The notes under the pieces are model-generated. The model was not told the DNA's origin. It did no database searches and saw only the letters and a list, made by a program, of their open reading frames with translations. The translations under genes were made by a program, and so were the position numbers. Positions 1-64,000 of a DNA stretch of 64,000 nt are shown here, one piece after another; positions within the stretch are counted from its first letter, which is position 1; each line of letters begins with the position of its first letter. Location: the IMG/VR virus record IMGVR_UViG_3300046516_001816, positions 186,001-250,000 of that record, one strand, 5' to 3'.

Positions 1-366
1 CAGGGCACGGCGGCGTCTCATGCTGCCCAGCTGGCGGGGGCGTTGTCCAATTCGGAAGGCGGGGCGTACACCTACACGGTGGGCGCGAAAGATACCTACA
101 ACGCCACGATACCGATCCCGGCGAACTACAAGATCCAAGCAGTCCAGGTCGAGGCGTATTTCACGCGCTACGGCAACTCGGGTGCCAATGCATCGGTGGG
201 GATTCTGAGCGGTACGCACGAAGTGGATTCGCCGGCTGTATCGGCGATGAGTGCGACGGTCCCGTCGTATGCGAGCTTGATGCAAAACGTGGATCCGAAT
301 ACCGGCGCCCAGTGGACGATTGCGGGCCTTCAGGCAGCGAAGCTGACGATCAATAAGCTGACCTAA
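1..366 (+). CDS. C-terminal part of a putative virion/tail protein (5'-truncated by the window edge)
   Basis: Frame is open from base 1 to TAA at 366; ends in NVDPNTGAQWTIAGLQAA, a motif type seen in phage tail-associated proteins. Confidence 0.55.
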   Translation, partial: QGTAASHAAQLAGALSNSEGGAYTYTVGAKDTYNATIPIPANYKIQAVQVEAYFTRYGNSGANASVGILSGTHEVDSPAVSAMSATVPSYASLMQNVDPNTGAQWTIAGLQAAKLTINKLT

Positions 367-376
367 GGAGGCGGGT

Positions 377-991
377 ATGACCACAGGTGTATACGCCCAA
401 GGGGTCAATGGCCAGTATCTTGCCCAGCAGATCACCTCCGTGCGCATTGGCGGGGTGAATGGACAAGTGCTGGCGCAGTTTTCCCCGAAGTCGGTAAAGA
501 CGCGTGCGACTAACGGTCAGATGTTGGTGTCAGCCCCCAGTGCCATTAATGTCCAGGCAGTCAATGGTCAGGTACTGGCGTATCGGTCAGGCGTGAAAGC
601 ATCAGGCGCCGGCATACAGGTGATGACCAAAGCCAAAGGTGCGGTGATTTCACAAGGCGTCGGCGTCCAGGTACTGCTGAAGCAGCCGGGGGGTGTGGAA
701 GTCATTCGTGCTAACATGCAGGTGTTGGTGCGTTCACGCTCTGCAATGCAAGCCCAGGCTGTGGGCGGGCAGATGCTGGTGAGTAAGCTGCTGGATGTGC
801 GTACGACCCAAGTCATGATGGAAGTGATTGGGGAAGTGCCGCCATACTTACCGGTCACTGGGGTGAACCTGGAAGTCATCGGGGCAGGGTTCCCGGCGGC
901 TCCCCTGAAGCAAGTGACGCTCGAAGTGATTGGCGCCACGACCCTTCCGTACCAGAGCCCTGGACAGACGGTCACGTGGTGGAGCAGCTAA
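377..991 (+). CDS. Putative virion structural protein with internal ~18-aa repeats
   Basis: AGGAGG RBS; repeated units such as GVNGQYLA, GVNGQVLA, ATNGQMLV, AVNGQVLA, AVGGQMLV. Confidence 0.6.
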   Translation: MTTGVYAQGVNGQYLAQQITSVRIGGVNGQVLAQFSPKSVKTRATNGQMLVSAPSAINVQAVNGQVLAYRSGVKASGAGIQVMTKAKGAVISQGVGVQVLLKQPGGVEVIRANMQVLVRSRSAMQAQAVGGQMLVSKLLDVRTTQVMMEVIGEVPPYLPVTGVNLEVIGAGFPAAPLKQVTLEVIGATTLPYQSPGQTVTWWSS

Positions 992-1160
992 GCAAAATTT
1001 ACTGTCCACCGGTATCCTCTGGAGAAGGGATCGGGGAAGTTTGAGCCCTCGAGCATCGCTGGTTGCTTCTCTGTTTCTTTCATGAGAAACGTCATTAGAC
1101 CCACGCCCTTTGCCGGGTGTGGGCCTTTTTTCCCTCAATTGCCTTTTCAGGACTATTTTG

Positions 1161-1550
1161 ATGAGTTATCATCCCGGCGCGATTTTGATGGACCTGCATC
1201 CCGCGATTCGTAAACTGCAAGACCGGGTGCTCATTGAAATGGAAGTTGCGTGTTCAGACGACGGTGCGGCGTATTTTACCGACCAGTTAATCGAAGACGT
1301 AGTGTCCTGTATCGATCAAGAAAATATGGCGATGAGTTGTTTGTATGACTACGCCGATCGCCAGAAGCAATCCCTGCTCGATTGTGGTCGAGACGCAGAA
1401 GCCCAGCGCATGGCCAGCGAGATTGTGGACTTTGGTCGTGACCTGATTAATAACTTCAAGGAGCATCGCGTCTACGAGAACGGACAGCTGAACTACGTCT
1501 TCTCGGGACGCTGTGCGAGTAAGACCTTGATCTTATCGCGGTACTGTTAA
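1161..1550 (+). CDS. Hypothetical protein, paralog of 7657-8019
   Basis: ORF with a C-terminal RVY..G...Y.F.GR...KTLIL motif shared with 7657-8019. Confidence 0.65.
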   Translation: MSYHPGAILMDLHPAIRKLQDRVLIEMEVACSDDGAAYFTDQLIEDVVSCIDQENMAMSCLYDYADRQKQSLLDCGRDAEAQRMASEIVDFGRDLINNFKEHRVYENGQLNYVFSGRCASKTLILSRYC

Positions 1551-1564
1551 ATTAAGAAAAACCA

Positions 1565-2335
1565 ATGCGAAAAAACTACATAGAACGAATGATCGCTGCC
1601 TCGGGACCGAACGGGCAGCATCCGCTGGTATTGTTCTCAGGCGGCATGGATTCCACCATGCTCTTGCAAGAGCTCCTGCAATCGATGCACGTGTACACCT
1701 TTTACGTAGAAGCCAATCAGCACCCGCACAAGGTGACGCGCGAACGGGAAGCGCGAGACAATCTGCGTCGCATGTTTTACGATCGTTACGATTACGGCAT
1801 TCAGGACGACTTTGAATTCGAGCTGAACGAGGTGTTTGTCCAGACCAACAACTATGCGATGGTGCAACCGATCAGCTGGTTGACCGCAGCCCTGATTAAG
1901 TTTGATCCGTCGCGGCACTCGGGCGTGGCGATTGGCTATTTGCTGGGCGATCAAGCCCCAGCGTTTCGTCGGGAGATGGAAGACTTCTGGCGTTCAGGCT
2001 GGGCGTTGTTGCGCGGCATGCAAGAACCCGCTCCGCCCTTGTGGTTCCCGTTGTTGGACCACGGCTACACCAAGTACGAAGTGCTCAAGCGACTGAGTCA
2101 CGACCTGATGAGCAATACGTGGGTATGTGAAAATCCCCACAAGTACGACAACCAGATTGTTGAATGCAAGCACTGCAAGCCGTGTCAGCTGTTGCGGGCG
2201 ACGCTGGATGACTGGCGAGATCATCACACCGAAGAACATCCGTATCGAACGCTCCTGTCTGTGCATGCTGGTCAACTGAAGTTTGACTTCGTTGAAGAAG
2301 ACGACAACGACTGTGACCTTAAAGCCGCAGCGTAA
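1565..2335 (+). CDS. queC: QueC-like (7-cyano-7-deazaguanine synthase family) PP-loop ATPase
   Basis: VLFSGGMDST PP-loop; C-terminal CENP...CKHCKPC zinc site. Confidence 0.75.
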   Translation: MRKNYIERMIAASGPNGQHPLVLFSGGMDSTMLLQELLQSMHVYTFYVEANQHPHKVTREREARDNLRRMFYDRYDYGIQDDFEFELNEVFVQTNNYAMVQPISWLTAALIKFDPSRHSGVAIGYLLGDQAPAFRREMEDFWRSGWALLRGMQEPAPPLWFPLLDHGYTKYEVLKRLSHDLMSNTWVCENPHKYDNQIVECKHCKPCQLLRATLDDWRDHHTEEHPYRTLLSVHAGQLKFDFVEEDDNDCDLKAAA

Positions 2336-2450
2336 GAAAAACAATAGATAAGTGGGATTGAAAATAAAAATAGACTTATATAACGTCTATGAGCGTAACC
2401 CTAAGAAATGCTCACTAATCCCATTACTCTTTATAAAGTCTGAAAACAAA

Positions 2451-4646
2451 ATGAACAACAAACTCCTTTCTGCTTTGCTCATCGGTTTCTTTGCTTCGTC
2501 GTCCGCGATGGCCAGCTGCGGCAACGGTAGTAGCGGCAATGGCTGCTCGGGCAGCTCGCCGGAGACGATCAGTTCGGTGAATATCAACGGCACTACCGTC
2601 ACAACGAAGCTTTCGGACGGCAGTTCGGTTTCGGGTTCGGTCACGGGTCTGGCGACGTCCGCGCAACTCAGCACCACCAACAACAACGTCGCGGTGAACA
2701 CCGCATCTATCAACGGCATGCAGACGCAGCTCAACAGCGCCACGTCGGGCTTGAGCAACGTCTCCCAAGGTCTGGTCGCTGAAGGCAATCGCGCTGTCGC
2801 AGCTGAGGCGGGTCTTCAGTCGCAACTGAACGGAGCCATTTCGCAAGCAGGTGCCGCCATCGGTGGCCTGCAAGCTGCGCAAACGCAAACGCAGACCCAG
2901 GTCAACGCGAACACCGCAGCGATCTCGGCTAACGCTGATCAAATCGTCGCCGTGGGCAATGCCGTGACTTCGGAAAGCACGCGCGCCAGCGCCGCTGAAG
3001 GAACGCTCGCGGGTGGTGTGGCAGCCAACTCGGTAGCCGTCGTCGCTGAAACGAGCCGCGCAACCACTGCTGAAGGTGGCCTGCAATCGCAAATCACCGC
3101 GACGAATTCGCAGGTTGCCTCCAACACGTCGGCGATCGGGACCAACGCGCAAGCTATCTCCGCGGAGACGCAACGCGCGACCGCTGCTGAAACGACCATC
3201 AAGGCCCAAGCCACGGGCGCCATGGCTACGGCCAGCAGCGCGCTGGACAACTCCAACACGGCCATGAACACGGCCAATGCTGCGAGCACCACGGCCGGTC
3301 AAGCGAAGTCGATCGCTAATGGTGCGGACGCCAAGGCCAACACAGCCGTCGGTATCGCCACGGGCGCAGCGATCACGGCAACTGGTGCCGCTATCGTCGC
3401 GGGTCACGCAGAAGGTGTTGCAGAAGGTGCAGCTGCGCAAGCTAAGACGGCAACGTCGACGGCGAACACGGCATTGAGCCAGTCGGGTCAGGCACTGAAT
3501 GCTGCATCGAACGCAGGCACGGCAGCGGCGGCTGCACAAGTCACGGCCAATCAAGGCGTGGCGAATGCAGCGCATGCTCAGGGCACGGCCAATGCAGCAC
3601 TGGCTGCCGCGAAGGATGCGGATGCGGACGCGGATCACGCGCAAGCGACGGCTAACCATGCTGACAAGGCAGCCGCGGCTGCTCAGTCGACGGGCAATGC
3701 CGCCCTGTCGCTGGCAGGTACGGCGCAAGCCACGGGTACGGCTGCACTGACGCTCGCTGGTCAAGGTGTGGCGGCTGCCGGCAAAGCACAAGCCACGGCT
3801 AACGTAGCGTTGGGTGTAGGTATTGCAGCAGGGGCAGCTGCCGCGCATGCGCAAGGTACCGCGAATGCAGCTCTGACGGCCACGGGTGCAGAAACCAGCC
3901 GGGCGACAGCCGCAGAGCAACACCTGCAATCGCAGACGACGGCCAATGCATCGGCTATCTCGAGCGAAACGTCGCGCGCTTCGGCTGCTGAAGCGAACCT
4001 GCAAAAGCAGACCACGTCGAACACGAAGGCTATCAAGTCGGAAAGCCAACGTGCTCAAGCTGCGGAAGCCACGAACGCTCATGCCATCTCGGCAGAAACG
4101 TCACGTGCAACTGCGGCTGAAACGAATCTGCAAAAGCAAACCGATGCCAACGGGAAGGCTATCACCACCGAGTCCGCTCGGGCCCAGGGCGCCGAAGCCG
4201 GTATCCAGTCGCAAGTGACGACGCAAGGCAGCAGCATCACCGATCTGCAACAGAAGCAAGCGAATGACACGGTCGCTCAGGCAAAAGCCATGGTCGACAC
4301 GTCGGCGCAAGATCGTGCGTATGCGCAATCGCTGCAACACGATGCCATTCAGCAGTCCCAGCAGTATACGGACATGAAGTTCAATCAAGCTGAAGCGGAT
4401 ATCTCGAAGCTGCGTAGCGATATGTACGGTGGTGTCGCGTCGGCCCTGGCAGTTGCAGGTCTGCCGCAAGCTACGCCGGGTCACACGCTGGTGGGTGGTG
4501 CTGCATCGACCTACCATGGCCAACAAGCCCTGGCGTTCGGTGCGTCGTTCGCCACTGCCAATGAGCACTGGATTGTCAAGGCCGCAGTGACCACGAATAC
4601 CCGTGGTGACTTCGGTGCAGTGATCGGTGCGGGTCGTCAGTTCTAA
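2451..4646 (+). CDS. YadA-type trimeric autotransporter adhesin
   Basis: Signal peptide MNNKLLSALLIGFFASSSAMA; Ala-rich coiled-coil stalk with E(T/S)xRAxAAE repeats; YTD motif; C-terminal anchor GGVASALAVAGLPQ...GAGRQF ending in Phe. Confidence 0.9.
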   Translation: MNNKLLSALLIGFFASSSAMASCGNGSSGNGCSGSSPETISSVNINGTTVTTKLSDGSSVSGSVTGLATSAQLSTTNNNVAVNTASINGMQTQLNSATSGLSNVSQGLVAEGNRAVAAEAGLQSQLNGAISQAGAAIGGLQAAQTQTQTQVNANTAAISANADQIVAVGNAVTSESTRASAAEGTLAGGVAANSVAVVAETSRATTAEGGLQSQITATNSQVASNTSAIGTNAQAISAETQRATAAETTIKAQATGAMATASSALDNSNTAMNTANAASTTAGQAKSIANGADAKANTAVGIATGAAITATGAAIVAGHAEGVAEGAAAQAKTATSTANTALSQSGQALNAASNAGTAAAAAQVTANQGVANAAHAQGTANAALAAAKDADADADHAQATANHADKAAAAAQSTGNAALSLAGTAQATGTAALTLAGQGVAAAGKAQATANVALGVGIAAGAAAAHAQGTANAALTATGAETSRATAAEQHLQSQTTANASAISSETSRASAAEANLQKQTTSNTKAIKSESQRAQAAEATNAHAISAETSRATAAETNLQKQTDANGKAITTESARAQGAEAGIQSQVTTQGSSITDLQQKQANDTVAQAKAMVDTSAQDRAYAQSLQHDAIQQSQQYTDMKFNQAEADISKLRSDMYGGVASALAVAGLPQATPGHTLVGGAASTYHGQQALAFGASFATANEHWIVKAAVTTNTRGDFGAVIGAGRQF

Positions 4647-4660
4647 GCGGTAACGCAAAA

Positions 4661-4690
4661 AGGAGGGCACTTCGGTGTCCTTCTTTTTTT
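4661..4690 (+). terminator. Intrinsic terminator
   Basis: GGAGGGCAC-TTCG-GTGTCCTTC hairpin followed by a T-run. Confidence 0.8.
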
Positions 4691-4723
4691 GTATGCCGTG
4701 ACGATTGCAGATTAAAATGGCCA

Positions 4724-4731
4724 CATATTAC
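4724..4731 (+). promoter_or_regulatory. phiKZ-type early promoter-like motif (CATATTAC)
   Basis: One mismatch to TATATTAC; AT-rich context between a terminator and the next gene. Confidence 0.5.
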
Positions 4732-4791
4732 CACCTTGGACAATGCCATCAAGGTAAGTCCTAACTCTTATCCTAAACCAAGGTGAACGCT

Positions 4792-5223
4792 ATGAACAAC
4801 GCATCGGACCTCAAGAAAGAAATGAACATGACCACGGGTATGCTGGTCTTGCTGAACATTATCACGCTCGGCATCTATCCCGTGATCTGGATGTACAAGC
4901 ACGCGAAGGTCGCGAACGCCATCGTGGGCGACCAGCTCTACAGCGACCTGTTCGTCACGGTGCAGGCCGTGCTCGTGGTGCTGAACGTGCTGTGTTTGTT
5001 CACGGGCTACGGCTCGATCTTCGGCTTGATCGCTGGCATCGTCTGGGTGATCTGGGCTTTCAAAGCCAAGAACATTCTCACGACCTACGCGGCCAAGCAA
5101 CTGGGCATCGATTTACGCATGAACAGCGTGTGGACCTTTTTCTTCACGGTGTTCTACGTCCAGTACTGCATCAACGATTTGCCGAATGCCGCTGCGCGAC
5201 AAACGGCTCTGCGCGCTGTCTAA
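4792..5223 (+). CDS. DUF4234-like membrane protein
   Basis: LLNIITLGIYPVIWMYK motif and several hydrophobic helices. Confidence 0.7.
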   Translation: MNNASDLKKEMNMTTGMLVLLNIITLGIYPVIWMYKHAKVANAIVGDQLYSDLFVTVQAVLVVLNVLCLFTGYGSIFGLIAGIVWVIWAFKAKNILTTYAAKQLGIDLRMNSVWTFFFTVFYVQYCINDLPNAAARQTALRAV

Positions 5224-5301
5224 CGACATCCGCCCGAGAGGGAGCGCTCACAAGGCGTTCCTTTTCTTTCTGTGTTTAACTCAGTTTATGGGAGGCAAGT
5301 C

Positions 5302-5757
5302 ATGGCTGATGAAGTCTGTAAAAATAACCGCGGACGTTTCGGATGTCACAACGTGGTCACAGATGGCGGTGTCAATGACTCCGGGTATTGCGAGAACTGC
5401 TACACCCCGGAGACCGCTGAGAAGAATGCAGAGTACGAGCGTTATCTCGTCGAAGGCCACAGTCACACGGAAGCCGCGCTGCTCTCAGGGCTCGAGGAAG
5501 TCCAGCACGTGCAAGTGCTCGGCGGTGAGATCGCCCCGGACAATGTCATCGCAGAAACCGGCACGGAATTCGAAGTGCCCGCGCGTCGATATGGTAGCAC
5601 GCCGATCACCACGCCGGAGCAGGACGCCGCCGAGCTGCGTGATCACAGTGACGACGACGATGACGAAGGCGACGATGAAGAAGCACTCGAAGACGCAGGC
5701 ACCTGCCGGCTGCTCGACGAGATTGAAGAAGAGAACGATAGACCGGAGATTGCCTAA
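5302..5757 (+). CDS. Hypothetical acidic protein with an N-terminal Cys cluster
   Basis: GGAGG RBS; CxxC (CENC) and D/E-rich tail. Confidence 0.7.
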   Translation: MADEVCKNNRGRFGCHNVVTDGGVNDSGYCENCYTPETAEKNAEYERYLVEGHSHTEAALLSGLEEVQHVQVLGGEIAPDNVIAETGTEFEVPARRYGSTPITTPEQDAAELRDHSDDDDDEGDDEEALEDAGTCRLLDEIEEENDRPEIA

Positions 5758-5823
5758 GCTTTCTCTGGCCGTAAACAAACATAATGAGGGACGCAGCTAA
5801 GAACTGACGTCTTATATTGGAAT

Positions 5824-6081
5824 ATGCGTATTCACTCTGCCCATACCAGCCGTTACGTTATGGATGTGTCCGTTGTGGCCGCATCTGGTATTCGGGAGTT
5901 TTACCATGTGTCGGGCTTCGAATTTGAAAGCGAAGCGCTCGACAAACGCGAAGTCATGAAAGAAGGTCAAACGCAGTTTCTCAACAACCTGAAGGCGTGC
6001 GTCTCACGCAATCCGTTCGTGGCCCAGCGTCTGGGTCGACTGCGTTACAAACTGCGCACTTCGCGCATCCGAGCAGCTTAA
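5824..6081 (+). CDS. Hypothetical protein
   Basis: ORF followed by a hairpin terminator. Confidence 0.6.
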   Translation: MRIHSAHTSRYVMDVSVVAASGIREFYHVSGFEFESEALDKREVMKEGQTQFLNNLKACVSRNPFVAQRLGRLRYKLRTSRIRAA

Positions 6082-6145
6082 CCCCGGGACGGCCTTCGGG
6101 CTGTCCCTTTATGCCGTCTTAATAACACTAAACCACGGAGTCATT

Positions 6146-6628
6146 ATGTCGATCAAGAAAGCAGTCGTTTTGGGGGTCGTCGCGTCCGCTGTATTGATGG
6201 GCGTGATGGGTCATGCGTTTGCCCAGGCCAGCAACTACGCCTACAGTCCTCAGACCTTAAATGAGGATGAAACGATGGTGGAGGATCAGCCCAGTTACGA
6301 ATGGTCCCCGCCGCGTCCTCAGCAGCAACCGTATATCCAGCAGTATCGCCCGGTGCAGCCGCCGGTCTATCAACCCCCGGCGCAGTATCGCCCGGACCCC
6401 TATGCATATGCACCGCCCCCTGTCGTCGTGGTCGCCCCGGCGCCTGTGTACGTACCGCCGCCTCCCGGGGCAGTGGTGTACGCACCCGGCGTGCCGCCGG
6501 CGTTGGCCACGGGCTACTGGCCGCGAGGCTATAATCCATATCGGGCGCCCCGCCCCTATGGCGGTCGAACCTATGGTGGCTATGCGCAGCCGTCGGTAGG
6601 GATCACCATTCAAGGGAACTGGCGTTAA
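6146..6628 (+). CDS. Secreted proline-rich protein
   Basis: Signal peptide ending HAFAQ; P/Y/Q-rich body; GITIQGNWR C-terminus. Confidence 0.7.
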   Translation: MSIKKAVVLGVVASAVLMGVMGHAFAQASNYAYSPQTLNEDETMVEDQPSYEWSPPRPQQQPYIQQYRPVQPPVYQPPAQYRPDPYAYAPPPVVVVAPAPVYVPPPPGAVVYAPGVPPALATGYWPRGYNPYRAPRPYGGRTYGGYAQPSVGITIQGNWR

Positions 6629-6755
6629 GTGTACGGCCCAGCTGTTCCAAGGAACAGCGGTGTGTTTGGAGGGCATCTTCGGGTGCCCTCTTTTTTTGCT
6701 TCTTCCTCTTTTTACCTTATCGATGAATGATCTGGTAAGGCACAACGACAAGACT

Positions 6756-7295
6756 ATGAACATTACCCAAGACGGACAATATCCCGATTCGCAGTACGCC
6801 TTGCTGGCGCCGCTGCTCCAAGCGATCTATGCGGACATTCAACAGCGGGGGTTTCGCTGGCCGAAGTTTGAGCCACAGATAACGCAGTTGCCCCCGGATA
6901 ATCCGGCCGATGCCTACGCGCTCGGGATCTACGATCGCATGGCTTTTATGTGGCTGCGCCATGTTTCACCCAATGGCCTGGTCGAGATGAACTTCGGTTC
7001 CGGGGGTCGGCAGTTTGGTCCCACGCGACTGAATCAAGCGATGCCGATTCCCGAAGCGTATACCGCGCTGATGAGCTTGCTGACGGTCACGTGGCTCACG
7101 CGTGTGTTAAATCAGGTGGATCTCGCCCCCTGGAATGTCGCTCAGATTAAGGCGTTCTATCCGGAGGTGGTGAACAATCCGCTGCACAGTAACGTTTTAC
7201 GTACGTTCAGCCATCTTGTGCTGGAGCTCAATGAAGACCTTTTCTCGAGCACCACGAATACGGTTGGGGTCGCATACGAACCTGACGGGGAATGA
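6756..7295 (+). CDS. Hypothetical protein
   Basis: ORF overlapping the next start (ATGA); exact start uncertain. Confidence 0.6.
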   Translation: MNITQDGQYPDSQYALLAPLLQAIYADIQQRGFRWPKFEPQITQLPPDNPADAYALGIYDRMAFMWLRHVSPNGLVEMNFGSGGRQFGPTRLNQAMPIPEAYTALMSLLTVTWLTRVLNQVDLAPWNVAQIKAFYPEVVNNPLHSNVLRTFSHLVLELNEDLFSSTTNTVGVAYEPDGE

Positions 7296-7660
7296 CCAAC
7301 ACAGGAATGGCTGTCATGTACAACATCTGCTTTGTTCGCGACGACGAGATCGTCGGCTACCTGGGCTATAACGGCCCGGACGAGGAAGTCCTTCAGGCTG
7401 ACAAGAAAGCGGCGCTTGCGCTGCATGACTTGAAAACAGCCAGTAAGCGAGCACGTTCGTTTTTGGCGCAGGCCCTGCCCGGTGCGCTGCGCAATATCGA
7501 AGACCGTGAGCAGATCATGCTGGACCTCTGCACCAAAAGCGTCACCCTGAGCGAAGACCGCACGCACCTCATCGTGGAAGTGGCGAAGAAGATTCTGATT
7601 CGCGTGGTGAGTGGCGCCACCGGCAATGCGGTGGAGACTTACGAATACGAACCTCAATGA
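7292..7660 (+). CDS. Hypothetical protein
   Basis: Translationally coupled ORF. Confidence 0.65.
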   Translation: MTNTGMAVMYNICFVRDDEIVGYLGYNGPDEEVLQADKKAALALHDLKTASKRARSFLAQALPGALRNIEDREQIMLDLCTKSVTLSEDRTHLIVEVAKKILIRVVSGATGNAVETYEYEPQ

Positions 7661-8019
7661 TCCCTGAATACCTTGTCATGGACGCGGTCGACGAAGTGTC
7701 GATTCTCGATACGTGGCTGGGACACTGGAACTACCCCGAGCATCACGTGGATCGGATCCTCGGAGCGATTTATCAGCGTTTGAAGAATCGCTCCGAGGCC
7801 ATGTGTTTGCTGGACGAGTACCTGGAGTACCTGAGCCAGCGTCAGTATGCGCCGCACGAAATGGACATGATTGGTCCGTCAGTGACCAATCTGTTTAAAG
7901 CCAGCTATCATCAGTTGCTGGACATCCGGGTGTATCACCCTAACGGAAGAATGTACTACGACTTTGGAGGTCGCCAACACCGCAACAAGACGCTGATCCT
8001 AGCGTACTCGGCTGAATAA
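7657..8019 (+). CDS. Hypothetical protein, paralog of 1161-1550
   Basis: Coupled ORF; shared C-terminal motif. Confidence 0.65.
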   Translation: MIPEYLVMDAVDEVSILDTWLGHWNYPEHHVDRILGAIYQRLKNRSEAMCLLDEYLEYLSQRQYAPHEMDMIGPSVTNLFKASYHQLLDIRVYHPNGRMYYDFGGRQHRNKTLILAYSAE

Positions 8020-8065
8020 AGAACACATCAGGCATATATCATCTCTAAGTACCCCTTAGGAGTGA

Positions 8066-8539
8066 ATGATGAAGATTGAAGACTTTTTGAACATGCCGAA
8101 CCGGGCCGTGATAGCGACGTTCTATATCGTGCTCGCTGAAGATTTGGTGGTCAATGGCAAGGAAGACTTGTGGAAACCTTTCGTGAAGGAAGGCGACCAG
8201 GCGACCCTGGGGCTGGTCGACGACATCGTCTTGGCGATGATTCACCAGAACACCGCGGCGAAGAAAGCGCGCTATTTGAAGTGTGAGCGCGCGAACCTGT
8301 ACTCGGTTGACGTGGTGGTGCTCAATCCCCTGTGTGTCACCACCCACGACACCGCACCCTACGACACCTTTCTCGACGAGTTCAAGCGCAACGAAGCGCC
8401 GCTGGGAATGGTCAATCCGGTGCACGACGCGGTAGTGTATATCCCGTCTCAGCCCTCCGACATGCGGCGCGAGCTCACGCTGCTCGATCCGGCGAATCAG
8501 GTGCTCTCGTGTCGCTTTGTCGAGACGCTGGAAACATAA
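8066..8539 (+). CDS. Hypothetical protein, paralog of the N-terminal half of 8565-9596
   Basis: AVIATFY...LYSVDVVV versus PVIATFY...LYAVDCLI. Confidence 0.65.
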   Translation: MMKIEDFLNMPNRAVIATFYIVLAEDLVVNGKEDLWKPFVKEGDQATLGLVDDIVLAMIHQNTAAKKARYLKCERANLYSVDVVVLNPLCVTTHDTAPYDTFLDEFKRNEAPLGMVNPVHDAVVYIPSQPSDMRRELTLLDPANQVLSCRFVETLET

Positions 8540-8564
8540 CACATCTAAACCAAGGAGTAGCGTC

Positions 8565-9596
8565 ATGCGTTTTGAAGAAATGCGTTACGGACTCATTAAG
8601 CCCGTTATTGCCACGTTCTACCACTGGCACAGTCCGGATACCCGCGGGGCCGCGGGTCGTCTCACCAAGGACATGATCGACAACGATCAACCTTTCTATG
8701 TTTCCGATGACATTCATACTTGGGCCTCCCCGTGGCTCGAGGGCTGCAAGCTCTATGCAGTGGACTGTCTGATCGCGAAACCCTTCCCCTTGTTTGAACA
8801 GTTCATCCCCCGTGAACTGATGAACGGCATCGAAGCGGACATTCTGTTTAAACGCGAGCTCTTCGACTCGGTGATCTATACCCCGCACCCCTTTGGTCGG
8901 GGACATCGCGAGATGGCGCTCTTGCGTCCGAAGCAGCAGATCCTCTCGATTGTGCCGATCACCTACAATGTTGACGAGATCAAGCGTCACCAGAAAACCG
9001 CGGGTTGGAACTGGACCACGTTGATGGGCTGGCATAATGGCGAAGTCGTCCCGCCCTGGGAAGAACAGCCGGAGATGCCATATGACGCTGAGCTGAGTAT
9101 GCTGCGCAAGCAGAACAACGAGTTCCATCAGTTCATGAACAAACTGATGACGACCTTGTTGCAAGCCGAAGCCGATGATCGGTCCGAGGCGCAAGAAGAC
9201 GATACTGAACCGTGTCTGTCGCCTGCCACGCAAGCACTCGCTCAACGCGACATCGAGAACCGGATTCGCACCCAGCCTCCCCATGTGCCTGAGTCCAAGC
9301 TGGCACAACAACCCGAGCCCGAGAATCCCCTTACCGCGCTCGAGAAGGCGGCCATGCATGAGCGGATCCAACTGATCAAGACGTTCCCGCCTGAATTCGC
9401 CGCCCAGCAAAAGGCGGCCGCCCACGCAGAAGGGTTCGAGCTCGATCCGGATCAGATCGTCATCGGTGGCTGGGTCTATGACTGGCGTAACAGCATCGAG
9501 GAAATTATCGATGCCTTGCAAAATGACACGCCGGCGCGCAACGCATTAAAGGAGTACACGTTTCACGTAGGTAGTGTGAACGTGGGACTATTCTAA
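8565..9596 (+). CDS. Hypothetical protein
   Basis: TAAACCAAGGAG leader; long ORF. Confidence 0.7.
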   Translation: MRFEEMRYGLIKPVIATFYHWHSPDTRGAAGRLTKDMIDNDQPFYVSDDIHTWASPWLEGCKLYAVDCLIAKPFPLFEQFIPRELMNGIEADILFKRELFDSVIYTPHPFGRGHREMALLRPKQQILSIVPITYNVDEIKRHQKTAGWNWTTLMGWHNGEVVPPWEEQPEMPYDAELSMLRKQNNEFHQFMNKLMTTLLQAEADDRSEAQEDDTEPCLSPATQALAQRDIENRIRTQPPHVPESKLAQQPEPENPLTALEKAAMHERIQLIKTFPPEFAAQQKAAAHAEGFELDPDQIVIGGWVYDWRNSIEEIIDALQNDTPARNALKEYTFHVGSVNVGLF

Positions 9597-9617
9597 CACC
9601 AAGGAAAAAAAGACAGC

Positions 9618-10559
9618 ATGACTTGCATCGTGTGGCACAAAGGTAAGCTGTATGCGGATTCGTATACCGTGAAAGAAAACGAGACCTTCCAGTCGCTCAC
9701 CAAGATTACGCAGTACGTCACGCCCGTGAAGGTGGTCTGCACGCTGCCGGGGTTTGACATCAATGACCGGGTGTTTGCCTGGACGGGCTCGGGTGGCAAT
9801 GCCGCCATGAAGAAGTTTGCCGATTGGCTGGAAATCGAAGGCGCGAACCCGGACGCTCAAGGTCGGTTTGGCGCTATCTTTGATTTCTATACGTTGGTGG
9901 CCGATCAGCAGTTGGTCAACGGCATGGGCAATCTGTTCGAGATCTTCTTTGTGGGCGAACAGTACAACCATAGCTTTCGGTTGGACTACACGAAGGGCTT
10001 TTCGTATCAGCGGCTGGATAAGAACGAGTCGGTCTTCTACGGCTCGGGTCACCAGCTGTGCCTGAACTTCATGAAGGAATGGCAGGATCCGGTGCGTGCC
10101 ATGCTGGAAACCTTCTTTATCGATCCGGCCTCGGGCGGCATGATCGAGATCTGGGGATGGCGCGAACCGAGACCCGAAGATGTCCTGCCGCACTTTCATC
10201 GCGAAGGCATCGTGATGGATATTCCGAAGGAGCATCTGCGGTACTTCTTGGACCATCTGTGCAAGAATAAGCGGAAGCCGATTCCGCCGCACTATATCCG
10301 TAAGGGTGAGGCGGACGTGATGCTCGCACGCGCGGCGAAGCTTAACCTGGAATTGGAAGAGACGATCGCCAAGCAAGCCAGGTTGATTGCACGTCTTCAG
10401 AAACAGTTGGGGATCGTGCCAGCGAAGAAGGTAGTCAAAAAACCGGCTGCCAAGAAAGTCGAAGTCCACGCACTACCTGCGCCGAAGTCCGCAGGCCAAC
10501 CGATAGTTGGGACCAAGCGTGCGTCGCTTAAGCCCAATCACCGTCAACCATCCATCTAA
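9618..10559 (+). CDS. Ntn-hydrolase (HslV/proteasome-beta-like) peptidase candidate with a basic C-terminal tail
   Basis: N-terminal MTCIV..G.LYADS, internal GSG motifs and a DPASGG.I motif typical of phage proteasome-beta-like proteins. Confidence 0.55.
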   Translation: MTCIVWHKGKLYADSYTVKENETFQSLTKITQYVTPVKVVCTLPGFDINDRVFAWTGSGGNAAMKKFADWLEIEGANPDAQGRFGAIFDFYTLVADQQLVNGMGNLFEIFFVGEQYNHSFRLDYTKGFSYQRLDKNESVFYGSGHQLCLNFMKEWQDPVRAMLETFFIDPASGGMIEIWGWREPRPEDVLPHFHREGIVMDIPKEHLRYFLDHLCKNKRKPIPPHYIRKGEADVMLARAAKLNLELEETIAKQARLIARLQKQLGIVPAKKVVKKPAAKKVEVHALPAPKSAGQPIVGTKRASLKPNHRQPSI

Positions 10560-10584
10560 CCAGTAGAACGAGGTCGTTTCAAAG

Positions 10585-10962
10585 ATGAACAAAGTAATCG
10601 CTTACCTGCAACGCGCATTCGAAGGCCGTGACCTGGAGAAGGACGCCGACGCCCTCGAGATGAAGGTCGAAGAACTGAAGGCACTGATTGAACACGGCGG
10701 CATGATTACCGCAGCGTTCGCCAAGAAGCTGGAAGGCGCTATCAATTCGATCCGCGCAGGCGAGCTGCTCGACACGCAACTCGAACAAGCCAAGGATGAA
10801 TCTCGCAGCATCGCACTGACGCCTGCTGAGAAGAAAGCTGCCAAGCAGGCAGCGTCCGCGTCGAACACGACGTCCAGCCCGCGTACGCCGTCGCAGGGCT
10901 CGGCCCGTCCCTATGGTGCCGCTGGCGCCCAGGGCAATTACCGTACCGCGTATCGTTTCTAA
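10585..10962 (+). CDS. Hypothetical coiled-coil protein
   Basis: ORF with biased codon usage. Confidence 0.65.
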   Translation: MNKVIAYLQRAFEGRDLEKDADALEMKVEELKALIEHGGMITAAFAKKLEGAINSIRAGELLDTQLEQAKDESRSIALTPAEKKAAKQAASASNTTSSPRTPSQGSARPYGAAGAQGNYRTAYRF

Positions 10963-11028
10963 GCAAGTGCAGCATCGGGGAGCGTTGACTCCCCGTACAA
11001 CTTCTAATCAACCAAACGAAAGGAACCA

Positions 11029-11322
11029 ATGATGGCTAAGAAAGAAGTGACTCCCGGCGCGCTTTGCAAGATCATCGGTTCTGTCGATGGTCCGAATGGG
11101 AAGTCAGTGGGCAGGCAGTGTCGTGCCGTGGAACGTCATCAGCAAGAGCACGTGCTGCACGGCCCGATCTGGCTCTGTGAGTCGGTGGATGGTGCAGACT
11201 TTGTGACGCAGTATGGAGCGCTCGGGTCCCGCGCGCACTTTGCCGAGGACTGGTTGTTAGTGCTGGACGAAGATCCCAACGCGTTGCCGCGCATCACCGA
11301 AAAGGAGCTAGAACATGGCTGA
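11029..11322 (+). CDS. Hypothetical protein
   Basis: AAGGA RBS; coupled to the next ORF. Confidence 0.65.
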   Translation: MMAKKEVTPGALCKIIGSVDGPNGKSVGRQCRAVERHQQEHVLHGPIWLCESVDGADFVTQYGALGSRAHFAEDWLLVLDEDPNALPRITEKELEHG

Positions 11323-11683
11323 TCAGAACCAGATCTACCGAATTCGTTTTAAAGTAGGTGAGAAGACCTACTTCTTCGTGAATGCCATGAGTCCCACTCG
11401 TGCATTGACTGACGACCCGCATCAGGCCCAGCGGTTTATGTCTGAGACGAGTGTCGCGATGATCTCGCAACAGATCCTCGATGGTCGCAGCCGATCGACG
11501 GGTCCGACTCAGTACTTCACGGTCCTGAAGACGCGTCTTCTCTCACTGAATCCGGCAGTGCGTGCCTCGATGCACGTCGACTACGCACGTATCCTGTCGG
11601 ACGGATTGGCGGGGGTCTGGTCGGAAATGCCAAAAGGTGGCGTCTTTTTAAACATCCCAAATCAGCAAATCAAACATGCCTGA
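11315..11683 (+). CDS. Hypothetical protein
   Basis: GGAG RBS; coupled ORF. Confidence 0.6.
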   Translation: MADQNQIYRIRFKVGEKTYFFVNAMSPTRALTDDPHQAQRFMSETSVAMISQQILDGRSRSTGPTQYFTVLKTRLLSLNPAVRASMHVDYARILSDGLAGVWSEMPKGGVFLNIPNQQIKHA

Positions 11684-11852
11684 CGAGAAAGAACAAAACA
11701 AAGACGCCCCCCTGACTCAGGAAGGCGTCAAAACGGGCCTCAGGGAGGCCATTGAGCTTGTCCAGCAGTTGGGTAAGGCCAGCAACGGTCAGCCGCTTAC
11801 GCCGGGTTTTATCGCGTTTAAGCTGACCCAGCATCTGAGGAGCAAAGAGTGA
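11676..11852 (+). CDS. Small hypothetical protein (58 aa, MPDEKEQNK...), below the ORF-track cutoff
   Basis: Read manually; fills the gap and overlaps both neighbours. Confidence 0.55.
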   Translation: MPDEKEQNKDAPLTQEGVKTGLREAIELVQQLGKASNGQPLTPGFIAFKLTQHLRSKE

Positions 11853-12103
11853 TGGAACTCGCAAATCACTTGCTGGCTTCCCGCGAATTCTTTATGGGCG
11901 CGCTGGTGATGGGCATCCTGATGTTCGTGCTGATGGTCTACGCGGGCTATCTGCGGGCGCAGAATCTGTACCTCTCGTATCGCGCCGGCACCCCGGTGAA
12001 GCTCGGCGATGAGTTCTATTACCTGGTCCCTGAGGGCCAGTACAACCGGCTGATGACGCTGAAAAACCAACACGTCCAAGAACTAAGGAAACGAAGAATA
12101 TGA
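11849..12103 (+). CDS. Small single-pass membrane protein
   Basis: Hydrophobic segment [22 protein letters not shown]. Confidence 0.65.
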
Positions 12104-12876
12104 GCATCCTGTCTGACAACCAGATTCGCAGCCGTTGCCTGATTCCGACGCACGTGTTTGTAAATACCCAGAATGCGACGCGTACGTACTATCACGTCGC
12201 TGATAGCGCCATCTACGTGATGAATACGGGCCGGGTCGCGACGACTGACAACGCTTACGCGCACTGGAAGAGCTTGCTGCGCCCCCTCACGGAGGCGGAG
12301 ATCGCCGGTTATTGCGCGATGTATCCGCGCATGATCGCGCCGTTTGAAACGGAGCTGGTTCGTCAACGTAGTATCCCACTCAGTGAGGTGCACGGCTACA
12401 TCGAAAAGGTCATCTCCTACGGCACGTCGTCTTACGGCTACGACGTACGCTGCGCCGACGAGTTTAAGATCTTCACCAACATCAATTCGACGGTGATCGA
12501 TCCGAAGAACTTCGACGACAAGTCGTTCGTGGACTTTAAGGGCGATGTCTGTATCATCCCCCCGAATTCGTTTGCGCTCGCGCGCACCGTGGAGAAGTTC
12601 CATATCCCGCGCGACGTGCTGACGGTCTGCTTGGGCAAATCGACCTACGCGCGCTGCGGTATCATCGTGAACGTGACACCGTTCGAGCCGGAATGGGAAG
12701 GCTACGTGACGCTGGAGTTCAGCAACACGACGCCATTGCCCGCGAAGATCTACGCCCATGAAGGCGTGGCGCAAGTGCTGTTCCTGAAGGCCGACGATAC
12801 GTGCGAGACGTCGTACGCAGACCGCGGTGGCAAGTATCAGGGCCAGGCTGCTGAAGTCGTCTGTCCGAAAGTCTAA
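12100..12876 (+). CDS. dcd: dCTP deaminase with an N-terminal insertion
   Basis: [36 protein letters not shown] and GKYQGQ motifs. Confidence 0.95.
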
Positions 12877-12885
12877 GGAGGCTGT

Positions 12886-13401
12886 ATGGCAAAAACCAAG
12901 TATATCGGTGTTGACGTTGACAAGATCCAGTCTTTTATTGATTACTTGCGTTTACGTTACTCCCAGCTGAATGGAGTTATCTGCTGGGAGAAGCCTAAAG
13001 ATCTTGTTCATCTCGGTAGCTGCGAGGTGTGCGAAGTCATGCATGCGTTCTACCAACTTGGTAGCGAGCGATTTGAAAAAATTCACTGGTCGGATAATTT
13101 CAACGAGTCCGCTTACCGCAAGCTACTTGGTGAAGTCATTCAGGTCATCTTGCGCTTTCATGATCCGGAACTCAAGCGCGCTGCAAAAGCCAACGCACTG
13201 TATTGGAGCAAAGATATTGCCGAGGTAGTGTGGCGGTGTGATGCTTATGCACAGGCGGGTGGCGACGTGGGTGTCGATCATCTGTTGGCCGGCGCTTGGC
13301 TTAACGATGGTGCCAAGCGGATGAAAGGGACCTACGATTGGATTGTGCGCGAGCCTTTGCCGATTCCGCGTCCCGAGGCAATTGTTATTCCCAAAGTGTA
13401 A
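12886..13401 (+). CDS. Hypothetical protein
   Basis: AAGGAGG RBS. Confidence 0.65.
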   Translation: MAKTKYIGVDVDKIQSFIDYLRLRYSQLNGVICWEKPKDLVHLGSCEVCEVMHAFYQLGSERFEKIHWSDNFNESAYRKLLGEVIQVILRFHDPELKRAAKANALYWSKDIAEVVWRCDAYAQAGGDVGVDHLLAGAWLNDGAKRMKGTYDWIVREPLPIPRPEAIVIPKV

Positions 13402-13527
13402 GTCACAGTAGATCCATGGTCCGCGCCGTGGGTCTACCTTTTATGCCGCCTCAAAAATACTATGGAGACCAGACCAGCTCCAGGGCAACGTTGAAAGCCT
13501 TTTAGTAATAATAGCAATGAGGCTCGT

Positions 13528-14088
13528 ATGTGGCTACAACGCGGGGAAGTCCCACAGAAGTTCCGATCCATCCAACATATCGCAGGAGTGTTACTGAGCG
13601 TCGCAGGCGTCGCTGGCCTGAAGTATCGGGACAATGAGCTGGACCTATCTGAGTGTATCGGATTTACCCAGCATGAAACCATGATTGTTAACCTGGACTC
13701 CGGCTCCCAGAAAGTAACGGGGACCGTGATCGGTTTGATTACACCGCGCTCGGCAACCGTGCGTCTGGTGGAGATCGCCAAGGGTAACCTCTCGAAAGAA
13801 GTCATGCGCCTCCAAGCGCACCACTACCTCGTAGTGCCTGACTTTGATTTAGGTGAGAGCACTAAACCTCTCACCACGCTGTTTTACAAGAAGATGTGGG
13901 GTGTCGAACTCCATCAGCAAGCGGCTTTGCACTCTAGTGCGTGGGGCCAGTTTATCACGCACGCGGTGCAACTCCTCTTCCGGATGGATCATCCCACTGA
14001 CCTATCAGTCCAGGAAGAGGCAGAGATGTTGTTGCTTAACGTGATGCTCAAATGCATGGCGTCAAGCGGTCTGCCCAAAGCAGCTTAA
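13528..14088 (+). CDS. Hypothetical protein
   Basis: GAGG RBS; 186-aa ORF. Confidence 0.6.
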   Translation: MWLQRGEVPQKFRSIQHIAGVLLSVAGVAGLKYRDNELDLSECIGFTQHETMIVNLDSGSQKVTGTVIGLITPRSATVRLVEIAKGNLSKEVMRLQAHHYLVVPDFDLGESTKPLTTLFYKKMWGVELHQQAALHSSAWGQFITHAVQLLFRMDHPTDLSVQEEAEMLLLNVMLKCMASSGLPKAA

Positions 14089-14113
14089 TTCTTGAAGCGT
14101 ATCGAGGTGTACC

Positions 14114-14515
14114 GTGGACAACGTGGAAAACATTACCCTTCCGAGCGATGCATCGGGCGACGAGATTCTGGAAGCCCTGATCGAACAGATGGAAAGTCAA
14201 TCGCTGGCTGAGCGCTTTGACGAGTTTGTCACCACCGCCGTGATGACGGAAGACGAGCTGGATGAACTGCCTGAGGTCCCCACGGAGGCCGACTTACCGG
14301 GCTTTTACGTGATAGCACGGGTAACGACTGTGGATATTGGCGCGCAGTTGGACGTGAAAGGGATTGTGATCTCGATCTGGCCAGCGGAAGAACGCGAGTA
14401 CACGGACGACCTTCCTGCGGATCTGGATAAAGATCGCCACTGCCGCTTTTTGACGGTGAGCGATGAAGGGTTGATCGACGAAATGTACCTGTTACCGAAG
14501 TACACGCTGCACTGA
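14114..14515 (+). CDS. Hypothetical acidic protein
   Basis: GAGG RBS; GTG start. Confidence 0.65.
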   Translation: MDNVENITLPSDASGDEILEALIEQMESQSLAERFDEFVTTAVMTEDELDELPEVPTEADLPGFYVIARVTTVDIGAQLDVKGIVISIWPAEEREYTDDLPADLDKDRHCRFLTVSDEGLIDEMYLLPKYTLH

Positions 14516-14602
14516 TGAAAACTTACTGGCTAGGGGTATGCCTATGGGCGTGTCCCTAGCTCTTATGCCTTAAGATACCTAAACCAAGGAAACAAAAGCA
14601 TT

Positions 14603-15001
14603 ATGATGAATGTGAACCAACCCGATGACCCGATGCCCGAAACTGGGACGGCGCTGGACTTCGGCGCGCAACTCGGGGAGTTGATTAACAATCCGGCGAT
14701 CGCCCACGAGCTCGCCGAGAAGCTGGGCGCGGCAGTCCAGAAGGCTGTAAAGGATCTGGACGCGCTGTATCCGGAGCCGCACGTGCAGCACACCTACATG
14801 CTGCAACCGGGCACCTTTACCCTGCGCGGGGAAACGGTCCATGGCTTTAAGCTCACGATGAGTATCGTGGCTCAGGAAGACAGCGTCGAGCGCGGCACGC
14901 ATTACTATCTCGCGCTGAACAGCACCTTCGATCACGTGAAGAGCCTGGCACGTGAAGACGAGATTCAGGAGTGGAAGCTCGACCTTCCGAATCAAGCGTA
15001 A
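14603..15001 (+). CDS. Hypothetical protein
   Basis: TAAACCAAGGA leader. Confidence 0.7.
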   Translation: MMNVNQPDDPMPETGTALDFGAQLGELINNPAIAHELAEKLGAAVQKAVKDLDALYPEPHVQHTYMLQPGTFTLRGETVHGFKLTMSIVAQEDSVERGTHYYLALNSTFDHVKSLAREDEIQEWKLDLPNQA

Positions 15002-15041
15002 GGCAAACCAAACTAACCACTAAACCAAAGGAAAATAATCC

Positions 15042-15476
15042 ATGAAGAAACCGACCGACATCATGCTGCTGCGCAGCGACAGCACGGGCATCGCTGGCAC
15101 CATCGCCAACGCCCAACACCACGCGCAGCACATCCTGCCGTTCATCGATGCGATGAAAGACGCGGTGAAATACCTCGGCTTCAAGCGCTGGAAGCAAGGC
15201 AACAACGTACACCAATTCATCACGCACGAGAACCGTACGCTCGTGCTGCGTCCGATCTGTAACGACGGGCAGTCGCCGTTTTACTGCGGGGTGCGCCTCG
15301 CGCTCAAACTTGGTCGCACCTCGACCGACGAACACCGTCTGATGGAAATCACCGATCCCGCAGAAGTGCCCCGCATGCTGGAAATGATGCGCGCTTTTGC
15401 TGAACCGCGGAAGGGTCGCCTCAACTCCGGCCATGAAAAGACGATGGCCGACGCCGCATTGAAAAAGGCTGCATAA
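15042..15476 (+). CDS. Hypothetical protein
   Basis: TAAACCAAAGGA leader; followed by a hairpin. Confidence 0.7.
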   Translation: MKKPTDIMLLRSDSTGIAGTIANAQHHAQHILPFIDAMKDAVKYLGFKRWKQGNNVHQFITHENRTLVLRPICNDGQSPFYCGVRLALKLGRTSTDEHRLMEITDPAEVPRMLEMMRAFAEPRKGRLNSGHEKTMADAALKKAA

Positions 15477-15541
15477 ACGCAGCCCTCGGGCGGGGTGGCC
15501 ACTCCGCCTTTTACAACACTAAACCAGGAATAAACCGGACC

Positions 15542-15922
15542 ATGAACCAAGTCGTACACAGCCGGATCTACGGCACCGATCTGAAAGAGATCGTCCCGAA
15601 CAAAGAGCTTTTCAAGAGCGTGGGTATCTGGATGACGAAGATGCTCAAGCAACTCAACCGGAACGTGGCGTCGCTGCCGGGGGTGAACCCGGCTGACAGC
15701 AATATCAGCACGCACTGTCTGCCGATCGTGATGACCCACGAGGAGCAAATCCATCGCGGCTGGTGTCTGGATATCTCGGCGCAGGTGAATAACGGCCTGC
15801 GGGTGCAAGCGCTCTGTTTCCTGCGCGCTGGCGACGACGGCTACACGGCGGTCGAAATCATTGACCCGAACCTCGTGTCGGAGTGGAATTACGTCAACCA
15901 AACCGTCCCGGAACTGGCATGA
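15542..15922 (+). CDS. Hypothetical protein
   Basis: CTAAACCAGGA leader. Confidence 0.7.
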   Translation: MNQVVHSRIYGTDLKEIVPNKELFKSVGIWMTKMLKQLNRNVASLPGVNPADSNISTHCLPIVMTHEEQIHRGWCLDISAQVNNGLRVQALCFLRAGDDGYTAVEIIDPNLVSEWNYVNQTVPELA

Positions 15923-16566
15923 ACCACGTCATCTGCCCCAACGAGAAATGCCGCTCCACTGTCTATATTGGCAGCGAGCTCTGGGACCAGATGACGCAAC
16001 CGGGCAGCCTGGCCGTGATCGGGTGTCCGTATTGCAGCTGGCGAATACCCGGCGCCCATTTACAGAACATCAAACACCGTCTGAATCATGGGTGGTGGAG
16101 TATCGGCAACGCGGGTCACGTCATTCTGCACAATGACGCAGGCGATGCCTATCCGGAGAAAGTGGTCCCCGATGATCCGTCGACGATCCTGGGACCCTTG
16201 CCCTTTCTGATGGTGCGGGCCAATCGCGTGGGTCCGAACAACGAGTTGCCACCGGCCGAATGGGTGCATATCCCCGTCGGTCAGTACGGCGACTGTCGCG
16301 ATGAAGTCCTGGGTGGCGTGGCGTACAAAGCCTGGTACAAGAAACGCATGCCGCTCGTGAAGCATGGTGAAAAGATTCAGCTGGAGTTAAGTCAGGACGA
16401 GATTGATGCGATTGTGTATGCCGCCAAAAAGATGTACGGCGACGAAGCCTACGCCTGTGTCTCGGAAATGGTGATGTACGACGGCTATGGTCAATTCGTG
16501 CACCGGGGTAATATCGACCCCCTCGCCCTCGGTGCCTTTAACGGTGTGACGATTGACGTCGCATAA
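15919..16566 (+). CDS. Hypothetical protein with an N-terminal zinc ribbon
   Basis: CPNEKC...CPYC; coupled start. Confidence 0.65.
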   Translation: MNHVICPNEKCRSTVYIGSELWDQMTQPGSLAVIGCPYCSWRIPGAHLQNIKHRLNHGWWSIGNAGHVILHNDAGDAYPEKVVPDDPSTILGPLPFLMVRANRVGPNNELPPAEWVHIPVGQYGDCRDEVLGGVAYKAWYKKRMPLVKHGEKIQLELSQDEIDAIVYAAKKMYGDEAYACVSEMVMYDGYGQFVHRGNIDPLALGAFNGVTIDVA

Positions 16567-16578
16567 GGAGCGTGAAGG

Positions 16579-16920
16579 ATGTTTGTACCCCCCAAGGACG
16601 GGAATATCACCCAGTGGATCTTGGATAACCTTGCAGAGCCTTCCCCGACTCTGATTGGCCAGGTCAAGCTGATGTGGGATTCCCTGGATGAAACCCGCAA
16701 GGACATGGGCTTAGGTCCCACCGATGTGGATTTCGCTCTGGGTATGGCGGAGATTCATTTCAAAAACGGCGAGCAGAAGATCGCTTACCGATTGCGCTTT
16801 ATGTTCCCCCAACAGGAAGAAGTGGCATTCTTCCTGATGCTTAATCCGAATAACAAGATCGTCCAGATTATCTTCCAGGGCGACCACATGACTGAGAGCC
16901 AGGCAGCTACCTTTCAGTAA
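16579..16920 (+). CDS. Hypothetical protein
   Basis: AAGGA RBS. Confidence 0.65.
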   Translation: MFVPPKDGNITQWILDNLAEPSPTLIGQVKLMWDSLDETRKDMGLGPTDVDFALGMAEIHFKNGEQKIAYRLRFMFPQQEEVAFFLMLNPNNKIVQIIFQGDHMTESQAATFQ

Positions 16921-16943
16921 CAACTCTAAACCAAGGAAGCACC

Positions 16944-17183
16944 ATGAAAGATATCGTAGAAGCACTGAAAGCGCTCACCGCTTCGATTGCAGCGGTCGAC
17001 AAAGAAACGCAAAAAACCAAACGGGCGATTTCCCCGGCTGAGGCGAAGGTCATTACCCAGATGCGTAAGGAGCTGCGCAGCCTGCGTAAGGACTTTATCA
17101 AAGTCTGTACCTTGCCGGCGACCCAGGTCGCGAAAATCTTCGGCATCTCCGAGTCTCGGGTCTATCAGATCCGCGGCGAGTAA
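16944..17183 (+). CDS. Small helix-turn-helix protein
   Basis: C-terminal ATQVAKIFGISESRVYQI HTH; TAAACCAAGGA leader. Confidence 0.65.
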   Translation: MKDIVEALKALTASIAAVDKETQKTKRAISPAEAKVITQMRKELRSLRKDFIKVCTLPATQVAKIFGISESRVYQIRGE

Positions 17184-17204
17184 CACTGACTGACGGCATA
17201 AACG

Positions 17205-17228
17205 GGGAGAGCTTCGGCTCTCCCTTTT
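17205..17228 (+). terminator. Intrinsic terminator just upstream of the array promoter
   Basis: GGGAGAGC-TTCG-GCTCTCCC followed by TTTT. Confidence 0.85.
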
Positions 17229-17253
17229 GTGCTACTCATTCTTTTTTTGCCCG

Positions 17254-17261
17254 TATATTAC
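17254..17261 (+). promoter_or_regulatory. phiKZ-type early promoter TATATTAC upstream of the TIGR array
   Basis: Exact match to the phiKZ early promoter consensus, 18 nt upstream of the first repeat. Confidence 0.65.
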
Positions 17262-17278
17262 TACTTTGAAGCTGAGGC

Positions 17279-19378
17279 TTTGAATCATTTTTCATAACTC
17301 ACCCATCAGGAGCAAATGTATCACGAGATCCAGGCTTCCAATATATAAGAGTGTGGCAAATGAAAGCAGTCGCACACCGAACGGAAACGCACCCTGTTGT
17401 TTAGTCACCCAAACCAAACCAGTGTATCAAAGCGATTCATGCACCCAGCTCGCGCAGTGTATCAATGAACTTCAGGCATCCGGGTACGGAAGTGCGTCGA
17501 ATCCATCACGCTCCCATCGTGGATGAGCGCGTCGACAGGGAAAATCCACCCAATGCAAGCTGAGCGCATCAACGATGTAAACTCACCCGATTCAACGTAG
17601 TGAGATAGAGAGACCAACGCCCCCACGAATCGTTAGCGTGTCATAGACGTTGAGTCGCCCAATATGTAGCAGCGTACCATGTGATAATAGTCACCCTTAA
17701 AGGACAAGTGCGTCAATAGCAAAGTGTCCGCCAGTTGAAGTCAACGTATCAAGGACAACCGCCAGTCAACCAGCTGTGAAGAGTGAACTTTCAAGAAGAG
17801 GCGCCCAGAAGGGGTCAGTGTGACAGGGCAGATAAGTCACCCATCGTTTCGAACTGAGTCAAGAACATGTGAGCCTACCGGGTTAACATGCGTACCATGG
17901 GGCGAGCGTCACCCATTTAAGTTCAGTGTGTCATACGGCAAATGTAACCCAAATAGATTTCGTAGTGAAGCAATGGATAGAAGGCACCCAATGTCTACGA
18001 TTGTATCAAAAGACTAGCTCCACCCAAGGTCTTCTAGTGTATCAATCTGGTATTGCCGACCATAAGTGGGCCAGTGCGCCAAAAGACGAAAGTAGTCCAG
18101 CAGGAAGTAAGTGTAACACGAGAGATATGACGTCCATACTCAACAACTGTGTCACGCGTGTCAGTCGTCCAGACAGGTAAAGTGCATCACAGAAACTACT
18201 TCCTCCAGTACGAAGAAGTGGATCAGTCCGTGCGCAGTCACCCATAGAGCATGAGTGTTTCAGAAGGGTTCAATGCAACCGATGTAGTTGAGTGCATCAA
18301 GCCGCATAGCGACACCCAAAGATGATGAGTGTATCAAAAGACCTAATTTTTACCCATAGACTAGGTGTGTATCATTCCGAAGCAGTCACCCAGTGAACAG
18401 TAATGTATCAAGGTAGGACGATGTCGCCCAGCGATTCGAGTGTAGCACGGTAGATGTGTCATCCAGAACAGGTATTTGTATCAAATAGCATAGTCATCCA
18501 GAGTGGACCAGTGGATCAGAACCATTGATTCAACCGAACGACCCAGTGCAGCAAAGGAGTCTAGTCGCACAGTAGTCGCATTGCAGCAACATTGCACAGT
18601 CCCCCATATCGTCCGATTGTATCAAAACTTGTAATGCCTCCAGTAATACTTAGTGTAGCAATCTGCTCCAGTCACCCATTGTGATAGATTGTAGCAAATG
18701 AGGATAGCCACCCTATGTGAGCAATTATATCAGCAATCATAAACCCTCCATAGTTAGCTAGTGGATCAAGGTGTCTATGTCACCCAGATCGACCCAGTGT
18801 AGCAAAGAACGGGAGTCCACCGCAAAACCGATTTGAACCAAAGTTATTACGCGCCCAAAACATGGAAGTGGGTCATGGAGAAACATTTCACCCAGCCCCG
18901 TTGACCGTATCAGTCTGCAAACTTCACCCATTGTAACACAGTGTATCATTGTAGGGTAGTCACCCGGAATCCTAACTGAACCAGAGACAGGAAGCCGCCC
19001 GATTAATAACAGTGTATCAACCTGAACATGTCGCCCAGATTGTCTTAGTGTATCAAAGTACGCACTGCATCCATTGAAATTCAGTGTATCGCAGTTGTAG
19101 AGTCGACCATATCTGGAAAGTGTAGCAAGATGGATTAGCCTTCCAATCCAGGAATGGAATCAAGTGCAACAAGCCACCCGTCGTAAGCTAGTGTATCAAT
19201 CACGCAAATCCACCCAACCAGTATTAGTGTATCAGTGCATTGAATTCCCCCATTGGAGAGAAGTGTATTAAGGTCCGAAAGTCCAGCAAATCGTAATAGT
19301 GCATCAGGGTTTTACAGTCACCCATCGTGCTCATGTGTATCAATCATCATCAGGCACCCAGAGTAGTTCAGTGTCAAC
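17279..19378 (+). repeat. TIGR-like dual-repeat array (~58 units of ~36 nt) encoding putative tigRNA guides
   Basis: Alternating degenerate 9-nt repeats AGTCACCCA and AGTGTATCA separated by ~9-nt unique spacers, e.g. 17403 AGTCACCCA-aaccaaacc-AGTGTATCA-aagcgattc; no credible ORF; abuts a Nop-domain gene. Confidence 0.9.
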
Positions 19379-19407
19379 AAACTAAACCAAACCAAGGAAA
19401 CTGTATC

Positions 19408-20652
19408 ATGACGACGCAACTCACTCCCGCATATAACCCCAACCTGGCTGTGATCCGCACGATGGTGCGCTCGGCCTACGATATGCAGGATCTGCGCATT
19501 CAGATGGGCAACCGTGTGACGGCTAGCTTCAAGGCCAAGCTCGGATTGCGTCAAGACGGCATGAGCGAGAAAGAGCTCGAGAAGCAAGAGAAGGGCATCC
19601 TCGATCAGCTGCGCGTGTCCTATCGTCGTATCACCGACGGCGTCGTGGCCGAACACGGCGAAGACATCAAAGCCGGCAAGCTCCCCACGGAACGCAAGTT
19701 CCAGGGCGACCAGTTGATTAGCCACTACAGCGAACTGCTGCTGGTGGATAACTACATGGCGACGCTCGCCAACGAACAACATCACTTCAAGGATATGGAA
19801 AAGATCCTGAAGAAGATCCCCATCTACACGGAATTCCTTACCGGTATCCGCGGCGTCGGTCCTGCCATGGCCGGCATCATCATTTCCGAAATCGACATTC
19901 ATAAAGCCGAATACCCGTCAAGCCTGTGGAAGCTCGCAGGGCTGGACGTGGTGTATATCGGGAAGTACACCGACGGCGAAGGCAAAGAGAAGACAATCCG
20001 CGGCTGGGACGTCGACTCGTGGTTCAATGACCCGGCCAACGAAGGCAAACAGTATCTGGCTGAAGGCAAGTACCCGGTGACCTACGAGGCCGTCGGCCGC
20101 TCGCGCAAGGACTTCTGTTTGGTGAAGAAGGAGTACATCAATAAAGAAGGGGAAGCCGCGCAACGTGACTCGATTACGTTCAACCCGTTTCTGAAGACGA
20201 AACTGGTGGGCGTGTTGGGCACGTCGTTTCTGCGGGCCGGCATTGCCAATGTCGATGGCAAGAAGTGCGGCGGGGCATCGCGGTTGGAACTCGCGAAGGA
20301 AGAAGGGTTCAATCCGAAGGACTACCCGGAGATGGAAGAGGACCAGGCCGTGATCGTCTATCTGCGTGCGAAGGGTCATGACGTTGTGGTGGAGCCCAGC
20401 AAGTACGCCGTGATGTATGCGGATTACAAGAACCGCCTGAACAACAACCCGAAGCACCGGGACAAAACCGCGCTGCACAAACACAACATGGCCATGCGCT
20501 TTATGGTCAAGCGTTTCTTGGTGGATCTGTACAACGCATGGCGGCGTCTGGAAGGCCTGGTGGTCGCCCCCGAGTACTCGGAAGGTGTGCTGGGTAAGGT
20601 GCACGGTCAAGCGAAGGAAGCCGGCTGGCAGCATCCGCGCTTCTCGCTGTAA
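19408..20652 (+). CDS. tasA: TasA-like Nop-domain RNA-binding protein (IS110/Nop superfamily, no nuclease domain)
   Basis: Coiled coil IRTMVRSAYDMQDLRIQMGNR; FLTGIRGVGPAMAGIIISEI; SSLWKLAGL; NPFLKTKL; C-terminal HKHNMAMRFMVKRFLVDLYNAWRRLEGL; no RuvC or HNH; directly downstream of the array. Confidence 0.85.
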   Translation: MTTQLTPAYNPNLAVIRTMVRSAYDMQDLRIQMGNRVTASFKAKLGLRQDGMSEKELEKQEKGILDQLRVSYRRITDGVVAEHGEDIKAGKLPTERKFQGDQLISHYSELLLVDNYMATLANEQHHFKDMEKILKKIPIYTEFLTGIRGVGPAMAGIIISEIDIHKAEYPSSLWKLAGLDVVYIGKYTDGEGKEKTIRGWDVDSWFNDPANEGKQYLAEGKYPVTYEAVGRSRKDFCLVKKEYINKEGEAAQRDSITFNPFLKTKLVGVLGTSFLRAGIANVDGKKCGGASRLELAKEEGFNPKDYPEMEEDQAVIVYLRAKGHDVVVEPSKYAVMYADYKNRLNNNPKHRDKTALHKHNMAMRFMVKRFLVDLYNAWRRLEGLVVAPEYSEGVLGKVHGQAKEAGWQHPRFSL

Positions 20653-20658
20653 GCGAAT

Positions 20659-20678
20659 GGGGAGCTTCGGCTCCCCTT
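20659..20678 (+). terminator. Terminator hairpin after tasA
   Basis: GGGGAGC-TTCG-GCTCCCC-TT. Confidence 0.7.
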
Positions 20679-20703
20679 AACAAATCAAAACCAAGGAGCG
20701 GTC

Positions 20704-21051
20704 GTGGAATTCAGACAGATCAAAACGCCACAGCAGTTAAAGCTGTGGATCGACGAGCACGTTCAGGATCCGAGGGTACATGCGACGGCCATGAACGATA
20801 TGCGCATGATCGCCCAGCATCTGATGGACGGCTCGCACGAATCATGCCGGGTGCGCGTAGGCGTCGAACTGCATCAGGATCCGGACGGTAAGTGTTATCA
20901 CCTGATGGGGTTCTACCTGATGCATCCCAGTGGCGACATCCGCAAGCGCGCGGGCGAATTTGTTTTTGAGATGACCGCCGATGGGCAAACCTGCATTGGG
21001 GTCTGGGCCCCCGTGCATCCGATTGACTGGCACCGGATTACGTGGCAATGA
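20704..21051 (+). CDS. Hypothetical protein
   Basis: AAACCAAGGAG leader; GTG start. Confidence 0.65.
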   Translation: MEFRQIKTPQQLKLWIDEHVQDPRVHATAMNDMRMIAQHLMDGSHESCRVRVGVELHQDPDGKCYHLMGFYLMHPSGDIRKRAGEFVFEMTADGQTCIGVWAPVHPIDWHRITWQ

Positions 21052-21260
21052 GCTACTGGATCCCGCCGGATGAAGACTGGGTTCGGTCAATGGTTGAGAT
21101 CGCGATGATCGGTTATAAGCCACCCGAGATTACCGCCGAGATGATCGGCGCGTATTCAGGCGCGCCGTCGACTGAACCGTGCAATTACAACAACCCCCAT
21201 TGCCTCACCGCAGAACAACTGGGTATAACCAAGGAAACGAATCATGGCACAAGCAATTAA
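21042..21260 (+). CDS. Small hypothetical protein
   Basis: Coupled ORF. Confidence 0.5.
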   Translation: MAMSYWIPPDEDWVRSMVEIAMIGYKPPEITAEMIGAYSGAPSTEPCNYNNPHCLTAEQLGITKETNHGTSN

Positions 21261-21555
21261 AGTCGAAGGTGAAGTCGATCCGATGAAGCACCTGGGTCAG
21301 ACGCTCTGGTGCGTGTACGGGTTTCAGCACATTCCGTTTCTGATCAACTTCAAGCTGGCCACCAAAGTGATCAACGGTCAGACGATCGTCGAGCTGCATC
21401 ATCGTCCCAAAAATGCAGCGGACTTCGTGTCGCTTGGTCGCACGCTCGATATCTGGCGCCAGAATAACGCGGCGTCCAGTCACAACCTCGAGCACTGGTT
21501 CATCGACAAAGCGATCGCTGAACAGTTCCTCGCGGACCTGGTGAAGGGTATCTAG
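21244..21555 (+). CDS. Hypothetical protein
   Basis: AACCAAGGA leader. Confidence 0.7.
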   Translation: MAQAIKVEGEVDPMKHLGQTLWCVYGFQHIPFLINFKLATKVINGQTIVELHHRPKNAADFVSLGRTLDIWRQNNAASSHNLEHWFIDKAIAEQFLADLVKGI

Positions 21556-21756
21556 ATGAAACAAACTCAGATTGAGGGCAGCATCGGGAAAGCCGTAGTG
21601 GTCAATGGATCCAGGGATATCGGTATCGATCCTGACATCCGGCGCATCGTTGGCAAAGACAGCACGCTCATCAAGCAATGCAAAAGCGGACTGCTGCAAG
21701 TCGACTGCGAGGGGAAGCTTTTCTCGGTTCCGCTAAGCAATGTCGATCTGAAGTGA
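21556..21756 (+). CDS. Small hypothetical protein
   Basis: TAGATG coupling; SH3-like composition. Confidence 0.55.
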   Translation: MKQTQIEGSIGKAVVVNGSRDIGIDPDIRRIVGKDSTLIKQCKSGLLQVDCEGKLFSVPLSNVDLK

Positions 21757-21801
21757 CGGCATAAAGGCCAAGGGGTTACGGCCCCTTGGCTGAAACCCTA
21801 G

Positions 21802-22623
21802 TTACAGGTCAGAAAGAATCACCCAGAAGTCATCGGCGAGTTCCGGATTCAGCATGTACTGATAGGGCAGCCAGAAGCAGCCCGGGTTCGCGGGATCGCC
21901 CCACTGGTCGCCCCACGAATTCCGCACGAGGAAGCATTGCTTCGCATTGTCGTAACCGACGACGAGTACCGCGTGACCGCCCAGACAGTTTTCATACTGC
22001 GTGGGCATCGGCACGAAACCCGTGCGCGCGACTTCATCCGATTCGAAGGCATCGAAAATCTGGATGCCGACGATGATCGGACGATTGAACACCGCGAGCA
22101 CGTGTTGGAAAGCTTCCAGCGTTTGCGGCACCGCCTGGTACTGCAACGCCTTGTGGTTCAGCCCTTCGGCGTAGGATTCGACCGTAGGCTTGACCTTGAA
22201 GTGTTCCGTGTCGTCGCTGTACGGCCACGTGCTCTCCAACGGTGCACCGAACTTTGCGGCGACTTTGACGACGTCACGGATTTCACCGCCTGCGTCTTGA
22301 TCGACGTCACCTTCGAGGTCACGTTCGTTGTAGTAGAGGAACAGGCGCGACAGTGCTTGCGCGACGTTCGTACCCGTCTGAATGTTTTCTTCGTATTCCA
22401 GTGCACCGGCTGTGGCGTTCGCCGTGCACGAACCGAGCTGTCCCTGGTCTTTCACCGGCGAGCAATGCGCCGTGAGGTTCACCGAAGCCGGGATGGCTGC
22501 CGCGCCGAAGGTCAGATGGCCGTGGTACACATGGTCACGACTGTCGGCGGTTTTCTTTTTACGCTTATAAACGCGCGTGACCACCTTCTTTTGGGGTTCG
22601 GCGTGGTGTGGGGTATGCTGCAT
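21802..22623 (-). CDS. Papain-like C1A cysteine peptidase
   Basis: VKDQGQLGSCTANA (catalytic Cys), GGHAVLVVGYD (His), RNSWG (Asn). Confidence 0.92.
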   Translation of the reverse strand: MQHTPHHAEPQKKVVTRVYKRKKKTADSRDHVYHGHLTFGAAAIPASVNLTAHCSPVKDQGQLGSCTANATAGALEYEENIQTGTNVAQALSRLFLYYNERDLEGDVDQDAGGEIRDVVKVAAKFGAPLESTWPYSDDTEHFKVKPTVESYAEGLNHKALQYQAVPQTLEAFQHVLAVFNRPIIVGIQIFDAFESDEVARTGFVPMPTQYENCLGGHAVLVVGYDNAKQCFLVRNSWGDQWGDPANPGCFWLPYQYMLNPELADDFWVILSDL

Positions 22624-22689
22624 GAAGACCTCTGAATCAAGTAAGAGGAACGGTAGGGCTCTACCATAGCATTTCTAATTATTCTAATC

Positions 22690-22854
22690 ATGGATCTTGC
22701 TTTTTACGCCTTTTGCAACATGATGGGCTGGCTGTTTTGGTTTGTCGAGAAACTGGTGTTCTGTTATTTCGTCGTCCTGGTGATGACAGTGTTCTGCATT
22801 GTGATAGGCCTGGTCGGACTGGGCATTGTCATTACCCGTTGGATCTTTACTTAA
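22690..22854 (+). CDS. Small hydrophobic membrane protein (54 aa), not in the ORF track
   Basis: Read manually: MDLAFYAFCNMMGWLFWFVEKLVFCYFVVLVMTVFCIVIGLVGLGIVITRWIFT. Confidence 0.45.
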   Translation: MDLAFYAFCNMMGWLFWFVEKLVFCYFVVLVMTVFCIVIGLVGLGIVITRWIFT

Positions 22855-22878
22855 CTAACATAAACCAAGGAAACGAAC

Positions 22879-23493
22879 ATGGCTGCAATGAGTGGTACAT
22901 TCGCATCGTGGCTGTACAACAATCGCCCTTACTCCACGGAAGGCGCACTGGGCTTCGTGGTGGGCAAGTCTTATCTGCGACGCGACGGCAAGCTAGTGAA
23001 GATCGTGGCGATCAATGACCGGGGCGACTGTGTGCAGGGCGATGACGCCGAGTGCACGAATCTCGGCTGGCGCTATAACCGCCCGGGCGACATGGGGCGA
23101 TGCACGGGAGCGATGGTGGACGACCCCATGAACCTGATGCCAGACTTTCCTGTCGGTCATCCGAACGCCGCCTGCGAAGGCTTCCGGATCGAGGTCTGCA
23201 TGATGGGGGCGAACAAAACTCCTGAGCAGCGTGCCCTCTTTCGTGAACTCCTCGATATTCGCTACAAGCTCGACGAGCTCAAAGCGTTTGCCAAGGAACA
23301 CGACGAATGGAAACAGGCGTGGGAGCACGTGTTCAGTCACGACATTGAAAAACGTGTCAAAAACATCTGTCTGGACCTGGGGCTCTGCTTTCACTGGGAC
23401 GATCCGGACTCCACCCACAAGCGCGATGTCGAAGCCTACGACTGGGCGTTTAACTGCTTTATCGAAGACCATCGGCCGTTCTACGCCGCTTAA
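22879..23493 (+). CDS. Hypothetical protein
   Basis: TAAACCAAGGA leader. Confidence 0.7.
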   Translation: MAAMSGTFASWLYNNRPYSTEGALGFVVGKSYLRRDGKLVKIVAINDRGDCVQGDDAECTNLGWRYNRPGDMGRCTGAMVDDPMNLMPDFPVGHPNAACEGFRIEVCMMGANKTPEQRALFRELLDIRYKLDELKAFAKEHDEWKQAWEHVFSHDIEKRVKNICLDLGLCFHWDDPDSTHKRDVEAYDWAFNCFIEDHRPFYAA

Positions 23494-23518
23494 ATAACTC
23501 ACAACCAAGGAAAACCAA

Positions 23519-24070
23519 ATGAGCATCATTCGCGCTAAACACTGGGATCTGAACGACAGCACGCACGAGGTCATTATGGACATCTGTGAGCGTGCACAGA
23601 TCCATGACCTACCCAGCATCGGTATGTTCGAGACCACCAAAGACATGTTCATGGACGAGCTGCCGATTACGACGATCTGCATGGCGCCGGAGAACTTCCA
23701 TCTGGTCGTGTTGATGTCCAAGGACCAGTCGAACGGCTCGGTGATGATCTATGATCTCAAGCACGAAAAAGGTCAGCCGAAAGCGGAGTTCAGGCGATTT
23801 CTGCATATCAGCTACACGGATGGCAATGCCTCGCTCTCGCGGATCTCGATGATCGTCGCCGGCTTCTGTTTCTATCACCGTAACTGGTTTGTCGCGCCTA
23901 CCCGGGAATTGGCCGACGAGAAAGTCGAGAACTTTGCCCGTGTCTACTGGCCGGGTTTTACGGATGAAATGCTGGACTTCATCCACGGCCTGAATATGGC
24001 ACTGGCCGCCATGGGACCCGATGGTCTCAAGGCCGAGATCACCCACAACAAGCTGATCTTCAGCAAATAA
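23519..24070 (+). CDS. Hypothetical protein
   Basis: AACCAAGGA leader. Confidence 0.7.
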   Translation: MSIIRAKHWDLNDSTHEVIMDICERAQIHDLPSIGMFETTKDMFMDELPITTICMAPENFHLVVLMSKDQSNGSVMIYDLKHEKGQPKAEFRRFLHISYTDGNASLSRISMIVAGFCFYHRNWFVAPTRELADEKVENFARVYWPGFTDEMLDFIHGLNMALAAMGPDGLKAEITHNKLIFSK

Positions 24071-24085
24071 ACCAAGGAAACGAAC

Positions 24086-24322
24086 ATGGCAGAAAACCAA
24101 GCACCCGAATTCACCGCCTACGCCATCGGCATGGTAACGGCCAGCGTCTGTACGTCGTTGCCGCCGGAAGAAATCCCGGCCCGCATGAACATGCTGCATC
24201 CCACGGGCATCCGATCGCAGTGGGCATTGGGCGAAGAGTCGCACTTCCAGGGCGGTGAACCCAACCCGTGCGTCTGTCACGATCATCCGGACACCCACAA
24301 GCACTATCTACTCCACTGCTAA
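24086..24322 (+). CDS. Small Cys/His-rich phage protein
   Basis: TAAACCAAGGA leader; HPTGI..W, NPC.C and HYLLHC motifs. Confidence 0.7.
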   Translation: MAENQAPEFTAYAIGMVTASVCTSLPPEEIPARMNMLHPTGIRSQWALGEESHFQGGEPNPCVCHDHPDTHKHYLLHC

Positions 24323-24333
24323 AGGAGTCGGCT

Positions 24334-24843
24334 ATGTTCAGCAAAGAGAAACTGGAGGCGGAGTTCGGCAGCGAAACCGCGCTCGGCATTCAATATGTCG
24401 ATTCACAGAACCGCGTCTGGTCGCCTAAAGAACTGGATACGTATTTTGATGAACATGGTCAGGTGCCGCCCTGGTCGATGGAGTCGGAGTTCCCGGACGG
24501 CAGTGACGCGGTGCGCTGTACGCATTACGCGATTCAGGTCATGCGCAAGTATCCGGACCAGACGCTAATCCTCGGCTTCAAAAACGAGGACAACCCGAAC
24601 TGCGAGTTTGCGCAGAAGCAACTCCATCCGGGCGGGCATGACTTTGCCGTGATTGAAGATCGCTGGCTGGTTGATCCCTGGGTGAAACTGGTACGCGCGG
24701 CGTACCAGCAAGTCGTCTACGATCTGCTGGATCCGGTGGACTTTACGCTGGTGCGCGAGCGCTACGGTCGCCGGGATGACTGGAAGCTCATGCAGTACAG
24801 CGCCGAAGACTTTAAAACTAAACCAAGGAAACCAAGATGCTGA
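24334..24843 (+). CDS. Hypothetical protein
   Basis: AAGGAG RBS; C..YA, GGHDFAV..DRW.VDPW pattern. Confidence 0.65.
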   Translation: MFSKEKLEAEFGSETALGIQYVDSQNRVWSPKELDTYFDEHGQVPPWSMESEFPDGSDAVRCTHYAIQVMRKYPDQTLILGFKNEDNPNCEFAQKQLHPGGHDFAVIEDRWLVDPWVKLVRAAYQQVVYDLLDPVDFTLVRERYGRRDDWKLMQYSAEDFKTKPRKPRC

Positions 24844-25196
24844 GCAAGCAAGTGAAGTGGCGTCGCCGCGTGAATCGGGAGTTGCGCAAGCAGCCAGCCT
24901 GGAAGACCTGCATGCAGGCGCTCAAGCGGCAGGAGCTCACGCGCTTGAGGTGGCATCATAACTCCACCTACGGAGCGCTTGTCACGCCGGGTAAGTGGGC
25001 GGAGGCCCAGCCGATCACCACGCGCTACTACAGCGAGGCGTTGAAGCTGAAAGACCAGATGAAAGCCATGTCGCGCTTGGAGTTTTACAAAGAGCTTGAA
25101 ACCCAGCACCGCCATTTGCATCCTGGCACAATGCGTCCGTGGGCGCGCATAGTCATCGAGACCAAGCTGGAACTGCGCGACGAAATGAAACGCTAA
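24837..25196 (+). CDS. Basic hypothetical protein
   Basis: TAAACCAAGGA leader; Arg-rich N-terminus. Confidence 0.65.
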   Translation: MLSKQVKWRRRVNRELRKQPAWKTCMQALKRQELTRLRWHHNSTYGALVTPGKWAEAQPITTRYYSEALKLKDQMKAMSRLEFYKELETQHRHLHPGTMRPWARIVIETKLELRDEMKR

Positions 25197-25258
25197 CGAC
25201 GGGGCGGGCTTCGGCCTGCCCTTTATGCCGTCACTTTAATAATTAGGAAACCAGAACG

Positions 25259-25696
25259 ATGGGACCACGAACCACCCTGCTCTACCTCGCCCTGTCCCTC
25301 ACTGTAGTTACCGCACCGTGCCGTGCGGATTGCTTTGACACCGCTGCCAAAGCGCAGCACGTCAGCCCCCGTTGGCTTCGTGGTATCGCCCGGGTCGAGA
25401 GTCAGAACAATCCTCACGCAATCCACCGTAATAAGAATGGCACGGTGGACTACGGCATGATGCAAATCAACTCCGTGCACCTGCGGGAGTTGAAGCGCCA
25501 AGGCATTAAAAAACGCGACCTGATGAACGCCTGCAAGAACATCTCGGTGGCCGCTGGTATGCTGCATCAGAAGGTTAGCAAGTATGGTCCAACCTGGAAA
25601 GCCGTGGGTGCGTATCACTCTGAAACGCCACGAGAGCGTAACCAGTATGCCCGTAAGGTCCAGCAAGAAATCCTTCATCTGGCATCAGCAGATTAA
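25259..25696 (+). CDS. Lytic transglycosylase (SLT domain), secreted
   Basis: Signal peptide; IARVES catalytic Glu; DYGMMQINS; AVGAYHS. Confidence 0.9.
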   Translation: MGPRTTLLYLALSLTVVTAPCRADCFDTAAKAQHVSPRWLRGIARVESQNNPHAIHRNKNGTVDYGMMQINSVHLRELKRQGIKKRDLMNACKNISVAAGMLHQKVSKYGPTWKAVGAYHSETPRERNQYARKVQQEILHLASAD

Positions 25697-25781
25697 TGGT
25701 ATAGCGAGGAGAGCGACCGGTCGCTCTCCTCGTCGTACTCATGGTACTTCTTTTTTTTCCCTTTGCAAAGGTTGAATCCAC

Positions 25782-26138
25782 ATGACCGTTACCGCAGTGA
25801 CGACGCCGAGCGTCGACCAGCAAGTGCAGCTGATGTCCGCTGACGCTCCGCTGGCAGCAATTATCGTGAACATCTGGGAAGATGGCAAGGTCGACATCGT
25901 GGTCAATGACCACTCGGTCCCCGAATCCTTCCAGGTCAAGCGCCTCACGTACGTGCCGTATGGCGTGACGTTCACGCCCCCGACCGATCCGGTCACGGGC
26001 CAAGTCATCGATCGTCGCTACGCGCGCCAGCTTCAAACGGGCGATGGCCTGCCGGCTGCGGCAATCCTCGACACCGAACCCACCATCGGCGGCGACGACG
26101 CCAACGGCGGTCCGGGTACGGAGCCGCTGGAGAGCTGA
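25782..26138 (+). CDS. Hypothetical protein
   Basis: PxVDQQV...AAIIVNIW..G.VDIVV pattern. Confidence 0.65.
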   Translation: MTVTAVTTPSVDQQVQLMSADAPLAAIIVNIWEDGKVDIVVNDHSVPESFQVKRLTYVPYGVTFTPPTDPVTGQVIDRRYARQLQTGDGLPAAAILDTEPTIGGDDANGGPGTEPLES

Positions 26139-26284
26139 TCTCCTTTTGTGAAGACGAAGACGCCACATTTGAAGCCAGGGCTTGCGGGCCCTGGTCTTTT
26201 TTGCCGTCTTTAGGTACAACGAACTAAAAAAGAGTAGAACTGATGAGAACCTGACCCTTTCCTCTTTTTTTGTTTGGTGCAATC

Positions 26285-26590
26285 ATGGGTATTCGCTTAG
26301 GCACGAAGATTTACCAGAGCCGTCCCGGCATGTTGATGTTTGAATGCCCGGGGTGTGACAACATTCATCCGGTCTATATCGACCGGTCGTATGCGTCCAG
26401 CGGCGTGGTACAACAATGGGCATATAACAACAATCCCAATAAACCAACATTTAGTCCTTCCATTGACATCTTCCGCGATAACCCGGCATTGCGATGCCAC
26501 TCTTTCGTCACCGATGGCAAGATCATGTTCCTGCCGGACTCGCACCATCACCTCAAAGGCTGTACGGTCGAGTTGCCGGATTGGGATTGA
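26285..26590 (+). CDS. DUF6527-like zinc-binding protein
   Basis: FECPGC..H, W.YN.N..KPTFSPSI, CHSFVTDGKI, DSHH..KG. Confidence 0.7.
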   Translation: MGIRLGTKIYQSRPGMLMFECPGCDNIHPVYIDRSYASSGVVQQWAYNNNPNKPTFSPSIDIFRDNPALRCHSFVTDGKIMFLPDSHHHLKGCTVELPDWD

Positions 26591-26667
26591 AAATAAAAAA
26601 AGCTCGAGCAGAAGCATCTTCTGAGCTCTAATCACACACGAACTAGACACTCATAACGAGGACGACC

Positions 26668-26961
26668 ATGAACACACCCCGCCTGTATCAGGTCAGTGAC
26701 CTGGTGAAGCAAACGCAAGAAGTCTCAGAACTCCATCCCGAAGCGGGCTGGATTCCGTGTCGACCGCTGGGCTGGCAAGGCATCGCGCTGCGCCAACGGT
26801 TGAAAGCTGCCTGGGGTGTGTTCACGGGTCGCTATGACGCGGTGACGTGGGTGCCGACGCTGCGTCAAGTCGGCGCGGCGCAGGCGCGCAAGTTAGTACC
26901 GGATCAGGAAGAAGACGCGGCGGCCGCCGCACTCTTGGCGGCTTCGACATCCTTTAACTAA
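26668..26961 (+). CDS. Small conserved-type phage protein
   Basis: GAGG RBS; WIP.RP.G...RLKAAWGVFTG.YDA.TW motif. Confidence 0.65.
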   Translation: MNTPRLYQVSDLVKQTQEVSELHPEAGWIPCRPLGWQGIALRQRLKAAWGVFTGRYDAVTWVPTLRQVGAAQARKLVPDQEEDAAAAALLAASTSFN

Positions 26962-26969
26962 GGAGACGT

Positions 26970-27311
26970 ATGGATGCCCCGGAGTTGGATCAGCATACAC
27001 GGGATCAGATCGATGCAGCAGAAGACCTGGCTGGCAATTACGATGATGATGACCGTGACGACATTAAGACGGACGTGATCAACGCGTTCTATCGGGGCAT
27101 CGCTTGGCAACAAGCCCGTGAGAAACAGCGCCTAGTCCGATTGCGAGAGGACTCGGCACCGCTTTTAAATCAACTGAAACAAACCCGAGCTGAACTAGCT
27201 GAGACCAAAGGCCTCGCCCCCGACATCCGCGTGATGATGATGGGCGTCGTGCTACTGCTCACGGTGGCGGAAACTCTTTTACGCTGGTTCACGGACGAAC
27301 CGAAACCATGA
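26970..27311 (+). CDS. Hypothetical protein with a C-terminal TM helix
   Basis: AAGGAG RBS; VMMMGVVLLLTVAETLL. Confidence 0.65.
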   Translation: MDAPELDQHTRDQIDAAEDLAGNYDDDDRDDIKTDVINAFYRGIAWQQAREKQRLVRLREDSAPLLNQLKQTRAELAETKGLAPDIRVMMMGVVLLLTVAETLLRWFTDEPKP

Positions 27312-27550
27312 TTGTCAAGAACAATGCGCGCTGGCGGAAGGTTATCGCGATGGGCAAGCGCAGCCCTCGCATTGGCGCTAACGTGGGCACGATGTCGCGT
27401 GTCAATTACGACTGGCGCTGCAAAACCCTTCGTGTCGAATTCTGGCGAGTGAAAGCCACGCCCGGGATGATTGCGAAGTGGGCCAAGAAGGGGAAGCGAC
27501 CACCCCAGGCTGGCAAACGGTTCTGTCACATCAGTCCGGGTAAATACTAA
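27308..27550 (+). CDS. Small basic hypothetical protein
   Basis: Coupled ORF. Confidence 0.55.
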   Translation: MIVKNNARWRKVIAMGKRSPRIGANVGTMSRVNYDWRCKTLRVEFWRVKATPGMIAKWAKKGKRPPQAGKRFCHISPGKY

Positions 27551-27565
27551 TAAGGAAGAATAAAC

Positions 27566-28081
27566 GTGAACTACTACTGCGACTTCGAGTTTAACGGTTT
27601 TCAAGGCCGGCCGATTTCGTTGGGATTGGTACGGGAGGACGGGGAAAGTCTTTACCTGCTGTACCCGAAGCTGTTCAAGTACACCAAGTGGGTCGATGAA
27701 AACGTGCTGCCGCATTTGCACTCGACGCCTGACGACGTTGCGATCTATCTGACCTGCTCGTCCGCGTCCATCGTCTCGACCAAGTACCCGCCGGTGGCGA
27801 CGTTCTTGGAGCAGTTCTTTGCGGGGGATCCGAACCCGCACGTAATTACCGATTGGCCGGATGACATCAAGTACCTGACTGAGGAACTTATCGTTGGCCC
27901 GGGCAAAATGATCAACATCCCCCGCATCTCCTTTGAAGTGATGCGCGTGGATGCATGGCCCAACACCATCCCGGAGGCTGTTCAACATAACGCCTATTGG
28001 GACGCCGTTGCTTTGAAAGAGAAAGTAATGGCGCTCAGGAGAACCAACAATGAGTCAAGTCATGGAGTCGGCCCAAGCTGA
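27566..28081 (+). CDS. DEDD 3'-5' exo(ribo)nuclease-like protein
   Basis: YYCDFEF...ISLGLV at the N-terminus; HNAYWDA at the C-terminus. Confidence 0.75.
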   Translation: MNYYCDFEFNGFQGRPISLGLVREDGESLYLLYPKLFKYTKWVDENVLPHLHSTPDDVAIYLTCSSASIVSTKYPPVATFLEQFFAGDPNPHVITDWPDDIKYLTEELIVGPGKMINIPRISFEVMRVDAWPNTIPEAVQHNAYWDAVALKEKVMALRRTNNESSHGVGPS

Positions 28082-28388
28082 TTACGTGTGTTTCTTGCAG
28101 AACATCTTTGCAGACGGCACACTCTCGCGCGGTGACACCCCCGAGCAACTGATACAGGCCCTGGAGCAGCACCCGGACTTTAAGAACCGTTTCAAAACGT
28201 TTCTGAGTCTGTCGCGTGAGATGCTCTCGGGGCTCACCCCGATTGAGGTGCTGTCGGGCCAGCGTGCTCGGGGGCTACCGCCGCCCGAGGCGACGTCGCA
28301 TAAACGGATTCTGGATCGCAAGATAGAGGAGCGCGTGATCAAGGTGATTTACGCGGCACGGGATTACTTCGACGGTACAGGCTTCTAG
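28050..28388 (+). CDS. Hypothetical protein
   Basis: AGGAG RBS; weakly similar to 28400-28744 (PEQL..../EVL.G). Confidence 0.6.
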   Translation: MSQVMESAQADYVCFLQNIFADGTLSRGDTPEQLIQALEQHPDFKNRFKTFLSLSREMLSGLTPIEVLSGQRARGLPPPEATSHKRILDRKIEERVIKVIYAARDYFDGTGF

Positions 28389-28399
28389 GAGCGAAGGCG

Positions 28400-28744
28400 A
28401 TGGGTGAAATAACAACATTTTTGACCGAGGCGTATAACGGGGGTTTCTTTGTGGGTGTGAGTAATCGCGCGCCGGAGCTGCTCCTGGAACAACTGAATAC
28501 TGAAGCGGGGGACCGCGACCGTATCAAAACGTTCATGGCTCACGCCTCGAGAAGCGCCTTCTGTCATCTGACGGTGACCGAAGTACTCGCCGGCAAGGTC
28601 AAGGAAAGCAAGCGTGACGCATGGACGCCGGATTTACTGCAAGAGAGAATGCTGGCCGCACCCTTCCCGGATCGTTTGGCGCGTGTGCTTCGTGAAGCGA
28701 AGTACTGGGATCAGCAGTTGACGCCGGCGGCCGCGTTTTCGTAA
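28400..28744 (+). CDS. Hypothetical protein
   Basis: AGGAG/AAGG RBS. Confidence 0.6.
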   Translation: MGEITTFLTEAYNGGFFVGVSNRAPELLLEQLNTEAGDRDRIKTFMAHASRSAFCHLTVTEVLAGKVKESKRDAWTPDLLQERMLAAPFPDRLARVLREAKYWDQQLTPAAAFS

Positions 28745-28774
28745 TAACAACGAATTAAACAAAGGAGTACTGTC

Positions 28775-29317
28775 ATGACCGTACTGGATCGCAGACATAT
28801 GTTTTTCGAGAAGAACGCACTGGTTCCAGTGGTGCGTTGGCCTGAGATTGCAAATCACTTTGTGGATCCCAACGTGGTGAACTGCTACTCAGTCATGCTG
28901 GGTGAACAGGTGGTCATGACAGCTCCGTTGCAGGTCGGGGTCACGGTGAATCTGCTTGAAGCGTCGCAACCGACGCACTTGCTCGACGAACCGATTACGG
29001 ATTATATCGGAGAGGATTTCAAGCTCGCCCGATTGTATTTCCGGCTCATTAGCCGGCTCAACAATATCGATCGCATCGCCATGATTGAAGTGCTGGATGA
29101 CGTAACACACAGCCGGAGTCGCGACGGCGTGCTGGTGGAGTTCGGTTATGTCTACATGAAGCAGCTGGAGTACCTTTTTGCGGACATCCATATATCGGGT
29201 TGGCTCAATCTCCGAACAGGTGAATGCAAGGTTTCCGGCAGCCACGGCACGAACACGATGGAAGACGGTATTGAGTTAGTCGGCTACACGCTCGCGGCCA
29301 ATAGAGTATCTCAGTAA
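28775..29317 (+). CDS. Hypothetical protein
   Basis: AAGGAG RBS. Confidence 0.65.
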   Translation: MTVLDRRHMFFEKNALVPVVRWPEIANHFVDPNVVNCYSVMLGEQVVMTAPLQVGVTVNLLEASQPTHLLDEPITDYIGEDFKLARLYFRLISRLNNIDRIAMIEVLDDVTHSRSRDGVLVEFGYVYMKQLEYLFADIHISGWLNLRTGECKVSGSHGTNTMEDGIELVGYTLAANRVSQ

Positions 29318-29344
29318 AAAAATACTGGATAATCAATACCTTAT

Positions 29345-29710
29345 GTGAAAGAAGCAGAAATCGTGGACGAGGGAGCTCAGACCCAAACCTTGGCCACGGG
29401 CATCAGCGAGTAGGCGCACGTACGGCGCCCCTGTGGAGGCTTGACAAGCTTAAGCCGCTGAACGCAAAGAGATGCTACGACGCTGGTACTTGTCGGCGAG
29501 TGCGCCAGACCTGGTGGCGTCACGACTCCCCATCTCCACCGAAGGACGCTTTGGTGACACGAGTCAATCTAGTGATTTTGTAGGCGGACTTAATCAACCC
29601 GCGTCCTTGGCATGCTGCGCTTAAGTGCGCGGCCGAAAGGCCTTAAACGATAACGGACCGAAAGGACTGGAAGCGTCGGACAACTGCAAGATCACTAGGC
29701 AAATTTGGTT
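29345..29710 (+). ncRNA. Candidate structured non-coding RNA(s) upstream of the tRNA cluster
   Basis: No + strand ORF; 15-bp closing stem 29569-29583/29684-29698; GGCC-GAAA-GGCC and GCGC-TTAAGT-GCGC hairpins; strand inferred from neighbours. Confidence 0.5.
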
Positions 29711-29727
29711 GCGACTTTCACACCCTT

Positions 29728-29811
29728 GGAAGGGTGCCCGAGTGGTTAAAGGGGGCGGACTGTAAATCCGTTGCTTCGGCTTCGTAGGTTCAAATCCTAC
29801 CTCTTCCACCA
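29728..29811 (+). tRNA. trnY: tRNA-Tyr(GTA)
   Basis: GGAAGGG/CTCTTCC acceptor; CTGTAAA anticodon loop; long variable arm; GTTCAAATC T-loop; CCA end. Confidence 0.95.
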
Positions 29812-29827
29812 TTTTCGTAGTAGCTGT

Positions 29828-29848
29828 TCCCTAGTAGCTCAGTTGGTA
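29828..29848 (+). pseudogene. 5' fragment of a disrupted tRNA-Asn
   Basis: TCCCTAG-TAGCTCAGTTGGTA; TCCCTAG pairs with CTGGGGA of the 3' fragment at 30293-30335. Confidence 0.8.
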
Positions 29849-29854
29849 AAACTC

Positions 29855-30208
29855 ATGACCGAAAAGATCTGCAAGATTCACGGCGCCACCAACTTCTTCC
29901 CGCGCGCTGACGGCGGTAGTCGCTGTGGTCAGTGTTCGGCAGATGCGGTTAAGAATCGTCGTCGAAAGATAAAGCTACTCGCCATCGAGTATAAAGGCGG
30001 CGCATGTGAGAACTGTGGTAATTCGTTTCATCCCGCAGTGTTTGAGTTTCACCACAAGGACCCTAGTCAAAAAGACTTTGCTGTTGGGGCCGGAGGTAAT
30101 GCTAGAGCATGGGAGCTTGTGAAAACAGAGCTGGATAAGTGTTCCATGCTTTGCGCGAATTGTCACCGTATCGAGCATTCAAAGTTGTTTGATGTAGATC
30201 CACGATAG
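29855..30208 (+). CDS. HNH homing endonuclease
   Basis: CxxC (CENC), FEFHHKDP, LCANCHRIEH; ATG directly follows the tRNA 5' fragment. Confidence 0.9.
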   Translation: MTEKICKIHGATNFFPRADGGSRCGQCSADAVKNRRRKIKLLAIEYKGGACENCGNSFHPAVFEFHHKDPSQKDFAVGAGGNARAWELVKTELDKCSMLCANCHRIEHSKLFDVDPR

Positions 30209-30275
30209 CTCAGTTGGTAGTAGCGTCGGACTGTTAATCCGAAGGTCCCTGGTTCGAGCCCAGGTCGTGGAGCCA
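30199..30275 (+). tRNA. trnN: tRNA-Asn(GTT)
   Basis: TCCACGA/TCGTGGA acceptor; TCGGA-CTGTTAA-TCCGA anticodon arm; T-arm; GCCA end. Confidence 0.93.
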
Positions 30276-30292
30276 AACATGTAGTACCCTAG

Positions 30293-30335
30293 GTTAATCC
30301 GTTGGTCGCTGGTTCAAGTCCAGCCTGGGGAGCCA
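30293..30335 (+). pseudogene. 3' fragment of a disrupted tRNA-Asn
   Basis: GTTAATCCGT-TGGTC-GCTGGTTCAAGTCCAGC-CTGGGGA-GCCA: anticodon, T-arm, acceptor 3' strand and CCA. Confidence 0.85.
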
Positions 30336-30350
30336 TTGATTTTGTAGTAC

Positions 30351-30426
30351 GCCCGTTTAGCTCAGCTGGTAGAGCAGCTCATTCGTAATGAGAAGGTCGG
30401 CGATTCGAATTCGTCATCGGGCACCA
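30351..30426 (+). tRNA. trnT: tRNA-Thr(CGT)
   Basis: 76-nt cloverleaf; CTCA-TTCGTAA-TGAG anticodon arm; CCA end. Confidence 0.9.
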
Positions 30427-30479
30427 GTTGATTCAGGAGTGATGCACTCAGTCCTGAATTTACTTTATAAGGCAGCATC

Positions 30480-30701
30480 ATGTTCGTATTAACCGCTAAG
30501 GTGTGGCGTAACGGCTCACTGTGTCGTGAGTATTACCAGCCGGAAGAAACCGGCTTTGTGCCCGGTGTCGTTTTTGGTCTGGATGGTGCGAAGCGCGCCA
30601 AGCAATACCAGACGGAAGAGGAAGCTATCGCTGATATCCCGGTGTTCAGACGGGCTGTTGGGTATCATGATCAACAGGGTGTCGACGTCGTTGCGGTGTA
30701 A
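30480..30701 (+). CDS. Small hypothetical protein between tRNA genes
   Basis: AAGG RBS; 73-aa ORF. Confidence 0.55.
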   Translation: MFVLTAKVWRNGSLCREYYQPEETGFVPGVVFGLDGAKRAKQYQTEEEAIADIPVFRRAVGYHDQQGVDVVAV

Positions 30702-30706
30702 GGTTT

Positions 30707-30780
30707 AGGGGAGTCGCCAAGTTGGTTAAGGCATCGGATTTTGATTCCGACATGCGTAGGTTCGAATCCTACTTCCCCTG
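30707..30780 (+). tRNA. trnQ: tRNA-Gln(TTG), CCA not encoded
   Basis: AGGGGAG/TTCCCCT acceptor; TCGGA-TTTTGAT-TCCGA anticodon arm; GTAGG-TTCGAAT-CCTAC T-arm. Confidence 0.9.
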
Positions 30781-30940
30781 TAAGGAAAGTGCCGGTTCGA
30801 CTCCGGATCAATCGTAGAGGGCTGGGTAGCGACGGGGGACGGTTCGATTCCGGGAAAGATCGCTGGGCGATAAGACGGGTAAAGAGCCCAGGCTTCGGCC
30901 TGGGCTTTATGCCGTTATGGTGTGTTACAGGAGAACGAAC

Positions 30941-31330
30941 ATGGGTATCTTTAACTGGGCGCTGGAGCAAGACGATGTTCGGCCCTTGGCGATCATTATC
31001 ACGGCCAACCCGAATTACATTCTGAAACCCAAGCTCAAAGTGTGGTCGGATGCGCTGTATGCGGATGTGAAAGCACGGCTCGAAGCCCGTGGGTATCGGG
31101 TGGATTTCAATACCGGGTATCAATACAACTTACCTGATCCGAACGCAGCGGTCTGGGTGGGGCACTCGGGCGGGATTAATCGCTTGCAGTACGCACCGGA
31201 GCATGTCAAGACGCTGGCGTTGCAGACGCAGGATCGCAGCAAGACACTCTGGAGTCCGGAGCTTCATATCGACGACATCTCGCACTATCTGCTCTCGGAA
31301 CAGGACATGAAAGCACTATCTGCACTGTAG
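30941..31330 (+). CDS. Hypothetical protein (alpha/beta-hydrolase-like fragment)
   Basis: AGGAG RBS; WVGHSGG nucleophile-elbow-like motif. Confidence 0.6.
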   Translation: MGIFNWALEQDDVRPLAIIITANPNYILKPKLKVWSDALYADVKARLEARGYRVDFNTGYQYNLPDPNAAVWVGHSGGINRLQYAPEHVKTLALQTQDRSKTLWSPELHIDDISHYLLSEQDMKALSAL

Positions 31331-31400
31331 TAGATTTTCACTGGACGGGGACATCTAGTGACCAAGTAGGTAGTTAAAACCAACCAATAGACCAACCATC

Positions 31401-31937
31401 ATGCAGATCACCGTCGTTGCGGCACATGCTCGGAATTACGTCATCGGAGACAAAGGCCAGATTCCGTGGATGGGACAATTCCCAGAAGATATGAAACACT
31501 TCCGGCAACTGACGGAAGGTCCTGGCAAGGCGGTATTGATGGGTCGCAAGACCTACGAGTCACTGCCTGGGCCGCTGCGCAATCGCGTGAACATCGTGAT
31601 GACGCGTCAGAAGACGTATCCGCTCGATCCGTATATCGTGCGGGTCGACAACCACGCGCAGGCCATTCGCTGGGCGGAACGCAACAAGATTCAGAAACTC
31701 TTTGTAATTGGCGGTGCCGAGATTTACAAAGAGGCGTTGACGTACGCTGATGACATCTGGGTGACGACCATCGATGCGGATTATCCCGGGGATGCGAAGT
31801 TCCCGTTGATCAATCAGGATGAGTTCCACGTGAGCATGACCCAGTCAATGCAAGGCGAGAAGCTCGGCACGACGTTCCAGTTTCAGTACTGGCTCAGAAA
31901 CCATGGCGTAAGGAGTCGGGATGCCCAAGCTGCATGA
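31401..31937 (+). CDS. folA: Dihydrofolate reductase
   Basis: VIG..GQIPW...EDMKHF, MGRKTYESL, LRNRVNIV, VIGGAEIY. Confidence 0.95.
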   Translation: MQITVVAAHARNYVIGDKGQIPWMGQFPEDMKHFRQLTEGPGKAVLMGRKTYESLPGPLRNRVNIVMTRQKTYPLDPYIVRVDNHAQAIRWAERNKIQKLFVIGGAEIYKEALTYADDIWVTTIDADYPGDAKFPLINQDEFHVSMTQSMQGEKLGTTFQFQYWLRNHGVRSRDAQAA

Positions 31938-32307
31938 GTGTACGCCCGGGCAGTATTGCTTTTGGTGTCCGGGCTGTGAGTGCGCGCACCACATCTACAC
32001 CGAAGGCAAAGTCAGTTGGACGTTAACCGGTGGGTTGGATTCACCCACCGTGCGGCCCTCGCTCTTGCACAACAAGGGCGAGAAAGGCGCGCAGTGTCAC
32101 TACCACGTGACTGAGGGTAAGCTGGAGTATTTCTTCGATACCTTCCATCAGTATCGCAGTCAGACGGTGGAGATTCCGGAGTGGGACGAACGTATCCACA
32201 ACCGGTATTCGATTCGTCCCCAGCACGAGAAGGCACAACAATCTGTCCTGCGCAATCGCTCACCGAAAGGGAACATGGTATGTAGTTTCAACTTTGAAAA
32301 GGACTGA
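31921..32307 (+). CDS. DUF6527-like protein, paralog of 26285-26590
   Basis: FWCPGCECAH, W...G..DSPTVRPSL, CH..V..GKL..F.D..H. Confidence 0.65.
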   Translation: MPKLHECTPGQYCFWCPGCECAHHIYTEGKVSWTLTGGLDSPTVRPSLLHNKGEKGAQCHYHVTEGKLEYFFDTFHQYRSQTVEIPEWDERIHNRYSIRPQHEKAQQSVLRNRSPKGNMVCSFNFEKD

Positions 32308-32309
32308 CC

Positions 32310-32741
32310 ATGTCTCTGTTTCTGATTGCAGCCGTTGCGCTGATTGCCCTCCAGTTTACCAGTGGTATCGGTCAGTGGATCAGCGAAAACCAACAAGCCA
32401 CGCAAACCTTGGCCAAGCTCCAGTGGCTCGCCTCCAAGATCGGTCTGGCCCCGGCGATCATCACGACGCGCGTGCTCGTGATTGCAGCGTTCGTGCTGCT
32501 GTACTTCTTCGTCTCACATGCCGTCACGATTGCGCTCTTCGCGGGCGCTGGCTGGTATCTGTACAAGACCGGCAAGTACATTGTGATCTGGCATCAAGTC
32601 ACCGCGGGTGTACAAACCGTGGTGGATAACACGGCCAAAGACGTCGTGCAAAACGTCGTGAAGGACGTGAGCAATACGGTGCAAGCCGATGCATCGGCCG
32701 CCGCAGCGGCCAAGGGCGTCGACGTCTCGAAGCTGGCCTAA
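32310..32741 (+). CDS. Membrane protein
   Basis: Three hydrophobic segments; AAGGA RBS. Confidence 0.7.
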   Translation: MSLFLIAAVALIALQFTSGIGQWISENQQATQTLAKLQWLASKIGLAPAIITTRVLVIAAFVLLYFFVSHAVTIALFAGAGWYLYKTGKYIVIWHQVTAGVQTVVDNTAKDVVQNVVKDVSNTVQADASAAAAAKGVDVSKLA

Positions 32742-32798
32742 GCGGCATAGGTTCCCGGGGAGTGGCGCTTCGGCGCTGCTCCCCATTTATTCTGTTAG

Positions 32799-33368
32799 GT
32801 GACCATGAAACGAATTTACCAAGCCCATTCGCCCTTTGACATCACCCATGACGTGATGATGAGCAAAGCCTTTTTGTCGTTCCCGCTGAACCCGAAAGTG
32901 ATCTGGGACGTGGGCGTCGGCCCGGGCAAGTTCCTGATCGAATCGAAGTTTCGCTACAAGGACGTGACGCTCATTGGCATCGAGAACAATGCGCGCTATC
33001 CGGAACTGATGCGCGCGAACATGGAACGTCACGGCCTGCAACCGGACGACATCCAGATTGTCGAACGCGATGCCTGCTACGACGAGTTCGAAGATCTGCC
33101 GCGCCCGGATGCGATTTACATGAGCTGCGCCGGTCAAGCCGAAGTCGACATCCTGCCCAAGTTCTGGGAGTATCTCGCCCCGGGTGGCATGATCGTCTGT
33201 GCGATGAGTCCGCGCCCGGAGTGGACCTGTCGCATTGACAATGCGGTGAAACAGTTCGGCGGGGTGGTCTCGGACCTGACGTGTTTCTACGACAAGAACC
33301 AGATCTGGCAGCCTGCGTATATCAAGGCGGAGCTGGTGCACTGGCACGGCACGAAGCCTGCGGAATAA
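32799..33368 (+). CDS. Class I SAM-dependent methyltransferase (CbiT-like)
   Basis: VIWDVGVGPG motif I; IGIE; LPRPDAIY. Confidence 0.8.
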   Translation: MTMKRIYQAHSPFDITHDVMMSKAFLSFPLNPKVIWDVGVGPGKFLIESKFRYKDVTLIGIENNARYPELMRANMERHGLQPDDIQIVERDACYDEFEDLPRPDAIYMSCAGQAEVDILPKFWEYLAPGGMIVCAMSPRPEWTCRIDNAVKQFGGVVSDLTCFYDKNQIWQPAYIKAELVHWHGTKPAE

Positions 33369-33488
33369 TCTTTTACTGGGCTGTGTCATCCCATGAGCGA
33401 CGAGGTCAGCGTTGTCCTGGCAGGGGCAGCGCTGGCTGAGGTTTCTCCTTTTATGCCGTCAACTCGGGATTCAAAGTCGATTTAACCA

Positions 33489-33496
33489 TATATCAT
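33489..33496 (+). promoter_or_regulatory. Early-promoter-like motif (TATATCAT)
   Basis: AT-rich context after a terminator; resembles the TATATTAC and TATACTAC copies. Confidence 0.4.
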
Positions 33497-33576
33497 CCCC
33501 CTGAGTTACTAGGTAAAAGTAACTGGCTCGGTCTATCTGTTGAGTCCGATTAACCTATCTATAACACATCAAACCA

Positions 33577-34017
33577 ATGAACATGTCTCCGGCCATGGAA
33601 TACTTCGCTCAGGTCTCGCAAAAGGCCTATGACGCGAAACCGCCCTTTCGAGGCCTTGTATCGATGCACAAGCACGGCGACTACATTCTGATCAAGAGTG
33701 AGATCGCCGGGGAGATCGAGCGTCGCTGGTTCCACCAGTTGAACCCGATCTTCTATTACTACCTGCCTAAAGAGGTGCGCTTGCCGTTGGTACAAGAAAT
33801 GTACTGTGCGGGCAACAGCCTTTCCGAAATCGCCGAACTGATCGGACTGTCCAAGTCTACGATCTCGGCCGACATCACTGAACTCAAGAAGCGGTTCCAA
33901 ACCGACGGGATGATTCCGATCAAACCGCGCGATGTCACGCCTGCGGGCATCGTGCTCAAGAGTACCATCCAACAAAAACCCCAGAGTTTCACCCAGCAGT
34001 ACATTGATTCTTATTAA
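33577..34017 (+). CDS. HTH DNA-binding protein (sigma-region-4-like)
   Basis: GNSLSEIAELIGLSKSTISADI. Confidence 0.7.
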   Translation: MNMSPAMEYFAQVSQKAYDAKPPFRGLVSMHKHGDYILIKSEIAGEIERRWFHQLNPIFYYYLPKEVRLPLVQEMYCAGNSLSEIAELIGLSKSTISADITELKKRFQTDGMIPIKPRDVTPAGIVLKSTIQQKPQSFTQQYIDSY

Positions 34018-34034
34018 ACAAGGAGCGTAGTACG

Positions 34035-34316
34035 ATGGAACAACTGAAGAAAGTGTTGCAACCGGGCGCAGTGTTTGTCACCACCGCCGAAGTCACGGTG
34101 CTCGAACCCAGTGAACCCGGTCAGATCGACGTGGCACTCAACTGGGGCAGCGCAGTGGATCTGAACGGCAGTCGACGGGACCCGGCGGGCAACTCCAAGG
34201 TTGGCGAATTCTCCAACGGCATGGACGAGCCGGTGGACGTGTATGCCGACTGGAACAAGGGCGAGCTGTATTACTACGACGACGTGCCGCAGGTCGTCGA
34301 GATTGACAAAACGTAA
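34035..34316 (+). CDS. Hypothetical protein
   Basis: AAGGAG RBS. Confidence 0.65.
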   Translation: MEQLKKVLQPGAVFVTTAEVTVLEPSEPGQIDVALNWGSAVDLNGSRRDPAGNSKVGEFSNGMDEPVDVYADWNKGELYYYDDVPQVVEIDKT

Positions 34317-34339
34317 CCCCCACTGAAGGAGAGGCAGTC

Positions 34340-34618
34340 ATGGATAAGAATAAAGTGCGAGAGATCATGAACCAGCTCTTCGCTGGCGAGGACATCGACG
34401 CAGCAGTCGAGAAGATTTACCCGCTGATGAACAAAAAGCGGTTGCAAGGTATCCTCGATGGCACGCAGGACTTCAGCAAGGCTGACGTGATGCTGATCAC
34501 CTCGGCGTTCGTCCAGGGCACGCCGCCCGGCCCGATGGTCATCGATCCGAAAGTGCAGGCCGTCATTGACGACTTGCGCAAGGAAATTGGGGACGTCAAA
34601 AACATCCTCAAGCATTAA
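34340..34618 (+). CDS. Hypothetical protein, possibly HTH
   Basis: AAGGAG RBS; helical, XRE-like pattern RLQGILDG...S. Confidence 0.6.
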   Translation: MDKNKVREIMNQLFAGEDIDAAVEKIYPLMNKKRLQGILDGTQDFSKADVMLITSAFVQGTPPGPMVIDPKVQAVIDDLRKEIGDVKNILKH

Positions 34619-34683
34619 GCAGGTGCAGTACCGTAGTGCCGTAGCTCAATATATCTAAAACCAATTGGAACAAAGGAAACGTA

Positions 34684-35142
34684 ATGGAAACAGTAGCAAA
34701 GAAAGACTTTGACGCCGTCGAGGACGCCATTCTCTCTGCGTATCAAATGAATAAAAACAGCCGTCGGCGCGTGCAGGTGAAGATCGACATGTTCAAGAAC
34801 ATCACGCTCTTGGAGATCTACATCGGCAACGTGAAGGGCAAGGACTATAAGTATCGCCAGCGTCTGTTCCGCGATGGCGTGGAGACGTTCAGCTACTGGC
34901 TGGATCAAGAACAGCGCTGCCCGCTGATTGCGAAGATGTTGTTCGAGGGCTACTCGCAAGCACGCACCGCGGAGATGTTGGGTTTCCACGTGGGCACCAT
35001 CCACAAGGACGTGCGCTATATGCGTGAGAAAACCACGCTGCTCGACGGCTACGTGTCCCGTGTCCCCAAGGACATCGTCGTGAGCAAGATCCGTCGTGTG
35101 CGCGGCGGCATTCCTGAAGTCACCGTTCAACGTCTGCACTAA
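34684..35142 (+). CDS. HTH DNA-binding protein (sigma-region-4-like)
   Basis: GYSQARTAEMLGFHVGTIHKDV. Confidence 0.7.
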   Translation: METVAKKDFDAVEDAILSAYQMNKNSRRRVQVKIDMFKNITLLEIYIGNVKGKDYKYRQRLFRDGVETFSYWLDQEQRCPLIAKMLFEGYSQARTAEMLGFHVGTIHKDVRYMREKTTLLDGYVSRVPKDIVVSKIRRVRGGIPEVTVQRLH

Positions 35143-35151
35143 GGAACAGAC

Positions 35152-35361
35152 ATGTCGTTTCAACTGATCGCTGTCTTTGCCGTTGTGGCTGCGCTTGCCC
35201 TCGCCCTGGGCATCTCGCTTCGCTGGAACACTCGCCAGAAGAAGCGCGCGCAGTTGATTGCGTCTCGCGACAGCGCGCTGTCGATGTTGTATTCGAAGTC
35301 CCCGCTCTCCGAGGCGGAGTACTTTCGTCGTCGAGTGGAACTCGCTCGTCAAGTGCATTAA
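35152..35361 (+). CDS. Small single-pass membrane protein
   Basis: N-terminal TM helix followed by a basic patch. Confidence 0.65.
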   Translation: MSFQLIAVFAVVAALALALGISLRWNTRQKKRAQLIASRDSALSMLYSKSPLSEAEYFRRRVELARQVH

Positions 35362-35424
35362 GGTTTTTCAGTCGTACATTCCCCGAAGTCGTACACACTA
35401 AACTCATTAAGAAGGAAACTGAAC

Positions 35425-36405
35425 ATGCATAAGAACGTCCAAATCGTCTCGATCGCTGACATCCAGGGCAAGCTGCCGCGTCTGCCGTTCGTCAATATCC
35501 TCGGCACGATCGCACCGGCCGACACCCTCGATCGCCTGCCCACCCATATGGTCGAGCTGGCCAACACCAAGTCGGCGTCACGCGCGGTCGTGTTCCTGCG
35601 TTTCGAAAAGAACACGCTGCGCAGCGGTGAGCACGACCTCGGCACCTCGGTGATGTTCGTCAAGGGCTGGCTGGAAAAGATGGTCAAGGAACTGAACGCC
35701 ACGCAAAACGGCGACAACCAGTTCACGATCGCCTACCAGGCAGCCTACGCGGGCTGGACGCCGCCGCAGTCGCGCTATCCGCACACGCCGGATACGTATC
35801 CGCACAACACGATGCCGGGTCAGCGTCCGTTGGCGTGGCCGGATACCCGCTATGGTGCGCCCGGTGGTTTCCGTCCGGCTGGATACGTGGGTATGGGTGG
35901 TCGTCCGGGTTATGCTCCGGATCAGGCCTTCCGTGCTGCGCCGGACTTTTCGGAACAAACGCTCTACGCGCTGGCCGAGGGCTTTGTGCAGCAGTTGACC
36001 GATCCGTACCCGATGGATCCGAAGCAAACCCACTTCGCGGTCAGCATGTACCCGACCAAGGACGGTGTACCGAATATCTCCGGCAGCGGACGCCTGGGTT
36101 ATGGTGTGTCGTTCGAGTTCTCGGAAGTGGTCGACCTGGAAGCGCACGACCGGTCGGTGGAGGCGTACAAGGAAAACGAGCACAACACGTACGACACGTA
36201 CCTTGCTGTCTTCCAGCATCTCGGCAAGGGGTATACGGTGAGCTTCACGCACCAGATGCTCGGCGCGCGTCTGCCGGAATTCATTACCGACGACGCATTG
36301 CAAACCGCGTTCAATACGCTGTGGTGTGACTTCTGGACCAAGCTCACGGGTGCAGAGGTCCGCGGTCCGAAGACGCTCACCTTCATCAAGCAGAATCAGA
36401 AGTAA
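35425..36405 (+). CDS. Hypothetical two-domain protein with a P/G/Y linker
   Basis: AAGGA RBS; strong codon bias. Confidence 0.7.
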   Translation: MHKNVQIVSIADIQGKLPRLPFVNILGTIAPADTLDRLPTHMVELANTKSASRAVVFLRFEKNTLRSGEHDLGTSVMFVKGWLEKMVKELNATQNGDNQFTIAYQAAYAGWTPPQSRYPHTPDTYPHNTMPGQRPLAWPDTRYGAPGGFRPAGYVGMGGRPGYAPDQAFRAAPDFSEQTLYALAEGFVQQLTDPYPMDPKQTHFAVSMYPTKDGVPNISGSGRLGYGVSFEFSEVVDLEAHDRSVEAYKENEHNTYDTYLAVFQHLGKGYTVSFTHQMLGARLPEFITDDALQTAFNTLWCDFWTKLTGAEVRGPKTLTFIKQNQK

Positions 36406-36478
36406 GTAACACTCGTTGTAAGAGAGCGGCCTGACCAGCCGCTTTCTTTTTTTCTTACATCAATTCGAAGGCCGAGAT

Positions 36479-36895
36479 ATGTTAGCCGCCCCTCAAACTG
36501 CAAGCATTGTTCCCGGTAGATTTAATCGGGAGATTGAAGCACTCAATGATGACGCGCTGGACCATATCGAGACGCTCTGGTACTCGGGCACGCCCCGTAT
36601 CATCTTCTCGGGCTGGATCAAGCTCGCCTTGGATAGCCTCGCAGGCATTAAGGCATCCCATTGGGTCAAGCAGTTCCAACTCTACAAAGCGCAAGACATC
36701 GCGCTGAAGTCGGGTGAGAAGGTTAGCGCTCTGCGCTTCGTGATGCTGGCGGTTCCTCCGGAATGCACCGGTGACCCCGTCGACTTTACACGCGAGCAAG
36801 AACGCGAGTTTCACATGCGAATCCGTACCTATCAGTGCTTCCTCAGGGTAGACGACCTGGGCCGCATTGTGGAGATCGTTCAGTCGCCCCATTAA
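36479..36895 (+). CDS. Hypothetical protein
   Basis: ORF after a terminator. Confidence 0.6.
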   Translation: MLAAPQTASIVPGRFNREIEALNDDALDHIETLWYSGTPRIIFSGWIKLALDSLAGIKASHWVKQFQLYKAQDIALKSGEKVSALRFVMLAVPPECTGDPVDFTREQEREFHMRIRTYQCFLRVDDLGRIVEIVQSPH

Positions 36896-36925
36896 ACGAA
36901 GCTAGAACAAGAGGAGAATAAACCA

Positions 36926-37444
36926 ATGCAGTCCACCGCCACTAAGCTGCGCATCAAGTTTAACAAAGTACGGCGGGACACCCGCTGGAAGAAACCCAAT
37001 GCCCGTTTCATTTTGATCAGTCGTGATTTGCGTGAACCGACGGCGGTCCCGTGGCAACCGCTGATCGAGACATGCTACCAGGATTACGCTGACTTTATGA
37101 AGCGGGGTTGGCACAAAGGACACGTCTACGTCTTCCCCATACGTGGACGTCAACCCGGTGTGGTGTATGACCAGCTGATGGATCGGCTGGCACCGGAGCA
37201 ATCGCCGGAAGAAGACCTCGACACTGATCTGTTAGGACTCGACGCACTTCATCCCTTCGCCTCCACAGGGGGTGAGCTTCGCAGTCGCAAGCAGATGTTG
37301 AGCACACAGGTGAAGGCACCGGTCGAAATCCTCAATGCCGATGGCACGAAAGGCGTCATCGTTCGCCAGGTTACCCCGAGCCTGGATGAAGAGATGGCAC
37401 GTCTGAACGCCAGTCTTTCTATCAAAGGGCCGACCCGTGAGTGA
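36926..37444 (+). CDS. Hypothetical protein
   Basis: GAGGAG RBS. Confidence 0.65.
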   Translation: MQSTATKLRIKFNKVRRDTRWKKPNARFILISRDLREPTAVPWQPLIETCYQDYADFMKRGWHKGHVYVFPIRGRQPGVVYDQLMDRLAPEQSPEEDLDTDLLGLDALHPFASTGGELRSRKQMLSTQVKAPVEILNADGTKGVIVRQVTPSLDEEMARLNASLSIKGPTRE

Positions 37445-37739
37445 CATCGCGAAGTTGTTTGTCTGGAATGGCGAGCCGGATCTGAAGCTCAAGAATCTGG
37501 ACGTCGATATGGATAAGCTCTACGAGCGTCTTAAGGCAGAGATGGCCAAGCGCCATGCGATCGGTCAGTCGATGTTTTTCAGCAAGACGCTCCCCGATCT
37601 GTCTGAAATCTTCATCGGCGTGGACCCCGGTGATCAGGTCAACCGTCCCACGATCATGAAGGTGTTGAAAGCCAAGCCCCAGGGTGGCGAACGTCTCCAG
37701 TTCGTTGTCCTGGATTCGTATTGTGGTTTCAAGGAATAA
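37437..37739 (+). CDS. Hypothetical protein
   Basis: Coupled GTG start. Confidence 0.55.
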   Translation: MSDIAKLFVWNGEPDLKLKNLDVDMDKLYERLKAEMAKRHAIGQSMFFSKTLPDLSEIFIGVDPGDQVNRPTIMKVLKAKPQGGERLQFVVLDSYCGFKE

Positions 37740-37741
37740 TA

Positions 37742-38296
37742 ATGCTCAGCAAACAAACCAAGGAACGCATCCACAAGAACAAGCAACGTCGACGGATGTT
37801 TCGTAACAAGTCAGCACGGGATCTCTTTCTGTCGCTCTACAGCGATCCGCATATCGCTCGACCGAATCGCAACGGCCTGAATTTCATGGCGCATCTACGC
37901 GAGCACATCAAGGGCGGCATGATGTCGGGTGATCTGTTTGTGATGCCTGCATTGGTCCGTCCCAGTCAATGTAAGTCGGACCTCGTGGGGTCTGAGGGCC
38001 GTCGCGCCCTGATGACTGGTGGTAAGTCTCTCATCGCCACGAAAGACCCCTATTCGGTCGTACTCGACAACGACACGTTGCTCAAGGGTGGCGACCTCCG
38101 GCAGATTTTCACCCGCATGCACGCGCAGCAACAGGTGCGGATGTTGGATGAGGCGCATATGGCGCCGCGCATGATTGTCCATCCGGATGGCCGCAAAGAA
38201 ATCATCGGCTGGAGTTACGTCGATGGTCCGTATGACAGGAATAACAAGGAAAACAAAGATGCTCAGCAGTCAAGTGAAAGCACGAATCGCCCGTAA
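37742..38296 (+). CDS. Hypothetical protein with an Arg-rich N-terminus
   Basis: AAGGA RBS; MLSKQTKERIHKNKQRRR. Confidence 0.65.
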   Translation: MLSKQTKERIHKNKQRRRMFRNKSARDLFLSLYSDPHIARPNRNGLNFMAHLREHIKGGMMSGDLFVMPALVRPSQCKSDLVGSEGRRALMTGGKSLIATKDPYSVVLDNDTLLKGGDLRQIFTRMHAQQQVRMLDEAHMAPRMIVHPDGRKEIIGWSYVDGPYDRNNKENKDAQQSSESTNRP

Positions 38297-38660
38297 TAAG
38301 AACCGGCGGCGTTATCGCCTGAAGCTTAAGCAGGATGGTCAGGACTGGATGGACTTTAGCCAAACGTTGCGTTCACGGTTGCCTGCTGGTCTAGCCCGCA
38401 TCAAAAGACAGGCGGACGGCGCCATGGAGATTGACTTCCCGCTCAGTACGTCAGACGACAGCACCAACCCCAACAACTGTCTGACCTGTGACCATCACCA
38501 AAACCCCGACGGCGGGCACTGCTATATGTTCCGTGACGCCCCCACGGAAGTCTGCATGCAGCACACGGGTCGCCAGATGCCGGGCTTCTTGAAGGAGTTC
38601 TACGCTGACATGATGCCTCGGCTTCCGGATGACCAGTGGAAGGTGTTGTTCAAGGGTTAA
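38259..38660 (+). CDS. Hypothetical protein with an Arg-rich N-terminus and a Cys/His cluster
   Basis: AAGGA RBS; MLSSQVKARIARNKNRRR; CLTC...HC...C..H. Confidence 0.65.
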   Translation: MLSSQVKARIARNKNRRRYRLKLKQDGQDWMDFSQTLRSRLPAGLARIKRQADGAMEIDFPLSTSDDSTNPNNCLTCDHHQNPDGGHCYMFRDAPTEVCMQHTGRQMPGFLKEFYADMMPRLPDDQWKVLFKG

Positions 38661-38696
38661 GCTGTTCTTTCAATTAAACTAAACCAAGGAAACAGA

Positions 38697-40109
38697 GTGA
38701 AAAACGAACTCACGATCAGCAAATTGATGATGATGGAAATGCCGGGTTACCGTGAGCAGTACCGACGTATCTATACGGGCTCGGGTGATCACGTCGGGAT
38801 TCACCAGTTCGCTGAAACGATCAATACCCTGGATGACGTCGAAGTCACCGGGGCGATCGCCGCGCAGCACGTCCACAAAGTGTTGCGCTTTGCGGACCAA
38901 CCCGAACCGAGTGCGCCGATTCCCTTTGGCTGGGACGCGCCACGGTATTCGTTCTTGCTGGTGGTGGAAACGAAAACGCCGATGGGCAGCAAAGAGATCA
39001 CGCATCTGGCTGGTTACACCGACCGCGTGGCGCCGATTGGCGAGCTGGAGTTTCATATCAACAGCACAGCGACCTGGCGAGAAATGCCTAATCGCGACGG
39101 CAGCGGCTACACGCTCATGTCGCAAGATCACCTGCACATGGATCCGAACGGTCAAGCGCTCTCGGGCGGGAATTACTCGGAGTTGATGCGCCCGAAGGAT
39201 ATCTTCTCGCGGCTGTCGCTGGGTGACGGACTGGCCATGGAAGAGGTGATCGATTTGCGCACCCGTGTCTCGGCGTATGCGACGCGTTCGGACCGCTACA
39301 ATGTCGTGCCGTCGGCGTGGCTTTCCAAGCTGGTGGAAGCATATCTGTCGGCGCTGCAAGATGAACTGGCCGCCAATGAAAGCACGGGGCTCTGGCACGT
39401 GTGTCAGGTTCACGCTGAAGAAACCCCGATCCGTTACAATCCGGTCCTCAGTGCCTTGGCGCAATTGGCAGCCAAACAAAACGGCACGTTCACCTTCGAC
39501 GATCTGAAACTCCTCGATAGCGAAGTCGCTGAGAAGACGACCGTTGCCAACCAGGGTAGTGATGACGCCAATGCAAAACTGATCTACTCGAACAATTATG
39601 AGGACTGGGACGTCGCAGTCGGGGAAGGCGAAGTCAGTCACGCTACGATTGCTTATGCGGCTGGCATGGCGTTACCACCCGTGATGAATGAGGCGGGGTT
39701 GTCCAGTGCGCATTTCGTGGTGCTGTATTCGCCGGACAGTCCGGCGAGCGTCGAAGTGCGCATCATCACAGTGAGCCCGATCTTTGCAACAAGCGATCTG
39801 AAAGCCGCGATTGATTTGTTTGTGTACGAGTTTGAAACGCTGGTCTTGCCGCAACTCGCGCCGCGCGATTACGAAGGCATCGAAACGTTGTTCCTCGAGA
39901 TCGACGCGGATCTCTACGGCACCACTGCGGTACGGGTGGCGCTGGATAAGCCCGAGAACACCAAGACGTTTTTGTTGCCCTCGTTTGCGGATTCGCTGCT
40001 GAGCCCGCTGCTGACCATCGAAGCCTGCAACACCACCAAGGACTTTATGGATCTCACGATCCTCGCCCGGGAGCTGGAAGCCGGACTGTCTCGGTTGACG
40101 GTGAAGTAG
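38697..40109 (+). CDS. Large hypothetical jumbo-phage protein
   Basis: TAAACCAAGGA leader; 470 aa. Confidence 0.7.
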   Translation: MKNELTISKLMMMEMPGYREQYRRIYTGSGDHVGIHQFAETINTLDDVEVTGAIAAQHVHKVLRFADQPEPSAPIPFGWDAPRYSFLLVVETKTPMGSKEITHLAGYTDRVAPIGELEFHINSTATWREMPNRDGSGYTLMSQDHLHMDPNGQALSGGNYSELMRPKDIFSRLSLGDGLAMEEVIDLRTRVSAYATRSDRYNVVPSAWLSKLVEAYLSALQDELAANESTGLWHVCQVHAEETPIRYNPVLSALAQLAAKQNGTFTFDDLKLLDSEVAEKTTVANQGSDDANAKLIYSNNYEDWDVAVGEGEVSHATIAYAAGMALPPVMNEAGLSSAHFVVLYSPDSPASVEVRIITVSPIFATSDLKAAIDLFVYEFETLVLPQLAPRDYEGIETLFLEIDADLYGTTAVRVALDKPENTKTFLLPSFADSLLSPLLTIEACNTTKDFMDLTILARELEAGLSRLTVK

Positions 40110-40218
40110 TGCGACCCCCGCTTGGTCTTTGACCCCCAAGCGGGTTAAGGGACTCCATGATAAGTCAATACTTTCATGGATCCCCTTTTTTTATGACGCA
40201 CACTCACAAGGAGCTAGC

Positions 40219-40620
40219 ATGAATACCGGGATGTTGCAGTTTGTTCCTACGGCCGATACGTTAATTCCCACCACCGAGAGCGCGGTGTTAGCCGCGATCA
40301 GTACGTACGCCGGCGCTGAGATTGCGGGCAGCAGCGAGCATATCGACGAAGCGTTTCAGATGCTCAAATCGATGGCGATCACGCAGCTCAATCTAGTGGA
40401 TGGCAGTTTCGCGTACTACTACTATTTTGATGATAACAACAATGCCTTTCTGGTGTTAGCGGGACCCGCCGGCATGCAGACCCTGGATCATCATCCGCCT
40501 CAGCACGTACGCTTGCAATTGATTCTCGACCCGACGGGCACGATCCTGGGAAGTGGTGAGTGCTATATCACCAACATGCCGTTCTCTCCAGCTTCTCCCT
40601 TCTCGCCTGTTTTTTCCTAA
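40219..40620 (+). CDS. Hypothetical protein
   Basis: AAGGAG RBS. Confidence 0.6.
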   Translation: MNTGMLQFVPTADTLIPTTESAVLAAISTYAGAEIAGSSEHIDEAFQMLKSMAITQLNLVDGSFAYYYYFDDNNNAFLVLAGPAGMQTLDHHPPQHVRLQLILDPTGTILGSGECYITNMPFSPASPFSPVFS

Positions 40621-40644
40621 CTGATCCGACAACGAGTTAAAAAC

Positions 40645-40998
40645 ATGTCAACCAAACGCGCAGGCTGGCTCATCGGGGCAGCAGCCGTCGCAACCATTCT
40701 TATAACGAACCATTACGAAGCAGGAGCCACCAGCCAGGTGGTGTTTCACTCTGCGTTGACGCAAGGGCCCCGAGATACGCTGGATCAGATTGTGCAGGAC
40801 GCAGCCAACGATGGCGGTCAGATCGTACGCTGTGACGCCATGCAACACTGTATCGATCTGGAGAGCAAAGAAGACATGGGGGATGCGCAATCCGGTTATT
40901 ACGTGGTCTTCCCGTCGGAGCCGAAATATAAAGGCAAGCTGCAACAGTATCAGCAACGCATTCAAAACTGGATGAAGAACCGGACAGAAAACGAATGA
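40645..40998 (+). CDS. Exported or membrane-anchored hypothetical protein
   Basis: N-terminal KR followed by a hydrophobic segment. Confidence 0.65.
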   Translation: MSTKRAGWLIGAAAVATILITNHYEAGATSQVVFHSALTQGPRDTLDQIVQDAANDGGQIVRCDAMQHCIDLESKEDMGDAQSGYYVVFPSEPKYKGKLQQYQQRIQNWMKNRTENE

Positions 40999-41111
40999 CA
41001 TACAGGCTAGGCTGGGGGCAACCCTGGCCTAGCCTTTTATGCCCCCTTTTTTCTTTCTATAAATACAAGTATTTAACCCTAAAACAACGATTCTAGAAAA
41101 AGTCAAACATA

Positions 41112-41119
41112 TATACTAC
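41112..41119 (+). promoter_or_regulatory. Early-promoter-like motif (TATACTAC)
   Basis: AT-rich upstream tract; precedes the small-membrane-protein operon. Confidence 0.55.
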
Positions 41120-41185
41120 CCGTGAGCTTAGTCCAATGAAGACAGCTCAAACCCTTTATAACGCAATAAACCAAGGAGTAGTAAA

Positions 41186-41641
41186 ATGAACGCACTTCAA
41201 ATGATCGGTCGCCGTGGCTTTGACGCAGCAACAAACGGTGCAGCGCTGGCTGCTGAAGGCATCATCGAAGGTACGGTGACGCTGGTCGATACCGCCGGCA
41301 ACGTGATTGCCGAAGGCGTGCCGGCTACCTTCACCGAGACGCTCGGTGACAAGGTGAAGAAGGTCGCCACCAACAAGTACGTCATCGGCAGCGTGGCCGC
41401 TGTCGCTGTGGCGGCTGCTGCGTACGGTACGTACCGTTTCCTGAATCGTGACAAGAAGAAGGTCACGAAGAAGGACAAGGGTCACGACTTCATGAAGTCC
41501 GCGGAGCACGTGGTCGAGATGACGGAAGATCAGGCTGCGGAAGCGGTCGAGCTTGCTCGTGCCAACCTGCAAGCCGCAGAAGCTGTCCTCACCAAGAGCA
41601 AGGCCAAGAAGGCAGGCAAGAAGGACACCGCAGCTGCGTAA
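41186..41641 (+). CDS. Single-TM, Lys-rich protein
   Basis: TAAACCAAGGAG leader; IGSVAAVAVAAAAYGTYRF followed by K-rich segments. Confidence 0.75.
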   Translation: MNALQMIGRRGFDAATNGAALAAEGIIEGTVTLVDTAGNVIAEGVPATFTETLGDKVKKVATNKYVIGSVAAVAVAAAAYGTYRFLNRDKKKVTKKDKGHDFMKSAEHVVEMTEDQAAEAVELARANLQAAEAVLTKSKAKKAGKKDTAAA

Positions 41642-41706
41642 GCTAGCGGAGTAGGAACGGGGGGAGCGCTGAGCTCCCCTTCTTTCAATCAGTTGGAGAA
41701 AAGAAC

Positions 41707-41904
41707 ATGAACGGTCTGAAGGCTTTTGGCATTGGCGTAGGCGCAACAGCAGGGATCATCATCGGCGTCTATGCAGGCGTCAAGGGCATCGAGATGATCG
41801 GTTACATGGCAGCAAAGCGCGAAGGCGCAATGCAAAAGCGCATGGATAAAGAGTTTGATCGTCGGGTCGACGAAGCAGTCAAGCAGAAGTTGTTCCAGGC
41901 TTAA
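41707..41904 (+). CDS. Small Gly-rich TM protein
   Basis: GGAG RBS; FGIGVGATAGIIIGVYAGV. Confidence 0.7.
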   Translation: MNGLKAFGIGVGATAGIIIGVYAGVKGIEMIGYMAAKREGAMQKRMDKEFDRRVDEAVKQKLFQA

Positions 41905-41956
41905 CCTCAACACCAATAACACATCTAAACCAACTGTTAGGGAAAAGGAAATCATC

Positions 41957-42388
41957 ATGTCGAACGCACTCAAAGTAGCCGCAGCAGTCGCAGGTATCGC
42001 AGCCGTCGGTGCAGCCACGTACTACGGTCTGCGCAAGTACGAAGATCACAAGTTCAACAAGTGGGTCGATGAGAGCCACGGTAAGGCCAAGGCCAAGGTC
42101 GGCGGTGTGGAGGAGTTCAAGACCACGACCGAGAAGACGAAGGAAGATGGCAAGGTGTTCGTGAAGACGGTGTCGGTGCGCGAGACGGCGGATGCCACCA
42201 CGACGATCGCGACGCATGCCACGCAGAATCGCAAGCTCGGTATGAACATGGCCAGCACGCTGACGGTCACGGTGCCGAAGGTGGAAGTGAAAGCAAAGCC
42301 GGTCGTGAAGCACGTGACCCGCAAGCCCGCCGCGAAGACCCCGGCTGTGAAGACCGCAGCCAAGCGCACCCTGAAGAAGGCTGCGTAA
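41957..42388 (+). CDS. Single-TM protein with a histone-H1-like K/A/P tail
   Basis: VAAAVAGIAAVGAATYYGL; KPAAKTPAVKTAAKRTLKKAA. Confidence 0.75.
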   Translation: MSNALKVAAAVAGIAAVGAATYYGLRKYEDHKFNKWVDESHGKAKAKVGGVEEFKTTTEKTKEDGKVFVKTVSVRETADATTTIATHATQNRKLGMNMASTLTVTVPKVEVKAKPVVKHVTRKPAAKTPAVKTAAKRTLKKAA

Positions 42389-42463
42389 CGTAAGCCGGCC
42401 ACCTTCGGGTGGCCTTGTAGTTTTCTCCGCAATAAATCCAAACCAATCTTCAGGAGTAGCAAA

Positions 42464-42724
42464 ATGAAAGAAGCAATCAAGACCTTCGCTTGTGTCGGTG
42501 CTTACGCAGCTGGTGTGGTAGTGGGCATGACGGTGGCAGGCCAGACCATCATCGCTATCGAAAAGCGCAGCGCGCGCAAGAAGCTGGAAAAGGCTGTGAA
42601 GGAAGGTCAGGCTGCTGCTGCGGATCTCGACACGCTCGAGAAGCGCGCCGCGATGGCCACGACCTTCGGTGGCAACGCACTCGCCATGATGGGTGCCGCC
42701 GTCGCCACGACGCACCGCAAGTAA
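42464..42724 (+). CDS. Small TM protein
   Basis: AGGAG RBS; ACVGAYAAGVVVGMTVAG. Confidence 0.7.
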   Translation: MKEAIKTFACVGAYAAGVVVGMTVAGQTIIAIEKRSARKKLEKAVKEGQAAAADLDTLEKRAAMATTFGGNALAMMGAAVATTHRK

Positions 42725-42807
42725 AGCGCAGTTCTCCCCCAACAACCCAGCATCCAAGCAGGCGTTCACGAAGAGCGCCTAGTTAAACACATTCAAGGAG
42801 TAGGAAC

Positions 42808-43008
42808 ATGTCGGCATTGAAAGACGTTGCAAAGTGCGCAGCCATTGGTGTAGCCGTGGGCGCAGGTGTGATCGGTGGTTTCTACGTGGGTGGCAAGCTC
42901 TGCAATGCAAGCTTCAAGGCAGCAGACTGGACCAAGTCGAAGTTCTCGAAGAACAAGGCTGCCCAGGCCGACGCCGCACCCGCTGAGACGCAAGCCGCAG
43001 CGAGCTAA
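42808..43008 (+). CDS. Small Gly-rich TM protein
   Basis: AAGGAG RBS; AAIGVAVGAGVIGGFYVGG. Confidence 0.7.
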   Translation: MSALKDVAKCAAIGVAVGAGVIGGFYVGGKLCNASFKAADWTKSKFSKNKAAQADAAPAETQAAAS

Positions 43009-43071
43009 TCCCCCCTCTCGTAGCGTGCCGGGGTTCGCCCCGGCCGCTATGCCGTTAAACTGGAGAGCGTA

Positions 43072-43332
43072 ATGAATATCGTCTTATGGTGGTATGTGAA
43101 TGATCCGCTGGGGACGATTCTCACTGCACTTTCGTTCCTGGCAGTTCTGGCAATGGTTCTGATCCCTCTGGCTATCGACCGCGTCTACGGTCATCAGACA
43201 GACGAAGAACTGGTCCAACAAATCCTGGCTGAGATTCAAGCCAAACTTAATAACAAATCCCAAACCAACGTCACTGATGAAAACGTTCACGAACAACGAA
43301 GTCGCAACAACGATGCGCAGGTTGTACGATAG
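43072..43332 (+). CDS. Small TM protein
   Basis: GGAG RBS; ILTALSFLAVLAMVLIPLAI. Confidence 0.6.
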   Translation: MNIVLWWYVNDPLGTILTALSFLAVLAMVLIPLAIDRVYGHQTDEELVQQILAEIQAKLNNKSQTNVTDENVHEQRSRNNDAQVVR

Positions 43333-43579
43333 CAAGGCTGTCTTTTCGCATGTGCTGAAACAGCTGACCCCGGTGGTGCAGGACCCCACGCTGGATGACG
43401 AACTTATCACCAGCATGGAGCGTGACGCGATCGAGTTTCTGGACAAGGTCCTCCACTCGGTCGCCGGCAGTACCGTCTGGTGTAAGGCGATTGAGATTGC
43501 CTACACCCCCAACACCCTGGTGGGCTACAAGCGTGTCGCGGAATACTACCGCCGCGCTGAAGCCATCCAGGCGCTGTAA
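43277..43579 (+). CDS. Hypothetical protein
   Basis: ORF overlapping the previous gene. Confidence 0.55.
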   Translation: MKTFTNNEVATTMRRLYDSKAVFSHVLKQLTPVVQDPTLDDELITSMERDAIEFLDKVLHSVAGSTVWCKAIEIAYTPNTLVGYKRVAEYYRRAEAIQAL

Positions 43580-43645
43580 GCAGTAAGTCATAATACCCGG
43601 GCCTCTTCGGAGGTCCACACATAAACCAAGACTAGGAGCATCACC

Positions 43646-44257
43646 ATGAACGCAATCGTTAAGCAAGCTGCTGTGAAGAACGTGAAGAAGGCATCGGACG
43701 GCGTGCTGCGTATGGCCGCCAGCGCACTGAAGTTCCGTGAAGACGAATTCCGTATCGGCCAGACCACCACCGCGCAACTCGGTAACCCGGGTGACACGGA
43801 CTGGACTGATGAAACGCACGCCAACGTGCCGGTCGTGATTATCGACAAGCAACGCTGCACCGTGACGTTCAAGATGTATTACCTGATCACCAAGGTGGGC
43901 GATCGGGAATACGTCGGCCGTGCGAGCGACTCACGCGGCAGCGACAGCGTCGAGGGTGACGTGTACTGCACGAACGCCCGGCGCTTTGGTAGCAAGGCGC
44001 AGAAATGGACGGGTATCACGACTTTCCTGGGCGCGGCGGACTCGCTGCATTTCACGTTGCCGATCTACGACGCGGAGATGAACGCGCAGAAGATCACGAG
44101 CGCCCAGCTCGATGCCGCACTCCAGTGTCTGCGTGCTTACTTCGATCCGCTGATCGCGGAAGCAGAAGCCGAAGGCAACATGGAAGCGCGCCAACTGTGG
44201 GCACACGACTTCGCAGAGAAAGAGTTGATCGTGCGCCTGATGTGGCAAAACTCGTAA
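43646..44257 (+). CDS. Hypothetical protein
   Basis: AGGAG RBS; strong codon bias. Confidence 0.7.
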   Translation: MNAIVKQAAVKNVKKASDGVLRMAASALKFREDEFRIGQTTTAQLGNPGDTDWTDETHANVPVVIIDKQRCTVTFKMYYLITKVGDREYVGRASDSRGSDSVEGDVYCTNARRFGSKAQKWTGITTFLGAADSLHFTLPIYDAEMNAQKITSAQLDAALQCLRAYFDPLIAEAEAEGNMEARQLWAHDFAEKELIVRLMWQNS

Positions 44258-44303
44258 TTGCAGGGGTGTCATCCGGCACCCCCGTTCTTTTAAGGAGAAC
44301 AAC

Positions 44304-44459
44304 ATGGACAAGTTCATGTGGTGGGTGCGGGAAGACGGCTCGGCCGAGTTGGTCGAGGTGTTGAAGCAGGTGCGTACGGGCGCTTTGGCGATACGCGATC
44401 GCAACGTGTATCACCTGGTGCTGGCGGATGAGCTCCAGAAGGAACATCCGTATTGGTAA
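44304..44459 (+). CDS. Small hypothetical protein (51 aa, MDKFMWWVRE...), not in the ORF track
   Basis: AAGGAG RBS; read manually; followed by a terminator hairpin. Confidence 0.6.
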   Translation: MDKFMWWVREDGSAELVEVLKQVRTGALAIRDRNVYHLVLADELQKEHPYW

Positions 44460-44515
44460 TCTCATGGGGGAACTTCGGTTCCCCTCTTATTACACTAAAC
44501 CATTCGAGGCAGTTC

Positions 44516-44938
44516 ATGGATTACATTTTCGGTATTTCGTACGCGCAGTCAGTTTACCTGATGGGCGTGTCGTTGTGCATTCTGTTTCAGCTTGTGGTCG
44601 GCAGCTGGCTGCATTTCGGCAAGAGCGACATGGCAGTGGTTGCGCGCATGACGCGTGAGGAGAAGCTCGCCACGCTCTACCTGCGTGTGGGTTTGGTGGG
44701 CTACGTCTGCTGGATGCTGGTCGCCACCGCGTTCTTCACGTATTTCTTTCTCACGCTGGGTTGGTACGTCGCCCTCGTCGTGGGATTGATCGGTGGTGCA
44801 GTGCTCATGCCGTTCCAGTTCTACAAGCTGGTGAAGATCAGCAAGAATCAAGACGCACTCAATCGTGCGAAACTTTTCATGGATTACGATCTGCAATGGC
44901 CGAGCATGCGCTCGCTGAGCGTAAAGCGCGGTCGTTAA
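44516..44938 (+). CDS. Multi-pass membrane protein
   Basis: GAGG RBS; three hydrophobic helices. Confidence 0.7.
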   Translation: MDYIFGISYAQSVYLMGVSLCILFQLVVGSWLHFGKSDMAVVARMTREEKLATLYLRVGLVGYVCWMLVATAFFTYFFLTLGWYVALVVGLIGGAVLMPFQFYKLVKISKNQDALNRAKLFMDYDLQWPSMRSLSVKRGR

Positions 44939-44955
44939 ACGTTTAGGAGGTTGTC

Positions 44956-45165
44956 ATGGTCCGCCGCATCGATGCTATTCCCGCGTTTCAATCGTTTCAG
45001 CAATACCTGAATCAGGCGCCTGCACAACCTCTTGTGAAAGGTGTGGTAAAGGCGCAGTTGAACGAGCTTCCGAGCTCGACGCATGTCGTGATTTCCGCTG
45101 AAGGTCGCCGTCGTTTGGCCGCCGCTCAGTTGGAAGCACGGGTGCCTTACGACATCGAACTGTAA
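44956..45165 (+). CDS. Small hypothetical protein
   Basis: AGGAGG RBS; V.ISAEGRRRL motif. Confidence 0.6.
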   Translation: MVRRIDAIPAFQSFQQYLNQAPAQPLVKGVVKAQLNELPSSTHVVISAEGRRRLAAAQLEARVPYDIEL

Positions 45166-45249
45166 GAGTTTCCTCTGCTGTATCTTTGAGGGGCCTTCGG
45201 GTCCCTCTTTTTTTGTTTAATCCTGTGTCTTTTACAGGAGATCCTTGCT

Positions 45250-45612
45250 ATGTTTCAAAAGCTCCAGGCTTTATGGGCGCGTGTGCAACCACTCATCACC
45301 TTTGCGCAGACGCGTCGTCTGACAGCCAAGACCTTTAGCGATATGTTCACCAACTGGAACGGCGACGTCGATCCAGCACGCTTGGTGGGCTATGGTTTCG
45401 TGATGCTCGGTGGCATTCAGTTTCTGTCGCTCTCGCTCTACGACACCCTGAAAAATCACACGTTCAATTACATGGGGTTCTCCACTGGCCTCGTGGCGAT
45501 CTCCGGTGCCATCACAGCTGCGGCCGCTGGGGTGCGCTGGAAGCAACTGGCTGAAGCGCCGATGCCTCCGGCAGGTGACCCCGTGTTCAACCCGCCGAAC
45601 GCGAATGGTTGA
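45250..45612 (+). CDS. Two-TM membrane protein (holin-like size and topology)
   Basis: AGGAG RBS; two hydrophobic helices. Confidence 0.6.
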   Translation: MFQKLQALWARVQPLITFAQTRRLTAKTFSDMFTNWNGDVDPARLVGYGFVMLGGIQFLSLSLYDTLKNHTFNYMGFSTGLVAISGAITAAAAGVRWKQLAEAPMPPAGDPVFNPPNANG

Positions 45613-45619
45613 TAGTATT

Positions 45620-46205
45620 TACCGCCGCCCAGTAGAAAGTTACTCGGGCGTTATGGTATGCGGAGAGAAATCTCTGGATCATGGAATGCGTTAGATAGGG
45701 TTAGACACTGTCTGATGAGCGGTGCAAGTCCGCAGCGGTTTTGGGGGGATGCGCAATGCTAACTCTTGAGGCCGCCCAGGTGCAACGCCTGCGAAACCTC
45801 GTGGCACAGACTCCCTGGGTCTGGTGGTGGTAGGGATGGCTTTAGCTCAGATACTGTCGGGATGACAGAAAAATGGCGGGCAGCGGAAGGAGAGAACGGG
45901 CCTTCTTTGATCCTTATCGGTTTAGCCGCGTTGTAACAGTCTGCTCACGAGTTACCGTGCTCGACTGCCAGGTTTACCAGACCTGGAACGGTACGCCCAG
46001 TATAGCTGGGAAGTTGTAGCCTAGTTGATGCTTCGGCTCCTAGGACGCAGCCTGCAAGAGATGATGGTGTTCGGTGCGTGGGTCATTCACGCAAGCGTCA
46101 GAGACTGGCTGTCTCTGGAACCAGGATAAACTTATCGAAACGGTCGTCTCCCCGGATGAGATAAGCGGAACTGCTTCACACCCGTCTCTTGTGGGATGCG
46201 GATCC
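45620..46205 (+). ncRNA. Candidate large ornate structured ncRNA (~590 nt)
   Basis: No credible ORF; many hairpins including two T-loop-type stems (45719-45733, 45777-45791); ends at a hairpin plus T-run. Confidence 0.65.
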
Positions 46206-46234
46206 CTTTTTTTATTTTGTCAACTTGCCATGAC

Positions 46235-46828
46235 ATGCAAACGTATACAAACGAAGCGTTGCTAGCCCGTATTCAAGTGATCGACGGATTCTTTAGTGAG
46301 GCCGCGCTACGAGACCTGGAGTTCTTCTGGCGAGCGCCGATCTGGAAGTACGACTGGAAGACCAGTGGCACCGAGTATAACTTCTGGGGTACCCGACTGA
46401 TGGGACTGGGGCAAGCCGAAACCCTCACCAACTGCGAGCACCAGTTTCAGGACAGTGCGATGAATGCGTTTCTGGGACGTGTCTGGTATGCGATTCGGGA
46501 CCACTATCTGCCCGATCATGAACTCATTCGTTGTGCAGGAGCAGCGTACAACCAGGGGGCGGATGGCTTTATCCACACGGACAATGCAGCGGAAGGTTAC
46601 ACGAGCATTCTGGTGTACACGCATCCGTACTGGGAAGCGCATTGGGGTGGCGAGATTGGCTATTACACTCTGGATCAGAGTGAGCTACTCACCATGATTG
46701 CCCCCAAGCCTGGACGCTTACTCATTGCCCCGGGGTTTATTCCGCATCGTCCGTTTGCCCCCGGTCGTAATGTCGATAGTTTGCGCGCCGCACTGAATTT
46801 TAGATCAAGACCAAAGGTAAACAAATGA
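46235..46828 (+). CDS. 2OG-Fe(II) oxygenase (prolyl-4-hydroxylase-like) 1
   Basis: HTD...H(R)P...R..LNFR; WEAHWGGE. Confidence 0.85.
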   Translation: MQTYTNEALLARIQVIDGFFSEAALRDLEFFWRAPIWKYDWKTSGTEYNFWGTRLMGLGQAETLTNCEHQFQDSAMNAFLGRVWYAIRDHYLPDHELIRCAGAAYNQGADGFIHTDNAAEGYTSILVYTHPYWEAHWGGEIGYYTLDQSELLTMIAPKPGRLLIAPGFIPHRPFAPGRNVDSLRAALNFRSRPKVNK

Positions 46829-47448
46829 AACAATTGGGGAATCTGGAAGACGAGATCTGGGTGCTCGATGATCTGATTCCTAAGGATGTCCAGGCACGCT
46901 TATCCGCTACGGTCCAAAGTCCCGTCTGGGGGTATGATTGGCGCACGTCTTTGTCGGATCGCTATCCGGTCTGGGGTCGCAGTGTGGCTTCCCCGATGCG
47001 CGGGGACTTGAATGTCCAGGAGCAGTTACTCCAAGACACCCAGCAGCTCGACTCCGCTGAGATCTGGAAACTGTTCACGAAGAGCTTTCTGCGCGGACAC
47101 AGTCTGCTGCGCGCCTTTGTGATTGGCTTTCACCATGGCTGCGAAGGCTACGCCCACGGGGACAACGTCGATCCGGAAACGGGCACCGAGATGGGTAACG
47201 GGCTGAACCTCACCAACTATCGCTCTACCATTGTGTTTGCCTTCAATGAGTGGGACGCCGCGTGGGGCGGGGAAATGGTGCTCTATAACCGGGAGATGAC
47301 GGACATTGTCATGGCCGTTGAGCCCAAACCCTTTCGAGTGCTGAGCTTTCCGGGGTTCCTGCCGCATAAACCGAATGGTCCGACCCGTGTCTCGGATCAG
47401 TTCCTGCCGCTTTTGTCGTATCGCTCCAAACAAATCCTTCGCAAGTGA
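46825..47448 (+). CDS. 2OG-Fe(II) oxygenase 2
   Basis: HGD...WDAAWGGE...PHKP. Confidence 0.85.
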   Translation: MKQLGNLEDEIWVLDDLIPKDVQARLSATVQSPVWGYDWRTSLSDRYPVWGRSVASPMRGDLNVQEQLLQDTQQLDSAEIWKLFTKSFLRGHSLLRAFVIGFHHGCEGYAHGDNVDPETGTEMGNGLNLTNYRSTIVFAFNEWDAAWGGEMVLYNREMTDIVMAVEPKPFRVLSFPGFLPHKPNGPTRVSDQFLPLLSYRSKQILRK

Positions 47449-47455
47449 GACCACT

Positions 47456-48076
47456 GTGAGTATTATTCAAACGTCCCGTAAAGAGTTGGCCGACCGCGTA
47501 CAAGTCCACGATGGACTGATTCCTGTCGGCCTGCAAGAACACCTCACCGCCCTGGTGACCAAGCCCATTTGGGCGCATGGCTGGAAGTCCAATGCCGAGA
47601 ACGACAAGTATTCGTTCTGGCACGCCCACTTCGCCGGCGGCGATCTGCACAACCGTGTCAGCTGCGAAACCGAGCTTGACGAGAAGGGACCGGTGGCGGT
47701 GGCTCGCCTCTGGGATCTGCTGAGGAAGACGATTCTGCAAGGTCATGAGCCGTTGCGTGCGTACGGCAACGCCCACACGTTTGGCTGTGAGGGCTACATC
47801 CATGTCGACAATCGAGACAGCGACAACTATTTCTCGACCATCATCTATACCAACAAGAACTGGAAAGCCTGGTGGGGTGGTGAAACGCTCTTCTACGGAC
47901 TGGACCAGAAGGACATTATCAAGGCCTGTGCCGCGCTGCCGTTTCGGATCGTGACCTTCCCGGGACATATCCCGCACAAGGCCAACGCGCCGGCGCGCGA
48001 CGTGCCCGACCTGCGCACATGCATCGTGTTCAAGTCGCACCTGAAACAGGCCCCGGCACAACCGACGGAGGTGTAA
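47456..48076 (+). CDS. 2OG-Fe(II) oxygenase 3
   Basis: HVD...WKAWWGGET...PHKA...RTCIVFK; GTG start inferred. Confidence 0.85.
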   Translation: MSIIQTSRKELADRVQVHDGLIPVGLQEHLTALVTKPIWAHGWKSNAENDKYSFWHAHFAGGDLHNRVSCETELDEKGPVAVARLWDLLRKTILQGHEPLRAYGNAHTFGCEGYIHVDNRDSDNYFSTIIYTNKNWKAWWGGETLFYGLDQKDIIKACAALPFRIVTFPGHIPHKANAPARDVPDLRTCIVFKSHLKQAPAQPTEV

Positions 48077-48077
48077 C

Positions 48078-48593
48078 GTGCTTGTGGACCGTGAAAAAAT
48101 CATGGCCTTTTTAGAGGCTCACCATGCCTCTACGGCCGGTCACAGTGGTAGGACCTTCCTGCGCCATTTGGAGGGCACTGAGCGCATTCTAAGGGACTGG
48201 GGATGCCCTCAACACTTGCAGCTGGCTGGATTGTTCCATTCGATCTATGGGACGAACATTTTCACGGTTCAAAGCGCGTCGTTTGGTGAGCGCGAAGTGA
48301 TCTCGTCCTTGATTGGACCGATCGGCGAATGGTTGGCGTATCTGTTTTGTGTGACGGCGCGACCCGATGCCTTCTTCATTGCCAAGACCTCCAAGAGCAT
48401 GCGGCATCGCTACACGCAGATGCCCATTGCGGTGCGTGACGATGATTTGCGTGATCTGTTTCTGCTCGAAGCGGCGAACCATATCGAACAGAACATGAAC
48501 CCTCCGCTCGTGAAACGCATCCACGACCTCTACCAAGACGATCCTACTGTTACCGACGCCGCCAAGTACGGGATGTGGGAATTCTTTAGCTAA
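48078..48593 (+). CDS. DUF6817-like (HD-like) protein
   Basis: HSGRTFLRHLEGT...L..WG...AGLFHSIYGT. Confidence 0.75.
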   Translation: MLVDREKIMAFLEAHHASTAGHSGRTFLRHLEGTERILRDWGCPQHLQLAGLFHSIYGTNIFTVQSASFGEREVISSLIGPIGEWLAYLFCVTARPDAFFIAKTSKSMRHRYTQMPIAVRDDDLRDLFLLEAANHIEQNMNPPLVKRIHDLYQDDPTVTDAAKYGMWEFFS

Positions 48594-48598
48594 GAACA

Positions 48599-49099
48599 AT
48601 GAAAACCATTCTCTACCATGGTTCTGGGTTTGACCAGGACGAACTGATGCCAGGCTTTTTACGCTCCGGCAAGCTGGTGCAGTGGGATCAAACGGAGTCG
48701 AACGAATGGCTCTACACGACGACCGACAAGCAAGAAGCGATCAGTCAGGCGTTCGCGTCGATGATCGAGAAAACCTACGAGAGCATGGGGTATGCCACCC
48801 ACGGCAATCGGATCGAGATTCAGTTCCCGAAGGAAGTGGCGCCCAGTGTGGAGGAGTTGAAAAAGCTCCAGCTGTTCCTGTACACGATCCGTCTGGAGGA
48901 CGAGGACGGGTGGGTCAAGAACAACAACGAACACAACCAGATCAAGACCGAGTGGAAAACGCAGTCGATTATCGATCGCAACATCATCCACAAGGAACAG
49001 ATCGATCTGGCTGGGTGGCTCGCAAACAAGCAATTGGATTTACGAGTGGGCGGTAAGGCGAATAATCCGAACGCCGCACCCGGTTGGTTACTCTGGTAA
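48599..49099 (+). CDS. Hypothetical protein with an ADP-ribosyltransferase-like N-terminal YHG motif
   Basis: LYHGS....L.PG...WLYTT.D...A pattern resembles H-Y class (Arr-like) ART folds. Confidence 0.45.
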   Translation: MKTILYHGSGFDQDELMPGFLRSGKLVQWDQTESNEWLYTTTDKQEAISQAFASMIEKTYESMGYATHGNRIEIQFPKEVAPSVEELKKLQLFLYTIRLEDEDGWVKNNNEHNQIKTEWKTQSIIDRNIIHKEQIDLAGWLANKQLDLRVGGKANNPNAAPGWLLW

Positions 49100-49276
49100 T
49101 AGAGGTCAGGCTTCGGCCTGGCTTTTATGCCGACTGAAAGAAATCTCAGAAATATATAATGTCCTTGGTATCCCTGGATAAAAATATACCCCAGGACCAT
49201 CTATGAGAAGAGGGGGTTTCCCCTACCTATGCCGTCTCTTCATTCAATCAAGCAACGAAACCAAGGAGTCGTACAA

Positions 49277-51121
49277 ATGAAGCAAGAACAATTTGTGGTT
49301 GCAAAGCAGGAATTCGAAATGGGTCTGGTCGGTCAGTTCTGCTGGGCTGAGTTCCGCGACAATATGAAGGCGGTCGCTGTCGACGAAGACCAGATGGAAA
49401 AGTGGTTCGACTGGCTCGCGAACCTGATGGCCAATGACATGACGGGCGCGGATGACGACGGTTTCCGGCCGCAGGAATTCGAGTACAAGCTCGACGTCGA
49501 AATCATGTATCGCGATGAAGCGAAAGAAAATTCGGACGAAGTCGATGTCTCGAAAGCGGGACTGGTGCTGCGTCTGGTGCCGATGAGCGAGCGCGTGCAG
49601 GCAGTGATCCAAGAAGGCATGAGCATGACCGCGTTTCGTTGGCCGGTGATCAACAATGAGGGCGTGTTGATGATCGAAGCGTTCAGCTACGACATGCTCA
49701 GGTATGCGCGGCCGGTCGTCTCGAAACTGGTGCAGGGAGTGCAGGCGCCGGCGACCATGGCCGAAGACACGCTGGTGCAAGAGCGCGATCCGGATTGGGG
49801 TGAAGAGCCGGCAAGCCAGAAGAAACTGACGACGCGTCCGGTGTTTGGCTGGCTGAAGGAAGCCCTCACCAAGGGCGTGGTCTCGTACGAGGATTTGAAG
49901 GAGCTCCTCAAGCAGCCGCTGTTCTTCAGTCTGGCTCACAAGGAAGACACGTATGTTTCGTTCTTCCGCAAGCTGGACAAGTATCTCGAAGGTGAATTCC
50001 CGGTGCTGAACAAGGAGCGCCCGCTCTTTGGTCTGCGTTTTTCCAACACTCAGGAGACCATGTATGGTCTGCTCACCATCACGTACCACTCGCAGCGTCA
50101 CGACGCCGACGTCAAACGCAATACGCTGAACGTACTCTGCCCGCTATCCTGGGGCAATGACGCCGATTGGCCGGTGATCATCGATCCGGAAGTGTCGTTC
50201 CAGCCGATGCACTACACAGGCACGTTGGCCGAACACGCGGCCACCGAAGTGCGCTTCAGTCTGCAACGCGCAGCGAGCCGCATCAACCTGGAAGCACCGG
50301 TAGTGGATCAGCTGCAAAGCTTCCTGAACGACGGTACGTTGGCGCAGATTATCGATCGCCGTCTGGTGGAAGCCAATATCCACCATGAAGTGAAAAGCGT
50401 CTTCGTGCAGCCGAAGGGAAGTTTTACCTACGTGCAAACCGAAGAGCCGCTGCAATTCCATGCTCAGGCGTTCTTCTTCCCCGCTCATGAGCCCTCGTGG
50501 GAGCCGAACGAAGCGATCGCACTCCTGGATCTGGTGATGGACTACACGGAGCCGTTTTTCGTGTGGCGCCATGACGCGGGGCAGGTGGAATTGTTGGAGC
50601 GCAAGCCGAGCAGCGACAAACATGCGGGTGTGTCGCAGACGCTGAAGTTCTCGGTGGGCGACGGAGCGAAGTTCCAGACCATGGCGGATCCTGCCCAGCA
50701 GGCTGAGAGCACGATGGATCTGAACGCACTGCGCGCCCAAGCGGCCAAGCATGCGATGGAAAGCAGTGCCAATGCTCGCCCCATCGTCGGTCAGGCCGCG
50801 ATGCCGATGGAAGCCGTGCATCAGGGTTTTGACATCGCCCTGGAAATGACCTTCCTGGATTCGCGTGTGCCCTATCCGGTGCTCAATGCCTTTATGGGTT
50901 TGTTCCCGGATCTGTTTGTAAAGTATGCGCGACTGCTGGAAGAGCTTAGCTATCGTGGCGTGCAGATCAATCAGGAACCGGTGATGCTGGAACTGAGGGG
51001 GCAAGTCAGTGACATCCTGGGCGATCAGAAGACGGAGGTGGTGTTGCGGCTGGTCTGCGTCGATGTGTCCGATGATAGTATCGGCTCGTCGGTGGATGTG
51101 AAGTACTGTTTCAAGCGTTAA
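49277..51121 (+). CDS. Large acidic hypothetical protein
   Basis: AAACCAAGGAG leader; upstream AAATATATAAT promoter-like site at ~49150. Confidence 0.75.
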   Translation: MKQEQFVVAKQEFEMGLVGQFCWAEFRDNMKAVAVDEDQMEKWFDWLANLMANDMTGADDDGFRPQEFEYKLDVEIMYRDEAKENSDEVDVSKAGLVLRLVPMSERVQAVIQEGMSMTAFRWPVINNEGVLMIEAFSYDMLRYARPVVSKLVQGVQAPATMAEDTLVQERDPDWGEEPASQKKLTTRPVFGWLKEALTKGVVSYEDLKELLKQPLFFSLAHKEDTYVSFFRKLDKYLEGEFPVLNKERPLFGLRFSNTQETMYGLLTITYHSQRHDADVKRNTLNVLCPLSWGNDADWPVIIDPEVSFQPMHYTGTLAEHAATEVRFSLQRAASRINLEAPVVDQLQSFLNDGTLAQIIDRRLVEANIHHEVKSVFVQPKGSFTYVQTEEPLQFHAQAFFFPAHEPSWEPNEAIALLDLVMDYTEPFFVWRHDAGQVELLERKPSSDKHAGVSQTLKFSVGDGAKFQTMADPAQQAESTMDLNALRAQAAKHAMESSANARPIVGQAAMPMEAVHQGFDIALEMTFLDSRVPYPVLNAFMGLFPDLFVKYARLLEELSYRGVQINQEPVMLELRGQVSDILGDQKTEVVLRLVCVDVSDDSIGSSVDVKYCFKR

Positions 51122-51240
51122 CGCGCGCTGGGCCCCGGGCTTCGGCTCGGGGCTGTATGCCGTTGGGTAGTTTTGTCCACCCCCGAGATCGTATGAAAAG
51201 GGGGTAAATATTATCTTACAACAAACCAAAGGAAACGAAC

Positions 51241-51816
51241 ATGTCCCACTCTCTCGAAAGTCAACACCTGGTGGAAGTCGATAAGCTTCTGAAGCTGTCG
51301 ATGAGCGGAAGCTGGTTCTTTAAGAATCAGATGCAGGACTATGCAGACGAAAGCGAAATCGCTGAAATCGCCAAGCGCCTGGATACGCTCTACGACCAGG
51401 GCGTGAAACACAACGCGGGTCGCAGCTTTAACCCGAAGTACCAGTTCCATCGGGTCGCCGATATGGACACGCAGACCCCCAAGGTCTACTTGCAATTGCT
51501 GCTGCCGGGCAACCATTTCAACGCTGCCAAGTTGGTCGGCGAGATTTGCCTGCATCTGAGTCTCGAAGACCACGGATGCATCCGACTCTCGCTGCCGCTG
51601 GAAACGGCTGCGCAGAAGTTGGCACGGGAGCATCACTGGAAGGTGTCAGAGGCTGAGTTGGAGGCACTCACCACGCTCATCGAAGCAGCAAAAGCGCTCC
51701 AGGACCTGGGCAGTAAGAATCTGCCCGTGACGCTGGATGTCGGTCGCGACGGTGTGAAGATCAGCACCGGCTATTATAATCCGGTTGACCAAGTGCGGGC
51801 TGCACTCGCTCGCTAG
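51241..51816 (+). CDS. Hypothetical protein
   Basis: AAACCAAAGGA leader. Confidence 0.7.
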   Translation: MSHSLESQHLVEVDKLLKLSMSGSWFFKNQMQDYADESEIAEIAKRLDTLYDQGVKHNAGRSFNPKYQFHRVADMDTQTPKVYLQLLLPGNHFNAAKLVGEICLHLSLEDHGCIRLSLPLETAAQKLAREHHWKVSEAELEALTTLIEAAKALQDLGSKNLPVTLDVGRDGVKISTGYYNPVDQVRAALAR

Positions 51817-51841
51817 GTTGACCACTTTCAACCATTCGGCC

Positions 51842-52231
51842 ATGATTACCAGAAAGGCGCAGTACTTCATGACCCTGGAGCAGTTCGAGCAATCGATCAT
51901 CCAGGGTCTGGTGAAAAACAACACGGACTACCAGACGATCGTTACTGCTTTGAATAGCCTGATCGCCCAAGTCCAAGCCGCCCTTCCGGCCGTCACGTTG
52001 CACTTTGCTGCCATCGCGTATAACGATGGGACGGGTCAACTGGTGATGCAGTTGGAAGTCGGACATGCACTGTCCTCCCGCGTGATGCACTGGGATGCCG
52101 CGATCCTGATGAATGCCTATCTGGAGTCCGGTACGATTTACGCGAGCTTACCACTCACGACGAAGTTGTATACGCCGAATGCCTCGCCCATCAGCAGTGA
52201 CGTGACGGGCTTGGCTCCGCAGTCCAATTAA
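51842..52231 (+). CDS. Hypothetical protein
   Basis: ORF followed by a hairpin and TTTATGCCG. Confidence 0.6.
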   Translation: MITRKAQYFMTLEQFEQSIIQGLVKNNTDYQTIVTALNSLIAQVQAALPAVTLHFAAIAYNDGTGQLVMQLEVGHALSSRVMHWDAAILMNAYLESGTIYASLPLTTKLYTPNASPISSDVTGLAPQSN

Positions 52232-52299
52232 GCTTTACCCAGGGGCTGCGGCTCCTGGGCTTTATGCCGTCTAATTAATCTAAACCAAGGAGTAGAATC

Positions 52300-52536
52300 A
52301 TGGAAGACTATTTCGTGTTGTGCATTGGCGCCGGCTTTGTGTTGGGCTTGTTGGCCATCTGGTTGAAAGCATTCTGGTGGGATCCCCGCCAGCGTAACAA
52401 GAAGATTCAGCAGCGCTTGTGTGAAGCCGTCCGGAATATCCCGGGCAAGATGCATCCCGATTGCTACCACCACGGCTGCCGTGGTCAGGGGCATTGCTTT
52501 CGCTGTGTGACGATGGCGAAACTGGATGCGCAGTAA
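52300..52536 (+). CDS. Small TM protein with a C-terminal Cys/His cluster
   Basis: TAAACCAAGGAG leader; CYHHGC....CFRC. Confidence 0.7.
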   Translation: MEDYFVLCIGAGFVLGLLAIWLKAFWWDPRQRNKKIQQRLCEAVRNIPGKMHPDCYHHGCRGQGHCFRCVTMAKLDAQ

Positions 52537-52625
52537 CGATCTCAGTGCGGGAGACCAGAGCCCCAGAGAGGGCCGTAGTAACCTTAGTGCCTGAGAGGCA
52601 GTAAGCAAGTGCAAGACGGCATAAA

Positions 52626-52647
52626 GCCCTCCCCGCAAGGGGAGGGC
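52626..52647. terminator. Terminator hairpin between convergent transcription units
   Basis: GCCCTCCCC-GCAA-GGGGAGGGC. Confidence 0.8.
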
Positions 52648-52683
52648 CTATGCTTAGCCTTCTTTTTTTGGTTTCAAACCCAA

Positions 52684-55221
52684 TTACTTCTTGAAGGCAC
52701 GTGCAAAACGGGAACCAAAGGACTGCGGATCGATGCTTTCCGTTGCCGGCGCTTCTTCTGCATCCACTTGCTCCTGGTACTCCGCCAGCGCTTGCTGCAT
52801 TTGCGCCACCAGGTTCTTCACCGCTTCCTTGGCCACGCCGTGCTTCTCAGGACTGTCCGCATCCTTCAGCAACTTCTGCTGTTGGTCGTGCGCGTCATTG
52901 AGTCGCTTCATGCGCTTGGCGTGCTTGGTGTGGATGTCCTCACCTTCGCTTTCACCTTCCGCTTCGCCTTCCGCCTTTTCCGCAGCGGGCGTCACGTCAT
53001 CCGAAGCATTGGTGGCCGGCGCTGCGTCGGCCGGGGGCGCTTCGTCGTGGTTTTCCATCGACACCACTTTTTCCTTGCCCGTGAAGTTGTAGAGCGTCCG
53101 AGCCGCTTCGTCACTGTGCGACGAATGACGATGGGTGATCTTCAGGCTGTCGCCCGATTCTTCCGCCGTCGCGTACTCGTTCTTCTCTTCATCTTCCTTG
53201 ACCAGGTATTGCAGCTTCGGGCCGTTCATGCGCACATCCACGATCCGACCGACACCAGCGACGTGCTGGCCCTTATGGAACTTGGCCTCGTCGAGGTTTT
53301 CCAGTGCCGGATGCGAGAGGTTGAACTTCTGACGAATGTTGAACTCTTCGTGCGCCTGTTCTTGCTTGAGCGCCTTGAACTTCGCTTCGTCATGCGCTGC
53401 GGCTTTCAGCTTGGCTTCGTACTTCACGTGCAGGGCGTCGAGCGCTTCGTCCATCTTGCGGATGTTTTCTTGCGCGTCTTCGTCCCGACCTTCGGTAGCG
53501 ACTTCATGCTTGTCTGCCATCGTGAGCGGCCAGAGGTCATGGCCACGCAGTTCTCGGCTCAGACGGCTCAGATGCGCCTTGACGACTTCCAGGCGGGCGC
53601 CCGTTGCGTGGGCTTCTTCAGCCTTCAGCTTGTCGTACTGGTGCTTCGTCTGCTCGTACTTGGCCTTCATCGCCGGCGACGGCTCTTCGTAATCTTCCGT
53701 GGAGACTTGCTTGCGATCAGCGTTGTACATCGCACGCAGGGCCAGGTAGTTACAGTACTTCGCGGCACGCAACGAACGCGCCGCTTCACCATGCACCGGC
53801 TTCTGGATCGCACGACGCAGCGCATTGGCAAACGCCATGATCTGCTCAAACACGTGGCAGGCTTCCTGGAATTCGTTCCAGCCCTTGTTCGCGCCATCCC
53901 GGTCGGTCTTCTCGAGCTTGATCAGCTCTTCAACCACGTCGTCCGAGCTGTTGTTCGCGCGTTCGATTGCTGCATCGAGCTCGTCCATCACGCGCACGAT
54001 TTCACGCTCGTAACCCACGCAGGCGCGCACGTTGTCGAGGTAAGCTTCGGCGATGTCAAGCACCGTCTCGATTTCCTTGACCTTGAACGTAAACGCCATT
54101 TCCTTGGTGGACGTGAGCGCTGCCGTCGGCAAGGCTGTCGACAGCTTGTGCACGCCGTACATCATCGTGCCGATGCCGGGTGCGGCCACGTTCAGGGCGG
54201 TGGCGCCCGCTGCTGAAGACACTGCGCCAGAAGCCCGCAGGAACTTCATGTTGTTCGAGCCTTTGTAGCCGACGTGCTTGGCACCGGCCATCTCGGCCAT
54301 ACGCGGCATTGCCTTGTAGGTCGTGGCCGGCGGCAGCTTGCGCGTGCGCGGTGCTTGGGCGTGCAGCTGCGCTGCCCCCAGGAGTTCCTGGCTGTGGTAC
54401 TTCGAATCGAAGAGTTCGACCGGGGTCTTGAGCTTTTCGACTTGGCTAGCCATCTTGATGATGTCGCCCGAGCGCTTGAAGTTCGCGCTGCGCAGGATCG
54501 ACGCCAGCGACTTCATTTCCTGCATCACGGCCTTCGGGTACTGCGTGAGGATGTACTTCGAGACCTTCACGTCTTCCTTCAGGGCCTCGAGCAGCTTGCC
54601 GGAACCGAGCAGCTTGCCCACCGTCGGGTCTTGCGTGCCCTTGGCGAAGAAGTAGAGCAGGCCGTTGGCGCCCACCGAGACGTCCGCACCGAGATCCACT
54701 TCCTTCTTGACGTCGACCCAGTGACGGGAATTCTCGAGCGTCTTCTTCTCGTACTTCGCGGTGATCTCCGACGTGGTGCGCAGGAACTCGCCGATCAGGT
54801 CCTTGTGGTGCTTGAAGCCCAACACGAACTCTTGCACGACGTTGTTCAGGAAGTTCTTGAAGCTTTCCAGCGCAATCGTGGACTGCGCTTCGATCGAGAT
54901 CGTTTCGACGTCTTCGAGGGCCGGCATCGTGAGTTCACGACCCATGCGGCGCGCTTGTTGCTGGACCGCGTGACGGATCAGACCGAGGGCGACGGCATTG
55001 CATTCGCCGCAGTTGATCATCGAGGCGAGCTGGTCCGAGTGGTCTCGGATCGCTTCGAGCGCTTGCGACTGCACTTCGCTGTCTTCGAACTGGGCATCGC
55101 AGGCTTCTGCATACGAACCGAGCGCCGAATCCCCGCCTTCAGGCAGGTCGTCGTCCAGATTCTCCAACGTCAGACCCTTGCTGCCGTGGGCCGCCTTGTG
55201 GGCGAGGAGTGTGAAGTCCAT
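52684..55221 (-). CDS. Virion inner-head protein (phiKZ internal head protein type)
   Basis: Acidic N-terminal propeptide with multiple (A/S/T)-x-E sites (LTLEN, PALED, IALES), the pattern cleaved by the phiKZ prohead protease. Confidence 0.65.
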   Translation of the reverse strand: MDFTLLAHKAAHGSKGLTLENLDDDLPEGGDSALGSYAEACDAQFEDSEVQSQALEAIRDHSDQLASMINCGECNAVALGLIRHAVQQQARRMGRELTMPALEDVETISIEAQSTIALESFKNFLNNVVQEFVLGFKHHKDLIGEFLRTTSEITAKYEKKTLENSRHWVDVKKEVDLGADVSVGANGLLYFFAKGTQDPTVGKLLGSGKLLEALKEDVKVSKYILTQYPKAVMQEMKSLASILRSANFKRSGDIIKMASQVEKLKTPVELFDSKYHSQELLGAAQLHAQAPRTRKLPPATTYKAMPRMAEMAGAKHVGYKGSNNMKFLRASGAVSSAAGATALNVAAPGIGTMMYGVHKLSTALPTAALTSTKEMAFTFKVKEIETVLDIAEAYLDNVRACVGYEREIVRVMDELDAAIERANNSSDDVVEELIKLEKTDRDGANKGWNEFQEACHVFEQIMAFANALRRAIQKPVHGEAARSLRAAKYCNYLALRAMYNADRKQVSTEDYEEPSPAMKAKYEQTKHQYDKLKAEEAHATGARLEVVKAHLSRLSRELRGHDLWPLTMADKHEVATEGRDEDAQENIRKMDEALDALHVKYEAKLKAAAHDEAKFKALKQEQAHEEFNIRQKFNLSHPALENLDEAKFHKGQHVAGVGRIVDVRMNGPKLQYLVKEDEEKNEYATAEESGDSLKITHRHSSHSDEAARTLYNFTGKEKVVSMENHDEAPPADAAPATNASDDVTPAAEKAEGEAEGESEGEDIHTKHAKRMKRLNDAHDQQQKLLKDADSPEKHGVAKEAVKNLVAQMQQALAEYQEQVDAEEAPATESIDPQSFGSRFARAFKK

Positions 55222-55273
55222 TATAAGCTCTTGTCGGAATTGTTAATAGGGTGACAACTGCATGTCAAAAGAT

Positions 55274-57367
55274 TTACCACAATGCCCAAAACGGATCCAG
55301 CTCTTCGGTAAAGAAACCTTCCTCGGTAATGCCTTCCATGGCCATGCATTGATCGAACTCATCCATGACCACGCTGGTGATCGTTTCATAGTGCGCATGC
55401 TGAGCACCGGTGGGCATCTCGTCATACGCTTCGACCGCGATCAGGTTGGCGTTTTCAAAGCCCAGGATCTCATCGACCTGCTGGCGCGACCAGTTCATGA
55501 TGTCGATCGTGCGACTAGAGATATTGGGTTCCTCGCCGGTATCCAAGACCACATCCCAAATCGTCACGTTTTCATCTTGCCCGAGTCGTTTCACCCGCGC
55601 CACCGCCTGATCGTATTCAAACGAGCGAAACGGCGAGTTCATCATGATCTCTTCGTTCGCCATGATCAAGGGCACCGCCGAGGAGAGCGACTGGTAAGTG
55701 GCAATCATCGGGTTGGCGTCTTCTGAGTTCTTATACTCAGTGACCATCGAGGCCAACTCATTGTTGGTTTCCCCGTACACGCGCAACGGATGGTAGCCCT
55801 TCGCCTTCAGGTAATCGCCCGCGGCATCTACCGCCCCCACGTAACTGGTAAAGATCAGCGTCTTTTTCAGCGCCTCATCGATGATCTTCTCCAGCCCCAT
55901 ATGCGGGACCATGTCCATGATGCACTGCCCGCGCTTCTTACCGAGCACCTGTCCGAGCGCTTCGCCCTGCACCTTGAGCTTATAGTACTTGACCACGGAC
56001 TTGGAGGCCTTCAGGTCTTCCCTCAGCTTCTTGGGCAACGCCGGCTGAATCACGCTGCGCTCGTACTTGTTGCACCAGACCGCGGCTTCCTTGTGCAGCT
56101 TCGGATCGTAGCCCCGGCGAATCGACTTCATGAACTTTTCGTATTGCTTGAACTGGTCTTTCTGTTCGGAAGTGATAAGGGTGCGGTAGAAGGCGTCGAT
56201 GGCGGCTTCATACATCCGTTCGTACACGCGCATATTGGTTCGGTAGTGCTGGACGCGCTCGTCGATGAATTTGCGCATCTCCCCACGAATCGAAGCAAGC
56301 GTGTAATCTTTGCCATTGGGAATCTCCACTTTGAGCGACACGTGCTTGACATCAATCTTGACGACCTGGTTGCTGTCGACCTTGTACGTGACCTTGCCCA
56401 GCCGATGCGCCAGCACGTCGTTGGCCCGTGCACTGTTCTTGCCATAGATCGCCTGGAAGCGACGCTGAGCATCCTCATCGAACATGGAGTCAATGGTGCG
56501 GAACAACGGCGCCATTTCGCCGCCAATGGCCTTCACGGGGGTGCCCGACTCCCACAGCACGTACTGACAGCGTGTGCGGTTGCAGAGCTCAATAAAGAGC
56601 TGCGTGCGCAAGGCTTCCATTTCATTCATACCGTGCGACTCGTCCAACAGAATCACGGGCTTGTTCCAGTGCTGCGTCTTGGCAAACTCCAGGAACTTAG
56701 GCAGGTAGTCGTAATGGACGATATAGAACTTCTTGCCGCGCACGGGCGGCGTGCCCATCTGCGAATGCCAATACGCCTGGGGACGTTTAAACAACTCGAC
56801 CACCGTGTCTTCCCAGACTTTCTTCACGGCCCGGGGTGGACACACCACAATCGTGACATCCGCATGCAAGCAGACGGTGAGCGCACAGCCCATAAAGGTC
56901 TTGCCCGTGCCGGGACCCGCGCCCAGCAACGCTCCTTTCAGTCGGAAGCGCGGCACCATCTCGTTGAACCATTTGAGGAACCCCATCTGGTGGTCCATCG
57001 CCGACCATTTCAACTGGTTGAGCTGGCCGAAGTCCAGGATGTCAGGATGCTTGATCAGCGTCTCTTTCATCCAGGTGTGTTCGTACATCCCCTCGACGAC
57101 TTTTCGCAGCGCGCGGATATTGTGGCCGCGCTGCTTGTTATTGATAATGCGCGTGAACGCATAGACAATGTCCGGGGCAAAAAAGCGATTGAAGATAATC
57201 TCGTTGGGCGTGACCCGCGTGAACATATGTTCCGCGATCTTGGTCGTCCCCCAGATTTGCGCAATCGTGTTGGCAACCGAGTTGCCGGGTAAGCCTGTCA
57301 CTTTAATCTGATCGCCACTTTCTTGGACTTGGATCAGACCGAGTACACGCCGTAAGGACGCGAACAT
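55274..57367 (-). CDS. SF2 (SNF2/DEAD-like) helicase
   Basis: GAGPGTGKT Walker A; LLDESH Walker B; SGTP motif III; QAVARVKRLGQ motif VI. Confidence 0.9.
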   Translation of the reverse strand: MFASLRRVLGLIQVQESGDQIKVTGLPGNSVANTIAQIWGTTKIAEHMFTRVTPNEIIFNRFFAPDIVYAFTRIINNKQRGHNIRALRKVVEGMYEHTWMKETLIKHPDILDFGQLNQLKWSAMDHQMGFLKWFNEMVPRFRLKGALLGAGPGTGKTFMGCALTVCLHADVTIVVCPPRAVKKVWEDTVVELFKRPQAYWHSQMGTPPVRGKKFYIVHYDYLPKFLEFAKTQHWNKPVILLDESHGMNEMEALRTQLFIELCNRTRCQYVLWESGTPVKAIGGEMAPLFRTIDSMFDEDAQRRFQAIYGKNSARANDVLAHRLGKVTYKVDSNQVVKIDVKHVSLKVEIPNGKDYTLASIRGEMRKFIDERVQHYRTNMRVYERMYEAAIDAFYRTLITSEQKDQFKQYEKFMKSIRRGYDPKLHKEAAVWCNKYERSVIQPALPKKLREDLKASKSVVKYYKLKVQGEALGQVLGKKRGQCIMDMVPHMGLEKIIDEALKKTLIFTSYVGAVDAAGDYLKAKGYHPLRVYGETNNELASMVTEYKNSEDANPMIATYQSLSSAVPLIMANEEIMMNSPFRSFEYDQAVARVKRLGQDENVTIWDVVLDTGEEPNISSRTIDIMNWSRQQVDEILGFENANLIAVEAYDEMPTGAQHAHYETITSVVMDEFDQCMAMEGITEEGFFTEELDPFWALW

Positions 57368-57511
57368 ATGAGTTGTCCTTCTTTTATTTTAGACCAGCCA
57401 GCCGACATAAACCAGGAGCCAGCCCAGGTAACCCCAAGTAGGAAAGGGTTACCTGGAGCTGACTCCCAACTAGAACTACTGTTTCACATTATTTACAAGC
57501 GAGTATGTTGC

Positions 57512-59092
57512 TTAGGCTGCCATGGGTGCCCAGAAGGGTGTTTCGTTTGCACTGCCGATCGCCCCACCCCCCACCTTGCGTCGCGTCGTATCCGCACGGC
57601 CCACGTCAAACGTGATGCCCCACTTGGAGAACGGCAGAACGCAGTACAGATCCTTCGGGTTGGTTTGACCGATAATACGATGCTTGCCACGTTGAACCGT
57701 GAGGAACGATTCGCCGTTGACCTTTTCGATGTGAATGAAAATCTCCAGGTCCACTTCCTGGTCAATCTGTTTACAGCCGCGATAGTAACCCTTACCCGGC
57801 AACTCCTGCACGAAGTCCGCTTTACCGTCTCGGATCATCTGTTTGGCGTCGGTGGACAGCTGATGCGGCGTGACGATCGCGATGTTCTTCGCTGACATAA
57901 AGTTGCGAATGCGGCGGAACATGTCCTGCACGTCAGTGCCGGTCGGACCCTGGATACAGCCCGTGGTCGGAATCATCGACAGGTAGTCGAGCATGCACAT
58001 GTGGATTTCGAAGCCTTCCGCTTCAAACTCCAGAATCTTGTTCTGAATGCTGCGGTAGCTCCACTCCGACGGATTGACGCGCAGCATCTCCACGTGCCAT
58101 CCGTTTTCCATCATGCGCTTACTGACGTACGACGCGATCGGCTTGACGAACTCGAGCTTCTCCTCCTCCGACATCGCCTTGATTTCTTCCGGCGTCTTCG
58201 ACGATGTGATCTCGTTGCCGCGGCCGTCATAGTCCATCAGCACTTCGTACATGTACTGGAAGTTCAGTTCCAGGTCATCTTCGAAGGAGATGCGCAAGAG
58301 CATCGGTTTGGCGTCGGGTCGTTTCGGGTTCGGCTCGGGCGTATTGAACAGCGCGACGCCCACAAACGTGCCGAGGCTGAAACCGGTCTTGAAGTTGTGT
58401 TGCAGCGCGCCGATGACCGTCTCTTGTCCTCGCCGATAGCCGCCGCGCAACATCCGGTTAACACCTTGCCAGCCCGTTTGCAGAATGCCGCCGCCTTCCT
58501 CGTTCTTCTGGATGTTGGAGTAGATCCCCACCATCTCATCCATATTACCGAGGTTCACGCGCTTGGTGATGGCCGGATCGTTGGTTTCGCGGTCTTGCTG
58601 GTAGGGCTCCAGCATCGAGACCGTTTCGGCAATGAACTGCTTCCAGTTATTAATCTGGCCGCGCTGGAACCGGACTTTGTTCGTTGCTTCAAACAGAATC
58701 TTCTGCGCTTCTTCCTCACGAATGTGCTCGTGCAAGAACCGTTGCAGATTGACGGTGACCTTCTTCGTTTTGGCGTCGGTGAGTTCCTTATCGATACCAT
58801 CCACAAATGTCTGGTACAGCGTCTCGTCTTCGGAGCAGTCGACTTTGAGCTGTTGCAGCAAATCGGTGGATTCGTGTTCGTAGTCCAACGGCATCTCGCA
58901 CATCTTCAATGCCGTCTTTTTCAGCGCGACAATCACATCCCGCTCGTGGTCCAGACCAATGTTGACTTGGGGGTCCTTGATGGTATTCAGGATGCCACGA
59001 ACCAGCCCCGAGGAGTTCTCACTCGAACTCGGCAGCTGTGACTCGCGGTAGAGCAAGGTGATCGCCTTCACCAGGAGTAGCTTATGGTTCAT
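57512..59092 (-). CDS. dnaB: DnaB-like replicative helicase (phiKZ gp118 type)
   Basis: GVNRMLRGGYRRG; GALQHNFKT; LDYLSM; TPHQLS; RGKHR. Confidence 0.9.
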   Translation of the reverse strand: MNHKLLLVKAITLLYRESQLPSSSENSSGLVRGILNTIKDPQVNIGLDHERDVIVALKKTALKMCEMPLDYEHESTDLLQQLKVDCSEDETLYQTFVDGIDKELTDAKTKKVTVNLQRFLHEHIREEEAQKILFEATNKVRFQRGQINNWKQFIAETVSMLEPYQQDRETNDPAITKRVNLGNMDEMVGIYSNIQKNEEGGGILQTGWQGVNRMLRGGYRRGQETVIGALQHNFKTGFSLGTFVGVALFNTPEPNPKRPDAKPMLLRISFEDDLELNFQYMYEVLMDYDGRGNEITSSKTPEEIKAMSEEEKLEFVKPIASYVSKRMMENGWHVEMLRVNPSEWSYRSIQNKILEFEAEGFEIHMCMLDYLSMIPTTGCIQGPTGTDVQDMFRRIRNFMSAKNIAIVTPHQLSTDAKQMIRDGKADFVQELPGKGYYRGCKQIDQEVDLEIFIHIEKVNGESFLTVQRGKHRIIGQTNPKDLYCVLPFSKWGITFDVGRADTTRRKVGGGAIGSANETPFWAPMAA

Positions 59093-59191
59093 GTTGTTTG
59101 CTTATAAATAATGTGATAACTTCATTTCCGGGGACATAGTGTTGTCCTCGTGTGTTTTTTCTTACTGCACATCCTCTACGGAGCCAGACAC

Positions 59192-59773
59192 GTGAACTCT
59201 GCTCGCCCCATGAAGAAGGTGGTTCTCATCCCATACTGGGTGCAAGAAGCACTTTCGCGTAACAACTGCGCCTTGGCAGATGCGTTGAACTTCGATCAAG
59301 TCATCAAGTGTGTTAACGTTAATGATTTGATTGGCTTCCTCGCGTTGCAGGAATACATGCTGGAGCTTGGCGGCTATGAAGTGTCGGGCAGCGCCCTGAT
59401 GCTGTCGTGGTCGGCAAGTGCCAAAGACGAGGGGTCGGACTCTTTGCTCACGCAAACTATTATTCCGTTCACCTCGCAAGCGGAGTATATCGAGGACGTG
59501 CACAGTCGGTTGTTCACCCGGGACAGCCAATGTGACCGCCTTGCGCACCATGTAGAACCCTTTAATATGTATGACATTACGCATGACGTTGCTGGCGTAG
59601 TGGTACATCCGGGTTTCTTCACGGAAGAAGTCGGTTCGAATGGGTACCGCGCGGCGCTCATTTGTGCAATTCTGAAAGTATTGTATGCGTACAACGCATA
59701 CCACGAGGTGGCGAGCACGCCTCTGTTTAAGCGTTATCTTGGATTGCTAGCTGAGAAGCAGCTGTCAATTTGA
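59192..59773 (+). CDS. Conserved jumbo-phage protein between the helicase and capsid genes
   Basis: GGAG RBS with GTG start; synteny with phiKZ-like core modules. Confidence 0.6.
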   Translation: MNSARPMKKVVLIPYWVQEALSRNNCALADALNFDQVIKCVNVNDLIGFLALQEYMLELGGYEVSGSALMLSWSASAKDEGSDSLLTQTIIPFTSQAEYIEDVHSRLFTRDSQCDRLAHHVEPFNMYDITHDVAGVVVHPGFFTEEVGSNGYRAALICAILKVLYAYNAYHEVASTPLFKRYLGLLAEKQLSI

Positions 59774-59826
59774 GGTTAACAAAGCCCCAGTAGTCTCTTT
59801 TTAACTGCAAAAGGTTGGGATCACTC

Positions 59827-62037
59827 ATGACCGCACTGTTCCAAAACAAGAGCCGCATCGGCTCGCAACCGGCGACTCAGCTGGACAAGCTGGTGGGCTC
59901 GCTGCGTGAAGAAATGAACGGCCACGGTGCCGCATTCGCAGACCGCCACATCTCGAAGGCAGCCCTGTCGCTCGAATCGATCGACGCATCGCTTGCCCGC
60001 GAACTCGAAGGCTCGCTCTCGCAGCTGAACTCCGCCCTCGAAGGCATCGTCAACGAGCACGGCCTGTCGGGTGACCTGACGGCGTCGCAACGTGACGCAG
60101 CTCTGGCTGCCATGGCCATGACCGGCGACATGGGCTCGTTCCTGCACGGCCAGATCAAGCACGACATGGTCAGCACGGAATCGATGAAGTTCATCACCGT
60201 CGGTGGCGAAGACCACATGTACGAGCGTGTCAAGCCGGCACTCGAAGCGTACGACGAGAAGGAAAACAAGAACGCGGTGGTGTACTCCGTCGCGTACAAC
60301 TTGCAAGCTGCACGCCAGGACGAATTCGGCGAAGCCTTCTACCCGACCGTCGTCGTGACGCCGGACCAAGTGGGCTACACGGTTTCGATCCGCCTGATCG
60401 AAGTGTACAACGAGCCGAAGCGCGCAATCAGCGGCGCTCCCTCGCAGAACTTCGGCCGCAAGAACATCGTGCAAGCCGTGATCGATCCGTCGATCCTGCG
60501 CAACGACCAAACGAAGATCGTTCCGGTCTATCGCACGGAAAGCGCACCGTACTTCGTGACGAACGCGGCCGTCGAGCCGTACAACGTCATGATGACGGAC
60601 AACACGTCGGTCCTGACCGCACCGCTGGCAGTGGGCCAGAAGTTCTCGCTGCTCGGCCTGTCGCAAACGGAAGCGCTGCTCGAAACGGGTATCCTCGACG
60701 TCACCGACGCCATCGACAGCTCGATCTACCTGTCGGCTGTGTACGTCCAGTTCACGACCGGTGGCGCAACGCCGACCGTGGAAACGGTGAAGTTCAACAC
60801 GCGTCAACTGCCGCTCGCGTCGTTCAACTACGCACAGCAGAACGTCTACCGTCAGATGAACCTCCAGTTCAAGACGGAAACGCTGCTCATCGGCGCGAAC
60901 ACGGTTCAAGCTGACGGCGCTGCATCGACGATCCTCGCACCGATCGTGTCGGGCGACTACGAAGCGCGTTTCGGCTTCTCGATGTTCGGTTCGGTGAACC
61001 TCGAACTCGGCGACACCGAAATCAACGCATCGAACGTCGGCGTGAACACGATCAAGAATTCGAGCGATCAGTCGCTGGATCTGACGACGGGCACGGGCGC
61101 GACGCTGGCTGCGCTGTTCGCAGGCGCGAAGGTCGTGGGTTACGACCTGGAAGCTCATCGTACCAACAGCAACCGTCGTCAACGCGGCCAGCTGCTGAAC
61201 ACGAACTTCTACAACCAGATCTACACGGTGCCGCTGCTGGCTCCGATCTCGATTCCGCGTCCGATGGCTGTGGGCGATTCGAACGACTCGAGCGATCTGG
61301 CTTCGCTGATCACGGCAACGCGTATCCGTACGTCGAACGCCGCAGTCGACGCCATCTTCACGATGCAAGACCTGCTCGCGGAAACGACGTCGGCGCTGAA
61401 CACCGGTGCTGCTCCGAATGCTGCTGCCGACACCCCGGAAATCCTGGGCGTGACGCGCTTCATCATTCAGCCGGCGTACATGACGAAGAACCTGGCAATC
61501 GACACGCAGACGGACAGCCTCTCGGCTCACCAACGCGCGGCCGACATCCAAGCTTCGCTCATCAACTGCCTGCGCGACATGGCGTACACGCTGTACGTGC
61601 AATCGGGCTACAAGGCAGCTGCGGACGCACTCGCAGGTGGCGTGGGTCCGGTGCCGACGGTCATCATCGGTACGGATCCGTACATCGCGCGTTACCTGAT
61701 GGTGACGGGCGACCTGCGTACGCTGGGTGGTCAGTTCGACGTGAAGATCGTGTCGACGCTGAACGAACGCATGACGGGCAAGATCGTGATGAGCTTCGGC
61801 GACTTCTCGAACGAGCGCGCTGGCGTGCCCAACCCGCTGCACTTCGGTAACATGGCATGGAAGCCGGAAGTCACGGTCGTCCTGCCGATGATCCGCAACG
61901 GCGCACAATCGAAGGAACTCACGGTCCAGCCGTCGTTCCTGCACGTCACGAACCTGCCGGTTCTCGGCGTGGTCAACGTCTCCGGTATCAGCAACATTGC
62001 GTACAGCAAGGTGCCGGTCAACTTCCATACCGTTTAA
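59827..62037 (+). CDS. Major capsid protein (phiKZ gp120 type)
   Basis: ~736 aa; ALEAYDE processing site; ARQDEFGEAFYPTVVV and NSNRRQRGQL motifs; very strong codon bias; synteny. Confidence 0.92.
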   Translation: MTALFQNKSRIGSQPATQLDKLVGSLREEMNGHGAAFADRHISKAALSLESIDASLARELEGSLSQLNSALEGIVNEHGLSGDLTASQRDAALAAMAMTGDMGSFLHGQIKHDMVSTESMKFITVGGEDHMYERVKPALEAYDEKENKNAVVYSVAYNLQAARQDEFGEAFYPTVVVTPDQVGYTVSIRLIEVYNEPKRAISGAPSQNFGRKNIVQAVIDPSILRNDQTKIVPVYRTESAPYFVTNAAVEPYNVMMTDNTSVLTAPLAVGQKFSLLGLSQTEALLETGILDVTDAIDSSIYLSAVYVQFTTGGATPTVETVKFNTRQLPLASFNYAQQNVYRQMNLQFKTETLLIGANTVQADGAASTILAPIVSGDYEARFGFSMFGSVNLELGDTEINASNVGVNTIKNSSDQSLDLTTGTGATLAALFAGAKVVGYDLEAHRTNSNRRQRGQLLNTNFYNQIYTVPLLAPISIPRPMAVGDSNDSSDLASLITATRIRTSNAAVDAIFTMQDLLAETTSALNTGAAPNAAADTPEILGVTRFIIQPAYMTKNLAIDTQTDSLSAHQRAADIQASLINCLRDMAYTLYVQSGYKAAADALAGGVGPVPTVIIGTDPYIARYLMVTGDLRTLGGQFDVKIVSTLNERMTGKIVMSFGDFSNERAGVPNPLHFGNMAWKPEVTVVLPMIRNGAQSKELTVQPSFLHVTNLPVLGVVNVSGISNIAYSKVPVNFHTV

Positions 62038-62137
62038 CGACGGAGTGGAAAAGTGAAAGGGTGAGTGATTCGCAGTGGCTCGCTACACGGGAGTCGCTGC
62101 CCTTTCACAGTAGAATCAGACGTACGCTGGGGCTTGG

Positions 62138-62178
62138 CCTCTGTCTGCCCTTCGGGGTGGGCAGAGGCCTCTATGCCG
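62138..62178 (+). terminator. Terminator hairpin after the capsid gene, followed by TATGCCG
   Basis: GGCCTCTGTCTGCCC-TTCG-GGGTGGGCAGAGGCC. Confidence 0.8.
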
Positions 62179-62196
62179 TCAATTTATTTTTGGTTA

Positions 62197-62204
62197 TATA
62201 TTAC
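62197..62204 (+). promoter_or_regulatory. phiKZ-type early promoter TATATTAC
   Basis: Exact consensus; upstream of the operon containing the non-virion RNAP subunit, as expected for an early unit. Confidence 0.65.
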
Positions 62205-62247
62205 CTACCTGAGCAGGATTAGAAGGGGAACATTGGGAGCTCAGGAA

Positions 62248-63429
62248 ATGAGTCTTGACTATTTTATTCCAGATGCGTTTTTCGGGAATACAGAGCTCAG
62301 TCAGATCAATGCCAGTGCGCACGCCGTCTTTTTAAAGGAGGACGTGTTTACGAAAACCACCCGGTATTTTAATTATACTGGACAAGTGGTGACCGTAATT
62401 GAGCGCTCGGGCATCCAGCATGAGTTTGGGTCAATACCCAGCTACAGCCGGGCTGACTTTATGATCGTCACGGATTGGAAGATTCATAAGTCCTTGCACT
62501 TGGGACTGGTGAATTTCCTCAAGGTAGAAAAGGAGAATGAAACCGCTGTGATTCGTAAGCTTCGGGAAGTGGTGCTTAAATACCAGCCTACCATCCACGA
62601 AGAGTTCATCTTCCTCAGAACGGAAGAGAAGATATTATTAGGAGACTTGGAGAAGCATCGCAAGGAGATTTATGTCCATGATCACGACGTCGTGGTATCG
62701 TTGTATCGGGGCATAGAAGCCGGACCTCATCCGTATAGTCCTCTGGGTCGTGCGTTGGATATGACCACCGCCATGGAGCGCGATGCTGATAGCAAAGCGT
62801 TTTGTGAGACCATTCGGATTGTCGACAACCTGGGGACGTATGGAGATCGATTCATCAACCGGAATAAAAGTGTTTATCGAATCGAAGCCGTGCGGGACGC
62901 AACGCGTGAGGATGGCGTGTGGGTGATACGGAACAAACCGTTTGAAAACACCCGGTTGCCGTCGAAGGTGGGTTGGCGACGCTACACATTTGAGGAAGCT
63001 GACGGAATCCTCGAATTGTACAAAACTTACGCAGAAGCGGAACATTGTGGTGATGCCGAGTATAAACGCAAGCAAGAACTGCTCGAACTTGAGACGAGGC
63101 TCACTCGGGAGAAGACAGAGCTTGCGGAACAGAAGCTGCGTCATCAAAGTCAACAGCAAGAATGGGACATGGATAAAGCACGTCAGTTGTCGCAGTTCGA
63201 GCGGCAACAGGCGGCTTATGCCGAAGAGGCATTCCGTGCTCGGCAGGAGCTGGATCGACAGAAACATTTCTACGAGCGGCAGATGCTCGATCTGCGCAGC
63301 AGTGCGGAGCGTAGGAAGGATGTGTCGGACTGGCTGAAACACCTCCCCGCGATTATGGGTGCTGTCGGTGTAGCCTGGCTAAGCTACAAGACGGCCCAGT
63401 TTGCGGCCAATCGTGCGAGTGCCCCCTAA
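62248..63429 (+). CDS. Conserved jumbo-phage protein with a C-terminal coiled coil (phiKZ gp122 position)
   Basis: AGGA RBS; coiled coil and hydrophobic C-terminus; synteny. Confidence 0.7.
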   Translation: MSLDYFIPDAFFGNTELSQINASAHAVFLKEDVFTKTTRYFNYTGQVVTVIERSGIQHEFGSIPSYSRADFMIVTDWKIHKSLHLGLVNFLKVEKENETAVIRKLREVVLKYQPTIHEEFIFLRTEEKILLGDLEKHRKEIYVHDHDVVVSLYRGIEAGPHPYSPLGRALDMTTAMERDADSKAFCETIRIVDNLGTYGDRFINRNKSVYRIEAVRDATREDGVWVIRNKPFENTRLPSKVGWRRYTFEEADGILELYKTYAEAEHCGDAEYKRKQELLELETRLTREKTELAEQKLRHQSQQQEWDMDKARQLSQFERQQAAYAEEAFRARQELDRQKHFYERQMLDLRSSAERRKDVSDWLKHLPAIMGAVGVAWLSYKTAQFAANRASAP

Positions 63430-63466
63430 AGAAACGATAAACCTACTTTTACAAGGAAGAACTGGT

Positions 63467-64000
63467 ATGGATGATGGACTGATCTATCGGATCGAAGAGT
63501 ATATGCCGAAGCTGAATCCGGCGATAGCGAACGGCTTCGCATCTTACCAGATGACCGAACACAACGTCGTCAAGTATATCGACAGCGTGTTTCGTTCGGC
63601 AGCCAAAGGGTTCCCCGAAGGTTTGACCTACGAAGGCTGCCGGCGCTGTACGCCCCTGGAAGACTTCAACGAGTCGTCCAAGAAAAAGGGCAATAACAAA
63701 CGTACCTTCGATGTCGCGGTCTCGTACACGTACATGATGAAATATCTGTTCAAGTACAAGGGCGAAGACATCACGCGCTTTATCAATCTGCCGTTTGTCG
63801 GCGATGCGGGCTCGATCGTGATGAGCGGCTCGCGCTTCAATATCTCACCCGTGCTCTCCGATCGGGTGATCTCCGTGGGCACCGAAACCGTCTTCGTGCG
63901 TCTGCTGCGCGATGTGCTCACCTTCCAGCGGGTTCCCCAGAACATCAACGTCAATGGCCTGCGTGAACAGGTCAACGTCGCGTGGGCGATGATTTACCAC
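63467..64000 (+). CDS. Non-virion RNA polymerase beta subunit, N-terminal part (phiKZ gp123 type; 3'-truncated)
   Basis: AAGGA RBS; P.LNP.IANG, INLPFV..AG.I..SGSRF.ISPVL.D.VIS motifs; open to the window end. Confidence 0.8.
   Translation, partial: MDDGLIYRIEEYMPKLNPAIANGFASYQMTEHNVVKYIDSVFRSAAKGFPEGLTYEGCRRCTPLEDFNESSKKKGNNKRTFDVAVSYTYMMKYLFKYKGEDITRFINLPFVGDAGSIVMSGSRFNISPVLSDRVISVGTETVFVRLLRDVLTFQRVPQNINVNGLREQVNVAWAMIYH

What the first reader, a model, noticed from the sequence alone, without database searches (positions are those of the whole stretch)
2451..4646. Complete trimeric autotransporter adhesin encoded by an apparently lytic jumbo phage
Seen: Sec signal, long Ala-rich stalk with eight E(T/S)xRAxxAE repeats, YTD neck and an intact YadA beta-barrel anchor ending in Phe. 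Established: this architecture is exported through BAM to the host outer membrane and normally mediates adhesion or autoaggregation. Inference: the phage may remodel infected cells to clump with uninfected hosts or surfaces, or to mask receptors. Use as a virion fibre is the alternative.
Basis: partly seen in the sequence, partly recalled or inferred. Interest (0 to 1): 0.62.

Follow-up and report, generated by a model that had tools for sequence, protein, structure and literature searches.

The report
Jumbo-phage outer-membrane trimeric fibre gene
A 285-kb phage with no integration genes carries an intact gene for a trimeric autotransporter, a long fibre that bacteria normally anchor in their own outer membrane, and similar overlooked genes occur in at least three other groups of giant phages, so these viruses probably redecorate the surface of the cells they infect.

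Summary
Window 2451-4646 (+) encodes a 731-aa protein with a Sec signal peptide, about 610 residues of Ala-rich coiled coil, eight exact E(T/S)xRAxxAE motifs and a YadA-type anchor ending in Phe. Pfam scores the anchor at 45.7 bits against a cut-off of 22.7. One detail is wrong: "YTD" is the YxD coiled-coil motif, not a neck, and no head or neck domain is detectable.

The replicon is a phiKZ-like jumbo phage of 284,983 bp, with its own RNA polymerase subunit and no integrase or resolvase. The gene is not a stray host fragment:
- Its GC3 matches the phage's other genes.
- It has its own terminator and a conserved promoter-like element.
- Its ortholog in Burkholderia phage FLC9 shows purifying selection.

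A model of three copies of the C-terminal third gives a trimeric coiled coil entering a shared barrel (0.83; best control 0.00). The repeat motif is shared with phage tail-fibre proteins and is nearly absent from the nearest bacterial autotransporters.

Anchor-bearing autotransporters also occur in phage BCSR5, a 523-kb phage contig, and the fENko-Kae01/Munch group. In fENko-Kae01 published proteomics detected the protein during lytic growth.

The protein is most likely a fibre displayed on the infected cell. Whether it serves adhesion or exclusion is unresolved.

The parts
2336..2450 (+). AT-rich upstream intergenic region (about 31% GC, genome about 55%) holding a promoter-like element, an A-rich tract followed by TATATAAC at 2377-2384
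   Evidence: Sequence. TATATAA occurs only 10 times in 285 kb. Eight sites lie between my crude gene calls; the two at the TAA upstream fall before its real ATG, and one at 62200 is unchecked. Several share an AAATAATCTCAGnnnTATATAA(C/T) context. FLC9 gp240 has CAAATAATTTCAACCC-TATATAAC upstream. Function as a promoter is inferred.
2451..4646 (+). Complete CDS of the 731-aa trimeric autotransporter (P0002), including the stop codon
2451..2516 (+). Sec signal peptide, residues 1-22; predicted signal peptidase I cut after AMA
   Evidence: Hydrophobicity and motif scan. Conserved AFA/AMA site in FLC9 gp240 and P0003, where the -1 residue excludes a lipobox.
2517..2636 (+). Distal tip, residues 23-62: Cys-x8-Cys in a Gly/Ser/Asn-rich segment, then a short Ser/Thr/Val-rich non-helical stretch; the presumed ligand-contact end
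   Evidence: CGNGxSxGNGCSG is conserved with FLC9 gp240, and a Cys pair is also present in P0003. Non-helical in the low-confidence AF2 model. No relatives by word search.
2781..3191 (+). First cluster of stalk repeats, residues 111-247: one degenerate and three exact E(T/S)xRAxxAE motifs with N-x3-I layers
3351..3890 (+). Central stalk, residues 301-480, very Ala-rich (40% Ala over residues 301-505), with recurring AQxTANxAL-like motifs
   Evidence: predicted helical with low confidence
3351..3437 (+). 29-residue block (residues 301-329) identical in FLC9 gp240 despite 14 synonymous codon differences; role unknown
3891..4196 (+). Second cluster of five exact E(T/S)xRAxxAE repeats, residues 481-582; spacing 25, 25, 18, 25
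   Evidence: In the trimer model the contacts follow a 3/4 spacing with a 4-4-3 step at each motif, so the coiled coil is continuous.
4365..4373 (+). YxD motif (YTD, residues 639-641) in the anchor-proximal coiled coil
   Evidence: Invariant Y-T in alignment A1. Core contact in the trimer model. Motif defined in PMC2373917. Weak matches to YadA stalk fragments 3h7x and 3lt7.
4467..4643 (+). YadA-type beta-barrel membrane anchor, residues 673-731, with C-terminal Phe
   Evidence: Pfam PF03895, 45.7 bits; 51.6 bits in the genome search; Hia anchor match; inter-chain strand pairing of 684-689 with 724-726 in the trimer model
4647..4700 (+). Intrinsic terminator-like hairpin with a U-run directly after the stop codon, followed by the genome-wide TATGCCG element at 4692-4698
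   Evidence: Minimum free energy -29.2 kcal/mol, z = -7.5 against shuffles; motif survey. FLC9 gp240 and the megaphage gene have similar hairpins after their stops.

Best explanation
The gene encodes a headless trimeric autotransporter that the phage makes during infection and that the host installs in its own outer membrane.

Proposed pathway:
1. The precursor is exported by Sec and its 22-residue signal peptide is cut off.
2. Three C-termini, four strands each, are assembled by the host BAM machinery into one 12-stranded barrel.
3. The three passengers are threaded out through the barrel and zip into a single coiled-coil rod. If the whole passenger is coiled coil, the rod would be roughly 90 nm long.
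4. The rod ends in a small cysteine-containing tip.

The gene is a self-contained cassette with its own promoter-like element and terminator. It has been resident in the phage lineage for a long time and is under purifying selection. It looks like a chimera: a Burkholderiales-type anchor joined to a stalk built from a repeat otherwise seen in phage tail fibres.

Favoured role (inferred, not shown): the infected cell is coated with an adhesive fibre. This would hold it to neighbouring host cells or to a surface, so that progeny are released where new hosts are dense.

What is shown, by sequence and model: domain identity, the trimer-compatible fold, phage residency, selection, and recurrence in other jumbo phages. 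What is inferred: expression of this particular gene, timing, surface display and ligand.
For: Identity and fold:
- YadA_anchor is above the Pfam cut-off, and the solved Hia anchor matches.
- The signal peptide is conserved in homologs.
- The model of three copies of residues 476-731 scores 0.83, with a best control of 0.00. The three runs agree in at least 80% of contacts, and partner pLDDT is 85-94. In the tool's calibration, 21 of 30 proteins solved as pairs reached the mark and 0 of 23 solved as single chains did. That calibration used two copies, and similar complexes are already solved, so the pass shows likeness rather than binding.

Phage gene rather than host DNA:
- GC3 is 0.64, against 0.687 +/- 0.078 for the phage's genes and 0.90-0.94 for Burkholderia autotransporters.
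- A phage-type regulatory element lies directly downstream and a strong terminator follows the stop.

Selection:
- The ortholog in the cultured phage FLC9 is 47% identical over the full length.
- One 29-residue block has 14 synonymous and no non-synonymous differences. The major capsid proteins of the two phages are only 53% identical.

Chimeric stalk:
- The ExxRAxxAE motif is present in the phage-borne proteins and absent from 78 of the 80 nearest bacterial autotransporters.
- The motif is shared with proteins that match tail-fibre PHROGs, Gp53-like_C or Mtd_N.

Not a structural-module gene:
- Its neighbours are a QueC-like gene and a DUF4234 gene.

Recurrence and expression in lytic jumbo phages:
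- BCSR5 carries a 1261-aa autotransporter with head, stalk and anchor.
- A 523-kb phage contig carries one.
- fENko-Kae01 ENKO_420 and Munch gp428 carry the anchor.
- ENKO_420 gave 47 spectra in the >300 kDa fraction of a lytic lysate, against 52 for the portal protein (PMC11218385).

Family-level function: adhesion and autoaggregation (PMC7568254 abstract; PMC6555100).
Against: - There is no expression, localisation or binding data for this gene.
- The protein has no globular head, and autoaggregation by autotransporters is usually ascribed to head domains (PMC7568254 abstract). A purely adhesive role is therefore not the obvious default.
- The tip has no detectable relatives that could suggest a ligand.
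- There is no clear Shine-Dalgarno sequence before the ATG.
- The fENko-Kae01 proteomics concerns an analogous protein, not an ortholog, and cannot tell outer-membrane fragments from virions.
- Absence of integrases does not prove a strictly lytic life cycle.
Confidence: 0.6

Rival explanations
1. Superinfection exclusion or receptor shielding. The same outer-membrane fibre is made, but its use is to form a dense layer about 90 nm deep. This layer would keep other phages, and the phage's own progeny, from reaching receptors on the infected cell and on its debris. Phage T5's Llp lipoprotein does something similar for FhuA.
For: A rod without a head resembles a spacer more than a sticky adhesin. 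The promoter-like element resembles the AT-rich early promoters of phiKZ-type phages (my recollection of the phiKZ consensus; element shown), and early expression is typical of exclusion genes. The gene lies among small accessory genes. It recurs in phages with large genomes. I infer, without evidence here, that long infection cycles make superinfection costly for such phages.
Against: I found no reported case of an autotransporter acting as a phage shield. The conserved Cys-containing tip and the 29-residue invariant block suggest a specific interaction rather than bulk shielding. Timing of expression is unknown.
Confidence: 0.25
2. Carrier-state or lysogenic-conversion factor. The phage is not strictly lytic and persists as a plasmid-like or pseudolysogenic element. 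The fibre would then benefit the surviving host, as the prophage-borne Eib autotransporters of E. coli do.
For: Prophage-linked autotransporters are known (eib genes; PMC3153244). The closest anchors, at about 60-65% identity, sit in a small phage between DNA methyltransferases and the terminase, a typical position for accessory 'moron' genes. The gene has its own promoter-like element and terminator, as morons do.
Against: No integrase or resolvase is present. The phage has a phiKZ-type capsid and its own RNA polymerase, as known virulent jumbo phages do. Its authors regard fENko-Kae01, which carries an analogous gene, as strictly lytic. Partition genes were not searched for.
Confidence: 0.1
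3. Virion fibre. The protein is part of the particle and is used for adsorption, and the anchor-like C-terminus serves only as a trimerisation module.
For: The stalk repeats are shared with proteins that match tail-fibre families. 'YadA domain-containing structural proteins' are reported in lytic phages (PMC9146016). ENKO_420 was recovered with phage particles in a >300 kDa fraction. One homolog is annotated 'tail protein'.
Against: A cleavable Sec signal would send the protein to the periplasm, whereas tailed-phage virions assemble in the cytoplasm (established knowledge). The anchor keeps the full barrel signature and the terminal aromatic residue. There is no PHROG structural hit, and the gene is not in a structural module. 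The motif is absent from every other gene of the phage, including its own fibres. The fENko-Kae01 fraction also held polymerases, and its authors state that no conclusion on virion membership can be drawn.
Confidence: 0.04
4. Artefact or decaying passenger: host DNA joined to the contig by misassembly, or a recently captured host gene with no role for the phage.
For: The record is a metagenome-derived contig. The nearest bacterial anchors are from Burkholderia, the probable host group.
Against: Codon composition is phage-like. The phage's own regulatory motifs flank the gene. The frame is intact. The ortholog in an isolated, fully sequenced phage shows purifying selection.
Confidence: 0.01

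Closest known systems
Burkholderia phage FLC9 gp240 (BDD79759.1, annotated hypothetical protein)
   Same: Ortholog, 47% identical over the full length. It shares the signal peptide and CGNGxSxGNGCSG tip, the identical 29-residue central block, the ExxRAxxAE repeats, the YxD motif and the anchor. It also has the TATATAAC upstream element and a terminator hairpin. The host phage is the window phage's nearest relative by capsid protein.
   Different: FLC9 gp240 keeps a short head-repeat-plus-neck-like segment before the anchor, which the window protein lacks. It has more YxD repeats. It sits at a different place in an otherwise collinear region.
Classical trimeric autotransporter adhesins (YadA, Hia; type Vc secretion)
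   Same: Homologous C-terminal anchor, N-terminal signal peptide, coiled-coil stalk with YxD motif and N-x3-I layers, and a predicted trimer with a shared barrel.
   Different: No YadA_head or neck domain. The stalk repeat is essentially absent from the 80 nearest bacterial family members. The gene is encoded by a virus without lysogeny genes.
NadA/UspA2-type 'mostly coiled coil' autotransporters (oligomeric coiled-coil adhesins)
   Same: Architecture: signal peptide, long coiled coil with only a small N-terminal tip, and anchor. This comparison rests on my own knowledge of those proteins.
   Different: No passenger sequence similarity was detected; no NadA or UspA chain appeared in the PDB search at E <= 1. 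Their ligands are animal-host molecules, which is not expected here.
Eib immunoglobulin-binding autotransporters on E. coli prophages
   Same: Phage-borne trimeric autotransporters carried as accessory genes (PMC3153244). They cause aggregation and chain formation (PMC12511318 abstract).
   Different: Eib genes sit on temperate prophages and act for the lysogen. They also have YadA-like heads (my own knowledge). Here there is no integrase, no head and a jumbo lytic-type genome.
Autotransporters of other jumbo phages: BCSR5 QRE00188, fENko-Kae01 ENKO_420, Salmonella phage Munch gp428, and the 523-kb contig protein P0003
   Same: Signal peptide plus YadA anchor in large phage genomes, embedded among small unannotated genes and all annotated as hypothetical. 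P0003 also shares the repeats and the Cys-pair tip.
   Different: The passengers differ. BCSR5 has a classical head with ten stalk/neck domains. ENKO_420 and Munch gp428 have collagen-like repeats. The capsid lineages also appear to differ, so these look like separate acquisitions.
Phage tail-fibre shaft proteins carrying ExxRAxxAE repeats (metagenomic proteins P0007, P0009, P0012-P0017)
   Same: The same coiled-coil repeat, with 41-52% identity over 36-44% of the queried stretch, residues 500-731.
   Different: They have no signal peptide or anchor that I could detect. Instead they carry tail-fibre domains (Gp53-like_C, Mtd_N, tail-fibre PHROGs).

Membership tests
Trimeric autotransporter adhesin (type Vc secretion) | C-terminal YadA-like membrane anchor domain, stated to be the only domain homologous in all family members and the defining feature (PMC2373917) | tested here: met
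   PF03895 at 45.7 bits (cut-off 22.7), residues 673-731; 51.6 bits in the genome search; Hia anchor 3emo at E 7e-11
Trimeric autotransporter adhesin (type Vc secretion) | N-terminal Sec signal peptide | tested here: met
   The n-, h- and c-regions with A-x-A are seen by inspection and are conserved in three homologs. No dedicated predictor was available.
Trimeric autotransporter adhesin (type Vc secretion) | Obligate homotrimer: three chains of four strands form one barrel, with the coiled coil running through it | tested here: met
   In silico only. The three-copy model scores 0.83 against a best control of 0.00, pLDDT 85-94, with runs agreeing in at least 80% of contacts. In calibration, 21 of 30 solved pairs reached the mark and 0 of 23 single chains did. 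Similar complexes are solved, so the pass shows likeness.
Trimeric autotransporter adhesin (type Vc secretion) | C-terminal aromatic residue (beta-signal for BAM) | tested here: met
   The protein ends in ...GRQF; relatives end in F or W
Trimeric autotransporter adhesin (type Vc secretion) | Head and neck domains in the passenger (common but not defining) | tested here: not met
   No YadA_head or YadA_stalk hit at E <= 1. The passenger is predicted helical from about residue 63 (low confidence).
Trimeric autotransporter adhesin (type Vc secretion) | Surface display and adhesive activity | not testable with these tools
   Needs fractionation, surface proteolysis and binding or aggregation assays
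Phage tail fibre / virion fibre | Cytoplasmic assembly (no signal peptide), an attachment domain for the virion, and a gene in the tail module | tested here: not met
   A cleavable signal peptide is present. No PHROG match. Neighbours are a QueC-like gene and a DUF4234 gene. Only the repeat motif is shared.
Eib-type prophage autotransporters | Carried by an integrated temperate prophage; YadA-like head; immunoglobulin binding | tested here: not met
   No integrase or resolvase in the 285-kb record. No head domain. Immunoglobulin binding was not testable.
Moron (self-contained accessory cassette in a phage genome) | Own promoter and own terminator; position variable between related phages | tested here: inconclusive
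   The terminator is strong. The upstream element is conserved with FLC9, but its promoter activity is unproven. The gene's position differs between the two phages.

The most novel reading that the evidence does not exclude
Giant virulent phages of several unrelated lineages have independently acquired outer-membrane autotransporter fibres, in some cases rebuilding them from tail-fibre parts. They express these fibres during lytic infection to change how the infected cell sticks to, or is seen by, its neighbours. This would be a general 'infected-cell surface remodelling' strategy, for example making the doomed cell gather fresh hosts before it bursts. It has gone unnoticed because every such gene is annotated as hypothetical.
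Probability: 0.3. Interest if true: 0.8.

Novelty: new variant of a known kind. Interest (0 to 1): 0.6.

Why it matters
Trimeric autotransporters are studied as bacterial adhesins and virulence factors. The only phage link I could document is the Eib group on temperate prophages, where the lysogen benefits. A virulent phage gains nothing from a host that it kills within hours unless the fibre acts during the infection itself. An intact, selected and, in one related case, abundantly produced autotransporter in such phages therefore points to a phage-directed change of the infected cell's surface.

Three of the phages that carry such genes are cultured: FLC9, BCSR5 and fENko-Kae01. The question is therefore directly testable. 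It also matters for annotation, because all of these genes are currently labelled hypothetical and the fENko-Kae01 protein was reported as 'unknown function' in a proteome. Finally, the protein is a clear example of module exchange between tail fibres and autotransporters, running in the less familiar direction.

Tried and rejected
Searches that gave nothing or little:
No reads could be laid, so there is no expression evidence for this gene.
- Word searches with the passenger (residues 23-480) and the tip returned nothing. The first was swamped by low-complexity candidates, so it says little. Both see only proteins of 402-1279 aa.
- tblastn of the passenger parts against cultured phages gave no match, probably because of low-complexity masking. 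Default BLASTP between the window protein and FLC9 gp240 also under-reports the match, whereas MAFFT and uncorrected tblastn show it.
- The ESM Atlas search gave only scores below 0.8.

Analyses with limited value:
- The anchor tree (100 columns, 96 rows) is too poorly resolved to name a donor. It shows only that all close anchors are from Burkholderiales or from phages.
- The monomer AF2 model of residues 23-480 has low confidence (pLDDT 64.5). I used it only for secondary structure.

Readings considered and rejected:
- Lipoprotein (Cys23 after AMAS). The sequence matches a loose lipobox pattern, but the homologs have N or D at -1.
- The longer GTG start at 2352.
- The 552-aa antisense ORF at 2424-4082, which is a shadow of the Ala-rich frame.
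- The sigma-70 promoter scan found nothing significant near the gene.

Other points:
- The 'Acinetobacter phage MD-2021a' and Salmonella whole-genome-shotgun records that matched in the phage collection look like bacterial contigs and were not counted.
- Literature searches for jumbo phages with autotransporters or YadA found no report of this. The library does not hold subscription journals.
Full report
**1. The observation**

Window 2451-4646 (+) is one uninterrupted frame of 731 codons. I place the start at ATG 2451. A GTG at 2352 would add 33 residues, but the three closest homologs all begin directly with a signal peptide.

- **Signal peptide.** Residues 1-22 have a basic n-region, an 11-residue hydrophobic core and an A-x-A cleavage motif. 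Cys23 loosely fits a lipobox, but the matching residue before the Cys is N in FLC9 gp240 and D in P0003. Both are incompatible with a lipobox, and all three keep A-x-A, so cleavage by signal peptidase I is the better reading.
- **Repeats.** There are exactly eight E[TS]xRAxxAE motifs and one degenerate copy, in two clusters (residues 111-247 and 481-582). In 20,000 shuffles the mean count was 0.0001. Even a looser form of the motif occurs only once more in the six-frame translation of the 285-kb genome.
- **Anchor.** Pfam finds only YadA_anchor, at residues 673-731 (45.7 bits, cut-off 22.7). The solved Hia anchor aligns to residues 616-730 (E 7e-11). The protein ends in Phe.
- **One correction.** "YTD" is not a neck. 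It is the YxD motif that marks coiled-coil repeats of these adhesins (PMC2373917; PMC6555100). No neck or head domain is detected.

**2. The replicon**

The window is bases 186,001-250,000 of a 284,983-bp virus record that CheckV rates as complete.

- It encodes a phiKZ-type major head protein (phrog_3231, E 1e-181), a DnaB-like helicase and a second helicase.
- It also has an RNA polymerase beta-like gene and four tRNAs.
- Its capsid protein is closest to that of Burkholderia phage FLC9 (52.8%), followed by Ralstonia jumbo phages (43%).
- No tyrosine or serine recombinase domain is present.

"Jumbo" is therefore certain. "Lytic" fits the data but is not proven. The host is probably a member of the Burkholderiaceae. 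That is an inference from the nearest phage and from the nearest bacterial anchors, which are Burkholderia cepacia complex at 50-57%, then Herbaspirillum, Paraburkholderia and Collimonas.

**3. A resident, selected phage gene**

- **Composition.** GC3 is 0.64, inside the phage's own distribution (0.687 +/- 0.078). Burkholderia autotransporter genes have 0.90-0.94.
- **Terminator.** A very stable hairpin with a U-run follows the stop codon directly (-29.2 kcal/mol, z -7.5). It runs into TATGCCG. In most of its 65 occurrences that element follows a GC-rich hairpin, many of them at intergenic sites.
- **Upstream region.** The 115-bp spacer before the gene is about 31% GC and carries TATATAAC after an A-rich tract. 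TATATAA occurs only ten times in the genome. Eight of these sites lie between my crude gene calls; the two at the TAA upstream fall before its real ATG, and one (window 62200) is unchecked. Several share a common upstream context. FLC9 gp240 has the same TATATAAC element and a similar terminator. The megaphage homolog also has a long AT-rich leader and a hairpin.
- **Ortholog.** FLC9 gp240 (721 aa, annotated hypothetical) is 47% identical over its full length. It shares the post-cleavage CGNGxSxGNGCSG tip and a 29-residue block with 14 synonymous and zero non-synonymous differences. That is purifying selection on a translated product.
- **Position.** The surrounding region is broadly collinear between the two phages, but the gene sits in different places. 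Its QueC-like neighbour in the window lies 7 kb away in FLC9. This fits a mobile, self-contained cassette.

**4. Structure**

Three copies of residues 476-731 were folded with controls.

- The score was 0.83 and the best control 0.00. Partner pLDDT was 85-94, and the three runs agreed in at least 80% of contacts.
- In the tool's calibration, 21 of 30 proteins solved as pairs reached the mark and 0 of 23 solved as single chains did. That calibration used two copies, not three. Similar complexes are already solved, so the pass shows likeness to a trimeric anchor rather than binding in itself.
- Contacts run with 3/4 spacing through all five C-terminal repeats. Each ExxRAxxAE motif falls on a 4-4-3 step, so the 25-residue repeat reads as 11+7+7. 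This describes one continuous three-stranded coiled coil with polar Glu layers.
- Residues 684-689 of one chain pair with 724-726 of the next, as expected in a shared 12-stranded barrel.

A single-chain AF2 model of residues 23-480 has low confidence (pLDDT 64.5). It predicts helix from about residue 63 onward, with breaks near 190-195 and 316-320, and a non-helical tip. If the whole passenger is coiled coil, about 610 residues would give a rod of roughly 90 nm. That length is an inference.

**5. Relatives**

- **Closest protein in the word search.** P0003 is 43-45% identical over the C-terminal 232-286 residues and shares the Cys-pair tip and the repeats. It lies on a contig of about 523 kb, packed with small unannotated genes on one strand. 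IMG/VR lists a near-identical contig as viral.
- **A smaller phage.** It was found in several samples and carries a 437-aa autotransporter with a 60-65% identical anchor and two of the repeats. The gene lies between DNA methyltransferases and the large terminase.
- **The repeat motif.** It is missing from 78 of the 80 nearest bacterial autotransporters, as far as each locus extended. It is shared with anchor-less proteins that match tail-fibre PHROGs, Gp53-like_C or Mtd_N. The protein therefore looks like a Burkholderiales-type anchor joined to a tail-fibre-type shaft. Exchange of modules between these adhesins and phage fibres is documented in the other direction (PMC4786415; PMC9146016).
- **Donor.** The anchor tree is too short to identify one.

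**6. Other jumbo phages**

- Burkholderia phage BCSR5 (227 kb) encodes a 1261-aa classical autotransporter with head repeats, ten stalk/neck domains and an anchor.
- Klebsiella phage fENko-Kae01 (360 kb) ENKO_420 and Salmonella phage Munch (350 kb) gp428 have a signal peptide, collagen-like repeats and an anchor at 67 bits. Homologs are present in Salmonella phages 7t3, SE_PL and PHA46.
- All of these genes are annotated as hypothetical.

The fENko-Kae01 authors consider their phage strictly lytic. They detected CDS_420 with 47 spectra in a >300 kDa ultrafiltration fraction of lysate, compared with 52 for the portal protein and 106 for the major capsid protein. They caution that this fraction does not establish virion membership, and it also contained polymerases (PMC11218385). 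This shows that an autotransporter of a lytic jumbo phage is made in quantity during infection. It does not show where the protein ends up, and it concerns an analog of the window's gene, not an ortholog.

**7. Mechanism**

Export, barrel insertion and passenger secretion follow from the family's established biology, and every sequence requirement for them is met. A cleavable Sec signal and a membrane barrel do not fit incorporation into virions, which assemble in the cytoplasm. I therefore put display on the infected cell's outer membrane at about 0.85.

The purpose is open:
- I favour adhesion or aggregation that keeps the infected cell among fresh hosts or on a surface (about 0.4).
- Shielding or superinfection exclusion comes next (about 0.25). 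The lack of a head and the possible early-type promoter speak for it.
- A carrier-state benefit (about 0.1), a virion role (about 0.04) and artefact (about 0.01) trail behind.

**8. Novelty**

The family is known, and prophage-borne members are known (Eib; PMC3153244). What I did not find in the literature available to me is:
- an intact, selected autotransporter in phages without lysogeny genes;
- its recurrence in several jumbo-phage lineages;
- this headless form with a tail-fibre-type shaft.

I rate it a new variant of a known kind, with interest 0.6.

**9. Limits**

- No signal-peptide predictor was available.
- The trimer support is a model of a fold that already has solved precedents.
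- Absence claims for the passenger rest on word-based searches that handle low-complexity sequence poorly.
- Promoter assignments are pattern-based, and my comparison with phiKZ promoters is from memory.

Noticed in passing
genome-wide; in the window at e.g. 4692, 6110, 13442, 25224, 30908, 49126, 51156, 52263, 62172: TATGCCG occurs 65 times in the genome, and in most cases it follows a GC-rich hairpin as (C)TTTATGCCG(T/C). These sites occur on both strands and often lie a short distance upstream of the next gene. They look like combined terminator-promoter units. None lies on the + strand in the 28 kb before the autotransporter gene.
   Followed up: partly
window 2377, 17342, 49153, 62200; genome 49606, 49673, 78753, 90832, 94938: TATATAA is very rare (10 sites in 285 kb). 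Eight sites lie between my crude gene calls; the two at the TAA upstream fall before its real ATG, and one (62200) is unchecked. Several share AAATAATCTCAGnnnTATATAA(C/T). This may be a second promoter class, perhaps for the phage's own RNA polymerase.
   Followed up: partly
window 29728-30781: Cluster of four tRNA genes (Tyr-GTA, Asn-GTT, Thr-CGT, Gln-TTG).
   Followed up: no
window 19327-20652 (+): A 441-aa ORF matches a PHROG annotated as transposase (phrog_4285, E 6e-29) but has no Pfam hit. It lies in the lowest-GC stretch of the window (18001-20000, 48.7% GC). It may be a mobile element inside the phage.
   Followed up: no
window 21802-22623 (-): Papain-family cysteine protease domain (Peptidase_C1, E 5e-18), on the strand opposite to most genes. 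This is unusual for a phage.
   Followed up: no
window 1565-2335 (+), 12100-12876 (+), 9618-10559 (+): Accessory metabolism genes: a QueC-like PP-loop protein directly upstream of the autotransporter (its FLC9 homolog is 7 kb from gp240), a dCTP deaminase-like protein, and a weak HslV-like peptidase match.
   Followed up: partly
window 4783-5223 (+): The gene directly downstream encodes a DUF4234 protein (E 2e-10), a domain of unknown function. It has no counterpart next to the FLC9 or megaphage homologs.
   Followed up: no
window 2424-4082 (-) and 4101-4724 (-): Long antisense open frames (552 and 207 aa) overlap the autotransporter gene. They are shadows of its Ala-rich, GC-rich coding frame, not genes. 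Similar shadow frames accompany the homologs in other loci.
   Followed up: yes
L098:3017-4234 (Klebsiella phage fENko-Kae01 ENKO_420); L100:1409-2734 (Salmonella phage Munch gp428): These are collagen-repeat autotransporters with YadA anchors in 350-360 kb enterobacterial jumbo phages, lying next to the tRNA cluster. The fENko-Kae01 protein was detected by mass spectrometry but reported as of unknown function.
   Followed up: partly
L009:3990-5303: A smaller phage, with contigs of 14-25 kb recovered in several samples (three of them identical over the 10-kb locus), carries a 437-aa autotransporter with head repeats, a neck and two ExxRAxxAE repeats. The gene lies between DNA methyltransferase genes and the large terminase.
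   Followed up: partly
phage collection records AFYI01000003.1, AGRM01000004.1, CAKLQH020000029.1: Some records in the 'phages' collection look like bacterial shotgun contigs (Salmonella, Acinetobacter) with ordinary chromosomal autotransporters. One match lies under a feature mis-annotated as a spore protein. Such records can inflate counts of phage-borne adhesins.
   Followed up: no

What the first reader, a model, noticed from the sequence alone, without database searches (positions are those of the whole stretch)
17254..20678. TIGR-Tas-type RNA-guided system: ~58-unit dual-repeat guide array plus TasA gene in a jumbo phage
Seen in sequence: 2.1 kb without a credible ORF is tiled by ~36-nt units of two alternating 9-nt repeats (consensus AGTGTATCA and AGTCACCCA) separated by two unique ~9-nt spacers. 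An example is 19316 AGTCACCCA-tcgtgctca-TGTGTATCA-atcatcatc-AGGCACCCA-gagtagttc. An exact TATATTAC early promoter lies upstream, and a Nop-domain gene with its own terminator follows directly. Established knowledge: TIGR arrays yield 36-nt tigRNAs with two 9-nt spacers that guide Tas proteins to both strands of a DNA target without a PAM. Inference: this is a large, self-contained, early-expressed guide repertoire of ~58 guides, probably directed at competing phages, mobile elements or host genes. The array begins and ends on the AGTGTATCA-type repeat, which suggests it is the edge (processed) repeat and AGTCACCCA is the loop repeat.
Basis: partly seen in the sequence, partly recalled or inferred. 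Interest (0 to 1): 0.96.

Follow-up and report, generated by a model that had tools for sequence, protein, structure and literature searches.

The report
Jumbo-phage TIGR guide array with TasA

Summary
Window 17279-19378 (+) is tiled by 58 units of edge repeat (AGTGTATCA), spacer A, loop repeat (AGTCACCCA) and spacer B. The array starts on a 5'-degenerate edge repeat and ends on a 3'-truncated one. The gene 30 nt downstream (19408-20652, 414 aa) is a Tas protein. Its best sequence and fold matches are the solved TasR and TasH structures. It has no N-terminal RuvC or HNH domain, so it is TasA-type, and it keeps a Tyr/His pair where SpTasH has its pre-tigRNA processing dyad.

The contig is a 284,983-bp IMG/VR viral genome with a phiKZ-like major head protein. 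Related jumbo-phage contigs and cultured Ralstonia phage phiRSL1 carry the same repeats and arrays of about 25-54 units, always on the tas strand.

In homologous units of three related phages, spacers diverge 2-6%, against 21-27% at tas third-codon positions. Whole units are replaced all along the array, and a relative whose Tas is 93% identical shares only about 20% of spacers.

No self-targets were found in the window or in the whole phiRSL1 genome. One weak lead points to the head-gene junction of another phage.

Verdict: a new, large member of a known kind. Early expression and the targets remain inferred.

The parts
17204..17225 (+). Terminator-like hairpin (GGGGAGAGC-TTCG-GCTCTCCC, then TTTTGTG) ending the upstream 79-aa gene. 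It isolates the array from upstream transcription.
   Evidence: -25.1 kcal/mol, z -6.2
17254..17261 (+). Promoter-like motif TATATTAC (the phiKZ early-promoter consensus), preceded by a T-run and 18 nt upstream of the first repeat. Function is inferred.
   Evidence: Similar TATAT(A/T)AC-like motifs sit 20-60 nt upstream of the first repeat in relatives L004, L009 and L010. L005-L007 have none.
17279..19378 (+). TIGR dual-repeat array of 58 units: edge repeat AGTGTATCA, spacer A, loop repeat AGTCACCCA, spacer B. The first edge repeat is 5'-degenerate (TTTGAATCA). The last one (19370-19378) is 3'-truncated (AGTGTCAAC).
18652..18687 (+). Unit 39 (spacers ATCTGCTCC / TTGTGATAG). Both spacers are identical in four related jumbo-phage contigs whose Tas is only 77% identical, so this is a conserved core guide.
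19334..19369 (+). Unit 58 (spacers ATCATCATC / GAGTAGTTC). Its predicted 18-bp target has one exact match just upstream of the major-head-protein gene of another phage. This is a lead only.
19394..19399 (+). Ribosome-binding site AAGGAA, 8 nt before the tas start codon. There is no hairpin between the array and tas, so the two are probably co-transcribed.
19408..20652 (+). tasA: a 414-aa Nop-fold Tas protein without a nuclease domain. It has coiled-coil helices (residues 13-134), a C-terminal Y390/H399 pair, and two clade-specific insertions (about 186-227 and 277-331).
20659..20676 (+). Hairpin GGGGAGC-TTCG-GCTCCCC after tas. It is the likely 3' end of the array-tas transcript. It has no U-tract.
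   Evidence: -15.3 kcal/mol, z -3.6

Best explanation
This is a dual-repeat TIGR-TasA locus of an uncultured phiKZ-like jumbo phage.

Shown here: the array anatomy, the Tas fold, the absence of a nuclease domain, conservation of the locus across related phages, and strong conservation of spacers in retained units.

Inferred by homology with characterised TIGR systems: the array and tasA are transcribed together on the + strand from a phage promoter near 17254. TasA binds the shared repeat ends (AGU... at the start, ...CA/CCA at the end). It cuts the precursor inside each edge repeat with its C-terminal Tyr/His pair, giving about 36-nt tigRNAs. A TasA dimer carrying one tigRNA then binds an 18-bp DNA site, with spacer A on one strand and spacer B on the other. 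Because it has no nuclease, it blocks transcription or replication rather than cutting.

Inferred from the negative self-target searches: the targets are not in the phage itself. They are more likely in the host or in competing mobile elements.
For: Array:
- 58 alternating units with truncated terminal edge repeats, as defined in Faure 2025 (PMC12045711).
- Both repeats share AGU at the 5' end and CA at the 3' end, comparable to the published box D / box C arrangement.

Protein:
- NCBIfam TIGR_Tas_endo E 1.8e-26.
- phmmer and a family profile hit only TasH and TasR among PDB sequences with meaningful scores, the profile at 9e-17 to TaTasR.
- Foldseek top nine hits are all TasH/TasR at probability 1.0, followed by IS621 recombinase and, further down, Nop5.
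- Residue 24 of this protein aligns to TaTasR residue 123, so the roughly 100-residue N-terminal RuvC domain is absent.
- Y390 aligns to SpTasH Y289. H399 is invariant in 28 homologs and lies 2 columns from the SpTasH H296 column. Y289/H296 is the published processing dyad (PMC13421893).

Conservation:
- The same repeats and arrays, on the tas strand only, occur in 10 related loci including phiRSL1.
- In units anchored by the neighbouring spacer, spacers diverge 0.02-0.06, repeats 0.08-0.12 and tas third-codon positions 0.21-0.27.

Function:
- TasA RNPs repress transcription in reporter assays (bioRxiv 10.64898/2026.09.09.750476).
- No self-targets at 2 mismatches or fewer in the 64-kb window or in 194 kb of window plus related-phage loci. 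In the whole 231-kb phiRSL1 genome none at 1 mismatch or fewer, and 2 at two mismatches against 0.4 in controls.
Against: - No RNA or binding data exist for this locus.
- The NCBIfam score (93.4) is below the curated cut-off (100). Pfam gives no significant hit, only Transposase_20 at E 0.04.
- Only 24 of 58 units are strictly canonical. The promoter-distal half of the logic, that all 58 units make working guides, is therefore not supported for the degenerate units, which cluster in the first third of the array.
- The promoter assignment rests on a motif seen twice in 64 kb and missing upstream of the L005-L007 arrays.
- The two insertions, about 95 aa in total, have no recognisable fold, so an added activity cannot be excluded.
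- No natural target was identified.
Confidence: 0.85

Rival explanations
1. The guides regulate the phage's own genes, as a temporal programme in which TasA RNPs sit on the phage's own promoters or genes.
For: Spacers in retained units are far more conserved than synonymous sites, as expected if the targets co-evolve slowly with the phage. TasA acts as a repressor.
Against: No match with 2 mismatches or fewer to any of 43 9+9 guides in the 64-kb window, which is 22% of the genome. Hits at 3 mismatches equal the mispaired controls. In phiRSL1, scanned over its full 231 kb, there is no match at 1 mismatch or fewer and only 2 at two mismatches, against 0.4 expected. The predicted targets of units 39, 54, 55, 57 and 58 have no exact copy on the phage's own IMG/VR contig.
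Confidence: 0.07
2. The protein is not a plain binder. Its two clade-specific insertions carry or recruit a catalytic activity such as a nuclease, making it a new effector type.
For: Two insertions (about residues 186-227 and 277-331) are absent from the phiRSL1 homolog and from the 287-aa viral Tas that is the best structural match. They are predicted with high confidence in the full-length model. Published dual-repeat Tas proteins are described as having a compact Nop core.
Against: No invariant Asp, Glu or His lies inside the insertions in 27-28 homologs; the conserved residues there are Gly, Arg, Lys and Tyr. Neither a profile search against PDB sequences nor Foldseek on a model of the segment found a nuclease or any other fold; all Foldseek hits had E > 0.2.
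Confidence: 0.05
3. The array is a decaying relic, or a structural or satellite repeat, with no guide function.
For: Many units are degenerate, especially among the first 20, and 25 of 58 have spacers of other than 9+9 nt.
Against: The array and gene are conserved together in many jumbo-phage contigs from different samples. Key repeat positions (G4 and C8 of the repeats) almost never change, and spacers are 4-10 times more conserved than tas third-codon positions. The tas ORF is intact and keeps its Y/H pair.
Confidence: 0.03

Closest known systems
Dual-repeat TIGR-TasA systems (e.g. the Flavonifractor plautii FpTIGR locus; Faure et al. 2025, PMC12045711)
   Same: Two alternating repeats of about 9 nt with 9-nt spacers and a 36-nt unit. 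Truncated edge repeats at both array ends. An adjacent solo Nop-fold Tas gene without a nuclease. A C-terminal Tyr/His pair, as in dual-repeat systems.
   Different: 58 units here, against 'most often 5 to 15' in Faure 2025 and a mean of about 16 per dual-repeat array in the TIGRFinder census (65,635 tigRNAs in 4,126 arrays). The array runs straight into tas instead of ending at a terminator. The protein is about 130 aa longer because of two insertions. The shared repeat ends read AGU...CA rather than UG...CCA.
SpTasH of Salicola phage CGphi29 and TaTasR (PDB 9w04, 21kl, 9mty)
   Same: Best sequence and fold matches. Same coiled-coil plus Nop C-terminal domain. Y390 aligns with the catalytic Y289 of SpTasH.
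   Different: This protein has no HNH or RuvC domain. Identity is only about 15% in the structural alignments.
Ralstonia phage phiRSL1 ORF034 ('transposase') and the unannotated 1.3-kb stretch after it
   Same: The only cultured-phage homolog in the 50,697-record phage collection searched (30% identity). It is followed by an array of about 37 units with AGTCACCCA-type loop repeats on the same strand.
   Different: The phiRSL1 array lies downstream of the gene. Its protein lacks both insertions. phiRSL1 is not phiKZ-like.
IS110/IS621 bridge-RNA recombinases
   Same: A shared RNA-binding Nop-like core: weak Transposase_20 and IS110 model hits, and Foldseek hit 8wt6 at rank 10.
   Different: No DEDD/RuvC-like N-terminal domain, and only the middle of the IS110 model is matched (19.8 bits against a cut-off of 140). 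There is an array of 58 guides instead of one bridge RNA.
Nuclease-free CRISPR systems (type IV, type V-M), as functional analogues
   Same: RNA-guided DNA binding without cutting, encoded on mobile elements and thought to interfere with competitors.
   Different: Unrelated proteins. Here a split 9+9-nt guide pairs with both DNA strands, with no PAM and no adaptation genes.

Membership tests
TIGR-Tas (dual-repeat type) | Array of two distinct alternating 8-12-nt repeats separated by spacers of about 9 nt (36-nt unit) | tested here: met
   58 units. Repeats are 9 nt. 33 units have exactly 9+9 spacers; the rest have 8-12 nt.
TIGR-Tas (dual-repeat type) | [quoted passage not shown] | tested here: inconclusive
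   The truncated edge repeats are present at both ends: TTTGAATCA at 17279 and AGTGTCAAC at 19370. No terminator follows the array. The tas gene follows it, and a hairpin comes only after tas.
TIGR-Tas (dual-repeat type) | Edge and loop repeats share box D at their start and box C at their end | tested here: met
   Both repeats start A-G-U and end C-A (CCA in the loop repeat, UCA in the edge repeat). G4/C8/A9 of the edge repeat and C4/C7/C8 of the loop repeat are 94-100% conserved, and the loop repeat's A9 is 82%. The published TasR motifs are UG and CCA, so the letters differ slightly.
TIGR-Tas (dual-repeat type) | Adjacent gene encodes a Nop-fold Tas protein with a coiled-coil dimerisation domain | tested here: met
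   NCBIfam NF052498 E 1.8e-26, but 93.4 bits against a cut-off of 100. PDB profile hit to TaTasR at 9e-17. Foldseek TasH/TasR at probability 1.0. Long helices predicted at 13-45, 54-75 and 107-134.
TIGR-Tas (dual-repeat type) | C-terminal Tyr/His processing loop | tested here: met
   Y390 and H399 are invariant in 28 homologs. Y390 aligns with SpTasH Y289, and H399 lies two columns from H296. Catalysis was not tested.
TIGR-Tas (dual-repeat type) | Array processed into 36-nt tigRNAs that the Tas protein binds and that guide it to DNA | not testable with these tools
   Needs small-RNA sequencing, pull-down and binding assays.
TasA subtype | No HNH or RuvC nuclease domain | tested here: met
   The protein starts 23 residues before the coiled coil. 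TaTasR residues 1-122 have no counterpart. No nuclease family appears in Pfam or NCBIfam. The insertions have no invariant acidic or His residues and no fold match.
IS110-family RNA-guided recombinase | Full-length match including the DEDD N-terminal and C-terminal catalytic domains, with a single bridge RNA | tested here: not met
   NF033542 scores 19.8 bits against a cut-off of 140 and covers profile positions 121-260 only. Pfam Transposase_20 scores 14.7 bits, below its cut-off.
CRISPR-Cas | Identical 25-36-nt repeats with cas genes nearby | tested here: not met
   Repeats are 9 nt and of two kinds. The neighbouring genes scanned had no Pfam match to a Cas family.
Box C/D snoRNP | Nop5-type protein working with fibrillarin and L7Ae on K-turn RNAs | tested here: not met
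   Nop5 structures match only weakly, with E > 1. No methyltransferase or L7Ae was found among the ten neighbouring ORFs scanned.

The most novel reading that the evidence does not exclude
The array is a fast-turnover, mosaic repertoire of guides against non-self DNA, with a small core under purifying selection. A phiKZ-like jumbo phage would use it to silence, without cutting, DNA that shares the cell with it.

The one concrete lead concerns unit 58. Its predicted target matches exactly the last codons of a cement-protein gene, 31-48 nt upstream of the major-head-protein start codon, in an 81.6-kb phage contig and a 135-kb phage contig. The unit 18 target lies 180 bp away in the same gene, with 2 mismatches. 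If real, this would be a first natural target for a TIGR system and would show phage-versus-phage repression of a rival's capsid gene.
Probability: 0.15. Interest if true: 0.8.

Novelty: new member of a known kind. Interest (0 to 1): 0.5.

Why it matters
TIGR-Tas was described only in 2025, and its natural role is still open. The published work states that targets, spacer acquisition and the purpose of nuclease-free TasA are unknown.

This locus and its relatives offer material for those questions:
- a clade of jumbo phages with very long arrays;
- guides that are strongly conserved where retained, but swapped unit by unit along the whole array, unlike the polar growth of CRISPR arrays;
- a cultured relative, phiRSL1, in which the system could be deleted and studied.

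The locus does not change what is known about the mechanism.

Tried and rejected
- Tandem Repeats Finder and Rfam gave nothing for the array.
- Minus-strand transcription was considered because the reverse complements read UGAUAC and GUGA. It was rejected. Every related array is co-oriented with tas, the shared ...CA/CCA repeat end fits box C on the + strand, and the truncated terminal repeats fit the + strand model.
- Self-targeting was scanned in both target geometries with mispaired-spacer controls. There was no excess in the window, in 194 kb of window plus related-phage loci, or in the complete phiRSL1 genome.
- Single 9-mer half-sites in the window: 45 observed against 33.8 +/- 6.4, not significant.
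- The predicted target of conserved unit 39 gave 4 scattered hits in 185,579 species genomes (a Paenibacillus and three archaeal genomes), none in IMG/VR in either geometry, and 7 scattered metagenome hits. All are at chance level.
- The pattern spacer A-N9-spacer B of unit 39 found only the five related arrays plus six unrelated chance matches.
- Four more guide targets (units 54, 55, 57, 58) gave 0-1 hits each in IMG/VR. The unit 57 hit has no supporting second hit.
- About 20 kb more of the candidate target phage was fetched and gave no further hits at 2 mismatches or fewer.
- A separate model of the insertion segment had pLDDT 69 and no fold match.
- BLAST searches of the phage and plasmid collections with 18-mers were not attempted, because an exact 18-nt match cannot pass the tool's E-value ceiling.
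Full report
**1. What is in the sequence.**

Between a strong hairpin that ends a 79-aa gene (17204-17225) and the ATG at 19408 lie 2.1 kb without a credible ORF. The longest ORF there is 84 aa, and the JGI gene caller placed nothing in the stretch.

A chain parse with two 9-nt matrices finds 58 A-type repeats (AGTGTATCA) and 58 B-type repeats (AGTCACCCA). They alternate strictly, 17-21 nt apart and mostly 18, from 17279 to 19360. A truncated A-type repeat follows at 19370. Every exact copy of either 9-mer in the 64-kb window lies in this stretch. The minus strand of the same locus yields one repeat.

- The best-conserved columns are G4, C8 and A9 of the A-type repeat and C4, C7 and C8 of the B-type repeat.
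- Both repeats start AGU and end CA.
- The columns between the repeats carry almost no information.
- 33 units have exactly 9+9-nt spacers, and 24 are canonical by a strict rule.
- Degenerate units cluster in the first third of the array.

**2. The protein.**

The gene 19408-20652 encodes 414 aa.

- Pfam has nothing significant.
- NCBIfam's TIGR_Tas_endo model scores 93.4 bits (E 1.8e-26), just under its curated cut-off of 100. The IS110 model scores 19.8 against a cut-off of 140.
- Among PDB sequences, only TasH and TaTasR match with meaningful scores; the family profile reaches 9e-17 against TaTasR, and the only other match listed, an arginine repressor at E 0.78, is not significant.
- An AlphaFold model built on 27 homologs has pLDDT 82.8. 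Its top nine Foldseek hits are all TasH or TasR chains at probability 1.0. IS621 recombinase follows, and Nop5 appears further down at E > 1.
- Residue 24 aligns with TaTasR residue 123, so the N-terminal RuvC domain has no counterpart. The protein is TasA-type.
- Y390 and H399 are invariant in 28 homologs. Y390 aligns with Y289 of SpTasH, which together with H296 is the published metal-independent pre-tigRNA processing dyad of dual-repeat systems.
- Two insertions (about 186-227 and 277-331) are absent from phiRSL1's homolog and from a 287-aa viral Tas that otherwise superposes well, with TM-score 0.87 on the target. They contain no invariant acidic or histidine residues. A separate model of that segment matched no known fold.

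**3. Genome and relatives.**

The window is positions 186001-250000 of a 284,983-bp IMG/VR contig. Its 740-aa major head protein belongs to the phiKZ-like family. The nearest isolates are Burkholderia phage FLC9 (53% identity) and Ralstonia phages RP12 and RP31 (43%).

The Tas protein has 1,810 database relatives. The roughly 400-aa form sits on many contigs of 160-315 kb. Ten related loci were parsed. All carry the same two repeat types on the tas strand only, with about 25 to 54 units.

Among cultured phages in the collection searched, only phiRSL1 has a homolog (30% identity), annotated as 'transposase'. The unannotated 1.3 kb after that gene is an array of about 37 units.

In the relatives whose array starts were read, the arrays begin with a 5'-degenerate A-type repeat. 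Those whose ends were read finish on a 3'-degenerate A-type repeat.

**4. Expression signals.**

TATATTAC is the published phiKZ early-promoter consensus. It lies 18 nt before the first repeat, behind a T-run.

- It is rare in the window: two exact copies. About six sites with at most one mismatch, all on the + strand, sit in AT-rich stretches that look intergenic; several lie just upstream of + strand ORF starts.
- Similar motifs precede the arrays of L004, L009 and L010, but not those of L005-L007.
- No hairpin separates the array from tas. A ribosome-binding site precedes the ATG, and a stable hairpin without a U-tract follows the stop codon.

Co-transcription of the array and tas from a phage promoter is the most economical reading. 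'Early' timing is plausible but not shown.

**5. Evidence that the guides are used.**

Three related phages (L005-L007) differ at 21-27% of tas third-codon positions. To avoid selecting on the measured sequence, homologous units were anchored on the neighbouring spacer. In those units:

- spacers differ at 2-6% of positions;
- repeats differ at 8-12%, concentrated in the non-critical columns 2, 3, 5 and 7;
- columns 4 and 8 almost never change.

Spacers are thus under stronger constraint than much of the repeat, which argues for conserved targets.

At the same time, whole 36-nt units are gained, lost or replaced all along the array rather than at one end. Turnover is rapid:

| Relative | Tas identity | Spacers shared with the window's ~115 |
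|---|---|---|
| L112 | 93% | about 23, mostly next to tas |
| L113 | 82% | about 5 |
| L005-L007 clade | 77% | 2-4 per array (five different window spacers in all) |

One full unit, unit 39, is identical across five contigs from different samples. Spacers are AT-richer than the genome (44% against 55% GC) and poor in C (17-18%).

**6. Targets.**

The published 8-nt 3' overhang implies that one target strand reads spacer A followed by the reverse complement of spacer B. Both geometries were tested, with mispaired spacers as controls.

- There is no excess of matches in the window, in 194 kb of window plus related-phage loci, or in the full phiRSL1 genome. Regulation of the phage's own genes is therefore unlikely.
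- Exact searches for five predicted targets in IMG/VR, and for unit 39 in species genomes and metagenomes, returned only chance-level, unrelated hits.

One lead remains. The unit 58 target matches exactly the last codons of a cement-protein gene, 31-48 nt before the major-head-protein ATG. The match is in an 81.6-kb phage contig and, identically, in a 135-kb one. The unit 18 target lies 180 bp away with two mismatches. By my own estimate, the chance of such a second hit within 300 bp is about 0.004. However, a further 20 kb of those genomes gave nothing, and a single exact 18-mer hit in IMG/VR is expected by chance. I record this as a lead, not a finding.

**7. Comparison and verdict.**

Every sequence-level defining feature of a dual-repeat TIGR-TasA system that could be tested is met. 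The exception is a terminator directly after the array. IS110, CRISPR and snoRNP membership all fail (see the membership table).

The locus differs from the typical published case in four ways:
- array length: 58 units, against 'most often 5 to 15' and a census mean of about 16;
- two insertions in a protein class described as compact;
- a phiKZ-like jumbo-phage setting, which no paper in the searchable library mentions together with TIGR-Tas;
- the array running straight into tas.

The published census covers 20,096 tas loci from public data. This locus may already be among them, which I could not check. It is a new, large member of a known kind. The added value here is the comparative evidence on guide conservation and unit turnover, and the pointer to phiRSL1 as a culturable model.

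Noticed in passing
L001 6014-7440 (NC_010811.2 14258-15580): Ralstonia phage phiRSL1 ORF034, annotated 'transposase', is a Tas homolog. The 1.3-kb stretch after it has no annotated gene and is a TIGR array of about 37 units with AGTCACCCA-type loop repeats. phiRSL1 is the only cultured phage in the collection searched that carries this Tas subfamily.
   Followed up: partly
L006 vs L007 arrays; L003 vs L112 and L113: Related arrays differ by gain, loss or replacement of whole 36-nt units scattered along the array, not at one end as in CRISPR. A relative whose Tas is 93% identical shares only about 20% of its spacers with the window.
   Followed up: partly
window 17279-19378 (spacers only): Spacers have 44% GC against 55% for the window and are depleted in C (17-18%). 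This may avoid spurious CCA/CA box C motifs, or it may reflect AT-rich targets.
   Followed up: no
window 2352-4646 (+): A 764-aa phage ORF ends in a YadA-like membrane-anchor domain (Pfam PF03895, E 7.5e-12), the anchor of trimeric autotransporter adhesins. This is unusual in a phage genome.
   Followed up: no
window 21802-22623 (-): A papain-family cysteine protease (PF00112, E 4.9e-18) is one of the few minus-strand genes among plus-strand genes here. A 273-aa homolog lies at a similar distance downstream of tas in relatives L113 and L114.
   Followed up: no
window 16944-17183 (+): The 79-aa gene just upstream of the array has a weak sigma-70 region 4 / helix-turn-helix signature (E about 0.003, below the Pfam cut-offs). 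The sequence upstream of the array differs in L006/L007, so it does not appear to be linked to the array.
   Followed up: no
window 17204-17225, 20659-20676: Near-identical GGGGAG(AG)C-TTCG-GC(TC)TCCCC hairpins close successive transcription units. An AACCAAGGA ribosome-binding site recurs before neighbouring genes (16930s, 19390s, 20690s).
   Followed up: no
L102, L104, L105: Three metagenome contigs with identical flanks share the exact 18-mer predicted as the target of conserved unit 39 (GC 0.45-0.47). They are probably one abundant organism hit by chance.
   Followed up: no
window 28775-29317 (+): A 172-180-aa ORF carries a PhiKZ_MCP family hit (PF25620, precomputed) about 30 kb away from the full-length 740-aa major head protein gene at 59815-62037.
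   Followed up: no

Follow-up and report, generated by a model that had tools for sequence, protein, structure and literature searches.

TIGR-Tas systems were described by Faure et al. in 2025 (Science, PMC12045711). In their dual-repeat TIGR-TasA form, exemplified by the FpTasA locus of Flavonifractor plautii, edge and loop repeats of 8–12 nt alternate with spacers of about 9 nt in a unit of 36 nt, and the edge repeats at the array ends are truncated. Both repeats start with the box D 'UG' and end with the box C 'CCA'. The array, usually of 5–15 units, adjoins a single gene for a Nop-domain protein that has a coiled coil and no nuclease domain, and such loci are phage-borne. TasA was reported to act as an RNA-guided transcriptional repressor in reporter assays, and the degeneracy of TIGR repeats as such has already been stated (bioRxiv 10.64898/2026.09.09.750476). 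How the arrays gain spacers and what their natural targets are figure in the literature as open questions on these systems. The locus considered here is a known kind of system that adds useful evolutionary detail.

The window analysed, a stretch of 64,000 nt (positions 186,001 to 250,000 of IMG/VR record IMGVR_UViG_3300046516_001816), is part of a 285-kb jumbo phage genome that carries a 58-unit TIGR guide-RNA array before a nuclease-free Tas gene. Coordinates below are window positions, and all features lie on the plus strand. As defined by the parse, the weight matrices and the information content, the dual-repeat array (17279..19369) is built of units comprising an edge repeat of 9 nt, spacer A of ~9 nt, a loop repeat of 9 nt and spacer B of ~9 nt, ~36 nt in total. 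The best explanation of the locus, to which we assign a probability of roughly 0.85, is a dual-repeat TIGR array that is most likely co-transcribed with a TasA-type gene and whose guides would direct DNA binding without cleavage. A previous sequence-only reading had called the array box C/D-like, and its position next to a gene for a Nop-domain Tas protein bears this out. The locus shares with dual-repeat TIGR-TasA the alternating repeats, the spacer and unit lengths, the truncated terminal edge repeats, the lone adjacent Nop-domain protein and the phage origin. It differs in having 58 units, in lying upstream of tas and running into it without a terminator, in repeats that match their consensus in only 10–15% of units, in a C instead of the box D G in the loop repeat, and in a Tas protein whose conserved Nop segments have roughly 100 additional residues between them.

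The autocorrelation of 17279–19378 peaks at lag 36 (0.364; mean 0.253, sd 0.024) with echoes at lags 72, 108 and 18, and three control regions have no comparable peak. Dynamic programming with two 9-nt weight matrices resolves the region into 58 edge and 58 loop repeats in alternation. The chain score is about 1100, as compared to a mean of 18 and a maximum of 134 in thirty shuffles and to 10–100 in other regions of the window. The unit periods (n = 57) are 36 nt in 33 cases, 35 nt in 13, 37 nt in 8 and 38–39 nt in 3. The spacing of 35–37 nt proposed earlier is found in 54 of the 57 periods, with exactly 36 nt in only 58% and a deviation from it in 42%; the six repeat strings that the same reading quoted as examples are all present. 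Spacers of 9 nt occur in 43/58 units for A and in 45/58 for B. Tandem Repeats Finder, applied to the whole window with a minimum score of 30, reports nothing within the array, as expected of an element said to be missed by standard repeat finders, and a generic repeat search of the array yields families 60–75% identical and nothing closer. Rfam gives only chance-level matches at E ≤ 1 and none below E = 0.1, and the minimum-free-energy fold of the first 1.2 kb of the array is uninformative. A scan of the 285-kb genome with a fixed matrix found one such array only. A candidate second array near window position 40000, which had a chain score of 102 with an iteratively refitted matrix, was rejected, since the fixed-matrix scan showed overfitting. 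In the parse, the edge repeat at the array start, TTTGAATCA, looks 5′-degenerate, while the terminal one (19370..19378; parse and unit tables) is 3′-degenerate, AGTGT being followed by unrelated bases. The latter supplies the 3′ half-site for the last guide, and it is identical in the relative L003 and near-identical in the relative L014.

The scarcity of exact repeats, pointed out in the sequence-only reading, is real: the edge consensus AGTGTATCA occurs exactly in 9/58 units (mean identity to consensus 0.82) and the loop consensus AGTCACCCA in 6/58 (0.76). The weight matrices, a check which that reading had proposed, reveal strongly position-specific conservation. In the edge repeat it is highest at G4 (57/58), C8 (55/58), A9 (53/58), A1 (52/58) and T3 (49/58), and in the loop repeat at C8 (58/58), C4 and C7 (55/58 each) and A9 (47/58). 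Edge G4, C8 and A9 and loop C4, C7 and C8 are nearly invariant, and all 18 spacer columns hold about zero information (0–0.3 bits). The edge repeat contains U3 G4 and ends in U/C-C-A; the loop repeat ends in C-C-A and has C4 where the box D 'UG' would have G. 'AG' at positions 1–2 is common to both. Plotting conservation along the array for polarity, also suggested earlier, gave a divided answer. Toward the 5′ end of this array, irregularity increases in both edge repeats and unit lengths (rho −0.35, p 0.006 for the edge repeats), and the trend is also significant in the relative L004. It is not significant in six other arrays, so polarity is not a general rule.

What looks like degeneracy is in part a constraint that acts between repeats. 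Among 251 units from 7 arrays, position 6 of an edge repeat and position 3 of the next one are A-U 212 times, G-C 24 times, G-U 10 times and other combinations 5 times (98% paired vs. 90% after shuffling, p<5e-4). Position 7 and position 2 of the next edge repeat are U-G in 156, U-A in 31, C-G in 31, G-U in 14 and A-U in 3 units (94% vs. 80%, p<5e-4). Controls within the same repeat and between edge repeats k and k+2 are null. The signal also holds within the array of the window alone and, for positions 6 and 3, in Ralstonia phage phiRSL1 (p=0.0025). In an independent count on a gap-free alignment of 142 units, the observed covariation score was reached by 0/500 shuffles. Each 36-nt guide therefore keeps its own terminal helix, and this helix of 2–3 bp is kept in each mature guide through compensatory change. 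The loop repeat offers a possible G2-C7 pair in only 53–60% of units, and this pair does not covary. In the stem-loop TIGR arrays (PlTasA, PateTasR) the unit ends likewise pair, with bases that vary by unit and stay complementary, but the helix here is of only 2–3 bp and no linker separates the units.

The repeats look degenerate because few bases, taken to be protein contacts, are fixed (edge A1, G4, C8 and A9; loop C4, C7, C8 and A9), because edge positions 6/7 vary jointly with 3/2 of the next edge repeat, guide by guide, and because the remaining repeat positions drift. The earlier proposal that selection acts on the motifs and on length only was correct in so far as selection bears mainly on a small set of repeat positions together with unit length. 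It was incomplete in that edge positions 2, 3, 6 and 7 vary as compensatory pairs and in that the spacers of homologous units are conserved. The core bases and both pairs are intact in only 34/58 units, and the expected motifs, pairing and 9+9 spacer lengths come together in only 22/58; some guides may be defective. These 22 units, along with the greater irregularity toward the 5′ end, would suit a decaying relic of a once regular TIGR array, with drifting repeats in a system that no longer works. We regard this as very unlikely, given that core positions are 90–100% conserved next to spacers devoid of information, that compensatory covariation is kept, that the degree of degeneracy is the same in all eight related arrays, that shared guides retain 18/18 spacer identity across phages and that dN/dS of tas is about 0.05, a value that points to strong purifying selection on the gene (window vs. 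L003: dS 0.74, dN 0.04).

The covariation bears equally on whether an RNA is involved. The sites concerned are 32 nt apart on one strand and combine by Watson-Crick and G-U rules, which is a signature of RNA. Regular periodicity would also be displayed by an array that acts as DNA, such as protein-binding sites of the iteron or centromere type, or by a 12-codon coding repeat, and a gene for a small 79-aa helix-turn-helix protein lies just upstream (16944..17183; from the ORF list and translation, with weak helix-turn-helix matches in Pfam and PHROG; mentioned for context only). Neither possibility accounts for pairing on one strand, no ORF of more than 84 aa crosses the array, units of 35 and 37 nt break any reading frame, and in every relative the array is coupled to a Tas gene in the same orientation; an element without RNA is scarcely credible here. 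We prefer the TIGR reading, with the array as a source of guide RNAs.

Homologous loci number roughly 1,800. Seven relatives and phage phiRSL1 have equally degenerate arrays adjoining their tas genes. Relatives are present in two soil metagenomes as DNA contigs only, and a search of RNA runs for the sequence of the window gave no match. In phiRSL1, ORF034, annotated as a 'transposase', is a Tas homologue (30% identity, E 3e-48). The 1.4-kb gap that follows carries no annotation but contains a degenerate array of 36–37 units on the strand of ORF034, downstream of tas and not, as here, upstream of it. Its repeats conserve AG at positions 1–2 and CC at positions 7–8, whereas position 9 is free, again unlike here. 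The comparison of related arrays that the sequence-only reading had recommended reveals whole-unit indels together with conserved spacers in homologous units. Unit comparison shows that unit 39 (18652..18687) is identical in both spacers (18/18 nt) to L003 unit 10 and L004 unit 17, although its place in the array order differs between arrays. The edge and loop repeats of the L004 counterpart are each one base off those of the window and L003, which are identical to each other. In the tas-proximal block of units 50–58 (19047..19369; comparison with L003), units 50, 51 and 54–58 are 97–100% identical to L003 units 33–39, these seven collinear units differing at 6/252 nt. The L003 array, collinear in other respects, lacks units 52–53 (71 nt; 19119..19189; contig joint and unit tables). 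The joint (19118->19190, with 6 ambiguous bases) falls inside AGTGTA, which is shared by two edge repeats. A recent recombination tract, and not constraint, could explain why this block is nearly identical to that of L003; divergence of tas between the two phages increases from 7/150 nt at the 5′ end of the gene to 30/150 nt in its middle. Where units can be matched through one identical spacer, 1–9% of the sites of the second spacer differ, as against 8–15% of the repeat sites. The repeat differences fall mostly at edge 2, 5 and 7 and at loop 1, 2, 3 and 5, with zero at edge 4 and loop 7 and 8. Homologous units of different phages thus have spacers better conserved than the non-core repeat positions, despite the dS of tas. 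Since the spacers of units common to phages are conserved, the unit under selection is the 36-nt guide and not the repeat.

Close relatives differ in most of their units, and phages with Tas proteins 93–94% identical have about a quarter of units in common, with whole-unit indels. The picture of an old array under purifying selection accordingly needs amending: selection on repeat positions and length is evident, yet the array is not simply old when only about a quarter of units are common at that Tas identity. In 8/8 arrays, the similarity of neighbouring repeats does not exceed that of random pairs, which leaves no trace of CRISPR-style copying of the adjacent repeat and agrees with the earlier view that the array does not grow by exact repeat duplication. 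Array content turns over as recombination within edge repeats adds or removes entire units.

The likeness to CRISPR is in the general plan: a repeat-spacer array adjoins an effector gene, a long precursor is cut into guides (here predicted), and related arrays have part of their spacers in common, with unit indels between them. However, the repeats here are of 9 nt, of two kinds and 76–82% identical to consensus, as opposed to the near-identical CRISPR repeats of at least 23 nt, each guide would have two spacers reading opposite DNA strands, and Rfam finds no CRISPR-DR match in the array. An adaptive memory of the CRISPR type, with polar addition of a spacer pair and a copied neighbouring repeat, could draw on the many units that differ between close relatives, and so must have been gained, and on the conservation of the tas-proximal end, which resembles a CRISPR trailer end. 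Several observations make it highly improbable. Apart from the dissimilarity of adjacent repeats, the units present in a single phage (52–53; L003 units 40–41) lie between shared units and not at one end, degeneracy polarity is inconsistent among arrays, no integrase, Cas1-like or reverse-transcriptase gene occurs within about 5 kb of the array, and no cas-like domains are found among its neighbours.

A terminator-like GC hairpin closing the upstream gene (17204..17225; terminator scan and leader comparison) is preceded by the motif CGGCATAAA, which recurs at the same place in relatives. It is followed by a T-rich leader with CTCATTCTTTTTTT ... TATATTACT (17235..17262), which leader comparison also finds in the closest relative, L003. 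This leader is a putative promoter of the array; a sigma-70 consensus was not found in it. At the other end, sequence, terminator scan and tail alignment define a tas 5′ UTR (19379..19407) with the ribosome-binding site AAGGAAA at 19394–19400. The terminator scan detects no terminator between array and tas, and the array runs into the ribosome-binding site; co-transcription therefore seems likely. In the relative L001 a terminator is present after the array.

The tas gene (19408..20652) encodes a TasA-like protein of 414 aa, as judged from a phmmer search of the PDB, an AF2 model, Foldseek and a family alignment. Its N-terminal region is a coiled coil of three helices. A Nop-type RNA-binding domain follows, expanded by a beta-rich insertion (about residues 181–350, ~170 residues), and Y390/H399 lie in a C-terminal loop. 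Phmmer retrieves TasH (E 5.7e-9) and TasR (9mty; E 2.2e-7). With the AF2 model (pLDDT 84.9), the top ten Foldseek matches are all TasH/TasR at probability 1.00, and IS110-family recombinases and Nop5 come next. Pfam gives only a weak Transposase_20 match, and a language-model look-alike search with the ~170-residue insertion returned unnamed viral clusters only. Neither Pfam nor the AF2 model reveals an HNH or RuvC domain, residues 11–134 forming three long helices, and the protein is therefore TasA-like. The best match in both sequence and fold is SpTasH of Salicola phage CGphi29 (PDB 9W03, 21KL; PMC13421893), also of phage origin, although identity across the aligned folds amounts to only about 15%. 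An N-terminal HNH nuclease is part of SpTasH, and its spacers are of 8 nt; the present protein lacks a nuclease domain, and the spacers of its array are mostly of 9 nt. Both proteins possess a C-terminal loop with a Tyr/His pair, and that of SpTasH cuts the precursor autonomously (PMC13421893). Y390 is conserved in at least 90% of 45 homologues and aligns with SpTasH Y289; H399 is invariant among them and is three residues off SpTasH H296 in the pairwise alignment. By these alignments, the protein keeps the Y/H processing dyad. The loop is absent from the stem-loop TIGR clades, in contrast to its presence here.

Published biochemistry of the family suggests how the locus may work. Cleavage inside every edge repeat, for which the Tyr/His dyad of Tas itself is the probable agent, would divide the long transcript into about 58 guides of about 36 nt. 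A guide would begin with the 3′ half of one edge repeat and end with the 5′ half of the following one, with spacer A, the loop repeat and spacer B in between. Bound by a Tas dimer, it would recognise DNA through both spacers: A would pair with one strand, and B, over an adjacent 9-bp segment, with the opposite strand. As the protein has no nuclease domain, the expected outcome is binding, not cleavage: sequence-specific occupancy of foreign DNA, of the host or of competing elements, that may block transcription or replication. The design recalls the box C/D small RNAs of archaea and eukaryotes, with Nop5 or Nop56/58: predicted in common are the Nop-domain dimer, the pseudo-symmetric RNA and its two short guides between short conserved boxes; Nop5 structures are among the weaker fold matches of the Tas protein. 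Unlike these RNAs, the array has no RUGAUGA/CUGA K-turn boxes in its weight matrices and no L7Ae or fibrillarin partners, and its predicted target is DNA, not RNA.

The spacers are AT-rich (43% GC vs. 57% in the genome), and the 3′ ends of the two spacers of a unit are complementary in 42% vs. 25%. AT-richness is frequent in promoters; together with the block of early-looking small genes around the array and the repression by TasA proteins in reporter assays, it could indicate a temporal programme in which the guides repress promoters of the phage's own genes. The target geometry, spacer A joined to the reverse complement of spacer B, was deduced from published 3′ overhangs, and self-targets were sought with all four A/B joinings on both strands of the 285-kb genome, with shuffled-pair controls. 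None of the joinings exceeds the controls. Spacer A with the reverse complement of spacer B gives no match with two or fewer mismatches, and the 14 matches at three mismatches are not in excess of the 8–24 in controls, so regulation of the phage's own genes seems very unlikely. With the target 18-mer of unit 39, the most conserved guide, 4 scattered and unrelated matches were obtained in 185,579 genomes, with no signal among them, and 0 matches in IMG/VR. Within the preferred TIGR reading, foreign DNA is the expected target. A joint interpretation of these data can be offered tentatively, at odds clearly short of even. The edge 'repeat' would be two half-sites of neighbouring guides, intact 36-nt cassettes would be lost, gained and exchanged, and the array would be an inherited library of ~60 fixed DNA-binding regulators directed at conserved sites of hosts or competitors, not an adaptive memory. 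If so, the complementarity of spacer 3′ ends would reflect a rule by which targets are chosen or cassettes arise.

For annotation, it follows that such arrays need to be detected by motif and period. The unusual length and internal variability of these arrays make constraints readable directly: they show which repeat bases matter and that each guide has terminal pairs of its own. phiRSL1, whose host (Ralstonia) is known, has been cultured; its Tas gene is annotated as a transposase and its array has been left unannotated, and its presence in the family makes experiments in a native context possible. In general, the locus and its relatives show that shared guides are retained between phages in which synonymous substitution is near saturation, and that turnover proceeds by whole units.

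The window carries a TIGR (tandem interspaced guide RNA) array with a nuclease-free Tas gene, a system of a family already known. Its two alternating short repeats, ~9-nt spacers, 36-nt unit, and degenerate first and last edge repeats match the dual-repeat TIGR arrays as Faure et al. 2025 (PMC12045711) described them. Earlier publications already call TIGR repeats "regular but sequence-variable" and note that CRISPR finders miss them. Autocorrelation of the region 17279-19378 reveals a sharp peak at a lag of 36 nt (0.364 vs. a background of 0.253 ± 0.024), with further peaks at the multiples 72 and 108 nt and at half the period, 18 nt; control regions give no comparable 36-nt peak. Dynamic programming with two 9-nt weight matrices parsed 58 edge and 58 loop repeats in alternation at 17279-19360, followed at 19370 by a closing repeat reduced to AGTGT. 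The chain scores about 1100, whereas shuffles average 18 and never exceed 134. A fixed-matrix scan of the whole 285-kb genome, one contig in which the window spans bases 186001-250000, found this array and no second one.

The edge repeat (consensus AGTGTATCA) is exact in 9 of 58 copies and the loop repeat (consensus AGTCACCCA) in 6 of 58, with mean identities to the consensus of 0.82 and 0.76, respectively. The weight matrices show strongly position-specific conservation: A1, T3, G4, R6, C8, and A9 are conserved in the edge repeat and C4, C7, C8, and A9 in the loop repeat, and the information in all 18 spacer columns is about 0 bits. The unit period is 36 nt in 33 cases, 35 nt in 13, 37 nt in 8, and 38–39 nt in 3. 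The sequence-only reading had proposed a degenerate array here that standard repeat finders would miss. Autocorrelation, parse, and positional conservation agree on the array, every example string it gave is present, and Tandem Repeats Finder reports nothing in this region.

The spacers are A-rich, with 43–44% GC (17279-19369) vs. 57% for the genome. Spacers A and B both show a weak, pseudo-symmetric bias directly after box C, positions 1–2 favouring A/T and position 3 favouring G (~40%). Unit 56 (19262-19297; units are numbered toward tas) has broken core positions in both repeats (AGTGTATTA, AGTCCAGCA), and these repeats are identical in L003, the closest complete relative. Spacer B of unit 4, AACCAAACC (17412-17420), reappears exactly at 19385-19393 in the tas 5′ UTR, before the ribosome-binding site; this is probably chance, since only one half-site is involved and this spacer shows no conservation in L003. 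Between the upstream gene and the array, at 17187-17225, a conserved CGGCATAAA motif is followed by a GC hairpin, and both occupy the corresponding position in relatives L004, L007, L008, and L009. In some relatives the array begins directly after the hairpin, without an AT-rich leader.

Related arrays were fetched from metagenomic loci L003–L009 and L014 (Tas 74–94% identical), together with L001 (Tas 50% identical) and the cultured jumbo Ralstonia phage phiRSL1 (L002, Tas 30% identical). Six metagenomic arrays were distinct and long enough for comparison (L003, L004, and L006–L009; L005 duplicates L004). They have the consensus and degree of degeneracy of the window's array, with identity to consensus of 0.76–0.92, and the phiRSL1 array, whose consensus differs somewhat, is just as degenerate. 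The degeneracy is therefore a family trait and not the decay of a single copy. In phiRSL1, the array of 36–37 units fills an unannotated 1.4-kb gap (L002:7055-8376, about 14258-15579 of the record) after ORF034, a "transposase" that is a Tas homologue. L001 has only 4–5 units (L001:5780-5967) with well-conserved repeats, the loop AGTAAACCA occurring three times, and a clear terminator ahead of tas; its degenerate first edge repeat, TTTGAATCA, is the same as that of the window's array.

Mutual information over 251 units singles out two column pairs, both linking successive edge repeats. Edge position 6 and position 3 of the next edge repeat form A-U in 212 units, G-C in 24, G-U in 10, and other combinations in 5 (98% paired vs. 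90% in shuffles, p < 5e-4). Position 7 and the next position 2 form U-G (156), U-A (31), C-G (31), G-U (14), and A-U (3), with 94% paired vs. 80% (p < 5e-4). The same positions give no signal inside one repeat or between repeats k and k+2. The covariation is also present in the window's array taken alone, and that of the 6/3 pair in phiRSL1. A separate, independent count, made on 142 units aligned without gaps, agrees: 0 of 500 shuffles reach the observed score, and slid controls fall below it. In 87% of units, edge position 5 pairs in addition with the next repeat's G4, as U-G or C-G. These pairs connect the 5′ and 3′ ends of one predicted 36-nt guide, the end-to-end arrangement that the published TasR structure has for the edge repeat. 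About 60% of the edge-consensus mismatches in the window's array lie at covarying positions, 24% at position 5, and 16% at core positions. Covariation is absent from the loop repeat, whose possible G2-C7 pair occurs in only 53–60% of units. Each 36-nt unit is under selection as an RNA.

The spacers are also under selection. In unit pairs picked because one spacer is identical in both, the other spacer differs at 1–9% of sites and the repeats at 8–15%. Almost every repeat difference falls at edge position 2, 5, or 7 or loop position 1, 2, 3, or 5, and edge position 4 and loop positions 7 and 8 have none. Three phages share both spacers of unit 39 without a change (18/18 nt); the unit's place in the order differs in each array, and in L004 one base is changed in each repeat. 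Internal duplicates in two arrays likewise have identical spacers and altered repeats. The initial proposal that selection acts on motifs and length only is thus borne out for the conserved core repeat positions and for unit length; edge covariation and selection on the spacers go against its "only".

Between the window and L003 (Tas 93% identical), tas has a dS of 0.74 and a dN of 0.04. In the seven tas-proximal units (50, 51, and 54–58; 33–39 in L003), 6 of 252 nt differ. A recent recombination tract over the 3′ block of the array may explain this near-identity, and the comparison should be read with that caveat: tas divergence climbs from 7/150 nt at the 5′ end to 30/150 nt mid-gene. Whole units are gained or lost: units 52–53 (71 nt) are missing in L003, two L003 units are missing in the window, and the indel joint falls within an AGTGTA common to two edge repeats. 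In L014, a unit-51-like unit is directly followed by a unit-58-like one. Upstream of this block, more diverged homologous units (4, 11, 12, 15, 24, 33, and 46) form a collinear scaffold and most units have no counterpart. Growth by repeat copying had been doubted from the outset, and in none of eight arrays do neighbouring repeats resemble each other more than random pairs do. Near the array, no gene like an integrase or Cas1 was found.

The tas ORF (19408-20652, 414 aa) starts 30 nt beyond the array and matches Tas in sequence and fold. Its product hits the solved TasH and TasR at E values of 5.7e-9 and 2.2e-7, respectively. The best ten PDB matches of an AlphaFold model (45 homologues in the alignment, pLDDT 84.9) are TasH or TasR chains, all with probability 1.00; IS110-family bridge-RNA recombinases and archaeal Nop5 come lower. 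Since neither Pfam nor the model reveals an HNH or RuvC domain, and the N-terminal 134 residues are predicted to form three long helices, the protein is, as modelled, TasA-like, i.e., of the Tas type without nuclease. Precursor cutting by SpTasH, the TasH of Salicola phage CGphi29, uses Y289 and H296 (PMC13421893), and such a Y/H dyad is characteristic of dual-repeat TIGR clades. The counterparts are Y390, at least 90% conserved among the 45 homologues, and H399, which is invariant but offset by three residues when the two proteins are aligned pairwise. A confidently folded beta-rich insertion (residues ~181–350) between conserved Nop segments makes the protein about 100 residues longer there than SpTasH; a search for look-alikes gave no named relatives. 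PHROGs and the phiRSL1 GenBank record name the protein family transposase.

About 1.2 kb downstream of tas lies a papain-family cysteine peptidase gene (21802-22623, minus strand), found at the same place in L004–L007, L009, and one relative listed without DNA. L004, L005, L007, and the relative without DNA also have a lytic transglycosylase gene upstream of tas; in L009 such a gene is downstream. L008 has a tubulin/TubZ-like gene (L008:8684-9679) 1.4 kb downstream of tas, which fits a jumbo-phage background.

Guide-by-guide compensatory pairing within one array, better conservation of spacers than repeats, documented whole-unit indels, an array of 58 units, the ~100 extra Tas residues, and the finding of this system in the cultured phage phiRSL1 may not have been described before. 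No terminator was found between array and tas, so they are likely co-transcribed. By analogy with the literature, the precursor would be processed by the Tas Y/H dyad and the guide bound by a Tas dimer, with spacers A and B reading opposite DNA strands. The complex would bind DNA without cutting, as other TasA proteins do, which repress transcription (bioRxiv 10.64898/2026.09.09.750476). In 42% of 258 units (17279-19369 and L002–L009; 50% in phiRSL1), the last base of spacer A is the Watson-Crick complement of the last base of the unit's spacer B, against an expected 25% (permutation p 0.0002), and no other combination of positions shows this; the published target geometry puts these two bases side by side at the target centre. 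With targets taken as spacer A plus the reverse complement of spacer B, deduced from published 8-nt 3′ overhangs, the phage's own genome gave no match above control and the most conserved guide nothing meaningful in two large collections. This phage system therefore presumably targets DNA of the host or of competing elements.
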